Below, in pieces: positions 1 through 64,000 of a stretch of 64,000 nt of DNA. Below the pieces are notes generated by a model that was not told the DNA's origin, did no database searches, and was given only the letters and a program-made list of their open reading frames with translations. This DNA is from Nitrospinota bacterium. Lineage in GTDB: Bacteria > UBA8248. The stretch covers positions 192,001-256,000 of the forward strand of contig JAZAHK010000003.1 of the NCBI GenBank assembly GCA_036231405.1, in the 5' to 3' direction. Position 1 is the first letter of the stretch. Each line of letters opens with the position of its first letter. The translations under genes and the position numbers were made by a program.

Positions 1-180
1 TTGCCCCGGAGGGACAAACCCTATAAGTTCAGTTGGTTCACGATCCCCAACCATAGAACGAACAAGTTCCGGAGTTGGTGGAATGATTGGCAACCCATCC
101 GACCACCCTTTTTCAAAAAAGAATTCAACAGCCTCGTCTGGGTTCTCAAGTGAAATTATCTCTGATTCGAAATCGTTCAT
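1..180 (-). CDS. N-terminal part of a conserved hypothetical protein (GWSDGLPxxPPT family), runs off window start
   Basis: Manual translation from ATG 180: MNDFESEIISLENPDEAVEFFFEKGWSDGLPIIPPTPELVRSMVGDREPTELIGFVPPGQ, open to base 1; not in ORF track. Confidence 0.8.
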   Translation of the reverse strand, partial: MNDFESEIISLENPDEAVEFFFEKGWSDGLPIIPPTPELVRSMVGDREPTELIGFVPPGQ

Positions 181-236
181 TTCAAAATGCCTTTTGATAA
201 GAAACAAAAAAAACAAGCTTTGAAATTATATATTGA

Positions 237-1553
237 TTAAGAATATAATCTTCCTTCTTTGAATATAAAAGTCAACTCATCTCTAAAATTGGGATGCGCA
301 ATCTCTATTAAAGCAGAAGATCTTTCCCTTAAAGAAAGACCTCTCAAGTTTCGTGACCCATATTCTGTAACGATCCATTCTACGTCGGATCTAGGTATAG
401 TGACTGCAGTTCCTGGTTCGAAAAATGGAACAATGCGAGAAACTTTTCCTCCAAGTGCGGTACTTGGAAAAACTACAATGTTTCGTCCACCACTACTATG
501 AGACGCCCCTCTGACAAAATCCAAAAGCCCTCCAGTTCCAGAAATCTGATGGAAGCCCAAACTTTCTGAATTTACTTGCCCTTGCAAATCAACTTGAACA
601 GCACCATTGATTGCAACAAAACTATCTATCTGACCTATTACAAACGGGTCATTTGTATGTTCAATAGGATAAAATTGAATCATAGGATTTTCATGAATAA
701 AGTCGTAGAGTTTTTTTGTCCCTCTACAAAAACTTGCAACAGTCTCGTTTCGATGAATTTTTTTTTTCGAATTATTTATACAATTTTTTTGAACTAGATC
801 CATCATCCAATCCGTAAAAAGCTCTGTATGCACTCCTAAATCTCTATGTGAACTTAAAAATTCAGCCACCGCTGAAGTAGCACTGCCAGCACCAACCTGA
901 AGACAATCGCCATTTTTTATAAGATTGGCTACATTTTCACCCATTTTTTTTTCGACCTCTGAAATTTCAGGCCTTGATTCCTCAGGAAGTGAGTGATTTG
1001 ATTCCATAACGGCAACGGCCTCTTTTAGAGGAAATCTTACAGAACCAAAGGTTTGTGGCATTTCAAGGTTCACTTCTACTATCACTTGTTTCGCAATTTT
1101 TGATACAGTATCCATAAATCCTATATAAGTTCCATAACTACACGTACAGTCTTCTGTAGGTGCAGCTAACGCGATAACTGCCAAATCTAAATCACGATAT
1201 CCTTTAGAAAAAATTTGACTGACTTGATGGAAATGAGCTGGTGTGTGATCAACAAGTCCACGAGAAAATCCATCCCTAAGATCCTTCGATACGACTATAG
1301 GGTTAAACCTAATTTGCTTTGCGGAATCAGTTGTGATTTGAGGAAGATTGCCTAGTAAACGCATGTGGGTAATCTCAACATCCTCAAGCTCATGCGCTCG
1401 TCGAAATAGAGAATCAAGAAATGTCGTTGGGGTATTCGCATTGGCACTCACTATAATTCGAGATCCAGATTTGACGAAATTTGCGGCTTCACTGGGAGAC
1501 GCTAGATTCAAATCAGGAAAGTTTGTCAAATTGAAATATTTTTTTTTAACCAT
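237..1553 (-). CDS. Acetyl-CoA hydrolase/transferase family (4-hydroxybutyrate CoA-transferase-like)
   Basis: LGVHTE catalytic Glu motif, SGTGGLLDFVRGA, IAHPNFRDEL C-terminus. Confidence 0.9.
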   Translation of the reverse strand: MVKKKYFNLTNFPDLNLASPSEAANFVKSGSRIIVSANANTPTTFLDSLFRRAHELEDVEITHMRLLGNLPQITTDSAKQIRFNPIVVSKDLRDGFSRGLVDHTPAHFHQVSQIFSKGYRDLDLAVIALAAPTEDCTCSYGTYIGFMDTVSKIAKQVIVEVNLEMPQTFGSVRFPLKEAVAVMESNHSLPEESRPEISEVEKKMGENVANLIKNGDCLQVGAGSATSAVAEFLSSHRDLGVHTELFTDWMMDLVQKNCINNSKKKIHRNETVASFCRGTKKLYDFIHENPMIQFYPIEHTNDPFVIGQIDSFVAINGAVQVDLQGQVNSESLGFHQISGTGGLLDFVRGASHSSGGRNIVVFPSTALGGKVSRIVPFFEPGTAVTIPRSDVEWIVTEYGSRNLRGLSLRERSSALIEIAHPNFRDELTFIFKEGRLYS

Positions 1554-1686
1554 CGAAAAAACCTTTAATAAAAAACAAGGTTAACCCCTATATGAAATAA
1601 TTAATAATGTTTAAAAATCATATTTGAGAGATGTCAAACAATCAAGTAATCTGAATATCTTAAAACAACCTATTCAATCAGGAGAA

Positions 1687-2073
1687 ATGATGAAACTTTC
1701 ACACGATCATATCCACTGTGTTCATAAAGACGTAGAAGCAGCTGTAGATTTTTATAAAACTATTTTGGGTGCCGTGGAAACTAGTAGAATAGAAAGGGGA
1801 GGGGCGCCTCAGATAACTCTCAATTTACAAGGTGCAGACATAATCCTTCGAGGAAGAAGAGACAATGAAGACCTCGCAAACACACCATTAGAATGGCCTA
1901 GATATGGGATAGACCACTTTGCCTTTAGAGTCGAAGAAAATCTAGGAACTGCGCTTAACAATATAAAGGAAAGAGGCGGGATTGTCCTAGCCGAGGGAGA
2001 AGTAGAAGAACTTACTTTTGCCTATATTCAGGGACCTGAGGGAGTTGTAATCGAACTCCTCGAACTTAAATAA
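1687..2073 (+). CDS. VOC/glyoxalase family protein
   Basis: HDHIH, GIDHFAFRV, GPEGVVIELLE; ATG 1687/1690 follows AGGAG. Confidence 0.85.
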   Translation: MMKLSHDHIHCVHKDVEAAVDFYKTILGAVETSRIERGGAPQITLNLQGADIILRGRRDNEDLANTPLEWPRYGIDHFAFRVEENLGTALNNIKERGGIVLAEGEVEELTFAYIQGPEGVVIELLELK

Positions 2074-2097
2074 AAGCTTCAACAAGGAGATTAGTAA

Positions 2098-3087
2098 ATG
2101 CCGAAAGAAATAATTTGGGTGGGAACACCTTTTGTCCTAAATTTTAAAGACCAAAGACAGTTTTTTCGTTCTCTTGAAAGCCAGGGATATGAAGTACTTA
2201 TTGATGATTGCCCTGCGTATCTTTCGGAGGATGAATTAATTAAAAAAATTGAAAGCGCAACCGCCGTCATTGCAGGAGCTGAGCCTTACACAGATAAAGT
2301 GATGGGGAAAACTCCTGACTTAAAAATTATTGCACGTGCAGGAGTCGGTGTTAACAATATAGATATACCATCTGCTACAAAAAACAATATTGTCATTACC
2401 AATGCTGAGGGTCAAAATTCTTCCTCCGTTTCAGAACATTTTTTTGGATTGTTGATTAACTGTACAAGAAGAATACATTGGATGAATGAGAAAATAAGAA
2501 AAGGGGCTTGGAGGGAAATCCAACCTGCTCTTGTACCCCTTAAAGAACAAATACTAGGGATAATAGGTTTTGGAAATATTGGAAAACTCGTGGCTAAAAG
2601 GGCAAAAGCATTCGAGATGAAAGTGATTGCATACGATATAGTTCAAGATCAACAAACTGCCAATCAAATAGGAGTGAATTTCGTTTCCCTCGATGAGTTA
2701 GCCAAACAGTCAGACTTCCTAACGTGTCATGTCCCCCTCACTCCTGATACCAAACATATCGTGGATAAAGAATTGTTAGAAAAGATGAAACCAGAAGCTT
2801 TTGTTTTTAACACCTCGCGCGGTCCAGTATTCAACCTTGACGACGTTACAGAAGCTTTAAAAAGTAAAACAATTCAAGGTGCGGGAATAGATGTTTATCC
2901 TGAAGAACCGCCTGATTACTCACATGAAATATTTACTATGGAAAATGCAGTACTCACTCCTCACATGGGAGGACGTGGAGTGGATGCAGTTCGAGATACA
3001 ATTAACCATGCTGTAAACTGCGTAGACGATTTTTTGAAAGGAAAAAAGCCATCCACAGTCATAAATCATGAAATCTATGCTGATTAG
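2098..3087 (+). CDS. D-isomer 2-hydroxyacid dehydrogenase (SerA-like, no ACT domain)
   Basis: IARAGVG, GIIGFGNIG, NTSRG, DVYPEEP, TPHMGG. Confidence 0.9.
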   Translation: MPKEIIWVGTPFVLNFKDQRQFFRSLESQGYEVLIDDCPAYLSEDELIKKIESATAVIAGAEPYTDKVMGKTPDLKIIARAGVGVNNIDIPSATKNNIVITNAEGQNSSSVSEHFFGLLINCTRRIHWMNEKIRKGAWREIQPALVPLKEQILGIIGFGNIGKLVAKRAKAFEMKVIAYDIVQDQQTANQIGVNFVSLDELAKQSDFLTCHVPLTPDTKHIVDKELLEKMKPEAFVFNTSRGPVFNLDDVTEALKSKTIQGAGIDVYPEEPPDYSHEIFTMENAVLTPHMGGRGVDAVRDTINHAVNCVDDFLKGKKPSTVINHEIYAD

Positions 3088-3102
3088 TGAAAAAGAGAGA
3101 CG

Positions 3103-3870
3103 ATGGAAATAAAAAATGAACCATCCCTAAAAGATCAGGTTGCATTTGTAGCTGCCGGTGCTGCTGGCATTGGCTTTTCTTGTGTTGAACGTTTCACTAG
3201 AGAAGGTGCAAAAGTAGCTTTTATGGATAGAGATAATCATGAAGGTGAAAAACGAGCAAAGGAGATGAGAAATTTGGGGATGGAAGTTCTTTTTCTTCAC
3301 GGTGAGTGCACATCAAATGAAGATGTGGAAAAATCGGCAAAGAAAACCATCGAGAAGTGGAATAAAATAGATATTCTAGTTAACTGTGCAGGAGGGTTTC
3401 ACACCACGAACAATGTCGAGGAAATTGATGAAACAGAATGGAAAAAAATGCTCGATTGGAACCTCACGGCAACCTATTTGTCTACAAAAGCGATAGTTCC
3501 AAATATGAAAAAAAATAATTATGGACGCATAATAAATGTTTCTTCTCTAGCTGGTCGTACAGGTATTGCCTTTACTTCTATAGACTACGCAACTGCAAAA
3601 TCAGCTGTCATAGGTTTCACTAGAAGACTTGCTGTTGAATTAGCTCCATTCGGGATTACCGCAAATGTTGTCACTCCAGGAACAGTCTGGAGTCCTCGAG
3701 TAGCTAAACTCCACAAAGATCGAATAGAGCAAATTCGTGAAACAATTCCAGTGGGAAGAGAAGGAACAACAGAGGAAATCGCTGATGGCATTTGGTATCT
3801 AGCAACTCCCGGCGCAAGTTATATCACAGGAGCAACCTTGGACATTAATGGCGGGATGTGGTTTGGTTAA
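3103..3870 (+). CDS. Short-chain dehydrogenase/reductase (FabG-like)
   Basis: AGAAGIG, NCAGG, YATAK, YITGATLDINGG. Confidence 0.9.
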   Translation: MEIKNEPSLKDQVAFVAAGAAGIGFSCVERFTREGAKVAFMDRDNHEGEKRAKEMRNLGMEVLFLHGECTSNEDVEKSAKKTIEKWNKIDILVNCAGGFHTTNNVEEIDETEWKKMLDWNLTATYLSTKAIVPNMKKNNYGRIINVSSLAGRTGIAFTSIDYATAKSAVIGFTRRLAVELAPFGITANVVTPGTVWSPRVAKLHKDRIEQIRETIPVGREGTTEEIADGIWYLATPGASYITGATLDINGGMWFG

Positions 3871-3888
3871 AATTGAAAGCCCTAATTC

Positions 3889-3957
3889 ATTGGGAAAAAG
3901 AATTTTGGCATTGCAGTAGTTGGATCTGGAAGAATAGGAACTATTCCTCTAAGTTGA
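3889..3957 (+). pseudogene. Remnant of an NAD(P)-binding oxidoreductase N-terminus (Gfo/Idh/MocA-like)
   Basis: Frame reads IGKKNFGIAVVGSGRIGTIPLS-stop (GxGxxG); no canonical start, ends after 22 codons. Confidence 0.5.
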
Positions 3958-3977
3958 AATCTTTGGGTTGAAAGTCC

Positions 3978-4778
3978 ATGACTAAATCCACTACAAAAAT
4001 TCCTACACAAAAAAAAAGACCTTTTTTTATAACCTTCAAAACCTATTTTAAATTCTTTATTTTTTTCATCCTTATTCTATTGGCTAGATGCATCACGATT
4101 GCATACTCTTCTCAAAATTTCGTCATTTATTCAAAAAAAAACTCTCCGCTTCAGGGATACCTATGCAAACCAAACGGCAAAGGTCCATTCCCTGCTGTGA
4201 TATATAACCATGGAGGACTAGGAAATATTGTTGGCGGCGCCCCTAAGGAAACCTGTACAGCACTTGCAAAAGAAAATTTTGTAGGATTTTCACCTATTCG
4301 GAGAAAAACGCGCCAATTAAAAGGACATCTAGTAGATGTAATAGACGCAATACAATTTACAAAAAAATTGCCTTATGTTGATAGAGACAGAATGGCGATG
4401 ATGGGATTTTCGAGGGGTGGGTTGTTAACATATCAGATTGCCGCATCTACAAACAAATTAAAAGCATTTATTTTAATGGCACCAGCAATCGGAAAAAGAA
4501 GGTATAGACTCCGACTAGAAGATGCGAACAAAATAGATTCCCCCGTTCTTTTATTAATTTCGAAAAATGATACAGGATCTTTTAGAACTCACGGCACAAA
4601 TCTTTTGGAAGAAATAAAAAAAATAACCATCGCGCTGCAGAGAAATAAAAGAGCAGTAAAACTGATTATTTATCCTCCCTATGAAAGTGATGGACATACC
4701 ATGTTCTTTAGAATTGGCAATTACTGGAAAGATATTGTCCTATTTCTGAGGAAGAATCTCAAAAGAAGGAAGTTATGA
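3978..4778 (+). CDS. Dienelactone-hydrolase-like alpha/beta hydrolase with N-terminal signal/TM segment
   Basis: GPFPAVIYNHGG, GFSRGG nucleophile elbow, DGH. Confidence 0.8.
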   Translation: MTKSTTKIPTQKKRPFFITFKTYFKFFIFFILILLARCITIAYSSQNFVIYSKKNSPLQGYLCKPNGKGPFPAVIYNHGGLGNIVGGAPKETCTALAKENFVGFSPIRRKTRQLKGHLVDVIDAIQFTKKLPYVDRDRMAMMGFSRGGLLTYQIAASTNKLKAFILMAPAIGKRRYRLRLEDANKIDSPVLLLISKNDTGSFRTHGTNLLEEIKKITIALQRNKRAVKLIIYPPYESDGHTMFFRIGNYWKDIVLFLRKNLKRRKL

Positions 4779-6076
4779 AAATCTTGACGAAAAAGTTCTT
4801 TGTCTGTTTTTCGTTACTCGTACTAACAACAGGTTGTCAAACAACAACTAGTATGAATTATAAAGCTGGTTTTTCCTTTGGGCCTGCATCTTCCCAGATA
4901 ACTACAGCGACAGCTAGTATATGGCTTCGAACCAAAAATGAAGAAAATTTACAAGTTGCATATTCTAAAAGTAGGAATTTTTCTCGTTCAAAGTTTACTA
5001 AAATTATTAGATCAACATCACAAACAGATTTTACTTCAATACATAATTTAAAGAGATTACTTCCTGATACAGAATATTTCTACAGAGGTGTAATAAGGTC
5101 AAAAAATATTGCGTATGGTGATATCGGTCGTTTTAGAACTCCCTCTGAGAAATTGCTTTCTTTTAGATTTGCTGTCAGCGGGGATACGCGTGCTAAGTAT
5201 CAGCCATTTGATTTGTTTAACAAAATAGGGCAGAAAAAACCCGATTTCTTTATTTATCTAGGCGACACTATTTATGCAGATTATCCCTCAAAAGAGTTTT
5301 TTGCAGATCTTAGTCATTACCGGTGGAAATACAGAGAAAATCGAGATGACAAGCCTCTTCAAGAATTTCTGAAAAAGATTCCAGTCTATGCTGTCTGGGA
5401 TGACCATGAAGTCGAAAATAATTTCAATAGTTCCTGGGGGCCACAAATCGCTACAGCTCGCCGTGCATTTCGTGAATATTGGCCGGTTAAGTCAAAAGAA
5501 AAAAAAATCCTTTATTACTCCTTTTCCTGGTCTCCATTGGCAGATTTTTTCATTTTAGATACAAGACAATTTCGTAGTGCTAAAACTGATGAAAATGGTG
5601 AAGCACCGGATGCAACAATGCTTGGTAAAAAACAAAAAAAATGGTTCAAGAAAGCAATATCTAAATCCAAAGCACCTTTCAAATTTATAATTTCATCCGT
5701 TCCATTCAATACTTATAAAAATGTAGATAAATGGTCCGGCTATGTGACCGAAAGGGATGAGATTAAAAATCATATTACAAGGAATAATATTAGAGGAATT
5801 GTCACTATAAGCGCTGATATACATCGGGCAATAGCATTTTCCAATAGTTCAGGAGAACCCAGAGAATACATAGTTGGTCCTATTGCGGCGAATATTAAAT
5901 GCAGCAAAAAGAATTTTTATGAGTCATTAGGTTATTTTTTTATGTGTGATAGCTATAATTACTTAACTATTGACGTCACAGTTGAACATGGAAAACCGAC
6001 TGCCGAGATAAAATACTTTGACGACAAAAATAAATTGAGATATCGAGAAAAATTCAAATCAAATAAGCGAAATTAG
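4775..6076 (+). CDS. phoD: Alkaline phosphatase D (PhoD) family protein, probable lipoprotein
   Basis: LGDTIYAD, WDDHE, LDTRQFR, SADIH motifs; LTTG-C lipobox-like sequence. Confidence 0.85.
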   Translation: MKILTKKFFVCFSLLVLTTGCQTTTSMNYKAGFSFGPASSQITTATASIWLRTKNEENLQVAYSKSRNFSRSKFTKIIRSTSQTDFTSIHNLKRLLPDTEYFYRGVIRSKNIAYGDIGRFRTPSEKLLSFRFAVSGDTRAKYQPFDLFNKIGQKKPDFFIYLGDTIYADYPSKEFFADLSHYRWKYRENRDDKPLQEFLKKIPVYAVWDDHEVENNFNSSWGPQIATARRAFREYWPVKSKEKKILYYSFSWSPLADFFILDTRQFRSAKTDENGEAPDATMLGKKQKKWFKKAISKSKAPFKFIISSVPFNTYKNVDKWSGYVTERDEIKNHITRNNIRGIVTISADIHRAIAFSNSSGEPREYIVGPIAANIKCSKKNFYESLGYFFMCDSYNYLTIDVTVEHGKPTAEIKYFDDKNKLRYREKFKSNKRN

Positions 6077-6127
6077 AAAAGGAAAATCGATTAAATTAAA
6101 AAAACACAACTTTTACTCTTTAAAACT

Positions 6128-7000
6128 CTACTGGGAATTATAATTTACTAGGGCAACACCGGCCAAAGTTATAATCGCTCCAATTGGAACACGCAAGGAA
6201 ATATTTTCAATTTTTCTAAGAAAAATAAAAGAGAAAAAGACAGTTATTAAGGGAGAAATCTGAACTAAAGAAGAAATTCGATACACGTTCCCCTTTTGCA
6301 AGGCGGAAACCAAGAGGAGTATACCCACTGCAGCAAAAAATCCCATCAAAAAAAACGGTTTCCAAGCAGCCTTTATTCCAGGAACCATAGATTCCCTCTT
6401 AAAAATGGAAGTAAAAGTCACTACAAGTACAAATGCGGAAAATGTGCCTATGAAAGTAGCGGCAATAGGTTCTTTAAAAATACTCATCGTATATCGCCAA
6501 GTAACTGAACCAATTCCCGACACTATAGCTGCAGAAATTGGCCAAATAATATCTCTCCTTTTCCATACACCCTTAGTTGGAGAAAAAGAGATCAACATTA
6601 CCCCTGAAACTACAAAAATCACCCCTAGTAAATGGTACCAGGTTGGTTCTTCCCCTAGAAAAAGAATTGCGAGGAAAGATGCAAACAAGGGAGAACAGCC
6701 CTTAATAGGAACCGCTCTAGAAACTCCAATTTTTAAAATAGATGTTAATAACAAAAGAGAAAAAAGCCCTGGTAAACAAATACCTGCTAACATTGCCCAA
6801 AAATAATGGGGTCCAAAGGCAGGAAATTCTACTCCAATTACAATTATCGCAACAAAAAGAATTACGGATGCAACTCCTCTAGTCATGGTCGTACCAACAA
6901 AAACATTCGTCTTATGTACCCCAAAACGACCGGCAAAATCTGCCATAGAAAATATAAAAGCTGATAAAATCGCATAGTAAAAAGCTAAATCAAGGACCAA
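6128..7000 (-). CDS. EamA/DMT family transporter
   Basis: About 10 hydrophobic segments, duplicated halves, ILFLGE. Confidence 0.85.
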   Translation of the reverse strand: MVLDLAFYYAILSAFIFSMADFAGRFGVHKTNVFVGTTMTRGVASVILFVAIIVIGVEFPAFGPHYFWAMLAGICLPGLFSLLLLTSILKIGVSRAVPIKGCSPLFASFLAILFLGEEPTWYHLLGVIFVVSGVMLISFSPTKGVWKRRDIIWPISAAIVSGIGSVTWRYTMSIFKEPIAATFIGTFSAFVLVVTFTSIFKRESMVPGIKAAWKPFFLMGFFAAVGILLLVSALQKGNVYRISSLVQISPLITVFFSFIFLRKIENISLRVPIGAIITLAGVALVNYNSQ

Positions 7001-7133
7001 AACTCTCTCCGATTAAATTTTATACATAATTAAATTGGTCACTTAACAAACGGACTTGAAGTCTAACATTTTAATCAATATCATTCCCATATCATCGATT
7101 TATTTTTGAAACAATTTCAATTTGGGAGAGAGC

Positions 7134-8177
7134 ATGAAATTTTCACTTTTTTATGTTCATGAAACAACAAGTGGAAAATCTGAAAAAGAATCATTTGATG
7201 AAATGATGGAACAGTGCCAGCTTGCTGACGAACTAGGCTATCATGGTGTCTGGTTTGCTGAACATCACTTTTCCAAAGCAGGAGTTATGCCTGATCCTCT
7301 TCTCTGGTGCGCTTCAGTTGCACAGAAAACAAAAAATATTCGCTTGGGTACAGGTATTTCTATAATGTCTTTCCATAATCCCATACGCCTTGCAGAACAA
7401 ACGGCTATGGTCGACGTTTTAAGCAATGGGAGAGTAGATTTGGGGATAGGCCGTGGTTCTCAACCAAAAGAATTCAAGTCTTTTGATGCCAAACCATCAG
7501 AGAGTCGAAAGAGATTGCAGGAAGGAGTGGCAATAGTAGCAAGATTATTGGAAGGAGAAAAATTAACCTACGATGGAGAATTTTTTAAGTGCAATGAAAC
7601 CGAGATTTTTCCACATCCGATCCAAAAACCCCGGCCACCCATTTGGATCGCAGGAACCAGTCCCGAAACTTACACCTGGGCAGGAGAAAACGGATATAAA
7701 GTGATGGCTTCAGCAGGATTTAAAGGTCCAGAAATTTTTAGAGAAAAAATGCAACTTTATATTGATGCCATTAAAAAAAGTGGGGGTGACACATCCGATA
7801 TTAACTATGCACTACTTCACCGTTGTATTGTCTGCGAAGATCTCAATAAGGACAAATATATTCAAAATTTTGAAGAAAGTATGTCTTCATATTTGCGTTA
7901 CAGGGCCGACGTTAATAAGGTTGATTTTCCAGACGAAGAATCAAAACATCTTCAAAGAAATTGGAGTTATACATTCTCAGTAAACGACCTTCTCGATGGA
8001 GGTGGAGTAATTGGAAATATTGAAGACAATATCGATGAAATCAATCGTTTGAAAAAAGAATTCGGGTTAACAGATATTTTGATGGGCATGTACGGTATAG
8101 GTGCAACACACAAAGAAAAAATGGAGATTTTGGAAAGATTCGCAAATGAAGTCATGACAGAAGTTTCAACTACATAA
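7134..8177 (+). CDS. Luciferase-like (LLM) flavin-dependent oxidoreductase
   Basis: GVWFAEHHF, RLAEQTAMVDVLSNGR, PIQKPRPPIW; ATG 7134 after GGGAG. Confidence 0.9.
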   Translation: MKFSLFYVHETTSGKSEKESFDEMMEQCQLADELGYHGVWFAEHHFSKAGVMPDPLLWCASVAQKTKNIRLGTGISIMSFHNPIRLAEQTAMVDVLSNGRVDLGIGRGSQPKEFKSFDAKPSESRKRLQEGVAIVARLLEGEKLTYDGEFFKCNETEIFPHPIQKPRPPIWIAGTSPETYTWAGENGYKVMASAGFKGPEIFREKMQLYIDAIKKSGGDTSDINYALLHRCIVCEDLNKDKYIQNFEESMSSYLRYRADVNKVDFPDEESKHLQRNWSYTFSVNDLLDGGGVIGNIEDNIDEINRLKKEFGLTDILMGMYGIGATHKEKMEILERFANEVMTEVSTT

Positions 8178-8180
8178 AGT

Positions 8181-8217
8181 TATGGCCTCTATAATCAAGT
8201 TTGAAAAAGAGGCCATA
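8181..8217. terminator. Inverted repeat between convergent genes, probable bidirectional terminator
   Basis: TATGGCCTCT (8181-8190) pairs with AGAGGCCATA (8208-8217). Confidence 0.6.
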
Positions 8218-8245
8218 CAATTCAAAGAATCTTTATGATTAGCTT

Positions 8246-9538
8246 CTAGATAGAGTCAAGTGCCTGCGTTAAATCCGCTTTTATATCGTCTATGTGCTCG
8301 ATGCCAACTGAAAGTCTCACGTATCCCTGGGTCACACCCGTAGCTATCTGTTCTTCTTCTGACAACTGGGAATGTGTAGTACTAGCAGGATGTATTGCTA
8401 AACTTCTTGAATCCCCGATATTAGCAACGTGATAGAACATATTTAGAGAGTTAATAAACTGTTGACCTGCTTCGAGACCATCTTTCAACTCAAAACCAAC
8501 TAAACCTCCATAAGTACCATTCAAATAGGTATCAGCACGTCTCTTAAACTCGCCGTCCATAAGACCAGGATAAAAAACGGTTGATACTTTTTCATGACCA
8601 TTTAAGAAATTCGCAACTTCAGATGCATTACTACAATGTCGTTCCATTCTTAGTGGTAGAGTCTCAAGTCCTTGAAGAAATAAAAACGCATTAAAAGGGC
8701 TTGTCGCTTGACCTGAATCTCTCAAAAGAGTCACTCTAGCCTTAATGATATAAGCAACTGGACCAAGAGGAGCAGTAGCCTCCGTCCAAACAGCACCATG
8801 ATAACTTGGATCTGGCTGATTCAGATAAGGTTGTCTTTCAGGATGAGCTTTCCAATCAAAATTGCCACTATCAATTATAATTCCACCGATAGAATTTCCG
8901 TGCCCTCCGATATATTTCGTACAGGAAGAAGCAATCACTGCTGCACCATGTTCAAAAGGTTTACAAAGACCATGCGCTGCGGTGTTATCCATTATCAAAG
9001 GGATACCAACTTCTCTTCCAATGTCAGCCACTTCCTTAATTGGAAAAACTCTTAGTTTTGGGTTTGGAAGAGTTTCTGCGTAAAATGCTCTTGTCTTATC
9101 GTCAATTGCATTTTTGAAATTTTCAGGATGTTCAGGATCCACGAAACGTACCTCAATCCCCATTTGCTGAAGTTGATTCGCAAAAAGGTTCCAAGTCCCC
9201 CCATATAAATCAGTTGAACTAACGATATTATCTCCTGACTGGGCAACATTCTGAACCGCCATCATTGACGCAGATTGACCAGAAGATACTGCCAACGCAG
9301 CTACTCCACCTTCAAGTGCAGCCAAACGTTTCTCAAGAACATCGTTTGTAGGATTCATGATACGCGTGTAAATGTTTCCAAGTTCTTTCAGTGCAAATAA
9401 ATTTGATGCATGTTCAGTGTTGTCGAATTGAAAAGAGGTGGTTTGGTAAATTGGAACTGCAACTGCATTGGTAGTGGAATCACTCCTGTGACCTGCATGT
9501 AAAACAATCGTTTCATTATTATTCGATTCAAAGGTCAT
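8246..9538 (-). CDS. metY: O-acetylhomoserine sulfhydrylase/aminocarboxypropyltransferase
   Basis: PIYQTTS, YTRIMNPT, SCTKYIGGHG (PLP Lys), ANIGDSRSLAIHPASTTHSQL. Confidence 0.93.
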   Translation of the reverse strand: MTFESNNNETIVLHAGHRSDSTTNAVAVPIYQTTSFQFDNTEHASNLFALKELGNIYTRIMNPTNDVLEKRLAALEGGVAALAVSSGQSASMMAVQNVAQSGDNIVSSTDLYGGTWNLFANQLQQMGIEVRFVDPEHPENFKNAIDDKTRAFYAETLPNPKLRVFPIKEVADIGREVGIPLIMDNTAAHGLCKPFEHGAAVIASSCTKYIGGHGNSIGGIIIDSGNFDWKAHPERQPYLNQPDPSYHGAVWTEATAPLGPVAYIIKARVTLLRDSGQATSPFNAFLFLQGLETLPLRMERHCSNASEVANFLNGHEKVSTVFYPGLMDGEFKRRADTYLNGTYGGLVGFELKDGLEAGQQFINSLNMFYHVANIGDSRSLAIHPASTTHSQLSEEEQIATGVTQGYVRLSVGIEHIDDIKADLTQALDSI

Positions 9539-9708
9539 TTAGATACCCTCCCATGAATTAGGATCAACAAAAATTAAGGGCGCAAAAACTCCCTAATCAT
9601 GTAAAAAAGCTATTTGTAAAATGTTAATGAGGATGTAACACAACCGATAAAGTTAGTCAATTAACAATTTATTGGAGATAAAAGAAAATTTCTACGGTTA
9701 GTTAAGAC

Positions 9709-10875
9709 TTATTTCGACATTAGCCATTCTATCCAGCTTAATGCAGGGATATCTTCGGGAATAATCAAAGAAGCAGATGTGAGAAGTCTCCCATTCATGG
9801 TGACCTTAATTTCACCAACTTTCTGCCCTTTTTTCAGTGGTGCTTTTAAAGATTTAGGGAGAATTACTTGCGTCTTAAATTCTTTTAATTTAACCCTCTT
9901 AATAACAAGAGAGATCGATTTTGAAACAATTGCTTTTATTTTATTTTTCCTGCCCCAAGAAACAGATACTGTTTCACCAACTGGTTGATGTTTAGTAAAT
10001 AAATTGTGTTTTTTGTAAACCCTAAAACCGCCAAGCAAAAGTTTCTTCGTTTCTCTATTTCTCGCCGTTTTAGTGGGACTACCTAGGACTACTGAAATTA
10101 ATCTCATTTTTCCCCTTTTGGCAGTAGCACATAAATTAAAACCAGACTTGACATAATATCCAGTTTTCAAACCGTCAAGACCTTTAAAAGTCTTCAGTAG
10201 TTTTCGATTTGTATTGTAGAGTACGAATTTCCCATCTCTAAAAGAATCAATTTGCCTTTTTGAGAAATCCAAAACTTCAGGAAATTTGACTAATTCGCGA
10301 GCTAAAATAGCTGTGTCAAAAGCCGTTGTGTAGTCCTCTTCTCTTGAAGAATCGTTAGGAGGAAGACCATGAACACTAGAGAATTTGGTATTTTGCATAC
10401 CTAACGATCTAGCGCGTTCATTCATTAATTTGACCATTTCTTTCTCATCACCAGCAATATGCTCAGCTATCGCGTAGGCGGAGTCATTAGCCGAAGCGAT
10501 AGAAACCGTTTTCACTAGTTCTCTGAGTGTAAAAATTTCTCCTTCTTTGAGATAAACCTGACTCCCACCAATCTTGCTTGCATCAAGGCTTACATGAACT
10601 TTTTCGTCAAATGAAAAAGTTCCCTTTTTTTCAGCTTCATAGACTAAAAGGAGTAACATCATTTTAACTATGGATGCAGGGATCAATTTTCTACTAGATT
10701 CATATTCCTTTAGAATTTTTCCAGTTTCTGCCTCCATTAAAACTAAAGCTTTGTATTTTAGTGGATCTTTTGTTTTATTTTTTGAAAATGAAAAATTAGT
10801 AAAAACCAAAATAGAAGAGAAGCATAGAAAAAAAATACTTATCTTTTGGAAAGAGTTTTTTTTGAAAATTTTCAA
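9709..10875 (-). CDS. dacA: D-alanyl-D-alanine carboxypeptidase (PBP5/6, peptidase S11)
   Basis: SIVK (SxxK), SAN (SxN), KTG motifs, signal peptide, PBP5 C domain. Confidence 0.9.
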   Translation of the reverse strand: MKIFKKNSFQKISIFFLCFSSILVFTNFSFSKNKTKDPLKYKALVLMEAETGKILKEYESSRKLIPASIVKMMLLLLVYEAEKKGTFSFDEKVHVSLDASKIGGSQVYLKEGEIFTLRELVKTVSIASANDSAYAIAEHIAGDEKEMVKLMNERARSLGMQNTKFSSVHGLPPNDSSREEDYTTAFDTAILARELVKFPEVLDFSKRQIDSFRDGKFVLYNTNRKLLKTFKGLDGLKTGYYVKSGFNLCATAKRGKMRLISVVLGSPTKTARNRETKKLLLGGFRVYKKHNLFTKHQPVGETVSVSWGRKNKIKAIVSKSISLVIKRVKLKEFKTQVILPKSLKAPLKKGQKVGEIKVTMNGRLLTSASLIIPEDIPALSWIEWLMSK

Positions 10876-11023
10876 AATTAATAACCCAAATTTAAATTAA
10901 AATTTAATCACACGAAGAAAAATCATTTCATTTTTTTGCAGAGAACTATTTACAAAAAATTAACAAGAAAATCTGAAAGAATATTAAACAAAAAGAGCTA
11001 AAATGATGAAACTTGAATTCTAA

Positions 11024-11314
11024 CTATTTCTTTTTTAAAGAACCTCCATAACCTTCAGCAACTAGAGCATCTATCATTTTTTTTACATTTATTTTCTTTT
11101 CATTAAAATCGACCACGGCCTCTTTCAGCTGAAAAGATACTCTTGCCTTTTTTACTCCATCGAGTTCTTCCAGAACTCTTCGAACCGTTACTGGTCATGA
11201 AGAAGGTCAGGTCATCCCCGTAATATTTAAAATAAGTTCAGCAGCAAAAAGTGAAACACTCATAGCGAAAGTGACGAAAATAAAAGTGAGATAAAATGGA
11301 AGTTTTTTCAACAT
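11024..11314 (-). CDS. Periplasmic MerP/HMA-fold metal-binding protein with two in-frame UGA (predicted Sec36 and Sec40)
   Basis: Manual translation: MLKKLPFYLTFIFVTFAMSVSLFAAELILNITGMT-U-PSS-U-PVTVRRVLEELDGVKKARVSFQLKEAVVDFNEKKINVKKMIDALVAEGYGGSLKKK-TAG; TGA at 11207-11209 and 11195-11197 occupy the Cys sites of the HMA GMTC...C motif. Confidence 0.85.
11162..11178 (-). promoter_or_regulatory. Candidate bacterial SECIS element of the HMA selenoprotein
   Basis: GAGUUCU-GGA-AGAACUC perfect 7-bp stem; loop begins 23 nt after second UGA and 35 nt after first. Confidence 0.7.
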
Positions 11315-11376
11315 TAATTAATCAAACCTTTCAAATTAAAAATGAATAATTTTACTAAAGTTAGAAATCATTCCGA

Positions 11377-12186
11377 CTATATCAGACTTCTTAAGTAATC
11401 AATGCCAAGTTTTGCGGCTGTTTCAAAATCAGGATCCATTTTTATTTGCAAAGATAAAAAACCTTCATAATTAATTGCCTGCAGAGAACTTATTAAATCG
11501 CGCCAAGGGATGTGCCCACTGCCAGGATACTTTCTATTGCTATCAGCGATATGGAGAATTCCGAGATGATCTTTGGAATCAAAAATACTTGCAGCAAATG
11601 AAGTATCTTCCACATTCATGTGAAAAGTGTCCAGCATAATTCCAAAACCAGGACTATTAATCTCTTCAATGAATCGTATGCCGTCCTGAGTAGTAAAACC
11701 AAAATTAATACTGAACCTATGTTGAGGCTCAAATAAAACTCTAGTTCCTTTGCTGGCAGCATAATCAGATGATTCCTTAAAAGCATCATACATCCACTTT
11801 AATGATTCTTCACGTTCTTCCCCTTCGCTCAACTTCCCCCTAAAAGAGCCTACAATTACTTCTACACCATAAAAAGATGCGGCATCACAACATCCTTTTA
11901 GACGTTTCATAGCAACCTTTCGTATATTTGGGTCGGGATGACACATCCATACTTTATCTTGAAACCCAATTCCAGCAGTATGAACAGCAGACACCTCCAT
12001 CCCACGGCTTTGCACTTGCTTTTGAATTAGGTCAAAATCTAGTTCCTCTGGTTTTCTCATAGAGATTTCTATTCCATCATAACCAAGCTTTGAAAGCACA
12101 TCTAAATTTTCTTCAAAATTACCTTGTATAGCTGGAAGTAGAGGGGTATTTACATCAATAGTTGCAACCTGAAAGCTTATCTTCAT
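11377..12186 (-). CDS. Sugar phosphate isomerase/epimerase (xylose-isomerase-like TIM barrel)
   Basis: GYDGIE, FEPQHR, LDTFHMNVED, HIADSNR, PGSGH; ATG 12186 after GAGGTG preferred over 12252. Confidence 0.85.
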   Translation of the reverse strand: MKISFQVATIDVNTPLLPAIQGNFEENLDVLSKLGYDGIEISMRKPEELDFDLIQKQVQSRGMEVSAVHTAGIGFQDKVWMCHPDPNIRKVAMKRLKGCCDAASFYGVEVIVGSFRGKLSEGEEREESLKWMYDAFKESSDYAASKGTRVLFEPQHRFSINFGFTTQDGIRFIEEINSPGFGIMLDTFHMNVEDTSFAASIFDSKDHLGILHIADSNRKYPGSGHIPWRDLISSLQAINYEGFLSLQIKMDPDFETAAKLGIDYLRSLI

Positions 12187-12281
12187 ACGAACACCTCTAT
12201 AAAATAGTGAATTTCCTGCAAACCACAAATAAGATATAATTCCAACAAACATAATTAAAATATGAACTTACGAGATCGATT

Positions 12282-13655
12282 ATGCCAAACAATATTGAGT
12301 TTGACCAACGAATCGAACAGAAACTATCTATCAACCCAAGAATGATTCAAAGAATTAATCTTCTTTCTTCAACTAGTGCTGAACTTGGGGAAATGATAGC
12401 AAACGAATTAGATAATAATCCTGCTTTGGAAGAAGACAATTTAGAAATAGAGAAAGAACTCGAAAACTTACCATCTGACCTTGAAAATTATGCAAATCAG
12501 TACGACGACGACTATCGAGAAAAAACAATTTCTAAAAAAATAAATCTTTATGACTTTCTCGAAAAACAAGTAGGAGAGTTGAAAGTTCCTGATGAAAAAA
12601 GAAAACTTCTTACAGAATTGATACATCATATTGATGAGAGTGGATATTTTCCTCCTGATTTCAATACTTTTGAAATTGCTAAAAAAATTGACCTCTCAAC
12701 TAAAGTTTTAGAGGATTCAATAAAAATCTTACAGGATTTAGAACCCACTGGTGTTGCTGCACGAAATTTAACGGAATGCTTAAGTATTCAAATCGATCAT
12801 TTAGAAATTAACGTCCATTCTTCTAAAACTATTCGAATTGCGAAAAGGCTCATAAAGGATAATTTGCAAAAATTGAAAAGAAAGACCACTAAATCTTTAG
12901 CTAAAGAATTTAAAGAACCTGAAAAAGAAATACAGAAATCAATAGACCTCATAAAAAATTTAAAGATTACCCCTGCAGAAGAATTTATAACCTATGACGA
13001 AGAACTGAAGATTCCCGATATATTAGTTTCTATAAAAGATAAAATTATGAAAGTTGAACTAAACGAAGAGAAGTTTAAGAACGATGGAATAAGACCACTT
13101 GTATGCAGTCAAGAATATATTGAACTCTCAACAAAATTAGGGGAATTAAATACTACAGATCAGAAACATATTAAAGAAAAATTAGAACAGGCAAAAAAAT
13201 TTATAGAAAATGTAAAAAACTGGAAAGAAACCCTTCTAAAAGTTGGACTTGTTATCGCAAAAAAACAAAAGGAATACTTCCAATTTGGGATTCAGAATAT
13301 AAAACCTATGAAATTACGAGACGTTTCAAACGAAACCCATTTACATATTTCTACAATAAGTAGAACGATCAAAGGAAAGTTTTTAGAAACTCCCTCAAAT
13401 GAAGTACTATCGCTGAAGTACTTTTTTCATAATTCGCTACAAAATGTTCATGGTGAAGAAATTTCTTCACGATATATTCAAGATAAAATTCAGGAATTTG
13501 TTAATTCAGAAGATAAAACGAAACCTCTCAGTGATGAAAAAATTAAAAAAATTCTAATTGAAATAGGAATTTCAATTTCTAGAAGAACCGTATCTAAATA
13601 TCGAGAAAATTTAAAAATACTCTCTTCTCCAAAAAGAATTGAAAAAAAATATTAA
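12282..13655 (+). CDS. rpoN: RNA polymerase sigma-54 factor
   Basis: NPALE, EPTGVAARNLTECL, HISTISR HTH, KPLSD, RpoN-box variant SRRTVSKYRE. Confidence 0.9.
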   Translation: MPNNIEFDQRIEQKLSINPRMIQRINLLSSTSAELGEMIANELDNNPALEEDNLEIEKELENLPSDLENYANQYDDDYREKTISKKINLYDFLEKQVGELKVPDEKRKLLTELIHHIDESGYFPPDFNTFEIAKKIDLSTKVLEDSIKILQDLEPTGVAARNLTECLSIQIDHLEINVHSSKTIRIAKRLIKDNLQKLKRKTTKSLAKEFKEPEKEIQKSIDLIKNLKITPAEEFITYDEELKIPDILVSIKDKIMKVELNEEKFKNDGIRPLVCSQEYIELSTKLGELNTTDQKHIKEKLEQAKKFIENVKNWKETLLKVGLVIAKKQKEYFQFGIQNIKPMKLRDVSNETHLHISTISRTIKGKFLETPSNEVLSLKYFFHNSLQNVHGEEISSRYIQDKIQEFVNSEDKTKPLSDEKIKKILIEIGISISRRTVSKYRENLKILSSPKRIEKKY

Positions 13656-13746
13656 ATTATTAAAAAATAAATTATAATCATCATAAATACCTAAAAAATA
13701 GTTCTAGGCTTTGACATTTCGACCACAATAAAAAGGGAGGTGTCCG

Positions 13747-15477
13747 ATGATCATTCAACGAGATTTACCAATCAAAATGGATGATGGATTAGTACTGCGT
13801 TGTGACGTTTTTAGGCCAGAAACTAAAAAGAAGGTTCCTATTGTGATGGCTGGCGGCCCTTATGGAAAAGGAGTCAAATATCAAGAACATTATAAACCAC
13901 TTTGGGATTCGCTAGTTAAAATGCACCCCGACATTCTTGCTGGTTCAAAGCATCGTTGGTTAACATGGGAAACAGTAGATCCTGAAATTTGGGTGCCATG
14001 GGGTTATGCCTGTGTCCGCTTTGACTCAAGAGGAGCGGGTCGTTCCCCTGGATATCTAGACATTTTCTCTCCGCGTGAAACAAAAGATTACGCTAATGCA
14101 ATCGAATGGGCTGGACGTCAGAGATGGTCAAACGGAAAAGTAGGCCTCAATGGCGTCAGTTATTATGCGATTAATCAATGGCAAGTTGCCGCACTACAAC
14201 CAAAACATCTGACTGCGATGATACCTTGGGAAGGAGCTGCAGACCACTACAGAGATTGGGCACGACATGGAGGAATTTTATCAAATAAATTTATGGAGAT
14301 TTGGTATCCGCGACAAGTAGAAGCAGTTCAATACGGGAACCCAAAAGGACCTCGAGACCATTGGATGAAAACTAGAGCAACAGGGCCTGCCAATCTAACT
14401 GAAGAAAAGTTAAAAGAGAACCGAGCAGACACACTCGAAAACTTCCTTGTCCGTGAGATGGACGATGATTGGTATCAATCCCGTTCACCAGATTGGTCTA
14501 AAGTTACTGTGCCATTTCTAAGCGCAGCAAGTTGGGCTGGTTTTGGTCTTCATCCTCGCGGTAATTTTGAGGCTTTCATACAAGCTGCATCAAAGGAAAA
14601 ATGGTTAGAATGCCACCCGGGACGTCACGAAGAATGGTTTTATCTCGAATATGGAATGCAATTGCAAAAACGTTTTTTCGACTATTACCTAATGGGCAAA
14701 AGAAATGGTTGGAAAAAAGAACCAAGGGTATGGATAAATCTTCGCAGACCTTTTTCTCAGGAAGTTTCCTTACGAAAAGAAAACACTTGGCCACTCAAAA
14801 ATACAAGATGGACTAAATTATTTCTAAACGTTAGCGGAAAGGGAAAACTTGAATGGACTGCTCCTAAATCAAATCGTTCCAAAACATTCCGTGCAAAAAC
14901 TCGTGGAATAACAATTTTATCCCCTCCTTTAAAAGAGCAAACCGAAATAACTGGACCTTTGGTTGCAAAGCTTTTCATCTCTTCAACCACAAAGGATGCT
15001 GACTTATTTGTTACTATGCAAGCTTTCTCTCCAAAAGGAAAAGAAGTATTTTTTCAAGGAACAGTCGATCCTAAAACACCACTTGCACAGGGTTGCTTGC
15101 GTGCATCACATCGCAAACTTGATCATAAGAAATCTACACCTTGGCGTCCATATCATACACATGACGACAAACAACCCTTAAGTCCAGAGAAAATTTACGA
15201 ACTTGATATAGAGATTTGGCCTCAATCTATCGAATTACCAAAAGGTTTTCGTATTGCATTAAATATCTCAGGACAAGACTTTGATAGACCAGGTCCTGCC
15301 GTAGAGGCTTATGTCCCCTCTCGTGGATCTGGACCATTTCTCCACGACCATCCTATCGACCGATCTAACGAGGTTTTTGGAGGTAGGACAACACTCCATA
15401 CAGGACCTAAGCAAACTGCATATTTATTACTTCCAATTATCCCAAAGAAAAAACGTAAAGTTTCAAAAAAAAAGTGA
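13747..15477 (+). CDS. CocE/NonD family hydrolase
   Basis: DSRGAGRSPG, WSNGKVGLNGVSY, PWEG, C-terminal jelly-roll domain. Confidence 0.9.
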   Translation: MIIQRDLPIKMDDGLVLRCDVFRPETKKKVPIVMAGGPYGKGVKYQEHYKPLWDSLVKMHPDILAGSKHRWLTWETVDPEIWVPWGYACVRFDSRGAGRSPGYLDIFSPRETKDYANAIEWAGRQRWSNGKVGLNGVSYYAINQWQVAALQPKHLTAMIPWEGAADHYRDWARHGGILSNKFMEIWYPRQVEAVQYGNPKGPRDHWMKTRATGPANLTEEKLKENRADTLENFLVREMDDDWYQSRSPDWSKVTVPFLSAASWAGFGLHPRGNFEAFIQAASKEKWLECHPGRHEEWFYLEYGMQLQKRFFDYYLMGKRNGWKKEPRVWINLRRPFSQEVSLRKENTWPLKNTRWTKLFLNVSGKGKLEWTAPKSNRSKTFRAKTRGITILSPPLKEQTEITGPLVAKLFISSTTKDADLFVTMQAFSPKGKEVFFQGTVDPKTPLAQGCLRASHRKLDHKKSTPWRPYHTHDDKQPLSPEKIYELDIEIWPQSIELPKGFRIALNISGQDFDRPGPAVEAYVPSRGSGPFLHDHPIDRSNEVFGGRTTLHTGPKQTAYLLLPIIPKKKRKVSKKK

Positions 15478-15487
15478 GCAAAATTTT

Positions 15488-15527
15488 AAAGTGATGACTT
15501 TCAACTAATTAGGAGTCATCACTTTTT
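15488..15527 (+). terminator. Inverted repeat with T-tail, probable intrinsic terminator
   Basis: AAAGTGATGACT (15488-15499) pairs with AGTCATCACTTT (15514-15525), ending in a T run. Confidence 0.6.
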
Positions 15528-15540
15528 GGAGGATTCTAAA

Positions 15541-16794
15541 ATGATTACAAGCGATCAGAATACACATTTACTGGGTATGTCACCACGTTTTCTTAATGGC
15601 GTGTTGGAAGTACCCGTCTATCATATGCGTGGAGGCACTTCGACGGGCATCGTTCTTTTAGAAGATCATTTGCCAAGCGATCTCAAACTGCGGGAAGAAA
15701 TCATCAAACGTATTATGGGCGTCCCAATAAAAGGAAAGGTGGAGTTAAACACCCAAGTCTCTGGGCTCGGGCGTGGAATTCCACAAAGTTGCAAGGTTTT
15801 TATTGTAAAATCGTCAGAACGTGACGACGCAGATATTGACAGCACTTTGGCTCAGCTTGCGCCAACAAAAGCAGTAATTGATTGGAGTGTTAACTGTGGC
15901 AACATGTCGGCAGCGCTGCCAATCTTTGCAGAAGAGATGGGGTTGCTATCGTTGGAGCCAGGCCGATCAAAAATCCGCATTCACAATACTAATACTGGTG
16001 TAGTTGCGCATGCGTTGGTTGACATGCCGAAAGCAGGTGAACCTATGGATGCCTCAACTGAAATACCTGGTGTGTTGGGCGCATGGCCCGGAGTACAATT
16101 AGCTCTATTAAACCCAGTCGGAGCCAAGACAAGCCAATTGCTCCCCACAGGAAATGTGGTCGACATATTCGACGGCATTGAAGCCTCCTGTTTAGATCTC
16201 GCGGTCCCTATGGTCATTATCCGTGCCACTGATTTCAGTAAAACGGCAGCAGAGTCGCCCGAAGACTTGGATGCAGATGCAGCATTTAAGACAAAGCTAC
16301 AACGGGTTTGGGTAGAAGCAGGCATAAAAATGGGTCTCACAGGGACTGATGGGAAGTACTTAACCCCTGAACAATTAGCTGTCAGCGAAACTATTCCAAA
16401 AGCCTGCATAATCTCGCCGCCTTCAGAGGAGGAAAAAACTCTCGGTGCCAATATTAGAGTGCGTTACTTCACACCACAAGGCGCCCATAAGTCACTAGCG
16501 GTTACCGGAGGTGCCTGCCTTGCAGCCGGCTGTTTAGTACCAGGTACTGTGGCCCAAGAAATTGCTGAAAACATCTCAGTACTCGGTCAGGACTTAGCGG
16601 AACATGAGGTGAAAATGGCAAATCCGGCGGGTATTCTAAAAGCAACTATCGAAGGCAAGCAGGACGAAAATGACAATATATCGATGCCTAGTGCCGCATA
16701 CGAACGATCTACACAAATATTATTGCGAGGACATACGCCCGTATACAATGCATCAGATGCGCTTAAATCTTTCTATACAAAGCGCTTTCAATAG
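15541..16794 (+). CDS. PrpF/AcnD-accessory family isomerase
   Basis: MRGGTS, NCGNMSAA, IHNTNTG, LLPTGN, HKSLAVTG; ATG 15541 after GGAGG. Confidence 0.88.
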   Translation: MITSDQNTHLLGMSPRFLNGVLEVPVYHMRGGTSTGIVLLEDHLPSDLKLREEIIKRIMGVPIKGKVELNTQVSGLGRGIPQSCKVFIVKSSERDDADIDSTLAQLAPTKAVIDWSVNCGNMSAALPIFAEEMGLLSLEPGRSKIRIHNTNTGVVAHALVDMPKAGEPMDASTEIPGVLGAWPGVQLALLNPVGAKTSQLLPTGNVVDIFDGIEASCLDLAVPMVIIRATDFSKTAAESPEDLDADAAFKTKLQRVWVEAGIKMGLTGTDGKYLTPEQLAVSETIPKACIISPPSEEEKTLGANIRVRYFTPQGAHKSLAVTGGACLAAGCLVPGTVAQEIAENISVLGQDLAEHEVKMANPAGILKATIEGKQDENDNISMPSAAYERSTQILLRGHTPVYNASDALKSFYTKRFQ

Positions 16795-16884
16795 CACCGA
16801 CAACAAGTATATTAGCAGCTGGATTTTGTGAAGCTGTCAGTAAAATTAAAGATAAAAACAACTAATTTTTCAGTAGCTATAAGT

Positions 16885-16961
16885 TGGTGGGCAGCGTGGG
16901 AATCGAACCCACAACCTACGGATTAAGAGTCCGTTGCTCTGCCTGGTTGAGCTAGCTGCCC
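16885..16961 (-). tRNA. tRNA-Lys(CTT)
   Basis: GGGCAGC acceptor, ACGGA-CT-CTT-AA-TCCGT anticodon arm, GTTCGATT T-loop, encoded CCA. Confidence 0.95.
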
Positions 16962-16986
16962 AGATTGCTTAGGATAAAATTAGAGA

Positions 16987-18444
16987 TCAAACGGTTTTTA
17001 GATTTATCGATTCTTTCAAAGCGTTAAACTCATCTTCGAAAAAGAACTTTTCTTCACCAAAAGCAGGAGTCAAATCATTTAACCACTTTGCATCTTCATC
17101 ATATTTTGCAAAGAAAGGTTTTTGAACCCAATCAGAATTCCTTCCTTGTATAAATCTCAGCACAAAAACTTTTTCTCCATTTATATTAGAAACACCTTGA
17201 ACCTCGATTTTCCCAGGGTCAGCACTCATGCTTGGCCCTCGAACAGTTCTTCCTAAACCAGATACTTGTTTCAAAGCTTTTGTATAAATATCAGACGCCT
17301 TGACAAGTGGAATTTCAAAAAAACAACGAGCTCCAGTATCTCTTTCAACAAACATATAATAAGGGATAATTCCAAGTTTAACCTGAGTTCTCCAAGTTTG
17401 TGCCCATATATCTTCATGATCGTTTATATGAGCTAGAACAGGTCCTTGACTTCGTATAATTGCACCTGTTTCCTGAACTCGTTTTATCGCTTTACGTGCT
17501 ATATCGGTTTCCGTCTCACGCCAGTGATTATAATGTGCCATAAGAGCTACATGTTTTCCTGATTTTACCGAACGTTCTAGAAGACGAAGTAAATCATCAG
17601 AATCATTATCACTAACAAAACGTTGGGGCCAGAAAGTCAAAGACTTTGTGCCAATTCTAATGGTCTGAACATGCTCTAAACGAGGATCTTCACATAATGG
17701 ATCAAGATAATCTGATAGATTTTTAGTTTTCATCACCATTGGGTCTCCACCGGTGATCAACAAATCTGTAATACTCGTATTTTGGGACAAATACTCATGC
17801 AAATTCTTTGCCTCATGAGATGCAAATTTTAATTCTTTATCTCCCACAAACTGCGCCCATCTGAAACAAAACGTACAATAAGAATGACAAGTTTGGCCTT
17901 GACTTGGGAAAAATAAAACCGTTTCCTTATATTTATGCTGCACCCCTTCCAATATGTCGCCATTTAACCTGGGGACATTCAACTCCATCTGACCAGCAGG
18001 GTGAGGATTCAATTCACTACGAATTTTCTTAACAGTTTGATCGAGAACATCTCTCGCAGGATCTTTCGAAATGAGGGATGCAATTTCATCAAAATGTTCT
18101 TCAGAAAGCATTCCAACTTGAGGAAAAGTAAGTTGAAAAATCGGGTCATTTGGAACATTATTCCAATCGATCAAATTATTAATAACATATTCGTTCACTC
18201 TAAATGGAAGAACAGACGAGACTACCTTCATCGCGAAACGCACGTCACTAGACAAAGATTCAATCTGAGGGATCTTATCTATATGACGATTCGTATAAAC
18301 CTTGAAAGCCTCGCCCCCATAAATAGAAGGAAACTCAACGTCAGTTTTGTACTTTCTTGATAAATCCTCTGTATAAACCTCTTTCGACGTGGTAGATACC
18401 TTGGGGATTCTGAAAGCTTCATGAGAATCTACAGATCTAATCAA
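16987..18444 (-). CDS. KamA/lysine 2,3-aminomutase family radical SAM enzyme
   Basis: HKY, CHSYCTFCFR (CxxxCxxC), TGGDP, IRIGTK, IPYYMF. Confidence 0.88.
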   Translation of the reverse strand: MIRSVDSHEAFRIPKVSTTSKEVYTEDLSRKYKTDVEFPSIYGGEAFKVYTNRHIDKIPQIESLSSDVRFAMKVVSSVLPFRVNEYVINNLIDWNNVPNDPIFQLTFPQVGMLSEEHFDEIASLISKDPARDVLDQTVKKIRSELNPHPAGQMELNVPRLNGDILEGVQHKYKETVLFFPSQGQTCHSYCTFCFRWAQFVGDKELKFASHEAKNLHEYLSQNTSITDLLITGGDPMVMKTKNLSDYLDPLCEDPRLEHVQTIRIGTKSLTFWPQRFVSDNDSDDLLRLLERSVKSGKHVALMAHYNHWRETETDIARKAIKRVQETGAIIRSQGPVLAHINDHEDIWAQTWRTQVKLGIIPYYMFVERDTGARCFFEIPLVKASDIYTKALKQVSGLGRTVRGPSMSADPGKIEVQGVSNINGEKVFVLRFIQGRNSDWVQKPFFAKYDEDAKWLNDLTPAFGEEKFFFEDEFNALKESINLKTV

Positions 18445-18692
18445 AAATTACTCACATAAATTAAAAAAAAATGCAAATCCCTATCTCAAAATGAAGAAAA
18501 GGAGTTACTGTTAACAACAATGTATTATGGTCTGCTACACATATATAACAATTTTAAGCTAAAATCGCAATTATTTTAAATATAACTTTTACAAAAAAAT
18601 TTTCAAAATTCGATAACTATTTGTTTATATTATCCTTAACAATTTCTTCGAATTTTAAGTGTAAAATCAGGAAATGAGGATTTATTTAAAAA

Positions 18693-19592
18693 ATGATTAA
18701 CTCTGAACTCGCTCTGAGCATGAGTATAATTTTTGCAATTGCTTCCTCTTTCAGTTACACAGGTACGTTAATTCTACTACGAAAAGGTATGGAAAGTGGA
18801 AGTTCTACAGCAGCAATACTTTTCATCGATGTTATCGTTGGAACTGGAGGACTTTTAATCGCGTTGTATCTAGGTTCTTTTTCGAGCGTTTCGGTTTATC
18901 AAATATTTTGGTTCATACTCAGTGGTTTCTTTGGTGCCGGTCTAGGTACTATCACTCATTTCATTGGAATTCAAAAAATTGGAGTTAGTCGTGCAACTCC
19001 CATCCACTCTGCCTCTCCTGTTTGGGCTGTATTGCTCGCTATTTTTATTTTAGGGGAACGTCCTCAAAACATCGTCATACTAGGAACCACCTTAATAGTT
19101 ATAGGAGTCTTTCTCCTTTCACTTCCTGAACAAAAAGAATTTGGTAGTTTAAAAGGTTGGCTAAGTAGCGGATTCCTTTATTCTCTTCTCTCTTCAGTAA
19201 GTTACGGCCTCTCTCCTATCTTTGTTAAGTTCGCATTTTCCTACGGAAGGGTCCCTTTTTTAGGAATAGGAATTTCTTTCTGGGTAGGTCTTGCAACCAT
19301 GTTTTTTTATAGAAAATTCATGGAAAATGGAGGTGAAATAGTTGTAGATAAAAGAAGTTTTAAATTATTCACAATCGCTGCTCTATTTAATCTTGCCGCC
19401 TCTGGATTCCTATGGAGCGCATTTTCTTTGGGTGATATTACCATAGTTCTTCCATTAAGCAGGATTACTCCCTTATGGGTTATCATTCTAAGTATCTTTT
19501 TTTTAAAAAAACAAGAGAAAGTGACAATCAGAATTTTTTTTGCGGCAACTTTGATTGTTATTGGAGGCGTTTTAGTCACCTCTGTAACATGA
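18693..19592 (+). CDS. EamA/DMT family transporter
   Basis: About 10 TM segments, IGVSRATPI, ILGE. Confidence 0.85.
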   Translation: MINSELALSMSIIFAIASSFSYTGTLILLRKGMESGSSTAAILFIDVIVGTGGLLIALYLGSFSSVSVYQIFWFILSGFFGAGLGTITHFIGIQKIGVSRATPIHSASPVWAVLLAIFILGERPQNIVILGTTLIVIGVFLLSLPEQKEFGSLKGWLSSGFLYSLLSSVSYGLSPIFVKFAFSYGRVPFLGIGISFWVGLATMFFYRKFMENGGEIVVDKRSFKLFTIAALFNLAASGFLWSAFSLGDITIVLPLSRITPLWVIILSIFFLKKQEKVTIRIFFAATLIVIGGVLVTSVT

Positions 19593-19646
19593 GGGGAAAA
19601 TTAAATTTAAAATTTTAACGCTATGCTGTCCATTTAAAGACTTAAC

Positions 19647-20537
19647 TTATAGAAACTTCTGAAACCAGTCAGTTGTCTCTTTCGCTGCCGTTTGAAAATG
19701 TTCGGAATTAGAAAATTCATAAATATGATTATGTCTAGCTTTCGGAAGAAAAACTAATTTCTTAGGTTCTAGACATTTCTCATAAGTTAAAATAGTCTCT
19801 TCGGGGGGAGACATAGTGTCTAGTTCGGCGCAAATAAAAAGAACTGGTCTTGGAGATATCCGGTCAACTACCCAATCAGGCTTATAGCGAAAACAAGCTT
19901 CTACACTCTGAAGATCAAGTTCTGTAACTTCTTCTGAACCATGCTCTTCTTTACTCATTTTTGGTTTTCCAAGTTCAGGATCCTGTGGATAAATGTCATC
20001 CCTAAGAATCATTGTTCTCTCACCCGATACAACACGTTTTCGTGCTTGTTCTCGTACGTAATCCTGGAACTTAAACCAGTCGTAGGGGCTTCGTAAAGAT
20101 TTAAGCCATCTTTCTCCATCGTGAACGCCAACTGCAGAAACAATCACTTTGATTCTCTCATCAAATGCGGCAGCCCAGAGTGCATTTGCACCTCCAAAAC
20201 TTGAACCATATACTCCGATTCGTTCAGAATCCACATATTCTAAAGTCTCTAAAAAAGTGACGGCATCATACGTGTCTTGTGCTTGCTCTAAAGGACGATG
20301 TCTTCCTCGAGTTCCCTCGCTATCACCATAACCTCTATAATCATGTGCAATAGTGATAAATCCTTCTTTTGCAAGCCTCTGTGGCATATCAATTGTCGCA
20401 ATATTCTTTCTTCCACTATAACCAGAAAGACAGATAACTGCAGGAAGAGGAGGATCCCCTTTTTTCCAATTGGAGGGGGTGTAAAGATGCGCGGCAATTT
20501 TAAGATCATCACTATAAAAAGTTACATCTTGTCTCAT
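19647..20537 (-). CDS. Alpha/beta hydrolase
   Basis: DYRGYGDSEG, GSSFGG nucleophile elbow, ISPRPVL. Confidence 0.85.
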   Translation of the reverse strand: MRQDVTFYSDDLKIAAHLYTPSNWKKGDPPLPAVICLSGYSGRKNIATIDMPQRLAKEGFITIAHDYRGYGDSEGTRGRHRPLEQAQDTYDAVTFLETLEYVDSERIGVYGSSFGGANALWAAAFDERIKVIVSAVGVHDGERWLKSLRSPYDWFKFQDYVREQARKRVVSGERTMILRDDIYPQDPELGKPKMSKEEHGSEEVTELDLQSVEACFRYKPDWVVDRISPRPVLFICAELDTMSPPEETILTYEKCLEPKKLVFLPKARHNHIYEFSNSEHFQTAAKETTDWFQKFL

Positions 20538-20698
20538 ATTATCGTCCTTTTTACACAGAAATAAGAAGAAATCTCAAAAACAATCACGATATAGATCAAA
20601 TGTTCCCTGATTGCTATAATCTGAGGATTACATTCTATTAACATCATACTTTTGCGTCAACTTTAATACCTATCATTGAAACTATTGAAGATATTTTT

Positions 20699-21781
20699 AT
20701 GACATTAAAAATTCATTCTATTATTGCTAGATCTGCCAAAGTACCATTAAAAAGGGAAATTGGTAGTGCTGGCGGGAACAAATCAGTTCTAGATTATCTA
20801 ATAGTAGAACTCAAGACTACAGATGGCATATCAGGTTTTGGATACACCATGGGATTGGGCGGTGAAGGTAGTAAAGCACTTGTCCCTTATATTCATAATG
20901 AATTGGCCCCCCTAGTAATAGGAAAAGACGTTTCAAATCCTGAAAGAATTTGGAATACGCTATGGAGCCCGAACAAAGCAAGAATGCGAGGTGGCTTAGG
21001 TGTCATGGCTATTTCGGCACTAGATACTGCTTGCTGGGATGCTTTTTCAAAAGCAACCTCTTTACCATTACATACAATTTTAGGAGGATTTAGAAAAAAA
21101 GTCCCGGTTTATGGAAGTGGTGGTTGGTTTACCTTTAGTGATGAAGACCTTATCAAAGAGTGTCAAGATTTTATGGAGAAAGGTATTAATGCATATAAAA
21201 TTAAAATTGGGACATTAAGAGACGAAGAACGAATAGCTCTTTTACGTAAAGAAATAGGAAGTGAAATTACTCTTCTAGTAGATGCAAATCAAAAATATAA
21301 TATAAAGGATGCGATTGAAGTTTCTTCAATGCTGGCTACCTATGATGTGAAATGGTTTGAAGAACCTGTCCTTGCAGATTCTATGGATGATTTAGCTGAA
21401 TTTTCTAGAAAAAGTGCAGTGCCAGTCGCAACTGGCGAAAATTCCTATATGCGTTGGGGATTTAGAGAAATTTGTGAACGTAAAGCGGCAGCATACTTAC
21501 AGCCTGACGTAGGAAGGTGCGGAGGGATTACTGAATTTCGTAAGATAGCTCATCTTGCAGAAACATTCAATTTAGACTTATGTAGTCACCTTTTAGAAGA
21601 AGTTTCTGTATGCTTAATAGGTGCAACATCTGCAGGATGTATGGTTGAATATGCAGATTTGCTTCCATCAAACACACTCACACACAACTTCAAGGTTCAG
21701 GACGGCCATATAGAGGTTCCAGAAAGTGCAGGACATGGGGTCTCGTTTACTGAAGATGCTTTAAAAAAATTTTGTGAATAG
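20699..21781 (+). CDS. Mandelate racemase/muconate lactonizing enzyme family (MR-like subgroup)
   Basis: KIK, DAN, EEP, TGE, QPDVGRCGG, CSH. Confidence 0.88.
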   Translation: MTLKIHSIIARSAKVPLKREIGSAGGNKSVLDYLIVELKTTDGISGFGYTMGLGGEGSKALVPYIHNELAPLVIGKDVSNPERIWNTLWSPNKARMRGGLGVMAISALDTACWDAFSKATSLPLHTILGGFRKKVPVYGSGGWFTFSDEDLIKECQDFMEKGINAYKIKIGTLRDEERIALLRKEIGSEITLLVDANQKYNIKDAIEVSSMLATYDVKWFEEPVLADSMDDLAEFSRKSAVPVATGENSYMRWGFREICERKAAAYLQPDVGRCGGITEFRKIAHLAETFNLDLCSHLLEEVSVCLIGATSAGCMVEYADLLPSNTLTHNFKVQDGHIEVPESAGHGVSFTEDALKKFCE

Positions 21782-21794
21782 TTTTAGAAATTAA

Positions 21795-21844
21795 TGGCAC
21801 GTCCAGTTGGAGTCGAACCTAATACCTTCGGATCCAAAGTCCGA
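21795..21844 (-). repeat. Degenerate copy of the 3' 50 nt of tRNA-Arg(TCG); att-like scar
   Basis: 43/50 identical (hand-aligned) to 25987-26036, same orientation. Confidence 0.85.
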
Positions 21845-22048
21845 AGGTATAAGACATTCAATTCATAGAAACCCTTTTTTTAATTTCTATTTGAGACATT
21901 TCAGATAAAATTAATACTCGTGTAGCAAGGAGAGTTAGGTTCGAACATTGGATAAATTGGTTATAACTGCAATTAGAATTTGCTATAATACACTTAAGTA
22001 ATCAATTTTTTACGTATAATGCGATACAAACAAAAAGTGGCATAACAA

Positions 22049-22891
22049 ATGTCTAGTAAATTTAGTAAAGATCAGATAGTTGCGCGCCTCGGTGCTGAGC
22101 GGAGTGCCTCAAAGGTGATTTTTGACGCGCTCTGCGGGAGTGGAATAACGGCTAAACTTGCTTCCCAGGGTGGAGCAGATCTTGTTACCACCTTTAATCT
22201 TGCCCACTACCGGATGCAGGGGCTTAGTTCAATGGCTGGATATCTGCCCATAGGGGATGCGAATGCTACCACTCTTGAACTTGGCGAGCGTTTCATTCTT
22301 AATGTTGTGAAAGAATGTCCGGTGGTTGCTGGTGTGCTAGGGGTAGATCCGACTAGAGACATGTGCCGTTTTGTGGATCGTTTAAAGGATGCGGGATTTC
22401 ATGGAGTAATGAACTGTCCAACAGTTGCCCTGATTGATGGAAATTACCGTACTACCTTAGAAGAGACGGGAATGGGCTTTTCCCTCGAGGTTGACGTTCT
22501 TAAATATGCTAGCCAAATCGGCATGTTCACAAAAGCTTTTTGTACCACTCCTGAAGAAGCGCTTTCTATGGCAGAGGCTGGTGTAAACAACATCATCATC
22601 CATTTTGGAAATAGTTCAGGTGGCACTACCGGATCAAAGACAGTAATGGATATAGATGAATCTGCCCAACTAGCCGCAACAATTTTCGACGTCCTGTCTC
22701 CGAAGTATGCAAATTTGTTCTACACTTGTCATGGCGGTTCGATCGAAGATGCTGCGGGGGTAGAATCCCTTCTGGTGCGCGAACCTCGATTTGATGGCTA
22801 CGTTGGTGGCTCCTCGGTAGAGAGACTTCCTGTTGAAAATTCCGTACTTTCCGCTGTTGAGTCTTTTAAGTCTCTTAGACTTAAAAGATAG
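22049..22891 (+). CDS. PEP-hydrolase-like TIM-barrel protein (partner of Tm-1-like proteins)
   Basis: GSGITAK, GGADL, NCPTVALIDG, LEETGMG, CHGG, GSSVERLPVE. Confidence 0.85.
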   Translation: MSSKFSKDQIVARLGAERSASKVIFDALCGSGITAKLASQGGADLVTTFNLAHYRMQGLSSMAGYLPIGDANATTLELGERFILNVVKECPVVAGVLGVDPTRDMCRFVDRLKDAGFHGVMNCPTVALIDGNYRTTLEETGMGFSLEVDVLKYASQIGMFTKAFCTTPEEALSMAEAGVNNIIIHFGNSSGGTTGSKTVMDIDESAQLAATIFDVLSPKYANLFYTCHGGSIEDAAGVESLLVREPRFDGYVGGSSVERLPVENSVLSAVESFKSLRLKR

Positions 22892-22919
22892 ACTCGTTTA
22901 CAAAGGAGAAAATTGTCGA

Positions 22920-24161
22920 GTGTCTGATACTGTTATCGCTGTATTAGCAACTTTGAATAGTAAAGAAAAAGAAATTCACTTTATATGCAAGTCTATTAAG
23001 GCATCCGCTGGCCGTCCATTGCTGGTGGATTTGTCTCTTCAGCCTCATAGGATACCAGGAGCAATGATTTCAGGAGGTCTTCTCGCCGAGGCAGGTGGCT
23101 CAGATTGGGAATCGCTAGCAGACATGGATCGCTTGAGTGCCGCTGAAGTCATGGTCTTGGGGGGAAAGAAAATTCTTTTGGAAGCTTACAATAAAGGAAA
23201 TATTGGAGGGGTCATTGGTATAGGAGGCGCTAACGGCTCCTCAATGGCATGTTCAATTATGAGGGCTCTTCCTCATATTTTTCCGAAAGCGATGGTTAGC
23301 CCAGTAGCCGCGACAGCGGCCGTTCAGTGGTATGTGGCGGAGAGCGATATAGTCATGTTTCCGTCGATTGGAGATCTGTCCTTAAATAGGATAACGCGAT
23401 CTGTCATGGAAAATGCAGCTTCTTCAATTGTCGCAATGGCTAAATTACAGGCTTCTCGAGCCAAGCATTCTGTGCAATCGTCACCACTGGTAGGTTTATC
23501 GTCATTCGGAGGAACGGCGGAATGCGTGGATAGAGTTACGAAAAAACTTGTCAGCCGAGGTTATGAAGTGATTCATTTTCATGCTTCCGGACCTGGTGGA
23601 AAAGCACTTGAATCTCTAGCATCTTCTAAAGAACTTGCTGGTGTTGTCGATTTGACTACACACGAACTAGCAGATCTGGTTGTTGACGGGGTCTATAGTG
23701 CCGGAGATGGGAGACTAAGGGGGGCGGGTCTGGCGGGTCTCCCACAAGTAGTTGTTCCTGGTGCAATTGATCATTCTAATTTTTGGGTTGGTATGGTACC
23801 CGAGCAATTTAAAAATCGAGAATTTATTCAGTACAACGCACAGAGTATTCTAATGCGAACAAGCGCCGAGGAGTTTATGACGCTTGGGCGTATGGTTGCT
23901 GAGCGACTTAATGAAGCCCGAGGGCCTGTTGCCATCCTAATTCCTCAAAGAGGTTACAGCGAACACACGAAGAAAAAAACTCAAAACCTTGAGGGACATG
24001 AAATTGGAAACTGGGCTCAGCCCGACGTAGATGGCGTTTTTTCATCATATCTGCAGAAGCATTTGAAGAAAGGAAAATTTACTGAGCTTGATCTACACAT
24101 AAACGATACAGAATTCGCCGATGCTTGTGCACATGCTTTTTTTGACCTAATGGAAATTTGA
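22920..24161 (+). CDS. Tm-1-like ATP-binding domain protein (UPF0261)
   Basis: ATLNSK, MRALP, FHASGPGG, DLTTHE, PQVVVPGAID, LHIND; GTG 22920 after AAGGAG. Confidence 0.85.
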   Translation: MSDTVIAVLATLNSKEKEIHFICKSIKASAGRPLLVDLSLQPHRIPGAMISGGLLAEAGGSDWESLADMDRLSAAEVMVLGGKKILLEAYNKGNIGGVIGIGGANGSSMACSIMRALPHIFPKAMVSPVAATAAVQWYVAESDIVMFPSIGDLSLNRITRSVMENAASSIVAMAKLQASRAKHSVQSSPLVGLSSFGGTAECVDRVTKKLVSRGYEVIHFHASGPGGKALESLASSKELAGVVDLTTHELADLVVDGVYSAGDGRLRGAGLAGLPQVVVPGAIDHSNFWVGMVPEQFKNREFIQYNAQSILMRTSAEEFMTLGRMVAERLNEARGPVAILIPQRGYSEHTKKKTQNLEGHEIGNWAQPDVDGVFSSYLQKHLKKGKFTELDLHINDTEFADACAHAFFDLMEI

Positions 24162-24202
24162 AGTTAACTGACAACCTAGCTATTCGGTTTTGGTGGTGAT
24201 TT

Positions 24203-25915
24203 ATGGATTTTCAGGTACCAATAGAAAATTTCGAAACGGATGTTCTAATTGTCGGAGGTGGTGCTGCGGGCACAATGGCTTCATTTGAGTGCGCGAAAAT
24301 GGGTGTCCAGAGTATTCAAGCGACAAAGGGTCGAGCAACGAGCGGAACAACTACTGTCGCTCGAGGCGGATTTGCCGCTGCTTTGGCAGATGGAGATAGT
24401 CCTGAACTTCACTTAGAGGAGATTCTAAAATTTGGTGGAGAACTGATAGACCCGTTACTAGCTAAGGTTTGGGTTTACGATATTGTAGATGTCGTGAAGG
24501 ATTTAATCTCCTGGGGAGCGGAATTTATCACTAATGATGAAGGGAAACTCGATCTTAAAATGTTTCCCAACCATACTTATTCTCGGGCAATCCACCATTA
24601 TGATACAACCGGAAACATGCTGACAAAAACGCTTTCTCGAAAGCTTCGGTCCAGTGACACTATAGGCCAACACCCGCACACTACCATTTTAGATCTTATC
24701 CTCAGGGAAGGAAGGGTTGTTGGCGCCTGGGGTGTTAACTATTCGAGTGGCTCTCTAGTCACGTATAAAACACGAGAGATCATTCTTGCAACTGGCGGTG
24801 GAAGTGGTTTGTTTTACGTAAACGATAATCCTCCGCAGGTTACTGGAGATGGTTATGTACTTGGCTTCCGAGCTGGAGTTCCGCTGCTGGGTATTGAAAT
24901 GATCGACTTCCAGGCAATGTGTTGCGCACCAGAGGAATTATTTGGTTTCGCCCCACATCCGACTGGATTTATTAACGCTGGGGCAGTTTTTCGAAACCGT
25001 CAAGGAGAAGAATTTCTGAAACGATACTTTCCAAATACTGCGGAAAAAAGCTCGCGAAGCGAAGTAATTCTTGCAATGGCTAAAGAAATTCATGCCGGCC
25101 GAGCCAATCTCACAGGTGGTATTTTCATGGATGCAACGAAGGTGTCCGAGGCTATAATTCAAAAACATATCCCTCATGTTCATAAATCCTGTCTCGCGCG
25201 TGGAATCGATATCATGAAAACCCCTCTTGAGGTAGCACCTGGAAGCCATACGTGGCTTGGTGGACTTAAAATTGACACAAATGGTAAAACGACAGTCTCG
25301 GGCCTGTGGGCAGCGGGAGAAACTGGAGGTGGAATACACGGCGGAAATAGGATTGGAGGTTCAGCCCTCTCTGCCTCCCTTGTTTTTGGCAGAAGAGCAG
25401 GTCAAGCAGCATCTAGATCGGTTAAGGATCATAGGGGAAACACTTCGACGTTTAAGATAAGTATCCCAGAGAAGGAGCGTGCTTGGTTGACCAGTTTGCT
25501 AGAACGTCAACAAGGTCCACTACAGGAAGATGTGCGAATGAAGTGCCGTATGCTTGCGCATGAAAAATTGGGCCCTATCCGAGAGAGCGCAGGAATATCT
25601 GATGCTGTTGCCGAGTACGAGCGCATCGAACATGAGGAAATCCCCAAGATGCGTCTCACGGACGCGGCTCGAAACTCGATTAAGGTCCGCTCTCAAGAGC
25701 TTGAAAGTGCATTTTCAGTACGCAATCTTGCTCTTCTAGGACGTCTATTAGGTACTGCCGCTTTAAATCGAACTGAAAGCCGAGGAATGCACTTCCGCCT
25801 TGACTATCCGAAACCTGATGAGGAGACATGGCGTGTGGTTACAAGGCTTGAGCGCGGGGATAGCAATAAAATCGAATTTCACACCGACCCGGTGAAGGAA
25901 CACACAAAAACCTAA
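24203..25915 (+). CDS. FAD-dependent oxidoreductase of the SdhA/FrdA/NadB flavoprotein family
   Basis: GGGAAG, LATGG, TGDG, GLWAAGE, HGGNRIGG, RTESRGMHFRLDYP. Confidence 0.88.
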   Translation: MDFQVPIENFETDVLIVGGGAAGTMASFECAKMGVQSIQATKGRATSGTTTVARGGFAAALADGDSPELHLEEILKFGGELIDPLLAKVWVYDIVDVVKDLISWGAEFITNDEGKLDLKMFPNHTYSRAIHHYDTTGNMLTKTLSRKLRSSDTIGQHPHTTILDLILREGRVVGAWGVNYSSGSLVTYKTREIILATGGGSGLFYVNDNPPQVTGDGYVLGFRAGVPLLGIEMIDFQAMCCAPEELFGFAPHPTGFINAGAVFRNRQGEEFLKRYFPNTAEKSSRSEVILAMAKEIHAGRANLTGGIFMDATKVSEAIIQKHIPHVHKSCLARGIDIMKTPLEVAPGSHTWLGGLKIDTNGKTTVSGLWAAGETGGGIHGGNRIGGSALSASLVFGRRAGQAASRSVKDHRGNTSTFKISIPEKERAWLTSLLERQQGPLQEDVRMKCRMLAHEKLGPIRESAGISDAVAEYERIEHEEIPKMRLTDAARNSIKVRSQELESAFSVRNLALLGRLLGTAALNRTESRGMHFRLDYPKPDEETWRVVTRLERGDSNKIEFHTDPVKEHTKT

Positions 25916-25986
25916 AAAAGTGCAATACTTAAAAACTTGCGTAGTAAAAAAATAGCCTAAAATTCCTTACAAACCCTTGTATTTAC

Positions 25987-26063
25987 TGGTACGCCCGGTA
26001 GGAGTCGAACCTACAACCTTCGGATCCGAAGTCCGACGCTCTATCCAATTGAGCTACGGGCGC
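25987..26063 (-). tRNA. tRNA-Arg(TCG)
   Basis: GCGCCCG acceptor, TCGGA-CT-TCG-GA-TCCGA, encoded CCA. Confidence 0.95.
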
Positions 26064-26091
26064 ACAAAACAAATTTAAATCGTCACATAAG

Positions 26092-26168
26092 TGGGGTGAG
26101 TGAGGGGATTTGAACCCCCGACCTCCGGGGCCACAACCCGGCGCTCTAACCACTGAGCTACACCCACC
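26092..26168 (-). tRNA. tRNA-His(GTG)
   Basis: G-1 plus GTGGGTG acceptor, CCGGG-TT-GTG-GC-CCCGG, encoded CCA. Confidence 0.95.
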
Positions 26169-26264
26169 ACAAAGAAGTCTGAAAGTCCCAAGAATGCTAC
26201 CACCAAAAACATTAATGGAGAAATAAAAATATCTAAAAATTATAGTTAAACTCCATCAATTTTA

Positions 26265-26341
<77 letters not shown>

Positions 26342-26450
26342 ACAAAAAATAAATAACTTGCAAAAGAATTTTACAAGTTATTTAGACACAGCGAAAGGAA
26401 AGTACTGTATTTGTAAGACTAGATCAATTCTAAATATAATTTATTTAAAA

Positions 26451-27320
26451 TTACCCCTCCAAATGTGTTCTAGGTAAAAACTGTATTAACAAAGAACCAT
26501 AACGGCCAAACAAGATTGAAACAATATACATTAGACCAATTATCAGAATGATGGTTGGTCCTGTAGGAAAATCAAAATGGTAAGATAAGAGTAATCCTAT
26601 AATACCGCCTAACAACGAAAATAGTACCGAAATTAAGATAAGTCCTTGTACATTACGAGACCAAAATCTAGCAGCAGCCGCTGGAATTATCATCACTCCT
26701 ACTGATAAAAGTGTACCCAAAGCATGGAATCCAGCCACTAAATTTAAAACTGTCAAACTAAGAAAAAGGAAATGTGCCACTCCACTCATGGGACTTACAG
26801 ATTTTAGAAATGAAGAATCAAGACACTCCATAATCAAAGGCCTGTAAAACAAGGCTAAAACGAATATGGAAACGGTCGCAATCGAAGATAATAGAAAAAG
26901 AGTGGAATCATCCAGAGCTAGGATTGTACCAAACAAAACGTGCATTAGATCAACATTAGTTCCTCGTACAGTGACGATTAGAACTCCTAAAGCAAGTGAA
27001 ATAAGATAAAAAGATGCAAGACTCGTATCTTCTCTAAGAATCGTGGTCCGAGTCACAAATCCAGTCAAAAGAACAACTACCATTCCAGCAATAAGACCCC
27101 CTAAAGTCATTGCAGTAAGAGAAAGACCTGAAACAAGATACCCAACAGCTGCACCAGGCAAAATGGCATGCGCAATTGCATCTCCGGTAAGACTCATTCT
27201 TCGTAACATTAAAAAAACACCGACTGGAGACGCACCTAACGCAATAGAAAAACATCCTATAAGGGAACGTCGCATGAAAGAAAATTCAATAAAAGGTTCG
27301 ACTATGAGATCGTATATCAT
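26451..27320 (-). CDS. Zn/Mn ABC transporter permease (ABC-3)
   Basis: RRMSLTGDAIAHAILPG, LFG, IIPAAAAR. Confidence 0.92.
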   Translation of the reverse strand: MIYDLIVEPFIEFSFMRRSLIGCFSIALGASPVGVFLMLRRMSLTGDAIAHAILPGAAVGYLVSGLSLTAMTLGGLIAGMVVVLLTGFVTRTTILREDTSLASFYLISLALGVLIVTVRGTNVDLMHVLFGTILALDDSTLFLLSSIATVSIFVLALFYRPLIMECLDSSFLKSVSPMSGVAHFLFLSLTVLNLVAGFHALGTLLSVGVMIIPAAAARFWSRNVQGLILISVLFSLLGGIIGLLLSYHFDFPTGPTIILIIGLMYIVSILFGRYGSLLIQFLPRTHLEG

Positions 27321-28078
27321 TATAAAATACTAGTTGGAATTCTTGAACAAATATCAGCATTTTCATTGAATACTTCGCAAAGTTTATGGGCACGAGATAA
27401 ATTTTCTTCAGTCAGTACTTCTTCAGTAAGTCCATGGGCAATTTTTTCACGTCCCAAAATAAGAGTTTCTGGAAAATTTAATCTAATATCTTCAAGATCA
27501 TGTAATGCAATAATTATTGTTCTCCCCTCACCATGCCATTCAAGAATCAGATGTAATAAGAAATCTGTTGTCTTCCTATCTATAGAATTAAAAGGTTCAT
27601 CAAGAAGTACCAATTCAGCATCTTGTAATAATAAACGAGCAAATAGGACACGTTGCATCTCACCACCAGATAAAGTTCCAATAGGTCTATCTTCATATCC
27701 AAAAAGACCTAGAGAAGAAATTGACTCATAGATTCTATCTTCCATAGAACTAGAGACACCAGAAAAAGAACCAATATCATTCCAAAGACCCATGGATATA
27801 AAATCAATAACAGTTACAGGGAAACTAGGGTCAACATCACTCTGTTGAGGCAAATATGCTATTTTCACAGGTTGTAAATTAGAAAATTGTAAATTTCCTT
27901 CTAAAGGTTGTAGTGAGCCTGCAATCCCTTTTAAAAGTGTAGACTTTCCTCCTCCATTAGGTCCCACTATTGCAGTTAAGGAACCAAACTGAAAATCAAA
28001 ACTTAAATGGTGAACCGCGGGATGACGGTCATATCCAAGTGTTAAATTTTCACATGAAACAATCTTTGGCATAAACAC
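27320..28078 (-). CDS. Zn/Mn ABC transporter ATPase
   Basis: GPNGGGKST, LSGGE, LLDEP. Confidence 0.92.
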   Translation of the reverse strand: MFMPKIVSCENLTLGYDRHPAVHHLSFDFQFGSLTAIVGPNGGGKSTLLKGIAGSLQPLEGNLQFSNLQPVKIAYLPQQSDVDPSFPVTVIDFISMGLWNDIGSFSGVSSSMEDRIYESISSLGLFGYEDRPIGTLSGGEMQRVLFARLLLQDAELVLLDEPFNSIDRKTTDFLLHLILEWHGEGRTIIIALHDLEDIRLNFPETLILGREKIAHGLTEEVLTEENLSRAHKLCEVFNENADICSRIPTSIL

Positions 28079-28084
28079 CCCTAA

Positions 28085-28216
28085 TTATTGTATTGACCAA
28101 AATACGCCCGCCCACAGTATCAAGGAAAGAACAACAGAGAAAAAAATCCTCAAGAAGGCTCCAGAACATAAAAGACTATAGGCAGTATATTTTACTTTCA
28201 TCTTTTGTCTTTCCAT
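28085..28216 (-). CDS. Small (43 aa) membrane protein inside the zinc uptake operon
   Basis: MERQKMKVKYTAYSLLCSGAFLRIFFSVVLSLILWAGVFWSIQ; fills the zur-ATPase gap, one TM segment; below ORF-track cutoff. Confidence 0.65.
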   Translation of the reverse strand: MERQKMKVKYTAYSLLCSGAFLRIFFSVVLSLILWAGVFWSIQ

Positions 28217-28232
28217 TTGAATAAATTCCTAC

Positions 28233-28634
28233 TTAACTATCCATGCAATTCTGACATTGACCAAGAATTTCTACTGTAGTTTTTGTAATTTTAAAATTTT
28301 TTCTTTCTGTATTTCTATAAATCTGAGAAGAGATTTTCTCATCAGAATATTCTCTAGTTTCACCACAATGATTACAAATTTCAAATAAAACTGAATCCTT
28401 ACCCTCATGAGTATGATCGCAAGCTATAAATGCATTAAGACTTTCGATTTTATGAACTAAGCCTTTAGATATAAGGAAATCTAAGGCACGATAAACTGTC
28501 GGTGGAGCAGAAAAACCACTATCCCTTAGTTTATCTAAAATTTCATAAGCAGACATTTTAACACGTTCTTCTTTCAACAAATTAAAAACAAATTCTTGAT
28601 TGGCAGTAAGTGTAATATCATGAAGTTTATTCAT
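28233..28634 (-). CDS. zur: Fur-family regulator, Zur type
   Basis: SAYEILD, APPTVYRALDFL, HKIESLNAFIAC, two CxxC; embedded in Zn ABC operon. Confidence 0.88.
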   Translation of the reverse strand: MNKLHDITLTANQEFVFNLLKEERVKMSAYEILDKLRDSGFSAPPTVYRALDFLISKGLVHKIESLNAFIACDHTHEGKDSVLFEICNHCGETREYSDEKISSQIYRNTERKNFKITKTTVEILGQCQNCMDS

Positions 28635-28659
28635 TTCTTCCCTTGAAATAGTGGAAATG

Positions 28660-29583
28660 CTAATTTAGGGCCTTTAAAATAGTCTTTACATTATAACGCA
28701 TATAATCTATATAGTTCCCAGCCATGCCATTTTTTTCTGAAAGAGCATCAGAATAAAGATTTCCCCCTATTTGCACACTTGTTTGCCTTGCAATTTGTTG
28801 AACTAATCTATTATCGGCAATATTTTCAAAGAAAATAGCTTTCACTGAAGTCTTTTTTATCTGCCGTATAAGTGTGGCAACCTTAGAGGCACTTGCTTCA
28901 GATTCAGTCGATATGCCCTGTGGAGATAGCATTTCAATTCCATACTCTCTTGCTAGATATCCAAATGCATCATGACTAGTAATGACTTTTCGATTTTTTT
29001 TTGGAATAGAATTTATAGAACTACGTATAAATTTATCTAAATTATCTAAATCTAACGTATATTTTTTTAAATTTTTCATATAATACTTTTTCGATGGAGG
29101 ATCAATTCGAGATATTCCTTCTGCAATATTAGCAACGTAAATTTTCATATTAGGCACACTAAACCAAACATGCGGATCCCATCCATCAGCATGATTAATG
29201 TTGTGACCATGATGTTCTTTTTGTCTTAATTTTTCAATATTTTTTGCTGCAATAAGGATTACGCCTTGATATCCAGATGCCTTAACCAATCTTTTCATCC
29301 AACCTTCAAAACCTATGCCATTCATCACTACAAGATCCGCCGAAGAAATTCTCCTCGCATCACTTGGAGTTGGTCTAAACATATGAGCATCCATATTCCT
29401 TTTCACAAGTGAGGTTACATGTACTTTTTTCCCTCCTATCACAGAAACTATATCTTCTAGAATAGAAAAAGTTACTACTATTTTTTTGCGATTACCTATA
29501 TCTTCCTTGACTGAAGCACTAGATAAATTTAAAAAGATGATACAAAAAAATCCTACAAAAAAAGCTAAACCCTTAAAAAACAT
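28660..29583 (-). CDS. Zn/Mn ABC substrate-binding protein (cluster A-I)
   Basis: DAH, NGIGFE, His-rich loop, DPHVW, SHDAFGY, LYSDALS. Confidence 0.92.
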   Translation of the reverse strand: MFFKGLAFFVGFFCIIFLNLSSASVKEDIGNRKKIVVTFSILEDIVSVIGGKKVHVTSLVKRNMDAHMFRPTPSDARRISSADLVVMNGIGFEGWMKRLVKASGYQGVILIAAKNIEKLRQKEHHGHNINHADGWDPHVWFSVPNMKIYVANIAEGISRIDPPSKKYYMKNLKKYTLDLDNLDKFIRSSINSIPKKNRKVITSHDAFGYLAREYGIEMLSPQGISTESEASASKVATLIRQIKKTSVKAIFFENIADNRLVQQIARQTSVQIGGNLYSDALSEKNGMAGNYIDYMRYNVKTILKALN

Positions 29584-29617
29584 GACGTAAACTACTCCAA
29601 AAAAAAATTAAGAGAAT

Positions 29618-29632
29618 TGTTATATTATAACA
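29618..29632. promoter_or_regulatory. Zur box
   Basis: Perfect 7-1-7 palindrome TGTTATA-T-TATAACA about 35 nt upstream of the SBP start; matches the proteobacterial Zur core consensus. Confidence 0.85.
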
Positions 29633-29668
29633 TACGAAAATTGTCAATTTTTAAAATGATTAAAAACT

Positions 29669-30442
29669 CTAAAGATTTAAACTTGAAAAACTTCTTATAA
29701 AAAGGACTATGGCGACAGCTATTAAAACAATTTTCACAAAAAATTCAAATCGATTTTGATTGATTTTTCTTCGTAATTTCAATCCAATCCAATACCCTAA
29801 GAAAACAGGAACAAGAACTAAAATTGCATGTAAAAAGAGAGTCTTTGTATAAATTCCCTGCGAAAAAAAACTCAAAATCAATAGTCCCGATATTAGAGCA
29901 TTAAAAACATTAACTAAGAAAATAAATGTATCTTTTTTCCATGAAAACATGGAAAAATAAATAAGTGTCGATGGTCCCGGTATCCCTATCATCCCTCCTA
30001 GAAATCCGCTTAAAAATCCAAAAACTCCTCCAAGACCCCATTTTCTCACCAAATTTGAATTCACTTTTGGGGTTGGAAAGATTCTTCTTAGAAAAACAAA
30101 AAGAGCAATAGCAAATGCTAAAATCAATCTCACAATATTTGGGTTCAACCAATTCAATAAAAAAACGCCTGCAGGAACACTACACAACCCAATAATCAGA
30201 AACGGGATAATATTTTCAAGATTTCTCCATTCTTTTAATCCTATTGTTACATTCATGACATTTGTAGAAAAAAGTGAAATTGACATCAATGCAACCGCAT
30301 GTACTGGACTAATGAATAAGGAAAGAAAGGGAATAGTCGCGATTGGAAGGGCAAAACCAATGGAACCCTTAACAATTCCTGCTATAAAGAAAAGAGGTGA
30401 AAAAACAGCAATCATATAAAAAGACATAAAAACCAGATACAT
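29669..30442 (-). CDS. TauE/SafE (DUF81) family sulfur-compound exporter
   Basis: AGIVKGSIGFA, GFLSGFLGGMIGIPGP, about 8 TM segments. Confidence 0.82.
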   Translation of the reverse strand: MYLVFMSFYMIAVFSPLFFIAGIVKGSIGFALPIATIPFLSLFISPVHAVALMSISLFSTNVMNVTIGLKEWRNLENIIPFLIIGLCSVPAGVFLLNWLNPNIVRLILAFAIALFVFLRRIFPTPKVNSNLVRKWGLGGVFGFLSGFLGGMIGIPGPSTLIYFSMFSWKKDTFIFLVNVFNALISGLLILSFFSQGIYTKTLFLHAILVLVPVFLGYWIGLKLRRKINQNRFEFFVKIVLIAVAIVLFIRSFSSLNL

Positions 30443-30484
30443 CCTTTTGGGCTAATAAAATATTGAAATTACAAAGTTCTCAAT

Positions 30485-31339
30485 CTAATCAAAAGGATCT
30501 CTTCTAACCTTAGATTCACCTAAAAGGCTAGCGCGAAGCAAGTGTATTAGTACATTTGTTTCAGGTATCAATTGTATAAAAAAATCTAACTTTTGGTTCA
30601 GTAACGAGATTTCATCATTACCAAGTTTTGTTCTATCAAGAACAAATTCATAAGGGAATTCCTGGGCAGCTGCAGCAGCAGCACCTTTTGAAAGATCAAT
30701 AGTTATCTTATATCCTTCATTAGACTTTTGCTCTGAAACAAAAGGAAAAACAAGTTCTATATATTCCGGATAAAACGACAGTGCTCTCCAAACATCAGGG
30801 ATCCCCTTGTTTTTATGCTGACCGAAAATCCCATCTAAAAAATTAGTAGACATATTCTTTGGATCTATTAATACTGGAAGGGGCATTCCCTCAGGAGGTC
30901 CTAAAGGAATAATCTCTAAATCAGTATCAGAACCAGGAGAAGTTCCACCAATACTCATCCCATTCAAGGAAGCTTTTAAAGCTATTGCTAAAATTAAATC
31001 TTTCGGCCCCAAATAATTATACATATCCAGAATACGAGAAATAGAAAGTATCTTTTCCTGATCATATCCGTTGTCTAACAATTCTTCACCAAAATCAGGA
31101 ACATCTTCCGGCATTGGAGGGATCATCCTCATACGAACATTTTGGGCACACCTTTCAAAATACTGGGCGGTCAAATTATTACGAATTTTCTCCCAAAAAA
31201 AATCAAGAAAATTTTCGTGAACCGCAAGTGTCCTAAACATTAAACCTATTTTCGTTGAACGTATAACCGATTGAATATCAGTAAAAATTTCCTCGACTCT
31301 ATCACTTGCTTCTTCTTCTCTAACTTCCAAAAATTCCAA
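30485..31339 (-). CDS. DehI-like (group I haloacid dehalogenase-like) protein
   Basis: EVREEEA..VEEIFTDIQ..LMFRTLA....FL...W N-terminus and repeated WRALSFYPEY second half. Confidence 0.65.
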   Translation of the reverse strand: MEFLEVREEEASDRVEEIFTDIQSVIRSTKIGLMFRTLAVHENFLDFFWEKIRNNLTAQYFERCAQNVRMRMIPPMPEDVPDFGEELLDNGYDQEKILSISRILDMYNYLGPKDLILAIALKASLNGMSIGGTSPGSDTDLEIIPLGPPEGMPLPVLIDPKNMSTNFLDGIFGQHKNKGIPDVWRALSFYPEYIELVFPFVSEQKSNEGYKITIDLSKGAAAAAAQEFPYEFVLDRTKLGNDEISLLNQKLDFFIQLIPETNVLIHLLRASLLGESKVRRDPFD

Positions 31340-31370
31340 ATTACAACTCCCTTTAAAGGTCGTATGATTT

Positions 31371-32042
31371 TTACTGTGTAGGATCAGTAGAATCAGGAAC
31401 AGGGAATTCGGTTGGCCAATTTTCTAACATTGTCTCCATGAAAGCTTTTACTTTATCTGGACTCAAATAGACTGACTTTTTTATTTTATCTACCTCAGAC
31501 TGATCTTCAACTTGTATTCCAAGTGAATCCATGAATCGGTTCCACAAGTTAAAGGTTCCACTCATAAGCGTAAGTTCTACAATCTCATTATCAGAAAAAC
31601 TATTTTTGACTTTTTCAAAAACATCGTCTCTGGAACGTGCTGTATTTTTTGTTACATGTTCTGCCCATAACACTGCAGCTTTCTCACGAGCTGATAAAAT
31701 AGAGGAATCCATATAATCATCTCTAACTATAGCTGCAACCTGTTCATCAGTTATTCCTGCCGCTTGTCCAAGCGAAGTATTATGCGCAAGTCAATAATCA
31801 CACCCGTTAACCTGACTCGTTTTAATAATTACCATTTCCTTAATTTTCGATGAGAGACAACTCCCTGCACCTTCTCTTTGCATAACTGCAGTAAAAAGAA
31901 GAAAAAACTTCGATACCATTGGGATATTCCCTAAAACTCTTACAGAGTGAGGCACTCTCCCAATCATTGCCGTGCTTGCGTCATACAAATCTTTAGTAAC
32001 TCCTTTTGCATCATCTAAATCCACCATTTTTATTTTAGACAT
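31371..32042 (-). CDS. AhpD/carboxymuconolactone-decarboxylase-like selenoprotein (C-D-Y-U), 223 aa
   Basis: ORFs 31791-32042 and 31371-31712 are in one frame, joined by TGA (31791-31793) plus LAHNTSLGQAAGITDEQVAAIVRDDY; KEMVIIKTSQVNGCDY-U-LAH matches the AhpD CxxC..H motif; SD AAGGAGG. Confidence 0.9.
31761..31774 (-). promoter_or_regulatory. Candidate SECIS element of the AhpD-like selenoprotein
   Basis: CGCUU-GGAC-AAGCG hairpin, loop begins 21 nt after the UGA. Confidence 0.65.
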
Positions 32043-32090
32043 CTGAAAAGTCCTCCTTAAAAACCGAAAATTAAAACGTATTGTATAACT

Positions 32091-32693
32091 TCATACTTCC
32101 TTCGTAAAAACGTTCACATACCAATCTTCAAATTTTCGAAACGCAATAGATCTGTGACTAATATTATTTTTATCTGAATGTGACAAATCTGCGACAGAGC
32201 ATTTATAATTTGGCAAATAAAAAACCGGATCATAACCGAACCCATTTTGTCCTTTTGTAGATTCAGTAATTAATCCATCAAGAGACCCTTGAAAAGAATA
32301 AAATGTTTTATCAGGATTGTAAAAAACAACTACACTTACAAATTTGGCAGTACGCTTTTCAACCGGTATCCTTTCTAATCTTTTCAGAAGCAGGGCATTT
32401 TTTTTTCGATCAGAAAGACCCGGCCCTCCAAACCGTGCAGAGAAAACACCAAGTTCATCGGGGATTGCATCCACTTCTATACCAGAGTCATCTGCAAGAA
32501 CTGACATCCCAGTTAACTCACATGCAGTTTTTGCTTTTAACAAAGCATTTTCAAGATAATTCAAACCTGTTTCCTCAACTGTAATTTTTTGATCTATATC
32601 GCTAAGAGTTAAAATATCAAACGGTACGGATGACAGTATATTTTTCACTTCATTTATTTTATGTTGATTATTGCTGAAGAAAAGAATTTTCAT
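32091..32693 (-). CDS. rdgB: Non-canonical purine NTP pyrophosphatase (RdgB/HAM1)
   Basis: ENALLKA, ADDSG, GFGYDPVF, KNNISHR; follows rph. Confidence 0.93.
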   Translation of the reverse strand: MKILFFSNNQHKINEVKNILSSVPFDILTLSDIDQKITVEETGLNYLENALLKAKTACELTGMSVLADDSGIEVDAIPDELGVFSARFGGPGLSDRKKNALLLKRLERIPVEKRTAKFVSVVVFYNPDKTFYSFQGSLDGLITESTKGQNGFGYDPVFYLPNYKCSVADLSHSDKNNISHRSIAFRKFEDWYVNVFTKEV

Positions 32694-33448
32694 TTTTTTG
32701 GAAAATAAATCGACTGTAATTCAATAAGTTCACGTATCCCTTTTTGTGCCAAAGATATTAAACGTGACATATCACTTTTAAGAAAAGGAGTTCCCTCCGC
32801 AGTTCCCTGCAATTCAACAAAATGACTTTTCTCAGTCATTACAATATTCATGTCGACATCTGCTCTCACATCTTCACTATAATCAAGATCAAGAACACAA
32901 TTTTTATCCACAATACCTACACTAATCGCCGCTACTAAACCTTTTAACGGGTTCTCAGAAATCTTCTTTTCTTTCAAAAGTTTGTTCACTGCTCTACAAA
33001 GAGCAATATACCCACCCGTAATAGAAGCGCATCTTGTTCCACCATCTGCTTGAATCACATCACAATCGACATACACTGTGAAACCATCGAGCGGCTTCAG
33101 ATCAACAACGGCCCTTAAGGAACGTCCTATTAATCTCTGGATTTCTACTGAACGCCCAGCTCGAGCCCTATCACGAGAAATTCGATCTGAACCACTCCCA
33201 GGTAGCATAGCGTATTCTGAAGTCAGCCATCCTTCCCCTGAATTCCTCTTATGTCTAGGAACCCTTTCCTCTACAGAAGCAGTACATAGGACCCGTGTAT
33301 TTCCAATTTGGAAAAGTGCACTCCCAGCACAAGTTTTCACATAATCGACTTCTAAACTAATTTTTCTAATTTCATCTGTCTTTCTTTTATTCTCACGGCA
33401 AAAATTAGTTTTTCCACTTTTTTTCATAAAGACCACTCCATTCCACAC
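32690..33448 (-). CDS. rph: Ribonuclease PH
   Basis: GWLTSEYAMLP, EIQRLIGRSLRA, DCDVIQADGGTR, LDLDYSED, ELQGTAEG. Confidence 0.95.
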   Translation of the reverse strand: MWNGVVFMKKSGKTNFCRENKRKTDEIRKISLEVDYVKTCAGSALFQIGNTRVLCTASVEERVPRHKRNSGEGWLTSEYAMLPGSGSDRISRDRARAGRSVEIQRLIGRSLRAVVDLKPLDGFTVYVDCDVIQADGGTRCASITGGYIALCRAVNKLLKEKKISENPLKGLVAAISVGIVDKNCVLDLDYSEDVRADVDMNIVMTEKSHFVELQGTAEGTPFLKSDMSRLISLAQKGIRELIELQSIYFPKK

Positions 33449-33508
33449 GTAAGAAATATTCTGAAAATTATTTAAGAATTTAAATGTATTTAAAGTACAG
33501 GTTATATT

Positions 33509-34501
33509 TTATCCACCGATTGCACTCATTGTTCTGGTTGGTTGTACAAATTCCTCTTGTCCTATTAAATGACCAGGAGTCTTAGTTAGCAACACCCCTG
33601 CCAACCATTCTTTAATAAAATTATCATCTTTATTTCCACGAAGTAATTTCTTTAAATCATGTTCTTCATTTGAAAACAAACAAGTACGAATCATCCCTTC
33701 TGCAGTAAGTCTCATCCTATTACAATCTTTACAAAATGGACGTGTAACTGACGGAATAATGCCAATCTCTCCCTTCCCATCCTTATATCGATATTTTGTA
33801 GCAGGATCAGAAATATTTCCAGAAATTAATTCAAGATCGCAATTTTTCGATAGACCATCAAGAATTTCTTCAGCGGAAAGAACCTTATCAGGAACCCAAG
33901 TCTTATCTGCGTCAAGAGGCATATATTCTATGAAACGTACAATATGACCCGTTTCTCTAGCCCAGTTCGCAAAACGAGGAATTTCTTCTTCAGACAAACC
34001 TCTAATTGCAACCGCATTGATCTTGATTGGACTAAAACCTACATCAGATGCGGATTGTATCCCTTCTAAGACCTGTGTGAACTGATTACGTCTAGTCATA
34101 AACAGAAATTTTTTTTCATCAAGAGTATCTAGACTAATATTAATCCTTCGCAACCCAGAATCGAATAATTCCCTCGCAACTGCAGGAAGTAGAATTCCAT
34201 TTGTTGTTAATGCAAGATCCATATTTGGCTGTACATTTAACATACCTGAGACAAGTAAAGGAAGATCCTTTCTTAGCAGAGGTTCCCCTCCTGTAATATG
34301 ATAACTGTCAAAACCTAAATCGGTGGTAATACTAACAACTCGTAATATTTCCTCGTAGGACAAGACTTGATCATGAGGTAACCATTCCATTCCTTCCTCT
34401 GGCATACAGTAAAAACAGCGAAAATTACAGCGATCTGTTACTGAAATTCTCAGATCATTATGTCCTCTTCCATATTTATCGAAAAGCTGAATTTTTGACA
34501 T
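33509..34501 (-). CDS. moaA: GTP 3',8-cyclase (molybdopterin biosynthesis)
   Basis: LRISVTDRCNFRCFYCMP, FCKDCNRMRLT, C-terminal MSAIGG. Confidence 0.95.
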   Translation of the reverse strand: MSKIQLFDKYGRGHNDLRISVTDRCNFRCFYCMPEEGMEWLPHDQVLSYEEILRVVSITTDLGFDSYHITGGEPLLRKDLPLLVSGMLNVQPNMDLALTTNGILLPAVARELFDSGLRRINISLDTLDEKKFLFMTRRNQFTQVLEGIQSASDVGFSPIKINAVAIRGLSEEEIPRFANWARETGHIVRFIEYMPLDADKTWVPDKVLSAEEILDGLSKNCDLELISGNISDPATKYRYKDGKGEIGIIPSVTRPFCKDCNRMRLTAEGMIRTCLFSNEEHDLKKLLRGNKDDNFIKEWLAGVLLTKTPGHLIGQEEFVQPTRTMSAIGG

Positions 34502-34514
34502 TTAATTTCACCTT

Positions 34515-36470
34515 TTATTTTTCAAATTCCTCAACGACAGTACCAGACAATTCTGTATTATATCCACCTAAAGAAGAAACATTTGCATGAAACTTTTGAT
34601 CTCGTAAAACAGAGATCAAATCAGTCCCAATCTTTGAATTTGCAAATTCTACGGGGAAAACAAAATCAAACCTTTCATTTTGCAAAGGAATAAAATCTAA
34701 TCCTAGTAGATTTGCAGCAGAGCGAATACCTAATCCTGCATCTGCGCGTCCAGACGAAATGGCCATTGCGACCCCAATATGTGTAGTTTCAACTTGATCA
34801 TATCCTATGAAATCAGAAGACTTTAATTTTTCCTTTTCAATAAAATGATCAAAAAGAACTCTCGTCCCTGCACCGGACTGACGATTCACAACAGATAATT
34901 TTTTTAAGGTAAGATCCGAAAAAACTTTCACATTCTTAGGATTTCCAGACCTTACCAAAATACCTTGTTCTCTTTGTACAAAATTCACTACAACAACCTC
35001 AGTATCGGGCATATACCTCCTAATATAAGTCCAATTGTATTCTCCACTAGAAGGATCTAGAAGATGGGCGCCTGAAAAATGAGCTCCTCCATTTTTTAGA
35101 GCGGTCAACCCAGCCATAGAACCCACAGAAGAAATCGACAATTGGAGGCCGAACTTACGCTGTAATTCTACAGTTAACAAATCTAAAGCATTGTCATGAC
35201 TTCCAACCATAAGGATATTTTTTTCAATTTGCTCTAATGGTCTCAGAAGTTCAATCTCCAACTCTTGCCCTGATTCCAATCCCTCTGAGTTTCGTGGAAT
35301 CCTCACTATACCATCCGCCTCCACCAGACTACTAATAACACTAGCACCCCGCTTGGCTGGTATTGCGAGCATTTTGCCCTTGACCCTAGCCATTTTTACT
35401 CTCAAAAATTCTTCCATACCAAGTCTTGAAGCAGTTTTACGGCCCAAGGTAGCCTTAACCTTCACGGGAACCGCAACATTCGTTCCAGTTAAATACGAAA
35501 GAATAGGCTTAACAAATTCAGTCATCGCTAAAACTGCTGATACGGGATAACCAGGAATTCCAAAAACAGTTTTTCTGACACCTGAACTATTCGGGCATAT
35601 TCCCATAATTGTTGGTTTCCCTGGAAAGATTGCAACACCATGAACTAATAATTTCCCTAACTTTTCTACTATCGAGGAGGTAAAATCCTCTTTTCCAGCA
35701 GAAGAACCTGCGTTCACTAAAACAACATCAAAATTTTCAACTGCGTCACCTACAACTCTTTCAATCTCTTCAAAGTTATCTTTGAGAATCGGAAAAACTG
35801 TTGGAACTGCACCCCAATCTCGAATCAAATTCGACATAACAACAGAATTAAACTCCAGTAATTCCCCGTCCTTCAAATCTGTCCCTGGATAGACAAGTTC
35901 ATCGCCTGTAGGAATGATTGCAACTTCAAGGCATTTTCGAACTACAATATTTAAAACTCCAGCTGCAAGCAAAGCACCTAGATCAACCGCAGACAATTGA
36001 TGCCCTGCAGGGAAAATTAATTGGCCTTCAACAATATCTTCACCTGCAACACGAACATTTTGCCAAGGTGAAATTGAAGATTCGAGTTGTATTTCACCTT
36101 CCCTAATCTGATTCACATTCTCAATTATAACAACTGAGTCTGTATCCTCAGGCAAAGGATCTCCTGTATCTAACGGAAAAACATCTAAATTGATCTTGTA
36201 CGACTTTGGATTTACCGTACTGACACCAAAAGTTTTTTTAGCCTCTATCCCATATCCATCCATTGCTGCTGCGTGGAAATGTGGACTAGAAATGAGAGCA
36301 TATATAGGATCATGGGTAACTCTTCCAAAAGAATCCTGAACAGATATAGTCTCAAAAGAAAATTTTTGTACCTTTCCTATATCTTCATAAAGTTTCTCTA
36401 ATGCTTTTTCTCTAGGAACATTCTCAAGATAATATTTTCTGCCGGTCAAAGGTAAAAGTGAATCAGACAA
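34515..36470 (-). CDS. moeA: MoeA fused to a C-terminal periplasmic-binding-protein-like domain
   Basis: AAMDGY, PTGDEL, PGKP, GIPGYP, then GSHD, QREQG, NRQSGAGTR. Confidence 0.9.
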   Translation of the reverse strand: MSDSLLPLTGRKYYLENVPREKALEKLYEDIGKVQKFSFETISVQDSFGRVTHDPIYALISSPHFHAAAMDGYGIEAKKTFGVSTVNPKSYKINLDVFPLDTGDPLPEDTDSVVIIENVNQIREGEIQLESSISPWQNVRVAGEDIVEGQLIFPAGHQLSAVDLGALLAAGVLNIVVRKCLEVAIIPTGDELVYPGTDLKDGELLEFNSVVMSNLIRDWGAVPTVFPILKDNFEEIERVVGDAVENFDVVLVNAGSSAGKEDFTSSIVEKLGKLLVHGVAIFPGKPTIMGICPNSSGVRKTVFGIPGYPVSAVLAMTEFVKPILSYLTGTNVAVPVKVKATLGRKTASRLGMEEFLRVKMARVKGKMLAIPAKRGASVISSLVEADGIVRIPRNSEGLESGQELEIELLRPLEQIEKNILMVGSHDNALDLLTVELQRKFGLQLSISSVGSMAGLTALKNGGAHFSGAHLLDPSSGEYNWTYIRRYMPDTEVVVVNFVQREQGILVRSGNPKNVKVFSDLTLKKLSVVNRQSGAGTRVLFDHFIEKEKLKSSDFIGYDQVETTHIGVAMAISSGRADAGLGIRSAANLLGLDFIPLQNERFDFVFPVEFANSKIGTDLISVLRDQKFHANVSSLGGYNTELSGTVVEEFEK

Positions 36471-36498
36471 TTTGATTCTCCATTTCTCATAAATTTAT

Positions 36499-37740
36499 TT
36501 AGTACAGCAAAACTTCCACTTCTGTTTCGGCAACTAATCCATCAAAATCCGAGGGGATAATGACATAACCATCTGCTTTTGTCATAGTCGAAATCATTGC
36601 AGAATTTCCCATTAAAGGAGACGCAACAAAATTCTCTCCCTCTAATTTCAAGGAAACACGAACCATATCTTCTCTACCTGAGGCAGAAGGTAAATTTCTA
36701 GATAATAGGGCATGAACTTTTCCACTTTTTGAAACAAAAATATCTTTCTCTCCTCTCAACCTTCTTATTACAGGAACTACAAATTTATGAAAAATCATCA
36801 TTGCGGAAACTGGATGACCAGGAATTCCTATCAATATTTTGTTGCCATTATCAATGTCTAGACGTCCAATAATGGTTGGCTTCCCTGGTTTAATAGAAAC
36901 TCCATGAATTAAAACACCAGGATCTCCTAAGGAATTAATAGCAGAAACCGTATAATCTCTCATACCCATTGAACTTCCTCCTGAAACAAGAACAATGTCT
37001 ACATCTCCAATAACTTTTTGTAGCCTTTTTTTTATGAGATCTAAATTGTCTGGGAGAATATCTTCTACTATTGGAATACAGTCCATCTCAGTAACAGCTG
37101 CCGCTAGTGAAAATCGGTTAATATCACGTATTTGCCCGAGTTTTGTCTTTTGTCCTGGACCGACCAATTCATCTCCCGTGGGCAAAATAGCAATTTTAGG
37201 TCGAACACTAACTTGAACTTCTGTAATCCCCACACCGAACAGAGCTCCTATATCATGGCTTTTAAGTGGGGTCCCAGATGTTAAAAATTTTTCGCCTTTT
37301 TTAAGATCATCTCCCACGCTTAACATATTTTCACCAACGGAAATTGTCTTCAGTACCTCAAGAGTTTTTTCATCCATCAAATTCGTATATTCTTGCATTA
37401 TCACGCAATCTGATCCTTCTGGAAGCATTCCACCAGTACTAATTTTCGCTGCTTGCCCTCTTTGTAATTTAAATTTTGGAGCTTCTCCCATTTGTATATG
37501 TCCGATAACTTCTAAATAAGCTGGAATTGAATCACTAGTACCAAAGGTGTCGGACGCATTCAAGGCATAACCGTCCATGGTTGCTCTTGAAAAATCAGGG
37601 AGATCCACCGGACTATATATGTCCTCGGAAAGAATACGAGATATAGCAGACCCCGCATCTAAAACTTCAGATTTCAGAGGAAAAAATTCAGTTATCGTTT
37701 CCATTACTTTTTCAGAAGAAACAACTTTAAAAAATTCCAA
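36499..37740 (-). CDS. moeA: Molybdopterin molybdotransferase MoeA
   Basis: RATMDGYA, TGGMLPEG, SGGSSMG, KPGKPT, GIPGHP; TTG 37740 after GAAGGA. Confidence 0.92.
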   Translation of the reverse strand: MEFFKVVSSEKVMETITEFFPLKSEVLDAGSAISRILSEDIYSPVDLPDFSRATMDGYALNASDTFGTSDSIPAYLEVIGHIQMGEAPKFKLQRGQAAKISTGGMLPEGSDCVIMQEYTNLMDEKTLEVLKTISVGENMLSVGDDLKKGEKFLTSGTPLKSHDIGALFGVGITEVQVSVRPKIAILPTGDELVGPGQKTKLGQIRDINRFSLAAAVTEMDCIPIVEDILPDNLDLIKKRLQKVIGDVDIVLVSGGSSMGMRDYTVSAINSLGDPGVLIHGVSIKPGKPTIIGRLDIDNGNKILIGIPGHPVSAMMIFHKFVVPVIRRLRGEKDIFVSKSGKVHALLSRNLPSASGREDMVRVSLKLEGENFVASPLMGNSAMISTMTKADGYVIIPSDFDGLVAETEVEVLLY

Positions 37741-37868
37741 TATCAATCCTTCATTTACGAAAAAAGGAAAATGCCACACTAAAGTAGATAACTAAAAAAT
37801 GTTTTTAAAATGTATACGCAAGAAAACCAACAGATTGAAAAACGAAAAATCTATGGAAAAAATAAAAA

Positions 37869-38078
37869 TTAATTTTTGTTTACAGATTCTTCCTCTGAAG
37901 AAGACTTCTCATCTCCATTCTCATTCAATGATTCAGAGTCCTCGTTAATCCCTTTTTTAAAGCTTCGAATCCCCTTTGCAAGTCCTGAACCTATATCAGG
38001 GAGACGTTTTGCACCAAAGACCAAAACACATATGGCTAAGATGACTAGGAGTTCTGTAAAACCCATATTAAAAGGCAT
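37869..38078 (-). CDS. tatA: Twin-arginine translocase TatA/TatE
   Basis: [43 protein letters not shown]. Confidence 0.93.
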
Positions 38079-38109
38079 CTCTTAAAAACCTCCTTTAGTT
38101 TTTTTGGAT

Positions 38110-39288
38110 TTAGACTTCAGAAAAAACATTAGTACACGCAGAAAGACCAGCACCAACGTCTTCATTATAACCCATTTGCTTAAATATAACTTCAAGTGCT
38201 GAAAGAAAATAGACTACATTAGCCTGAGTTGCGCCATGACCCATCATTCCTACACGCCAAATTTTTCCAGCTAACGGACCGAGTCCACCTCCGATTTCAA
38301 TATTGAATTGATTTAAGAGAGTTTTCCTTATCGCACCATCATCCAAACCTTCAGACAAAGAAATCGTATTTAGTGTGGGCGTCCTTGCACCCTCTTTTGC
38401 AAACATAGAAAGCCCTAGAGCTTCAACACCCCTTTGCAAAGCTAAACTTGCAAGATCATGTCTCACAAAACGTTTTTCCAAACCTTCTTCAAAAATGATT
38501 CTTAAAGCTTCTCTTATTGCATAGTTCATAGTAATCGGACCAGTATGATGATACACACGATCGTTCCCCCAATATTTTTCCACCATACTCACGTCAAAAT
38601 ACCAGCTTGTAACTTTGTTTTTCCTTTCACGAACTTTACCGAGAGCTCTCTCCCCAAAAGTAATAGGGGCTACTCCAGGTGGGCAGGACAAACATTTTTG
38701 TGTTCCACTATAAGCTATTTCAACTCCCCAGTTATCAATTTCAACCGGGACTCCTCCAAGAGAAGTAACACAATCTAGTAATAATAAAGCTCCTTGTTCC
38801 CTACAAATTGAGCCTATTTCTTCCATAGATTGAAGGACTCCGGTACTAGTCTCAGCATGAACTATCCCAACTAAAGCTACTCCCGGATTTGATTTTAAGG
38901 CCTTTTCAAGATCGCTCGGGTCTATTGGTTGACCCCAAGGAGCCTCAACACGAATAACATTCGCACCAAATCGAGTTGCAACATCTGCCATCCTTTCTCC
39001 AAAAACTCCATTGATACAGATAATTGCTTTGTCACCATCCTCTATGACATTGCAAATTGAAGCCTCCATAGCGGCACTTCCAGTCCCAGAAACTGGAAAA
39101 GTAACCTCATTTTTTGTATTGAAAAGTTCGCGCAACATATTCTGACAATCATCCATAACCTTTAGGAAATAGGGATCTAAATGACCAATTACATGTGAAC
39201 TCATTGCTTTTAAAACACGAGGATGAACAGGACTTGGTCCAGGACCAAGAAGAAGACGCAAATCCGGATTTAATTCATCAACCAACAT
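38110..39288 (-). CDS. Alanine-glyoxylate/serine-pyruvate aminotransferase (class V)
   Basis: LLGPGPS, VHAETSTG, SGTQKCL (PLP Lys), YHHT, WRVGMMG. Confidence 0.92.
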   Translation of the reverse strand: MLVDELNPDLRLLLGPGPSPVHPRVLKAMSSHVIGHLDPYFLKVMDDCQNMLRELFNTKNEVTFPVSGTGSAAMEASICNVIEDGDKAIICINGVFGERMADVATRFGANVIRVEAPWGQPIDPSDLEKALKSNPGVALVGIVHAETSTGVLQSMEEIGSICREQGALLLLDCVTSLGGVPVEIDNWGVEIAYSGTQKCLSCPPGVAPITFGERALGKVRERKNKVTSWYFDVSMVEKYWGNDRVYHHTGPITMNYAIREALRIIFEEGLEKRFVRHDLASLALQRGVEALGLSMFAKEGARTPTLNTISLSEGLDDGAIRKTLLNQFNIEIGGGLGPLAGKIWRVGMMGHGATQANVVYFLSALEVIFKQMGYNEDVGAGLSACTNVFSEV

Positions 39289-39609
39289 AACTACCTCTCA
39301 ATTAAGGGCGACGGGCACCCACAAAAAAGTAAAACTAGATAAAATGTTTAAAATACAATATTTTCGGATAGTATCATAAAGAACAAAAAATTTTAAAATA
39401 TTGTACAGATAAAATCAGAACAAAAATATGTAAATTTTGAAATTAGATTGACTTTATATAAGCCAGAGACAAAAATTAGGATTATTTTCTTAAGGAAATT
39501 TTAAATCGATACCTTGTAATTAGTGCTATCAAGGTCTCCTTGCAATGAATAATATAAATTTTTTAAAAATTTACTCTTATACTTCAATCTAGTAGTGAGG
39601 ACTAATTCA

Positions 39610-41286
39610 ATGCCAAAAATGACAGGCGCACAATATCTTGCCGAAGCGCTAAAAGCTTATGAAGTTACACATTTATTTCATGTTCCAGCAATTCTTAGAA
39701 AAACTATGGTAGAGCTGGAAGAAAGAACTCTAATTAATAGAGTACGTAGTCATGGAGAGAAGTCCGCAGCGTATATGGCAGACGGATATGCTAGAGCAAC
39801 AGGCAAACCTGGAATATGTGCTGCCCAAGTAATCGGGGCAATGAACCTGGCAGCGGGATTGCGTGATGCTTTTTTAGCAAGGTCCCCTATCATTGCTTTT
39901 ACCGGAGGAAGACTTCCAGAAACAAAATTTAGGCAAGTATATCAAGAAATAGATGATGTCCCAACTTTTGATCCTGTAACAAAATTTAATGCCACAATAG
40001 ACGATGTATCTAGAATTCCCGATATGTTAAACCAAGCCTTCCGCAGCGCTACTTCGGGTTCTCCTGGACCAGTACATTTACAATTTGCAGGAAATGAGGG
40101 GCAACTGGATCAACAAGAAGCTGATATGACATTACAAGTCGATAAAAACTGTATAAAACTACCTCCACACAGGCCAGTTGCTGATCCAGACAGTATTTCT
40201 GCCGCTGCAGAAATACTCGGAAATTGCGAAAAACCTGTTATGGTAGTTGGAGGTGGGGCTAAATCTTCAAAGGCATCTAAAGAAATTTTACTCCTTGCGG
40301 AAAAACTAAATATCCCAGTCGTAACTTCATTGAACGGAAAGGATGTCTTCCCTTCTACACATAGTCTTTCAGCTGGGGTAGTAGGAACATACTCAAGGGA
40401 AAGCGCGAATAAAACGGTTCTTGAGTCAGACTTAGTTTTCTTTATAGGAACTCAAGCTGGTGGTATGACTACTCACTTTTGGGCAGTCCCTCCAATTGGA
40501 AAATCTGCAATTCAACTAGATATTGATCCAGAGGCTCTCGGAAGAAATTATCCTCTTAAGGTTGCTCTAAACGGAGATGTGAAAGCAACCCTACAAAAAT
40601 TAATTGATGTTTGCGACCCTTCTTCTGCAAACAAAAGAGACTCCTGGGTAAAAACAGTGAAAAGAATAGTTAAAGAATATTACGGCACCTACTCTGAACT
40701 CATGAATTCTGAAGATGTTCCAATGAGACCAGAAAGAATTTGCAAAGAAATGACAGATCATCTTCCATCAGACGCTATGGTTGTTGTCGATACAGGACAT
40801 TCTGGAATGTGGATGGGCGGAATGTATGACCTAAGAGAAACTACACAAAATTATATGAGAAGCGCTGGACATCTAGGTTGGGCCTTTCCTGCTGCGCTAG
40901 GTGCAAAATGTGGCGTCCCAGACAGACCTGTTATTTGTTTCACCGGAGATTCGGGCCTTTGGTATCACATTGGAGATATAGAAACGGCAGTACGTTGGAA
41001 TATTAACGCAGTTATCCTTGTAAACAATAACCACTCTGGAAATCAATCTAAAAGAGGATTTGATAGAATCTACGGTGGAGAACAAACAGAAAAAGCATTT
41101 GAACTTTGGGGTCTAAGTAAAGTCAATTTTGCTAAAATTGCAGAAGACATGGGAGCATTAGGAATTCGGGTCGAAAAACCAGGAGAACTGAAAAGTGCAT
41201 TTGACCAAGCATTTTCAGCAAATCGTCCTGTAGTCTTAGATGTAGTCAGTGAAATTAATGCTTTAGCTCCATTAGCACATAGTTAA
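39610..41286 (+). CDS. ThDP-dependent enzyme, acetolactate synthase large-subunit-like
   Basis: HGEKSAAYMADGYAR, PGPVHL, GDSG...NN ThDP motif; ATG 39610 after GAGG. Confidence 0.88.
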   Translation: MPKMTGAQYLAEALKAYEVTHLFHVPAILRKTMVELEERTLINRVRSHGEKSAAYMADGYARATGKPGICAAQVIGAMNLAAGLRDAFLARSPIIAFTGGRLPETKFRQVYQEIDDVPTFDPVTKFNATIDDVSRIPDMLNQAFRSATSGSPGPVHLQFAGNEGQLDQQEADMTLQVDKNCIKLPPHRPVADPDSISAAAEILGNCEKPVMVVGGGAKSSKASKEILLLAEKLNIPVVTSLNGKDVFPSTHSLSAGVVGTYSRESANKTVLESDLVFFIGTQAGGMTTHFWAVPPIGKSAIQLDIDPEALGRNYPLKVALNGDVKATLQKLIDVCDPSSANKRDSWVKTVKRIVKEYYGTYSELMNSEDVPMRPERICKEMTDHLPSDAMVVVDTGHSGMWMGGMYDLRETTQNYMRSAGHLGWAFPAALGAKCGVPDRPVICFTGDSGLWYHIGDIETAVRWNINAVILVNNNHSGNQSKRGFDRIYGGEQTEKAFELWGLSKVNFAKIAEDMGALGIRVEKPGELKSAFDQAFSANRPVVLDVVSEINALAPLAHS

Positions 41287-41297
41287 AACTAAAGAAT

Positions 41298-41495
41298 TCA
41301 GTTTTCATCTAAAATGATACCTTCGTAATCTGGGATGGCTCCTTTCCCCTTTTTCGCAGCAAGTGGTTTTCTCTTAAATTCTATAACGAGAGTGTTTTTT
41401 TGATTAAAAGCTCTTGTCATTATTGTAACAATTCCACGATCTAATTTCGTTCTTGACTCCCTTTTCTCAATTATTTCTGATTCGGCATATATTGT
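41298..41495 (-). pseudogene. C-terminal remnant of a MaoC-family (hot-dog) dehydratase
   Basis: TIYAESEIIEKRESRTKLDRGIVTIMTRAFNQKNTLVIEFKRK resembles the MaoC second half; no room for the N-terminal half before the ACAD stop. Confidence 0.7.
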
Positions 41496-41502
41496 CCTAT
41501 GT

Positions 41503-42654
41503 CTAGACTGGAAAACGCTCAAGCAAACGTCGAGCAATAATAATCCTTTGTATTTCGTTAGAACCTTCTCCGACTGTTAGAAGTTTACAGTCACGAAAAT
41601 AGCGTTCAACTGGCAACTCTTGAATAAATCCCATTCCCCCGTGTATCTGAATAGCCTCACTTGCGCAAAATTCAGCCGTCTCTGAAGCGAAAAGTTTTGC
41701 CATGCCTGCTTCGAGATCACAACGCTTATTATCACTTTTTAAATTAGCTGCTTGATAAGTCATTAATTTTGATGCATGGATACGAGTCGCCATTTCGGAT
41801 AATTTTGATTGAATCAATTGATGATGTGCAATAGGTTTCCCAAACGTCTCTCTTTGTTGTGCATATTTAACAGAGTCTTCAAAAGCAGCTCTTGCCAAAC
41901 CAACACTTCTCGCAGCTACATTGATTCGACCCCCTTCTAAGGCACTCATTATCATAGGAAAACCTTCATTCTCCTTCCCAAGAAGGTTCTCAAGCGGTAC
42001 TCTTGTATCTTCAAAAATTAATTCGCTTGTTCTAAGACCACGATATCCCATTTTTTTTAGATGTCGACTCACCTCAAATCCAGGACTTCCTTTATGCACA
42101 AGAATTCCTGATATTCCCTTTGCTTTTGGTAGTTCAGGATCGGTTCGAACCAAAACACAAAACATATTCGCATGCTCAGCATTCGACGTCCACATTTTTG
42201 TTCCATTAATCACCCATTGATCTTCTTCTTTTTTCCCTTGAGTTCTAAGAGCAGCAGCGTCGGAACCTGATCCAGGCTCACTTAACGCCATGCCTGAATG
42301 CCATTCGCCTGTTGACATTTTGGGTAAATAATTTTTCCTTTGTTCATCCGATCCATAATGTAAAATCATCCAAGAAGTCATCATATGTGTACCAAGAATT
42401 CCCGCAACACTCATCCAGCCTACAGAAAGTTCTTCCATAGCAATTGCGTAGCAGACTTCGTCCATTCCACCTCCACCATATTCTTCTGGGATTGTTAGCC
42501 CGAAAAATCCTAACTCCTGCATTTTTTCAACGATACCAATGGGATAACGATCCTCAAGTTCATATTCCATTGCCACAGGTTTGATTTCGCGATCAACAAA
42601 TTCTTTAATCATTTTTTGTACACTTGTTTGCAATTCATTAAATTCAAAATCCAT
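41503..42654 (-). CDS. Acyl-CoA dehydrogenase
   Basis: ALSEPGSGSD, NGTKMW, KMGYRG, RETFGKPI, QIHGGMG, GEGSNEIQR. Confidence 0.93.
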   Translation of the reverse strand: MDFEFNELQTSVQKMIKEFVDREIKPVAMEYELEDRYPIGIVEKMQELGFFGLTIPEEYGGGGMDEVCYAIAMEELSVGWMSVAGILGTHMMTSWMILHYGSDEQRKNYLPKMSTGEWHSGMALSEPGSGSDAAALRTQGKKEEDQWVINGTKMWTSNAEHANMFCVLVRTDPELPKAKGISGILVHKGSPGFEVSRHLKKMGYRGLRTSELIFEDTRVPLENLLGKENEGFPMIMSALEGGRINVAARSVGLARAAFEDSVKYAQQRETFGKPIAHHQLIQSKLSEMATRIHASKLMTYQAANLKSDNKRCDLEAGMAKLFASETAEFCASEAIQIHGGMGFIQELPVERYFRDCKLLTVGEGSNEIQRIIIARRLLERFPV

Positions 42655-42699
42655 TTCATACTCTCCAGTAATAATGAAACTATGAAAAATTCAACAGAA

Positions 42700-43878
42700 T
42701 TAAATTATTCCTTCTTCTTTATATTTTTCAATGTCTTTTTTCGAAATCCCTAAATTCTCTAGGATAATATCCGTATGTTCTCCCAAAACAGGAGGATGTT
42801 CCAATCGAGGCAAAATATTATTAAATGAAACAGGAAATCTACACATCTTTACATTCCCATATTTCCCGCTGACTTCTTTAAAAATTTCTCTAGAAATTGC
42901 TTGAGGATGATTACATACTTCATCAAGACTGTTAACGCAACCGCAGGGGACACCAAACTCAAGAAAAATTTTTCTCCAATCTTCACGTTCCTTCGTTTTC
43001 AAAACCGGTAGAAAAACTTCTAATAATGCGTCTATATTTTTATATCTATTAGAATTCGATGAAAAACGTGAGTCCTTAATCCATTCCTCATGATCTAGAG
43101 CTCTAGCAAAATTATGCCAAGTTGCCTCACTTGCACAAGCTATCGCAATCAATTTGTCGTGTTTTGCAGGATATGCGCCGTAAGGTGCAAGCAAATGATG
43201 CCCAGTTCCTATTCGTTCTGGCATATAGTTGTCTTCAAAAAAATGGAGAGGAAAATACCCAAGCATACTTACCATGCAATCAAACATTGAAACATCTATT
43301 TCTTGTCCTAGACCATCCTTATCCCTTTGTTTAAGAGCCATCATACAACTCAATGCGACAAATAATCCTGTAACACCATCACAAATAGAAAGTGCCATTT
43401 TTGCAGGTTCTTCTTTCGAACCTGTCATTTCAATAATTCCTGTTTCTGCTTGAATGAGGCCATCAAAAGCTTTCATACTTTTATAAGGTCCATCCTGTCC
43501 ATATCCGGAAGTGTGAACATAAATAATATCTTTCTTCATTGCCTTAACATTTTCATAATTGTATCCAAGCCTATCTATTGATCCTGGGCTAAAATTTTCC
43601 AAGAAAATATCAGCATCTAGAATCAACTTATTTAGGATTTCTTTTCCATTCTTATCTTTTAAATTAAGAGTAAGACTCTTCTTGTTTGGATTAACCCAAA
43701 AGTGAACAGAACCCTCACCATTTACAACGTTATCCCAATGACGAACCATATCCCCTTTTTCGGGAACTTCAATCTTGATAACCTCCGCACCAAAATCCGC
43801 AAGATGACGAAGTCCAATAGGGCCACTTATGGAAACACCAAGTGAAACTATTTTAATTCCTTCAAGAGGAAGCGACAT
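42700..43878 (-). CDS. Family III CoA-transferase (CaiB/BaiF)
   Basis: LADFGAEVIKIE, NKKSLTLNLK, SGYGQDGP, PPVLGEHT. Confidence 0.93.
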   Translation of the reverse strand: MSLPLEGIKIVSLGVSISGPIGLRHLADFGAEVIKIEVPEKGDMVRHWDNVVNGEGSVHFWVNPNKKSLTLNLKDKNGKEILNKLILDADIFLENFSPGSIDRLGYNYENVKAMKKDIIYVHTSGYGQDGPYKSMKAFDGLIQAETGIIEMTGSKEEPAKMALSICDGVTGLFVALSCMMALKQRDKDGLGQEIDVSMFDCMVSMLGYFPLHFFEDNYMPERIGTGHHLLAPYGAYPAKHDKLIAIACASEATWHNFARALDHEEWIKDSRFSSNSNRYKNIDALLEVFLPVLKTKEREDWRKIFLEFGVPCGCVNSLDEVCNHPQAISREIFKEVSGKYGNVKMCRFPVSFNNILPRLEHPPVLGEHTDIILENLGISKKDIEKYKEEGII

Positions 43879-43912
43879 ATCGATTCTTTCCTTTAAAAAG
43901 TTAATTTCGATT

Positions 43913-44248
43913 TTAAATCTTTCTCAAATACTCTTGAAAATCAAAAGTCAGGAAAGACAAGAACTTTAAAGTTAAATCTAACGCAATAAATTCTAAGTCC
44001 TCTTCATCATCCGAAATTTCATCTTTTAACTCTTCAAAAACTTGAAAAATCTTTTTCACATTATCACTTATAGGTGACTCACTAATCTTATTGGTTGGTT
44101 GAATATCTTTTTCAATGAAATTAGCAAAGGAATTGACCTCGTAGGAAACAAAACAAAAAACATGATAGACCGCCTGTTCAATCTCTTCCTCTCCTTTGCA
44201 ATCCTTCCTTAAGTCGTTTAATTTTGCAAGTATTGATTCTACTTTCAC
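43913..44248 (-). CDS. Small acidic hypothetical protein with an internal two-fold repeat
   Basis: GTG after GAGG; two similar helical units of about 45 aa. Confidence 0.7.
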   Translation of the reverse strand: MKVESILAKLNDLRKDCKGEEEIEQAVYHVFCFVSYEVNSFANFIEKDIQPTNKISESPISDNVKKIFQVFEELKDEISDDEEDLEFIALDLTLKFLSFLTFDFQEYLRKI

Positions 44249-44385
44249 TTGATGTCCTCATTTTTTACTTTTAAAATACCTAAAAAACATTATTCTAATA
44301 AAATAGATTATAATGTTGCTGTTTTATCTTTGCGAGGCTTCACCTTTAAAGAGTGTCAAAAATTTACATACAACAGGATTGAATC

Positions 44386-45189
44386 ATGAATAATACAGAC
44401 CTAGTTTCCTACGAACAAAATCTTAATAAATTTTTGAGATTAAATACATTTCCTGTGGCCATTAAATTCTTGAAAAACTTTGAAGAGATTCCAGATAGAA
44501 CGAAAAGACCTATGAAAGATTTCAAAAATCAATTCACGACTTGCCAAGCAATTGGTATGGCTAGGAAATATGGTTGGGTAATCGCTCTTGGAAAGGAAGA
44601 TAGTAGTTGTATTCTTGGAGCTATGGCCCTTGGATTAGAAAAGAAATTAGATCACTACACAGAAGGAAATTTATGTATAAATTTATATACAGAAAACCTG
44701 AATGCAGGCCGTATAAGCGAAGAAAGTGTCCCAAGACTTAATGAAAACGAATACGTCGGAGTTATTGTTGGACCCCTTAACCGAACAACTTTTATCCCTG
44801 ACTGTATCGTAGTATATGGGAATAGCGCACAAATTATGAGATTAGGGCAAGCTTGGCTTTGGAAAAGAGGCGGAACTATGAATAGCGAGTTTAGAGGTAG
44901 GGTTGATTGTGCTGACATAGCAATTGCTCCATTTATTTCTAGAAAACCTCAGATGATAGTTCCCTGCACTGGAGATAGGATTTTTGGGCAAGTACAAGAT
45001 CATGAAGTAGCTTTTAGTTTCCCATTCGAATTGAGTGATGAAATAATGGAAGGATTGGAAGGAACACACAAAGCTGGTGGCGCTAGATATCCAGTCACAA
45101 ACTGGATGAATTATACAGGCAATTTTCCAAGTTCATACGAAAACTACAAAGAAATGATTCAAAAAGAAGAGAATGACGAAAAAATCTAA
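44386..45189 (+). CDS. DUF169 family protein
   Basis: [33 protein letters not shown]. Confidence 0.85.
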
Positions 45190-45443
45190 ACCTTAACTCC
45201 GGTATTACGTAACTCTGATAAGACCTTTGAGATTCCTTTTTTTGCGATTGTTCTAATGCCGCGGGCAGAAACTTTTAAGGTTACCCATCTGTTTTCTTCT
45301 GCAACCCAAAATCTCTTTTTATGTATATTAGAATTGAATCTTCTTCTAGTTTTCTTGTTTGAATGGCTCACATTGTTACCAAACATCACACTTTTACCTG
45401 TTACTATACATCGATTGTGAGAAAGGGTCTTAATCTTAGGCAT
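45186..45443 (-). CDS. rpmB: 50S ribosomal protein L28
   Basis: [23 protein letters not shown]. Confidence 0.95.
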
Positions 45444-45444
45444 A

Positions 45445-45594
45445 TTATTTCACCTCACGAAACAGAACATGTTTTCTGCAAAAACTACAATACTTCTTAA
45501 ACTCCAGTCTGTCAGGAGTTGTTCTCTTATTCTTTGTAGAAGCGTATCTTATTTTCTCGCAATCTACACACTCAAGTAGAATTTTATCTCTCAT
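45445..45594 (-). CDS. rpmG: 50S ribosomal protein L33 (four-Cys, Zn-ribbon type)
   Basis: Manual translation [49 protein letters not shown]; below ORF-track cutoff. Confidence 0.95.
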
Positions 45595-45677
45595 GATACA
45601 AAAACCTTCCGCTAAGAAACGCTCACACCGAAAAAACGTGAAAGATACATCAAGTTTGAGATAAAACGCAAGTAGGA

Positions 45678-46667
45678 TTAACTCGGTTTTTTCAAAAATC
45701 CGTCGACAGGTAGTTCCGTCCCTAAGTTTTGTTCCTTAGCAAGCTTGAAAAGTTCTGAGCCAAGAGCAACATCCTCAGAAGCAACTCCTTGACTTAAAAA
45801 TAAATTTATTTCTTCTTCAGAAGATCTTCCTGACATTGTACCACTTGCCAATAATCCTATTTCAACCACCTGCCCCCAATTAATTATCTTTGAGTTTACA
45901 GCCCCAACTAAATCACCACTTTCAAAAGTAGCGCCTTCTATATTATCGGTAACTATACGACCACGTGAAGCCTTTCTGAATGTTTCATCATCAATCTCTC
46001 GATTAGAAATGCGATTCGACCCAGCTGCAATAATTGTTGAACCTGGTTCAATATGTTTTCCCTCAAAAACAGGATCACTGGCATTAGTCATCGTACAAAT
46101 TATTTTTGAACCACGCACTGCCTTTGATGGATCATCGACAGCAATTAGTTCAGGATTCACTTTTTTTTGCATTCTACTAATAAACGCATCTCTTTTATCC
46201 TTATTACGACTATAAATTTTGACTCTTTTAATTTCTCTAGCCAGACAAATCGCCTCAAGTTGTGTACCTGCTTGCCTACCAGTACCAATCAAACAGGCTT
46301 CTTCTATCAACTCATTTGACATATACTTTGCAGCAACACCACTTGCAGCACCAGTTCTAAGTTGTCCAAGTAAGTTGGCTTCCATTAAGGCAAGAAGTTC
46401 TGAACTACTTGCATCCCATAGTAGAAAAATGAAACGTACACCTATCCCAGGAAAAGCAGTGTAAGTTTTTAAGCCTAAATACCCCTCATTTTCTCGGATC
46501 AAACTTGCAAACATTACGTGCATCATCCCCTCAGGAACATATATTCTTCTTCTAGGTTGGTTTGTTGCCTTTCCTTTCCCCTGTAATTTAAAACATTCAT
46601 CAACCACCCTCATCACATCGGGCATTGTAACGAGCGATTCTATTTCGTTTTCGTTCAAATAGAGCAT
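45678..46667 (-). CDS. Ornithine cyclodeaminase/mu-crystallin family protein
   Basis: GLKTY, LRTGAASGVAAKY, IGTGRQA, SQGVASED. Confidence 0.9.
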   Translation of the reverse strand: MLYLNENEIESLVTMPDVMRVVDECFKLQGKGKATNQPRRRIYVPEGMMHVMFASLIRENEGYLGLKTYTAFPGIGVRFIFLLWDASSSELLALMEANLLGQLRTGAASGVAAKYMSNELIEEACLIGTGRQAGTQLEAICLAREIKRVKIYSRNKDKRDAFISRMQKKVNPELIAVDDPSKAVRGSKIICTMTNASDPVFEGKHIEPGSTIIAAGSNRISNREIDDETFRKASRGRIVTDNIEGATFESGDLVGAVNSKIINWGQVVEIGLLASGTMSGRSSEEEINLFLSQGVASEDVALGSELFKLAKEQNLGTELPVDGFLKKPS

Positions 46668-46709
46668 CTAAAAACTCCTTTACTCATCTGTCAATTAATA
46701 GATAAAATT

Positions 46710-47816
46710 CTATACTCGAAATTCTTCTATCTTATTCATATCTATTGAAACCCCGAGACCCGGCGAACTTGGAACGCTGATTTCTCCATTATCAATTTCT
46801 AGAGGAAGATTGACCACATCATCAATCATTTTATATGGACCCACAGATTCAATCGCACTTAATACGGATTTGGAAGTGGAAGCAAGATGAATCTCGGCAA
46901 TAGTCTGAGGAGTAAGACCAAATCCATGACCAATCACAATCTCCAAACCTGCCCCTTCAAGCATACTGATCATTTCCCTTACTTTAAAAACTGAACCTTG
47001 CTTCATGATTTTGAGTTTAACGATATCAGCAGCTTCTCGCTTGACAACTTCAAACAAGCTACAATAGTCGGTGACACATTCATCTGCCATAATTGGAATC
47101 TCTACAGAGCGTCTAAGTTCTGCCATATCGTCTAATTTTTTTCTATCAAAAGGTTGTTCAAAAAGCCGAATATTAGCACTGGAAACTTCTTTAATAAAAT
47201 TTTGAGCATCTTGAATACTTCTATATGACTCATTAGCGTCTACTCTGATTTCAAAATCTTTGCCGCCACCTTCTCGAACAGCCAAAACCCTTTCTATATC
47301 ACTACTTACTCCTCCGTTCAGTTTTACCTTGCATGCTCTCCAACCTTTTTGTCTAAATTTTTTAGCCTCTAGAGATGCGTCTTCATTAGAAAGAACGCCA
47401 ATCCATGCATTAAAAAAAACTTTTTCAACTACAGAACCTCCCAATAACTCAGAAAGAGAAACACCTAATGATTTAGCATGTATATCTGTCAACGCAAGCG
47501 TAATAGCAGATTTACCTTCCCATAACCCATAAAGAGCAGAATCTAGATTATAAGAAATCCTTCTAAAGTTCCGTGGATCCTCCCCAATCAAGATGGGAGA
47601 TAGATTTTTTTCAACGATTTCCGCAATATCGTTTCGATTTAATTTTGTATAACCCTCAGTTGGTTCAATATCACCAATTCCATCTAAGCCATTGTCTGTC
47701 TTTACGTGTACAACCATCCCTTCTTGTATATTATGATTATGCCTTGCATTACGAAAAAAACCTTTCATCGGCATATCTATTTTGTACACATCGATAGAGG
47801 AAATTTTCATTTTCAA
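46710..47816 (-). CDS. Enolase superfamily protein (muconate cycloisomerase/dipeptide epimerase-like)
   Basis: KVK, DANE, EQP, ADE, KIMKQG, PGLGV. Confidence 0.87.
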   Translation of the reverse strand: MKMKISSIDVYKIDMPMKGFFRNARHNHNIQEGMVVHVKTDNGLDGIGDIEPTEGYTKLNRNDIAEIVEKNLSPILIGEDPRNFRRISYNLDSALYGLWEGKSAITLALTDIHAKSLGVSLSELLGGSVVEKVFFNAWIGVLSNEDASLEAKKFRQKGWRACKVKLNGGVSSDIERVLAVREGGGKDFEIRVDANESYRSIQDAQNFIKEVSSANIRLFEQPFDRKKLDDMAELRRSVEIPIMADECVTDYCSLFEVVKREAADIVKLKIMKQGSVFKVREMISMLEGAGLEIVIGHGFGLTPQTIAEIHLASTSKSVLSAIESVGPYKMIDDVVNLPLEIDNGEISVPSSPGLGVSIDMNKIEEFRV

Positions 47817-47850
47817 ACTCTTAAATTAAGAAAAAGAAAGATAAATAAGA

Positions 47851-48816
47851 TTAAATGTTTAAAACTGATTCCCCGAATAATTCGTCTGTCTGAATTACCC
47901 TATCAGTCAAACCTTGTTCATGTGCGTACAAAGCAAGTTTTTCTAAAGTCTTATGATTTCTTTTTACTCCATACGGCCAGTAATTGTCTCCAAAAATAGA
48001 ACGTGTTTCCTCCATAAAAGCCGGTAAAAAAGGAATCATAGCAGAAAGCGCCCCTGTATCGTTCAAATTTTCTATTGTTTTTTTTCTACTCTCTTCGAGG
48101 GCGTCGTATATATTTTTCAATAACCACGGAAATTTTTCATTGAGCTGTTTTTTCAAAACAACACAATGCATTATAGGATGAATTTGAGTCTTTTTATAAT
48201 AATCTATTTCATCCTTTTTATAGTCAGGAAACAAGCGGAAAACTTTATCAGGACTCCTCAAAAATGCTTTAGGAACCTGATGTATAAGAGCAGCATCTAT
48301 TTCACCTGTTTCAAGCATATCTGACAAGTTTTTATCGACAGGTATAAAACTTATTTTACAGCCGCTTGGCATTTCTATAGGGACCCTGGGTTCTTTCGCA
48401 GCAACCCATTCTACAGTTTTAATATCCAGGTCCTACTCTTCTTTCAATATTCCTATTATCCATACAACTGCAGTCATACCCCATTCTCTAATTCCTATTT
48501 TCTTTCCGTTCAAATCAGAAGGGGCCTTGATACCTGAACTGGTATTAGCATAAACCATAGAATGTCTAAAAACACGACTGGGAAAAGCTGGAATCCCTAC
48601 GAATGGGGAGTTGCCCTTCCCAAGTAGAAATAGGTGTGCGCCCATTGACATCTCAGACAAATCAAATTCTTGGTATCTGCACATTCGATAGAAAATATCA
48701 CTAGGGGGAAATTTTAAAACTCTTAGATTCACACCTGCAGGTATCATTCCATCAGTATCTAAAAAATGTGTTCGATCATAATTTCCAAATGCTCCAGTTA
48801 ATTCCAAATCTGACAT
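47851..48816 (-). pseudogene. 4,5-dihydroxyphthalate-decarboxylase-like (PBP fold) gene interrupted by one in-frame TAG
   Basis: ORFs 48433-48816 and 47851-48372 are in one frame; TAG at 48433-48435 then DLDIKTVEWVAAKEPRVPIE joins them; YDRT, SEMS, FPSRVFRHS, PIMH, WPYG motifs. Confidence 0.75.
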
Positions 48817-49065
48817 TAAAGTAATTCCTCATTTTTAGAGAATAATTTAGTAAAAGAAGAAGATACAGATCTCTCATAAACCGAAGTGAAGAGCAAGAAA
48901 TCTTTATTTTCTAAGAACTAGATTTTAATGCTCATCACAACCAAAAAAAAAAAAAATCCAGATAGGTTTTTTAATTGAAACTGATACAATGTACAAAATT
49001 TGAATCGGAAAGAAAACTAGCCTCACTTAAAGAACTATTTTCTAAAAATATATGAATGGAAAAAG

Positions 49066-50673
49066 ATGAATAACGCAGATTTAATTGTTAAAACGTTAAA
49101 AAAAGCAGGAGTCAAATACGGATTTGGGATACCAAGCGGCAATGTTCTTCCGTTGATGGAAGCTATGAGGAAAGGTGGTATAGACTTCATCCTAACAGCA
49201 CATGAGGGTTCGGCAAGTTTTGCTGCCGACGTGATGGGTCGTCTTACTGGCAAACCTGGGTTTTGTATCTCGACTCTCGGTCCTGGGGCAACAAATCTTT
49301 CCACAGGGATAGGCAGCGCATTTCTCGATCGTTCTCCAGTTATAGGGATTACGTGTAATCTGAAAACTGATCAAATAGGACGTCGTATACAAATGTACAT
49401 AGATCATCATAAACTTTTTGAACCTATCACAAAGTCTAGTTTTGCTTTTAGAAAGAACAAAGTGGCTTCTACTCTTAAAAAGAGTATAGAGATAGTTAAA
49501 ACTGATCCTCTTGGGCCCGTACATCTAGACCTTCCAGAAGATATAGCACTCCTAAAAACAACCGAAAAAGTTCCCTTAATACCGAAAAGAACATATATGA
49601 AAAAAACTTCAAATCGATCTCTTCAAAAAGCAATCAAAATCCTAAGCGGATCTGAAAAACCGATTGCAATTCTCGGTGCCTCAACCACAAGAATGAGAAA
49701 TCCTGATCTTATTATAAAATTTTTAGAGAAATTCCAAATTCCCTTTGCTTCTACAACAATGGCCAAAGGTATAATTTCAGAGGAGCATCCTCTTTCTCTA
49801 GGATGTATAGAAAGAGGAAAAAGGCAGTTTCAAAGAGAATTTTTGAGTACTTCTGATCTAATAGTAGGATTAGGGTATGACGTCATAGAAGTAGAGTACG
49901 AAGCATGGATTAGAGACACTGCTTTACTCAACATAGACATAGAAAATGCAGATACTGATAAGTCCGTCAAAATTGTGCATGAAGTTGTTGGTGACCTTGA
50001 TTTCTCAATACAGAGCTTATCTAAACAAATAGGAAAAAAGGACGTATTTCACTGGAATAAAGATACAGTTTCCAAACATAAAGTTAATTTCCAGAAAGCT
50101 TTAAGACCAAGGACAAAAGGTTTTGCAGCACACGAAGCAATCGATATCGTCCGACATGTTTTACCAAAAGATGGAATTATCTCTTTTGATGTTGGAGCAC
50201 ATACCCACCAAATTGCAAGTCAATGGACTGCATATGAACCAAAAACTTTTTTAATTACAAATGGATGGTCTTCCATGGGGTTTGGGTTGCCTGGAGCAAT
50301 TTCTGCAAAATTAGCTTCTCCTGAACGCCCAGTTGTTGCTTTGATTGGAGATGGTTGTTTCCAAATGACATGCGGAGAACTTACTGTAGCCAAAAGATTG
50401 AACATTACTCTTCCCGTCGTTGTATTAGATGATAGTTGGCTCTCTTTGATCCAAGTAAAACAAGACAGGAGATCCTACGAGTTATATGGGACAAAACTAA
50501 ATGAAAAATCTCCGAAATCACCACCTTCTCATTACTTTGGAGTTCCTGCTTTTGGGGCAAATACTCCGGATAGCCTTGAGAAATTATTGAAAAAATCTTT
50601 TAAATTACAAGGGCCTTCAGTAATAGAAGCAAAAGTAAATCCTGAACATTATATGGAAACAGTTTTTGATTGA
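49066..50673 (+). CDS. ThDP-dependent enzyme, acetolactate-synthase-like
   Basis: HEGSA, TLGPGATN, GPVHLDLP, SSMGFGLP, GDG. Confidence 0.9.
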   Translation: MNNADLIVKTLKKAGVKYGFGIPSGNVLPLMEAMRKGGIDFILTAHEGSASFAADVMGRLTGKPGFCISTLGPGATNLSTGIGSAFLDRSPVIGITCNLKTDQIGRRIQMYIDHHKLFEPITKSSFAFRKNKVASTLKKSIEIVKTDPLGPVHLDLPEDIALLKTTEKVPLIPKRTYMKKTSNRSLQKAIKILSGSEKPIAILGASTTRMRNPDLIIKFLEKFQIPFASTTMAKGIISEEHPLSLGCIERGKRQFQREFLSTSDLIVGLGYDVIEVEYEAWIRDTALLNIDIENADTDKSVKIVHEVVGDLDFSIQSLSKQIGKKDVFHWNKDTVSKHKVNFQKALRPRTKGFAAHEAIDIVRHVLPKDGIISFDVGAHTHQIASQWTAYEPKTFLITNGWSSMGFGLPGAISAKLASPERPVVALIGDGCFQMTCGELTVAKRLNITLPVVVLDDSWLSLIQVKQDRRSYELYGTKLNEKSPKSPPSHYFGVPAFGANTPDSLEKLLKKSFKLQGPSVIEAKVNPEHYMETVFD

Positions 50674-50696
50674 TTAAAAAAAAATAAGGCAATCTA

Positions 50697-52478
50697 ATGG
50701 AATTTGAAAAAGTTGGGATAGTTGGTGTAGGCACCATGGGTTCTAATATCGCTATTTTATCTGCCAAAGCAGGATTCAATACACTCATTACAGATGAAAA
50801 TGAAGAAAATTTGAACTATGGTTTTCAAAATATTAAAAAATTTCTATCCGCCGGAATTACAAAAAGGAAACTTACCGCGATTCAAAAAGAATCAATTGAA
50901 AGCTCTATTGAAAAAATAGAAACAATCCAAGGACTGCGCGATTGTGACATAATAATCGAAGCAATAGTCGAAGATCAAAAAGCTAAAAATAAACTTTTAA
51001 AAAATTTAAACTCGATTGTAAAAGAAGAAACTATTTTTGCATCAAATACGAGCACTCTATCAATCAGTAACATGGGATTACATTCTGGTCGACCAGATAG
51101 AACAGTTGGGACCCATTTTTGTCTTCCAGCAGCCTTAAATAAAACAGTTGAGATTTCGCCAGGCATGCACACGAGTGAAAATACATATAAAAAAACGTTT
51201 AAATTTTTAGAAAAATTGGGACAAATTCCTACGAAAACAAAAGACTCTCCTGGTTTTATTTTAAATTATTTCCTATCCCCTTTTTTAAATGATTGTATTC
51301 ATCTCGTTGAAATTGGATATACCAATCCAAAGGACCTAGACACTGCGGTTAAGCTTGGGCTTGGTTATAAAATAGGGCCTATGGAATTGCTTGACATTGA
51401 AGGTCTAGACATTCATAGAACCGTCTCTCTATCTCTTTACGAACAACTTAAAGATCCTAGGTATATACCTCCAGATTTAATTAATAAGATGATTGACTCT
51501 GGTCATCTCGGAACGAAAACTGGAAAAGGGTTTTATAACTATAAAACACCAGGTTTTTTTGGGACAGCTGAGAGAGAAGATGAATCTGTACAAAAAAAAG
51601 AAGAGATCCATTTTCCTGAAAATATAAAAAAAATTGGTGTCGTAGGCTTAGGAACTATGGGTAGTGGTATCGCACAAGTTTGTTTAACTTCGGGATTTGA
51701 AGTGCTCGGAGTAGAAGAGAACGAAGAAGTTTTAAGTAGCGGGTTAGGAAAAATAGAGGGAAATCTAGAAGTCGCCGTTCAAAGAGGAAAACTAGACTCC
51801 TCTTCTAAATCAGAGACTTTAACTCGCCTACAAGGCTCAACTGAAATAAATTCTTTGGCTGAGTGTGACTTGGTTATTGAGGTCATAATCGAAAATATTG
51901 ATGCAAAGATCAAAATATTTAAAGAACTTGACAGAATAGTAAAGAAGGATTCTTTCCTAGCAACAAATACTTCGTGTCTATCTGTCACATCCATTGCCTC
52001 TGCAACAAATAGACCTGATAAGGTGCTCGGACTACATTTTTTCAATCCCCCATACGCAATGAAACTTGTAGAAGTAATACAAGCAATTCAAACTTCTGGA
52101 GAGACTTTCGAATTTGGCAAAGAATTTTGCAAACAAATAGGAAAAGTACCTATTCCTGTTCAAGATCGACCTGGTTTCCTCGTTAACCGTCTTTTAATTC
52201 CATATCTGAATCATGCTGCCCAAGCATTCGATGAAAAATTAGCTACCCGAGAAGATATGGACAGAGTAATCAGTTCGGGATTAGGTTATCCTATGGGGCC
52301 ACTCACACTGATGGATTTGGTAGGAATTGACGTTCAGACATTTGTTTCAGAAGCAATGTTTGAAGAACTTGGGGAATCTCGTTTTATGCCACCGCCTATA
52401 TTAAGTCGTATGACTTCTGCAAAATGGTTAGGCAGAAAATCAGGGAGTGGATTTTACGAGTATAAAAAAATAAGATGA
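50697..52478 (+). CDS. Tandem double 3-hydroxyacyl-CoA dehydrogenase
   Basis: Two complete units, each with GxGTMG, SNTS/TNTS, catalytic His, PGF, GP..L.D and GxKxGxGFY. Confidence 0.9.
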   Translation: MEFEKVGIVGVGTMGSNIAILSAKAGFNTLITDENEENLNYGFQNIKKFLSAGITKRKLTAIQKESIESSIEKIETIQGLRDCDIIIEAIVEDQKAKNKLLKNLNSIVKEETIFASNTSTLSISNMGLHSGRPDRTVGTHFCLPAALNKTVEISPGMHTSENTYKKTFKFLEKLGQIPTKTKDSPGFILNYFLSPFLNDCIHLVEIGYTNPKDLDTAVKLGLGYKIGPMELLDIEGLDIHRTVSLSLYEQLKDPRYIPPDLINKMIDSGHLGTKTGKGFYNYKTPGFFGTAEREDESVQKKEEIHFPENIKKIGVVGLGTMGSGIAQVCLTSGFEVLGVEENEEVLSSGLGKIEGNLEVAVQRGKLDSSSKSETLTRLQGSTEINSLAECDLVIEVIIENIDAKIKIFKELDRIVKKDSFLATNTSCLSVTSIASATNRPDKVLGLHFFNPPYAMKLVEVIQAIQTSGETFEFGKEFCKQIGKVPIPVQDRPGFLVNRLLIPYLNHAAQAFDEKLATREDMDRVISSGLGYPMGPLTLMDLVGIDVQTFVSEAMFEELGESRFMPPPILSRMTSAKWLGRKSGSGFYEYKKIR

Positions 52479-52509
52479 AATTTCATTAATCAAAACTACA
52501 GAGTCAAGG

Positions 52510-53460
52510 ATGCATCGAAAATTCACTAAACCAACAGTTGTAATAAGTAAATGTCTGGAATTCGAAGCATGTAGATATAATGGGCTAAAAATAAGTTTTG
52601 ACCCACTTACTTTAATGATGCCTCACATTGATTTTGTTCCAGTTTGCCCGGAAGTCGAAATTGGTCTTGGAACACCTAGAGACCCTATAAGAATAGTTAA
52701 AAAGAAGAATTTAACACTTGTACAACCTTCAACAAATAAGAAACTTACTCTCGCTATGAATCAATTCACAAACTCATTTCTAGATAATTTGAAAACTGTG
52801 GATGGTTTCATTTTAAAAGCGAAATCACCTTCTTGCGCAATAAAGGATGCAAAGTATTACTACAAAAAAGATAAAGAACAAAGTGCTGGTGAAGGACCAG
52901 GCCTATTTACAAAAAAAGTTGTCAAATTATTCCCATGTCTAGCAATAGAAGATGAGGGAAGACTTAGCAATTTTCACATTAGAGAACATTTCCTGACTAA
53001 GCTTTTTGCCCTATCATCATTTAGAAATACTAAAAGAACAAAAAAAATATCTGCATTGATTAAGTACCATGTAGATAATAAATTTTTAATGATGGCTTAT
53101 AACGAAAAATTGATGAGAATTCTAGGAAAAGTCGTTGCCTCTTATGATAAATTTAATTTAAAAAAAGTGTTTAAATTATATGAGAAGAATCTACAACTGG
53201 TATTCGAAAAACCGTATAAACGAAAAACTAATATTAATGTCTTGATGCACGCGATGGGATTTTTCTCTAAACTTTTAACTAAGAAAGAAAAAAAAATCAT
53301 ATTGGATCTTTTTCAACAATACTCAGATAGAAGAATCCCATTGTCCGATCTTATACAAATTATCCGTTCTTGGATTACAAGATATGAGAACATCTATCTT
53401 CAGAATCAGACCTATTTCGAACCATATCCGTTCAAATTAATGGATATTTCAAATTTCTGA
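52510..53460 (+). CDS. DUF523 (2-thiouracil desulfurase-like) plus DUF1722 (YbgA) protein
   Basis: SKCL...CRYNG, CPEVEIGLGTPR, KSPSC, EDEGRL, QTYFEPYP. Confidence 0.88.
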   Translation: MHRKFTKPTVVISKCLEFEACRYNGLKISFDPLTLMMPHIDFVPVCPEVEIGLGTPRDPIRIVKKKNLTLVQPSTNKKLTLAMNQFTNSFLDNLKTVDGFILKAKSPSCAIKDAKYYYKKDKEQSAGEGPGLFTKKVVKLFPCLAIEDEGRLSNFHIREHFLTKLFALSSFRNTKRTKKISALIKYHVDNKFLMMAYNEKLMRILGKVVASYDKFNLKKVFKLYEKNLQLVFEKPYKRKTNINVLMHAMGFFSKLLTKKEKKIILDLFQQYSDRRIPLSDLIQIIRSWITRYENIYLQNQTYFEPYPFKLMDISNF

Positions 53461-53499
53461 AAAGGGAATTTGTGAAAATTTTAGATACGGGAGAAAAAA

Positions 53500-54531
53500 A
53501 TGAAGTGTATTCGTTTTCATGAATATGGAGGACCTGAAGTTTTAAAGATAGAAGATATAAAAGAGCCTTCTCTTAGTCCCGGAAAAGTTTTAGTTAAAGT
53601 AAAAGCCGTCGGACTTAATCACCTTGACCTCTGGGTAAGAAAAGGATTGCCAGGAATCAAATCTATAATGCCACATATAGGAGGTTCAGATTTTACGGGA
53701 GAAATAGTTGGATTAGGAGAAGGAGTCAACGATTTAGAAGTTGGACAATCTGTAATAGATTTTCCTTTGGAAAGTTACGGAGGAGTCCCATTCTACTTGT
53801 GTGATGACCCTCCTGAAGGTAGATTTGAAATTATTGGAGAACAATCGAATGGTGCATGTTGTGAGTATATTAATGTTAATAGGCCTAACATATTACCTTT
53901 ACCCAAAAATCTTACTTTCGAAGAAGGGGCTGCTATTCCTATTGTATTTATAACAGCTTGGAGGATGCTAACTGAAAGAGCAAAATTGCAGATGGGTGAA
54001 ACTTTACTCATTCAAGGCGCAGGAAGCGGCGTGGGTTCAGCTGCAATACAAATTGGAAAACTGATTGGAGCGAAAGTAATAGCCTGTACGAGCAATGAAA
54101 AAAAAGCCAAACAAGCTGTCGATCTAGGGGCAGATGAAATAATTAACTACAAAACTGAATCTATTAGTGAAAGAGTTAGAGAAATTACAAAAAAAATTGG
54201 TGTAAATGTTGTTCTAGAACATGTAGGCGATGCTACTTGGAAAGAAAGTATAAAGAGCACTGCGTATCACGGTCGAATTGTAACGTGTGGAGCAACCACG
54301 GGATTCAAAGGAGAAACAAACCTTGCTCTACTTTTTGCAAAACAACTCTCTGTCTTAGGAAGTACAATGGGAACTCTTCCTTCATTTAAAAAGATTTTAT
54401 CGTTGTTTGAAGAAGGAAAATTAAAACCAGTCATCGACCGCATTATGAAACTTGAAGACTGCAAAAAGGCTCACGAATTATTAGAAGAAGGGAAGCAATT
54501 TGGGAAATTAGTCTTAAAAGTTAATGAATAA
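53500..54531 (+). CDS. MDR-family oxidoreductase (quinone-oxidoreductase-like)
   Basis: YGGPEVL, NHLDLW, GAGSGVGSAA, CGATTG, GSTMG, FGKLVL. Confidence 0.9.
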   Translation: MKCIRFHEYGGPEVLKIEDIKEPSLSPGKVLVKVKAVGLNHLDLWVRKGLPGIKSIMPHIGGSDFTGEIVGLGEGVNDLEVGQSVIDFPLESYGGVPFYLCDDPPEGRFEIIGEQSNGACCEYINVNRPNILPLPKNLTFEEGAAIPIVFITAWRMLTERAKLQMGETLLIQGAGSGVGSAAIQIGKLIGAKVIACTSNEKKAKQAVDLGADEIINYKTESISERVREITKKIGVNVVLEHVGDATWKESIKSTAYHGRIVTCGATTGFKGETNLALLFAKQLSVLGSTMGTLPSFKKILSLFEEGKLKPVIDRIMKLEDCKKAHELLEEGKQFGKLVLKVNE

Positions 54532-54545
54532 AAATTAGAGGCCAT

Positions 54546-55697
54546 ATGTTAAATATTCCAGGTGTCATGAACGAGAATTTTTACCCTGACATTCCAATCT
54601 CCGAGTATGAGAGAAGACATATACTCACAGAAGAGAGAATGGACTTAGATGGTATTGATTGTTTAGTCATTTTTGGAGGAAGAGATAATCATTTGGCAAA
54701 TCCAGAATCAAGATGGATTACAGGCTTAAACGATCGACATCTTTTTATGATAGTTTTCCAAAGAGAAGGTATTGCCACGATCTTTACTAAATCCAATAGG
54801 GCGTTAGAAAGTCTTCAGAAAAGAACTATATTCAAAGATATTAGATTAACCCAAACTACTTATGAAAAAACACTGATCGAGCACCTTAGAAAAATTGATC
54901 TACAAGAAGGGAAAATAGGATTTTTAAGAGCCAGAAATAATTTTCAGTTTCCAAAACTCAATTTAAAAGAAATTCAATCGGAACTTCCAAAGATACATTT
55001 TGAACTGGAACTTGATAATTTTTCTGAATTAATACATCAAAAAAGTTCTACTGAACTTGTTTTCTACCGCTATGGGGCTAAATGCACTGATATTGCAGCA
55101 GAAACGTATATCCAAAAAATTGAGGCCAATAAAACAGAAAGAGAACTGTTTGGGGAACTATTTAAATCAGGATTCAGTGCTGGAGGGATAACAGAATTTT
55201 GTGCTGTTTCCATAAATTCTAACCTACAAAGTTGTACCGAACCTACAATCAATCCTTCATTAAAAAAAGTGTCTAAAAAAGATTTCATTTTAAGCCAGTT
55301 GAGTGTGTCTTACGGAAACTGCCCTGGTTATATTCTTTTTCCTTTAGTTATTGGTCCACCAGATCCTATTTTTGAACAAGTTTTTTCGCTTTCTGCTAAT
55401 ACAATTAGAACGATTTCTCCTCTCATTAAACCTGGGAGAACTATTAAAGAAATTTTTATGGAGGCTAGAGAATTATCCACTTCAAAGTTTGAAATTACTG
55501 AATTCATTTCAGAAGGAAACAACCATTACAACAGTTTCACAAATTTCTCAGAAGAACTAAAAGAAAATCAATTGATAATAGTGCAACCTAGGTGGTCAAT
55601 CGAACAAAAAGAAATCCCACCTTTAATAGGTTCCCTTCACGTAGTTACAGAAGAAGGTGGGAAAAAATTCCAGAATTTTGAATCAGAACTAAAATAA
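54546..55697 (+). CDS. Creatinase/M24-fold protein, degenerate
   Basis: SEYERR N-terminal creatinase-like domain, KS..EL motif, IKPG; metal ligands not recognisable. Confidence 0.6.
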   Translation: MLNIPGVMNENFYPDIPISEYERRHILTEERMDLDGIDCLVIFGGRDNHLANPESRWITGLNDRHLFMIVFQREGIATIFTKSNRALESLQKRTIFKDIRLTQTTYEKTLIEHLRKIDLQEGKIGFLRARNNFQFPKLNLKEIQSELPKIHFELELDNFSELIHQKSSTELVFYRYGAKCTDIAAETYIQKIEANKTERELFGELFKSGFSAGGITEFCAVSINSNLQSCTEPTINPSLKKVSKKDFILSQLSVSYGNCPGYILFPLVIGPPDPIFEQVFSLSANTIRTISPLIKPGRTIKEIFMEARELSTSKFEITEFISEGNNHYNSFTNFSEELKENQLIIVQPRWSIEQKEIPPLIGSLHVVTEEGGKKFQNFESELK

Positions 55698-55752
55698 TTT
55701 AAAATCAAACTCTGACCTTTTCTCATTATAAAAAGGGGTGTATTTTCTTAAT

Positions 55753-55849
55753 GGGAGCACATCGGTGCTGGTGTGCCGCCTGGACTTCAAATCCAGTGGA
55801 CGGGTCTAAACAATTCGTCGGTGGGTTCGACTCCCACGTGCTTCCGCCA
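55753..55849 (+). tRNA. selC: tRNA-Sec(TCA)
   Basis: 97 nt; 8-bp acceptor GGGAGCAC/GTGCTTCC, 6-bp D stem with TGGT loop, CTGGA-CT-TCA-AA-TCCAG, long variable arm, 5-bp T stem, G discriminator plus CCA. Confidence 0.95.
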
Positions 55850-55875
55850 CTCTAGGGATTCCCAAACTCAATCAA

Positions 55876-56868
55876 CTACTTTCTAGATAATTTCAAAAAC
55901 CAGTCTGCAGTTTCTTTTTTGATCGTTTCAGATGTCCAAAGAGGAGCATCTTCCCAATCCTTAAGATTATCTAACATAATTTTCACTCCAGAAGAGAATG
56001 AAATTTTTGCTTCCCATCCCAAAAAATTTTTAATCTTTGAAACATCTGCGTGAGTACAATCAGGTTCTCCAGGTCTTTTTGGGATGTGTTCAACATTTTT
56101 ACAATCTAAAAGTTCAACAAGCCTGTTGACACTTTGCGGATCACCAGACCCAACGTTAAAAATTTCTTGTTTAACTTGTGATTCTGCAGCTTTTAGAAAT
56201 GCATCAACAACATCGGAAACAAAAGTAAAATCTCGAAGTTGTGTTCCATCTCCTACCACTGTAAGTGGCTTCCCATTAATTTTCTGTGCAAGGAAAACTC
56301 CAAAAACAGCGCCATAAGTTCCGGTTGTTCTAGACCTAGGTCCATACACGTTAAATAGTCTAAGTGAAACAACCGGCAAATCATATATTTTTCCCCAATG
56401 TAAAACACATTCTTCGCCTAAATATTTAGTGAGTGCGTAAGGGTACTCTACCTGAATTATTGAAGATTCTGATGTGGGGTAAAGTTTAGGGATCCCATAG
56501 CAGGAAGAGGAAGCTGCGTATATAAAACTCTTTATATCATTTCTTCTTGAAAGTTCGAGAACATTCATTGTTCCTAGAGAATTTACGCGAAAATAATTCT
56601 CAGGATTACTTATGGATGGAACAATATCCGCCAAACCAGCCAAATGAAAAACCCAGTCAATATTATAAAAATATTCAGAAATCTCTTCTTTTTCGGTGAT
56701 GCTAGCATCAATAATGGCAAGATTTTTATATGTTTTAGCTTTAGAAAGATTATCTGACCTACCAGTAGAAAAATCATCTATAACCACGACTTCATGATTC
56801 TCTGATAAAAGAGCATCTACTAAATGACTGCCAATAAAACCAGCCCCGCCTGTTACAAGTGTTTTCAT
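55876..56868 (-). CDS. NAD-dependent nucleotide-sugar epimerase/dehydratase (extended SDR)
   Basis: TGGAGFIG, ASSSCYG, YALTK, LFNVYGPR. Confidence 0.92.
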   Translation of the reverse strand: MKTLVTGGAGFIGSHLVDALLSENHEVVVIDDFSTGRSDNLSKAKTYKNLAIIDASITEKEEISEYFYNIDWVFHLAGLADIVPSISNPENYFRVNSLGTMNVLELSRRNDIKSFIYAASSSCYGIPKLYPTSESSIIQVEYPYALTKYLGEECVLHWGKIYDLPVVSLRLFNVYGPRSRTTGTYGAVFGVFLAQKINGKPLTVVGDGTQLRDFTFVSDVVDAFLKAAESQVKQEIFNVGSGDPQSVNRLVELLDCKNVEHIPKRPGEPDCTHADVSKIKNFLGWEAKISFSSGVKIMLDNLKDWEDAPLWTSETIKKETADWFLKLSRK

Positions 56869-56894
56869 TTACAAATCCATTTCTTTTTATGACC

Positions 56895-58004
56895 CTATCT
56901 TTTCTTGCCATAGAAAGAAAAAACAGAATCTATTGTAAAGTCTAATTCGACATCAGTTAGATGCTGATGAGCTGGCAGTGTTATAATTTCGGAGCAATCC
57001 CTTTCTGCAAAAGGAAAATCTCCTTTTTTGTAACCAAGATATTCAGATGCTTTCTGAAGGTGAACAGGGATCGGATAATGAATCTTAGCTTCAACTCCAC
57101 GTTCTTGTAAAAATTGTAGAAGTTCATCCCTTTTTTCCGCTCTAACTATATATAAGTGAAACACATGCTTTACACCTTCCCTCCTCACAGGAACCCGAAC
57201 ATTACCATCTAATAAAGCAAGCGCTTCATCGTATTTTTTTGCATTTTGTATTCTTTTTTCAGTGATAAATGTCGTTTGTTCTATTAAGCGATTACCTATA
57301 ACGGCTTGCAAAGTATCCATCCTACAGTTAACACCAAAAATACCAATTTCATCCCTATTAATCATCCCATGGTTTCTGTAAAGACGAAGTTTTTCAGATA
57401 GTTCATCATTCCCAGTCAGAACTACTCCAGCATCTCCCCATACATTAAGATTCTTAAGTGGATGAAGACTAAATGAAACTGCATTTCCCCAAGAACCAAC
57501 CATCAAATCGTTTATGGAAGCACAAATTGATTGACATGCGTCTTCAACAATAAATAAATTGTGTTTTTTGGCTATAGAAATTATTTCAGGCATGTCCGCT
57601 ACATTTCCCGTGTAATGTACAGGAACAATTGCTTTAGTTTTAGGGGTGATAGCCTCCTCTATTTTACTAGGATCAATAACAAACCCATCTTCACTATCAA
57701 CAAAAACTGGAGTTGCACCCGTCATAACGATCGCACCTACGGTAGCAATAAAAGTCATAGTAGTTGTGATAACTTCATCGCCAGGACCGATTCCCAACAT
57801 TTTCAAAGGAAGCGCAATTGCATCTGTGCCAGTACCCACACCAATTGCGTGCTTTGCTCCCATGAGAGACGCAAAACTTTTTTCAAATTTTTCTAGAGAG
57901 TCTCCCAGGGTAAAATCTCCAGATTCAACTAGTACTCTTACGTCTTCTATATAATCTTCTATATCAGAAAATTGCCTATCCAGATAAGAAAATGGAACTT
58001 TCAT
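56895..58004 (-). CDS. DegT/DnrJ/EryC1/StrS sugar aminotransferase
   Basis: [13 protein letters not shown] (PLP Lys), GDAG, RNHG, IHYP. Confidence 0.92.
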
Positions 58005-58023
58005 TTTGAAATAACTCCACTAA

Positions 58024-59142
58024 TTAAGAATTAAAAAAATCTTCAATTGTTTCAATAACATGGGAAAGTTGTTCTTCGTTAAGACCTTGGTAAATAGGCA
58101 AACTTAGAATTTTTTTTGCCTGCTCTTCTGCAACAGGGAAACTCCCTTTCTGGTACCCCAATTTAAGACCAATAGATTGTAAGTGGATAGGAACAGGATA
58201 ATGGATTGCAGTTTGAATTCCTCTTGAAGAAAGAAAACTCTTCAGTTCATCACGTTTCTCAGTTTGAATAATATATGTGTGGAAAACTGATTTTTCTTTC
58301 TCAGTCGGGACGGGAAGAATCAAATTATCAAAATGAGAAAGTCCATTCTCATAAAAAATTGCGTTTGAGATCCTTTGTTCAGTCCATTCTTCTATATACT
58401 TCATTTTCACGAGTAGAATCGCAGCTTGTAAATTATCTAATCTACTATTTCCACTCCAAAACTCACAGTCATCTCTTGTTCTCAGACCTAAATTCCTCAA
58501 AACTTTCATTTTATCGAACAAATCCTCATTATCTGTGGTGATAATGCCTCCATCCCCGATAGCACTTAATGTTTTTAACGGGTGCAAGCTAAAACAACCA
58601 GTAATCCCAAAAGAACCTACCTTCTTTCCATTATATTCCGCTAAGAACGCCTGAGCGGAATCTTCTACTATATGTAATCCGTATCGATCACTAATTTCAA
58701 CTAAAGGAGCCATTTTTGAAGGTCTACCGGTTAAATGAACTGGCAAAATAGCTTTTGTTTTTTTAGAAATCTTTTCCTCAACCTTAAAAGGATCAATATT
58801 AAGGTCATCTCCAACATCAACAAAAACAGGTTTTGCACCTAAAAGAGCAATAGCACTAGAGGTTGCTACAAAGGAATTGGGGACAGTGATCACTTCATCA
58901 TCTTCGCCAATATCCAAGGCGCGCAAAGAAAGTATTAGGGCATCAGTTCCTGAATTCACACCAATTGCATATTTAGTTTCACACTTTTCTGCAAATTTCT
59001 CTTCAAACTTTGAGACCTCTTCACCAAGAATAAAATTGCCATTTTGGATAACATTAGAAATCTCTTGAATTATCTCATCATGGACAATCGAATTTAGAGA
59101 GGCTACATCTACGTAAGGAACGTTAATTTTTCCAGAACTCAT
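58024..59142 (-). CDS. DegT/DnrJ/EryC1/StrS sugar aminotransferase
   Basis: NSGTDAL, EDSAQ, SLHPLKTL, GDGG, NSRLD. Confidence 0.92.
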   Translation of the reverse strand: MSSGKINVPYVDVASLNSIVHDEIIQEISNVIQNGNFILGEEVSKFEEKFAEKCETKYAIGVNSGTDALILSLRALDIGEDDEVITVPNSFVATSSAIALLGAKPVFVDVGDDLNIDPFKVEEKISKKTKAILPVHLTGRPSKMAPLVEISDRYGLHIVEDSAQAFLAEYNGKKVGSFGITGCFSLHPLKTLSAIGDGGIITTDNEDLFDKMKVLRNLGLRTRDDCEFWSGNSRLDNLQAAILLVKMKYIEEWTEQRISNAIFYENGLSHFDNLILPVPTEKEKSVFHTYIIQTEKRDELKSFLSSRGIQTAIHYPVPIHLQSIGLKLGYQKGSFPVAEEQAKKILSLPIYQGLNEEQLSHVIETIEDFFNS

Positions 59143-59197
59143 GAATAGAGCCTTGTGGTTAGTAAAATTTCTAGTTTTATTTTAAAAAAAAATTCCG

Positions 59198-60307
59198 TTA
59201 AACAAAATTGATGTGTTCCGGCTCGGGCAAACTTGAGGAAGGATCCAAAGTAAATTCACCTTTCTTATATCCATCTAAAAACTCGTTGACCTTGTGCTGC
59301 AAGCAAAGCGTTCCGCACATCTTTTGAGCATTAAATCTTGGAGATGCTAGATAATTCACTATTTCCCAATACTTATCACTTTGTATAATATCTTTGAATC
59401 TTTGGTCTACAATGTTACCCATATGAAATTTTTGATATCTATCATTAAAAAGCATACCACAAGGAGCTACAAGACCTGACCCCGAAAGCTGGAGCATAAA
59501 TGGAGGTCCATAGCATCTTTGATAACTTCTAATCCCGCTAGCCTCAATCTTTGACCATTTGACTACAACCTTGTAATCTTCATCAGATAGGTCTTCAGCT
59601 TCTTTCAGTTTTCCATATAGACTTTCGTATGCATCATAATCAACTCCAAGATCTCCATCTTCATTGTCGCTACAATGTTTAATAACTAGGTAATCTGGTC
59701 TTAGTTCTTTTCCTAATTTAGCTAAAGGAAGAATCTGATCCCCATATTCAGGCATCAAAACCATTTGAAGACCGATCGTGACTGGCAAATTATTTTCTTT
59801 TTTGATTTCAACCATATCTTTAATATTCTCACACACTCGATGAAACCATTCCTCTTTCGCACCCATGATCTGTGCATATCTTTTCGGTTCTCCAGCAGAA
59901 ATATTTACTCTGAAATAAGTTAGATGGGGAAGTATTTCCTCAGCTTTTCTTTTATTTATAACTAATCCATTTGTGCCAACTGCCATCGAAATACCAAGTT
60001 CACTTCCTCTTTTTACAGTATCCATAAAAACAGGCGAAATCGTACTTTCTCCATCTGAAACTAAACTTATTCCTTTTACTCCAATCTCTGCAGAATCTTC
60101 TAAAAAAGAATAAATAACATCTCTATCTATTCTTTTCCTTAAATTTTCTTGAAGCATGGCATAACAAAAATGACAAGCATAATTACAAGAACGAGTAAGA
60201 GCCATATCAATGGTTATTGGCGCGATACGTTCTCCATTTTCCCAAGCTTTGATTCGCTCTGCGTGCCACTCAATTTTCGTACCATCTAAAATGAGATCGG
60301 TAGTAAT
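59198..60307 (-). CDS. Radical SAM protein with SPASM/twitch-like C-terminus; probable ATT start at 60307
   Basis: CNYACHFC; C-terminal C..GxVxPC..GN..CxxxC; 34 extra open codons upstream of ATG 60205, preceded by AGGAGG. Confidence 0.85.
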   Translation of the reverse strand: MTTDLILDGTKIEWHAERIKAWENGERIAPITIDMALTRSCNYACHFCYAMLQENLRKRIDRDVIYSFLEDSAEIGVKGISLVSDGESTISPVFMDTVKRGSELGISMAVGTNGLVINKRKAEEILPHLTYFRVNISAGEPKRYAQIMGAKEEWFHRVCENIKDMVEIKKENNLPVTIGLQMVLMPEYGDQILPLAKLGKELRPDYLVIKHCSDNEDGDLGVDYDAYESLYGKLKEAEDLSDEDYKVVVKWSKIEASGIRSYQRCYGPPFMLQLSGSGLVAPCGMLFNDRYQKFHMGNIVDQRFKDIIQSDKYWEIVNYLASPRFNAQKMCGTLCLQHKVNEFLDGYKKGEFTLDPSSSLPEPEHINFV

Positions 60308-60334
60308 ATTGAACCTCCTAAATGTTTATAATTA

Positions 60335-61063
60335 TTAAATTCTTCTAATAGAATTCAAATCTTTGACCTCTTCAAGTTCTACATACAAACTTTCTTCTAA
60401 TTCCTTTTTTAGAACATTCTCGAAATTGATTAACAATTGAGCAAAATCCATATTATCAGACCTATTTAGTGAACGGATAATCAATTTCACATCTTTCTCA
60501 ATTTCAACTACTTCAAGTTGTTCATCACTTTGAGTCTCTAACAAAAATTTATCTAATAAACACTTTACCCTTTTCAGTCTATCGGCACTACTTAAACTTA
60601 ACCAACCTTCCGAAAATTGTCTATCGAAAAAATTAATCGTTGGTTTATAGTTTTTTTCTACACAATATTCTTTAAAAATTTCCCGAATTAACTTTAAAGG
60701 ATATCTGAAAATAGGATCCGCATTTTCAGGTGTGACAATTCCTGGAACAGGCACACAAACGGAACGATCTCTCAAGTTATCTTCTATGATGATGCAAGCG
60801 TGATCTGCTGCTTCTTGTATAGGCAACTCGATGATTTGTTTACAAAAAAGTTCCATTAATTTTCTTATATAAGAAGAACTTCCGTCCTTATGGAGGGCTT
60901 TTTTTACAATATGAGTCATTGGATCAATTAAAACAGAAAGAGTAACTCCATTCCAAGAAGAAGATAAAAGAACTAGATTCTTTTGTTCTTTGAGAAAACC
61001 TTCCATATTTAAGGACGCATTCATACTACCTAATGATTTCTCATATGCGGGATGAACATTCAT
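60335..61063 (-). CDS. Hypothetical protein, distant NifU/IscU-like architecture
   Basis: Pattern resemblance only: IscU-like beta-beta-helix N part and a NifU-C-like tail lacking CxxC. Confidence 0.45.
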   Translation of the reverse strand: MNVHPAYEKSLGSMNASLNMEGFLKEQKNLVLLSSSWNGVTLSVLIDPMTHIVKKALHKDGSSSYIRKLMELFCKQIIELPIQEAADHACIIIEDNLRDRSVCVPVPGIVTPENADPIFRYPLKLIREIFKEYCVEKNYKPTINFFDRQFSEGWLSLSSADRLKRVKCLLDKFLLETQSDEQLEVVEIEKDVKLIIRSLNRSDNMDFAQLLINFENVLKKELEESLYVELEEVKDLNSIRRI

Positions 61064-61383
61064 TGTAAGCTACCTGATATTTGAATCTCGATTCCATTAT
61101 CAAAGCTTATAGTTTTCAAATTAGCAAATGATGATAATGTTTTTTTAAGTGCCATCAAATCTATTTTCTGAACAATTTCTTTACTTAAAAATATCTTAAA
61201 TTCCTCTTTCCCAGAAATTTGTACTGATTCGATAAGGTTCAAAATACTTTTCTCATGGTCTTCGTCTGGAACCCACATATCAAGCATATCAAATGATTGC
61301 CTAAAACCTCTGAGTTTGTTGTCTATATTATTCACATAATCGGCTAATAAATCTTCGTAATTAAACTTAATTTCTTTATCCAT
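61060..61383 (-). CDS. Hypothetical protein
   Basis: 107 aa, 4-nt overlap with next gene, KLRGF...LDMWVPDED motif. Confidence 0.7.
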   Translation of the reverse strand: MDKEIKFNYEDLLADYVNNIDNKLRGFRQSFDMLDMWVPDEDHEKSILNLIESVQISGKEEFKIFLSKEIVQKIDLMALKKTLSSFANLKTISFDNGIEIQISGSLQ

Positions 61384-61389
61384 AAATAT

Positions 61390-62112
61390 TTAATCTTCCT
61401 GAATTGTATTTTTCTTATCAAACCGAAGTTCACAAAAAAGAGAAAAAATTGTTTTAATCACAGCAAACAGATTGTCTCTTGTAAACGATTTTGAATTTCC
61501 ATGTTCTCTTTTCCCGTTAAGAATCCCAATCTCGGTATAACTATACCCTCTATAAATCAACCGAATAAGTATAGAAGCCATATAAGCATGGCCCGTAGTT
61601 TCTATCGGAACCGAGCGGAGCAGTCTCGTACTAATGATTGTATGACCATTGAAATATTTTAATCTGCATCCAAATAAAATATTTAAAATGTATATAAAAA
61701 CTTTGGAAATAATTCTCCTGGATAGAGGCCTTACCAAAGGATTCGTGAAAAAAGAAATCACCATATCCTTTTTCCCAGTGTGTCCAAGTAACTTGGCCAA
61801 AGATTCCTTTGGCAACTCATTGTCACCAGGAACCATTACACAAAAATCACAATTAGATAATTCAACTCCCTTCCTAAAACTGTACCCCATTCCTGAACGA
61901 ACTTTATTATCAAACGACTTAACAAATTTATTTTGTATACTAAGATTTTTAGCCAGATTACCTGTATTATCTTCACTTGCATCGTTAAAAACTAATATCT
62001 CAAAATCTTTAATTTTTTTCTGTGACATAGCACTTATTATTGTTTGAACCGTTGAATCCAAACTCTTTTCTTCATTATAACAGGGAACGATAACTGAAAT
62101 TGAATAATCCAC
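61390..62112 (-). CDS. Glycosyltransferase family 2
   Basis: SVIVPCYNEE, NDASEDNT, PGD, GNSK. Confidence 0.9.
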   Translation of the reverse strand: MDYSISVIVPCYNEEKSLDSTVQTIISAMSQKKIKDFEILVFNDASEDNTGNLAKNLSIQNKFVKSFDNKVRSGMGYSFRKGVELSNCDFCVMVPGDNELPKESLAKLLGHTGKKDMVISFFTNPLVRPLSRRIISKVFIYILNILFGCRLKYFNGHTIISTRLLRSVPIETTGHAYMASILIRLIYRGYSYTEIGILNGKREHGNSKSFTRDNLFAVIKTIFSLFCELRFDKKNTIQED

Positions 62113-62122
62113 TTAGGAAATC

Positions 62123-63202
62123 TTAAAAAGGACCTTGAAAAATAGGTTTCTCTTCTTTTGAAAAGGATTTACGATTTTTATTCGAACCCGAAGAAACTTT
62201 ATCTGAGGTTTTATCGTAGTTCATTAATTCTTTTATTGAAAAAACTATTTCATCCTGTCCAAAATAAAAAATCTTTTCTAATGCAGGACTACAAGGAGTA
62301 GGGACATCTGCAAGAGCTAGCCTACTAACAGGAGCATATAATTCATTCCAAAGTGTTTCCGAAACCCTAGCCACTATCTCAGCATTAACGCCAAAGCTTA
62401 ATGAACCTTGGTCTAATACTAGAAGTCTACCTGTTTTTGCGACTGATTCTAAAACCATTTCTTGGTCCCAAGGCTGAATTGTCTGTAAATCAATGACTTC
62501 AACGTTTACTTTTTCTTCAGAAACAATTTTCGCGGCCTTCATAGCTTCACTTGCCATCAAAGAAAAAGCTACAATAGTGAGATCTGCCCCTTCTTTTAAT
62601 TTCATAGCTTTACCTAAAGGAATGTCAATAGGATTAATAGGAATTTCACCTTCGTGGCCATATAACCACCTATGTTCTAGAAAGATCACAGGACTTTCAT
62701 CAGAAATACTAGACATAAGTAGACCCTTAGCATTTGCTGGATTACTAGGCATAACTACTTTAAGGCCAGGAACTTGCGCAAACATTGAATGGAACGATTG
62801 TGAATGTTGTGCAGCCTGACCCCATCCCCTTCCTATGATCGCTCTAATTGTCATAGGACATGACGTCCTACCTCCAGACATATAACTCCACTTCGCAGCA
62901 TTATTGACAATTTGATCCATCGTGAGCATTAGAAAATCGTTTCTTGCATGAACAAGTACAGGCCGAGTCCCAGAAAGAGAAGAACCAACTGCAACACCTG
63001 TCATCGTATTTTCTGAAAGTGGGATATCGAAGACACGATCACTACCAAACTTTTTAAAGGCATCTAATGTCGTACCGAAAAGACCTTTAGGATCATCTAC
63101 ACCTGCTCCCATAATGAAAACATTAGGATCTATCTCCATAGCTTGGACTAGAGCTTCACTTATTGCTTCAGAAAAAAGAACATTTCTCACATCGTTTATC
63201 AT
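62123..63202 (-). CDS. ThDP-dependent dehydrogenase E1 beta-like subunit
   Basis: DIPLSE, QIVNNAAK, AQHSQS, PGLKVVMP, PVIFLEHR. Confidence 0.9.
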   Translation of the reverse strand: MINDVRNVLFSEAISEALVQAMEIDPNVFIMGAGVDDPKGLFGTTLDAFKKFGSDRVFDIPLSENTMTGVAVGSSLSGTRPVLVHARNDFLMLTMDQIVNNAAKWSYMSGGRTSCPMTIRAIIGRGWGQAAQHSQSFHSMFAQVPGLKVVMPSNPANAKGLLMSSISDESPVIFLEHRWLYGHEGEIPINPIDIPLGKAMKLKEGADLTIVAFSLMASEAMKAAKIVSEEKVNVEVIDLQTIQPWDQEMVLESVAKTGRLLVLDQGSLSFGVNAEIVARVSETLWNELYAPVSRLALADVPTPCSPALEKIFYFGQDEIVFSIKELMNYDKTSDKVSSGSNKNRKSFSKEEKPIFQGPF

Positions 63203-64000
63203 TTAATAAACACCTTCAAATAAATCAGTTTTCGAAGGAAATGGACTATTCTTAGCGAAATCGAAAGCAGCAGTAATATTTTCATCAGTTATATTTCTAA
63301 TTTCTTCCAATTTTTTTTCTTGAATATTTTGTTCTTTTATTAAATAACTTTCAAAACTTTTAATTGGACATTTCTCAATCCAAGAATCTAATTCATCTCT
63401 AGTACGATACCCAACGTCGATATCTTCATTAGGCCCCACATGATCTAGCCATCTATATGTCCTACATTCTATTAGAGTAGGACCATCACCATTTCTTGCT
63501 TTACTAATAGCCTCTCTTGAAGCATTCAGAACATCCATAATATCATTGCCATCTGTTCTGACACCAAACATATTAGAGAATTTTGCACGCTCAAAAATAT
63601 TGTCTAAAGGTTGTCTCTTTGGAAGAGAAGAATATGTGGCGTACAAGTTATTTTCACAAACAAAGATTACTGGTAAATTACGTAGAGATGCAAATTGCAA
63701 ACTTTCATAAAAAACTCCCTGTTCTGTCGCCCCGTCACCAAAAAAAGCAACTGCCACATTCTTCTTTTTTTTGAGTTGATATGTCATCGCAGAACCTAAT
63801 GCCAGTGGAATAGAACCTCCAACTATCGCAGAAGCACCCATCATTCCAACTTCAACATCAATGAGATGCATAGAACCACCCTTACCAGAAGCACATCCAT
63901 CTATTTTTCCATATAGTTCCGCTATCATCGAAGGCAAATTACCACCTTTTGCAAGATAATGGCCGTGGCACCTATGGGTACTATAAACATGATCTTCATG
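63203..64000 (-). CDS. ThDP-dependent dehydrogenase E1 alpha-like subunit (5' end outside window)
   Basis: Frame open to base 64000 (STHRCHGHYLAKGG), GKGGSMH, GDGA...ENN, TYRW..H. Confidence 0.9.
   Translation of the reverse strand, partial: HEDHVYSTHRCHGHYLAKGGNLPSMIAELYGKIDGCASGKGGSMHLIDVEVGMMGASAIVGGSIPLALGSAMTYQLKKKKNVAVAFFGDGATEQGVFYESLQFASLRNLPVIFVCENNLYATYSSLPKRQPLDNIFERAKFSNMFGVRTDGNDIMDVLNASREAISKARNGDGPTLIECRTYRWLDHVGPNEDIDVGYRTRDELDSWIEKCPIKSFESYLIKEQNIQEKKLEEIRNITDENITAAFDFAKNSPFPSKTDLFEGVY

Follow-up and report, generated by a model that had tools for sequence, protein, structure and literature searches.

The window, i.e. the whole stretch of 64,000 nucleotides that was analysed, carries on its minus strand (11314..11024) a gene of 96 codons followed by a TAG stop (11024-11026), provided that TGA is read as selenocysteine (Sec, U). 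The gene was assigned on the basis of its translation, of a Pfam HMA domain match, and of orthologs that contain both in-frame TGAs. It is flanked by two genes on the same strand, both recognised by their domain matches: dacA (Peptidase_S11/PBP5; 9709-10875, minus strand), and a gene for an AP_endonuc_2 xylose-isomerase-like TIM-barrel protein (11377-12252, minus strand). A sigma-54 gene lies upstream of the locus in divergent orientation. The preliminary description of this DNA had proposed a clean hidden frame between dacA and an "epimerase", which was confirmed, the "epimerase" being the TIM-barrel gene. The order TIM-barrel gene, HMA gene, dacA is kept in all three same-genus relatives, in which dacA is 77–78% and the TIM-barrel gene 83–86% identical to the genes of the window, values similar to that of the HMA gene itself. 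A Shine-Dalgarno-like GAAAGG (11327..11332, minus strand) is located 12 nt 5' of the ATG, in a block conserved across the four same-genus genomes. A scan for promoters and terminators gave a single promoter-like site on the plus strand, fewer than in shuffled sequences, and no terminators.

With TGA translated as U, the protein reads MLKK...SLFAAE LILNITGMT-U-PSS-U-PVTVRRVLEELDGVKKARVSF...AEGYGGSLKKK. The only in-frame stops are two TGAs (codons 36 and 40), as was checked against the plus-strand text, and the protein contains no Cys residue, in agreement with the earlier observation that UGA occupies both Cys positions of the domain and that Cys occurs nowhere else. Residues 1-24 (11243..11314, minus strand) form a putative signal peptide, as had also been noticed beforehand; judged from sequence and alignment, it starts with a basic MLKK followed by a hydrophobic core. 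Alignment with the A-H-A/AE site of the ortholog in genome G006 suggests that cleavage may occur after ..SLFA.

Conservation and proposed decoding of the two UGA codons

The two codons, UGA-1 (codon 36; 11207..11209, minus strand) and UGA-2 (codon 40; 11195..11197, minus strand), are proposed to encode Sec at the first and the second metal-binding position, respectively. Each of them is found in 12/12 aligned sequences, so that both Sec columns are invariant. In a six-frame search, each of the three remaining genomes of the same genus was found to have this gene, again with both TGAs (76–82% identity), and remoter two-TGA forms appeared in other genera, families and classes. When 51 genomes of the phylum were searched with the family profile, 14 contained two-TGA genes, at 15 places in total, with scores of 85–133 bits versus at most 64 for ordinary HMA domains of the Cys type. 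In the largest genus of the phylum, the same profile detected a two-TGA gene in none of 23 genomes. Chance can be rejected as the origin of this pattern, since the positions of the two TGAs coincide with the Cys columns of the HMA domain and both codons are kept in every relative examined. Two weaker matches with two TGAs were also seen with the family profile in a further genome (G007).

Comparison of the four same-genus genes in all six pairs (Nei-Gojobori method) gave dN/dS values of 0.07–0.16 for the whole gene and 0.06–0.17 for codons 41-95, with dS between 0.37 and 0.83. The low values downstream of the UGAs indicate that this region is translated and constrained; purifying selection 3' of the UGAs, which the preliminary description had suggested looking for, is thus present. 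The possibility of TGY at these codons had been raised as well, and the assembled contigs of four public runs, which come from four studies and one of which may be the source sample, span both sites with TGA and with no differing letter. These are DNA data; a search for RNA runs that contain the stretch found none. In a public protein collection, a word-based search retrieved eight close relatives, in all of which the two sites were wrongly called, either as W or as W plus C. One of them, a metagenome protein that is 91% identical (P0007), combines W at the first of these sites with Cys at the other. The expectation that standard gene callers would miss this gene was largely correct, as it is either missed or misread, and public protein entries have W at both sites.

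The source genome assembly comprises 2.09 Mb with 36.8% GC, and is 91.9% complete. Within it, TGA terminates 208 of 1040 long ORFs, and reading TGA as sense raises the total cover by long ORFs from 1.40 Mb to no more than 1.54 Mb. Elsewhere in this genome TGA thus works as an ordinary stop, and the W residues in public protein entries are therefore artefacts of gene calling with code 4. The genes selA (568.6 bits) and selB (391.8 bits) both scored above their cut-offs and are adjacent on contig 6. The selD gene (334.7 bits) has one in-frame TGA, and since this falls in GG-U-GSK, SelD is itself a selenoprotein. The gene for the tRNA(Sec), selC, lies within the window on the plus strand (55753..55849) with the anticodon TCA, as detected by ARAGORN and by Rfam RF01852 (75 bits). 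Both its presence in the window, as first reported, and that of selA, selB and selD in the genome, for which a check had been proposed, were thereby established. The UGAs on Cys columns, the presence of selA, selB, selC and selD, and the purifying selection 3' of the UGAs all point in the same direction: the HMA gene is real, and it almost certainly encodes a double selenoprotein.

The spread of this loop was followed with the motif G-M-x-TGH-P-x-x-TGH-P-x6-L-x2-L-x-G-V, in which TGH stands for TGA, TGC or TGT, so that TGG cannot match. There were 22 matches in a set with one genome for each of 185,579 species and 48 in a metagenome collection, and all 70 translate as HMA domains. The first ligand codon was TGA in 70/70; the second was TGA in 60 and a Cys codon (TGY) in the remaining 10. 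Position 1 is thus never Cys within this x3 motif, i.e. with three residues between the ligands, and no Cys/Cys or Cys/Sec form occurred among the 70 matches. The presence of Cys at position 2 argues for Sec rather than Trp at these sites. A search for Cys/Cys, Sec/Cys and Sec/Sec orthologs had been suggested; the last two kinds were found and Cys/Cys was not among the 70, where other Cys/Cys forms with x3 spacing could escape detection because the motif demands a proline after each ligand. Going by record titles, the 22 genome matches comprise 9 Planctomycetota, 8 Nitrospinota/Nitrospinaceae, one each of Methylomirabilis, Rokuibacteriota and Elusimicrobia, and 2 that are unclassified. Three of the 22 have exactly the sequence of a same-genus ortholog, which puts the organism of the window among marine Nitrospinaceae. 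The U-P-x-x-U-P variant is widespread and uncurated, and has Sec at the first ligand in every match found. Including forms with Cys at the second position, U-P-x-x-[U/C]-P loops occur in at least four phyla and in three architectures: as a free, presumably exported domain, fused to MerT, or joined to a domain with weak similarity to DsbD_N.

The family profile was also run against 1.84 billion representatives, and the best 150 matches were dominated by multi-HMA proteins, ranked by summed scores. Among these 150, 38 contained 108 HMA sites of the Cys type C-x3-C (GMMCQKNCG type). The view that x3 spacing goes only with selenium was therefore given up; the unusual U-x3-U spacing noted in the preliminary description is real, but three-residue spacing is not unique to selenium. 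As far as these searches reach, the form with a proline after each ligand is. None of the best 150 matches had the form [C/W/X]-P-x-x-[C/W/X]-P, in a ranking by which single-domain Cys/Cys proteins are not resolvable.

A SECIS-like hairpin 3' of the UGAs had been proposed. RNAalifold, applied to 16 sequences from genes of the Nitrospinota/Methylomirabilota/Elusimicrobia type, predicted two conserved hairpins. The first, H1 (11182..11197, minus strand), starts 9 nt past UGA-1 and includes UGA-2 in its stem. In the window it is weak, with only four pairs (GACC/GGUU) and a 6-nt loop, and two of these four pairs are the sole broken cells of their column. One extra H1 pair varies among GU, UG, CG and GC across the 16 sequences. 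The second hairpin, H2 (GAGUUCU-GGA-AGAACUC; 11162..11178, minus strand), was supported by RNAalifold and pair counts. It starts 16 nt past UGA-2, and its loop lies 23 nt past UGA-2 and 35 nt past UGA-1. The first base of the H2 loop is G in 16/16 sequences despite being the wobble base of a Leu codon. Three H2 pairs change together from C-G to U-A in the AT-rich genus, which amounts to about one evolutionary event (own genus versus the rest). Over 11 specified pairs, 98.3% of the cells are paired, versus 31–64% when the partners are slid by 1–3 columns, and RNAalifold arrived at both helices independently of this specification.

In E. coli fdhF, the spacing between the UGA and its SECIS is about 11 nt, and bSECISearch reportedly accepts 16–37 nt from the UGA to the loop. 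The H2 loop is within this range for both UGAs, and H1 has the classical spacing relative to UGA-1. A 5-bp hairpin with a GGA loop like that of H2 also occurs in the selD gene of this genome, 12 nt past the UGA. In planctomycete genes the hairpins are different. When the window was compared with Rfam at the gathering cut-offs, only tRNAs were reported and nothing matched at the HMA gene. H2 is likely to be the SelB-binding SECIS, a prediction made from the pairing pattern and the loop.

Domain, predicted fold and metal context

When U was replaced by C, the protein matched Pfam HMA (PF00403) over residues 29-89 with an E value of 7.7e-10 and 39.4 bits, compared with a gathering threshold of 24.8; the HMMER comparison with this family that had been suggested earlier thus gave a clear assignment. 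The canonical metal-binding loop of HMA domains is GMxCxxC. The loop found here, GMT-U-PSS-U-P, is a variant of this motif and not the motif itself, as both ligands are encoded by UGA and are spaced by three residues. An AF2 model was built on the 12-sequence alignment and had a mean pLDDT of 81.9, with values of at least 90 across the domain. The predicted elements follow the order E-H-E-E-H-E (E25-32, H40-49, E54-60, E65-70, H77-86, E90-93), which in the model corresponds to the ferredoxin-like beta-alpha-beta-beta-alpha-beta order. Among solved structures, the top Foldseek match of the model was oxidised MerP from Ralstonia metallidurans (1osd; TM 0.94 on the target, rmsd 0.9, 38% identity), and the matches next in rank to the predicted structure were ZiaA, CopZ, ATP7B domains and reduced MerP (1afi, 39% identity).

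The genes around relatives of this protein were inspected at 24 loci. Eight of these contain genes of Mer-named Pfam families (MerR, MerF, MerE, MerC or MerB), and three more contain a MerA-like pyridine-nucleotide disulfide reductase, one of them with its own HMA head, giving a total of 11/24. The genes at other loci included zf_CopZ, CusB/AcrB, OEP, AhpC/Redoxin, DsbH and ECF sigma factors. MerR-family regulators as such are not mercury-specific. A MerT-like membrane domain is fused to many of the Nitrospinota forms and to one planctomycete form. In two planctomycete forms, the C-terminal part shows weak similarity to DsbD_N (E values of 4e-4 and 7.7e-4, below the cut-off). The mer-type neighbours and the MerT fusions suggest that this family is mostly a seleno-analogue of MerP.

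The genome that carries the window gene presents a different picture. No MerT, no other HMA domain and no P-type ATPase were found in the 91.9%-complete assembly, and no MerA scored above the cut-off, the best match being an Lpd-like enzyme that lacks the C-terminal Cys pair. Searches of the assembly by tblastn with the MerF, MerE, MerC, MerB, MerR and zf_CopZ genes of the relatives gave no match, and HgcA, multicopper oxidase, NirK-type domains and PCuAC were likewise not found in it. There is one gene for SCO1/SenC. As a candidate reductant partner of DsbD type, the assembly has only a DsbD_TM match of 23.3 bits, which is below the cut-off. The statement that no mer or cop genes lie nearby therefore holds for the neighbourhood and also for the assembly as a whole. 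Since metal partner genes were not found there, the protein is best read as a free periplasmic soft-metal sink or buffer.

Proposed role and alternatives

These results are taken to mean that the gene encodes a genuine exported HMA protein of the MerP/CopZ fold in which Sec replaces both ligand Cys residues, and which would act as a lone periplasmic sink or buffer for soft metals rather than as the first step of a MerT/MerA pathway; a probability of about 70% is assigned to this reading. In the proposed mechanism, SelB and the Sec-tRNA(Sec) made from selC would decode both UGAs, presumably guided by the downstream hairpins, and H1 may serve UGA-1. The signal peptide would direct the product to the periplasm, leaving a mature domain of about 72 residues. 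This domain is predicted to adopt the beta-alpha-beta-beta-alpha-beta fold, with the GMT-U-P-S-S-U-P loop opening helix 1. Selenols have a low pKa, bind Hg strongly through Hg-Se bonds, and form diselenides that are easily exchanged. The two selenolates could accordingly clamp a soft metal ion, in the first place Hg(II) and alternatively Cu(I) or Cd(II), as this chemistry and the mer genes of the relatives would suggest, and in the metal-free state they may close into a diselenide. Several points count against this reading: a Sec pair in the oxidising periplasm would tend toward the diselenide, no partner genes were found in the assembly, the protein scores below the curated cut-offs, H1 is weak in the window, and the paired changes in H2 amount to about one event. 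The role considered most likely is nevertheless to trap or chaperone soft metals in the periplasm by means of the two selenolates. In a streamlined marine genome of the Nitrospinaceae type, such a protein would act on its own as a periplasmic sink or buffer.

Copper offers another reading of the same domain. The protein could be a periplasmic chaperone or buffer for Cu(I) and not a binder of Hg, passing scarce Cu(I) from seawater to a copper-requiring respiratory enzyme, for example via SCO1. In line with this, two CopZ models score near the MerP model (NF033795, 49.3 bits; NF033794, 43.2 bits), the predicted structure has CopZ and ATP7B domains among its best matches, and one relative (L059) lies beside efflux genes of the CusB/AcrB type. 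The assembly contains the SCO1/SenC gene, and no P-type copper ATPase was found in it, which would place copper handling on the periplasmic side. Against copper, no multicopper oxidase, NirK-type domain or PCuAC was found in the assembly, the neighbours in relatives are mainly of mer type, and the highest identities to solved structures are those to MerP (38–39%), so that a Cu(I)-specific role is regarded as unlikely. A still less probable view is that the HMA scaffold carries a redox-active diselenide or transports selenium, with U-x3-U cycling between diselenide and selenolates and no metal being held. The relatives L052, L057, L058 and L061 do lie beside AhpC/TSA-Redoxin, Thioredox_DsbH or CMD genes, two planctomycete forms carry the DsbD_N-like domain, and no metal-handling partner gene was found in this genome. 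Both the fold and the loop, GM-x-[U]-...-[U], nevertheless belong to the metal-binding HMA type, mer-type neighbours and MerT fusions prevail among the relatives, and the DsbD_N matches are below the Pfam threshold.

That the gene does not encode a selenoprotein at all, the UGAs being decoded as Trp or Cys with the help of a near-cognate tRNA, or under another genetic code, or reflecting a dead gene or an assembly error, is hardly credible. The W at both sites in public protein predictions would fit a Trp reading, but it is explained by gene calling with code 4 in a genome in which TGA ends 208 of 1040 long ORFs, and Cys at position 2 in relatives points to Sec. The full Sec machinery of the genome and the purifying selection 3' of the TGAs also stand against this explanation, as does the identical sequence in four assemblies.

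If the soft-metal sink proposed above is correct, it would add to the few selenoproteins in which Sec binds a metal instead of catalysing redox reactions. The U/U and U/C forms with x2 and x3 spacing constitute a natural series from which it might be learned what selenium buys a metal site. The two UGAs, 12 nt apart and followed by two conserved hairpins, provide a compact case for the study of SelB at closely spaced Sec codons. There is also a gap in annotation, as the x3 forms fall outside every curated model and public sets hold Trp-containing miscalls. A real, if modest, ecological point is that strong constraint maintains the gene in each of the four genomes of a marine Nitrospinaceae genus that has small genomes and almost no other metal-homeostasis genes. 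A bolder and rather doubtful extension is that the U-P-x-x-[U/C]-P loop defines a distinct class of selenium-dependent HMA sites, the orphan form being the only dedicated soft-metal protein of its host, where its two selenolates would serve as a periplasmic sink and immobilise Hg(II), methylmercury or Cu(I) with no transporter or reductase involved. Were such a class of Sec-dependent sinks to exist, marine selenium use would be linked to mercury speciation in the dark ocean, where the hosts are abundant oceanic nitrite oxidisers with small genomes.

Comparison with known families and earlier reports

The preliminary description knew of no characterised double-Sec HMA protein. The full-text literature search likewise found no bench work on any double-Sec HMA protein and no description of the x3 form, but the kind as such is catalogued, both in the curated model NF041115 and in two reviews, so that the novelty claimed at that stage was too high. 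These reviews (PMC13188914 and PMC9312934) list, in the parts that were available, a putative mercuric reductase or metal-binding protein with UxxU and two Sec, which the second names "Putative mercuric reductase, PRK13748, UxxU", and both, the first as its reference 60, credit the UxxU family to Zhang and Gladyshev 2007 (PMC1976440). In a term search, "mercuric reductase" was absent from the main text of PMC1976440. The Haft preprint, in the portion available, mentions MerT-family selenoproteins and no HMA form. The "MerP" selenoprotein of the GOS paper was considered as a precedent and rejected, because the two reads in its supplement have a single U and show no resemblance.

The best-scoring curated model was NF041115 (UxxU_metal_bind), with 66.8 bits and an E value of 1.4e-18, which does not reach the cut-off of 95. 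When the window protein and six other x3 forms were scanned with this model, all fell below 95 (58.7–69.7 bits), compared with 98.1 and 99.3 bits for two U-x2-U forms of the phylum (L019 and L020) and 94.6 for another. Members of NF041115, which occur in the same phylum (L019, L020), resemble the window protein in being small, in having the HMA fold, and in having Sec at both ligand positions. They differ in their U-x2-U spacing, whereas the window protein has U-P-S-S-U (x3) with a proline after each Sec. The x2 forms of the phylum also have leaders of the lipoprotein type and lie beside MerF-type genes, unlike the window gene, which is an orphan. A tree of the domains did not separate x2 and x3 forms and had an unresolved backbone.

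MerP (TIGR02052) gave 64.1 bits, below its cut-off of 92.55. Its signal peptide has a putative counterpart in the window protein, and the two proteins have in common that they contain one HMA domain and a loop of the type GMT-x-...-x-P-[IV]-TV. The window protein is distinguished from MerP by having Sec instead of Cys as both ligands, by one extra residue in the loop, and by an assembly in which no merT, merA or merR was found.

The model for the selenoprotein resembling a MerT/CopZ fusion (NF045683) matched with only its HMA part (44.6 versus 375 bits), and there is no MerT domain in the 96 residues. MerT-HMA fusions from Nitrospinota and other MAGs resemble the window protein in having an x3 loop (U-P-F-[ST]-U-P), two Sec and the same two hairpins, but they are located in the membrane, start with a MerT-like domain and have neighbours of mer type, whereas the window protein is a free, presumably exported domain. 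These fusions are themselves uncurated; the MerT-fused x3 forms reached 38–42 of the 375 bits required by NF045683 and about 70 of the 180 required by the MerTP model NF033556. Domains of the Cys type C-x3-C (GMMCQKNCG or GMSCAKNCA) share the HMA fold and the three-residue ligand spacing with the window protein, but have Cys at both ligands and no following proline, and are arranged in tandem in long multi-HMA proteins. Compared with the catalogued proteins of this kind, the window gene differs in its loop spacing, U-P-x-x-U-P; it is unannotated, and it is an orphan in the genome of a marine nitrite oxidiser.

Selenocysteine and metal homeostasis genes of G000

In G000, the assembly that contains the window, the selD gene lies outside the window on contig C3 (154791-155753, locus L009) and carries an in-frame UGA in the motif GG-U-GSK (U, selenocysteine or Sec), which makes SelD itself a predicted selenoprotein. 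A hairpin of 5 bp with a GGA loop is located 12 nt 3' of this UGA. The selA-selB region was found on contig C6 (38582-49554; loci L001, L002, L010 and L118), where selB adjoins selA. A few kb downstream of selA/selB lie a SCO1/SenC gene (46795-47100) and a second, weaker SelD/PurM-like match (48793-49554).

A search of the G000 assembly, which is 91.9% complete, recovered no P-type ATPase (PF00122), a family present in all control genomes. The metal homeostasis of G000 looks extremely reduced.

Public predictions and Cys-type domains

All public protein predictions of the double-Sec HMA gene family (P0002-P0009) have Trp at the TGA sites, and in P0007 the second site is Cys. Judging by these Trp residues, gene callers had evidently switched to code 4, which reads TGA as Trp, on short marine contigs.

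The C-x3-C loop of Cys type (GMMCQKNCG) is frequent in long proteins that carry 3-9 HMA domains in tandem (profile hits P0011-P0159). To our knowledge, this spacing is seldom mentioned for HMA domains.

Related loci

In two Planctomycetaceae MAG contigs (L049 and L056), U-x3-U HMA domains of lipoprotein type each carry a further, fused domain of about 200 residues at the C-terminus. The DsbD_N match of this added domain is weak (19.9 and 20.8 bits, below the cut-off) and hints at a redox partner that would be built in. In L042, a Planctomycetia MAG contig encoding a form with Sec at the first ligand and Cys at the second, a stop occurs about 40 residues past the loop, much earlier than in the paralog L062 on a different contig of the same MAG, and the L042 copy is possibly truncated or in decay.

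In L019 (genome G042) and L020 (G041), the U-x2-U lipoprotein forms (members of NCBIfam NF041115) are preceded by a glutaredoxin-like frame with an in-frame TGA (SST-U-APC), probably a Sec-glutaredoxin sharing the locus with the U-x2-U form. In L019, MerF follows.

Locus L025 (genome G011, contig C16) contains two tandem genes for MerT-HMA proteins, in which an N-terminal MerT-like membrane domain is fused to the Sec-containing HMA domain, each with a U-P-F-T-U-P loop, followed by a pyridine-nucleotide disulfide reductase of 448 residues. Together these genes make up a compact, mer-like unit that carries four predicted Sec codons.
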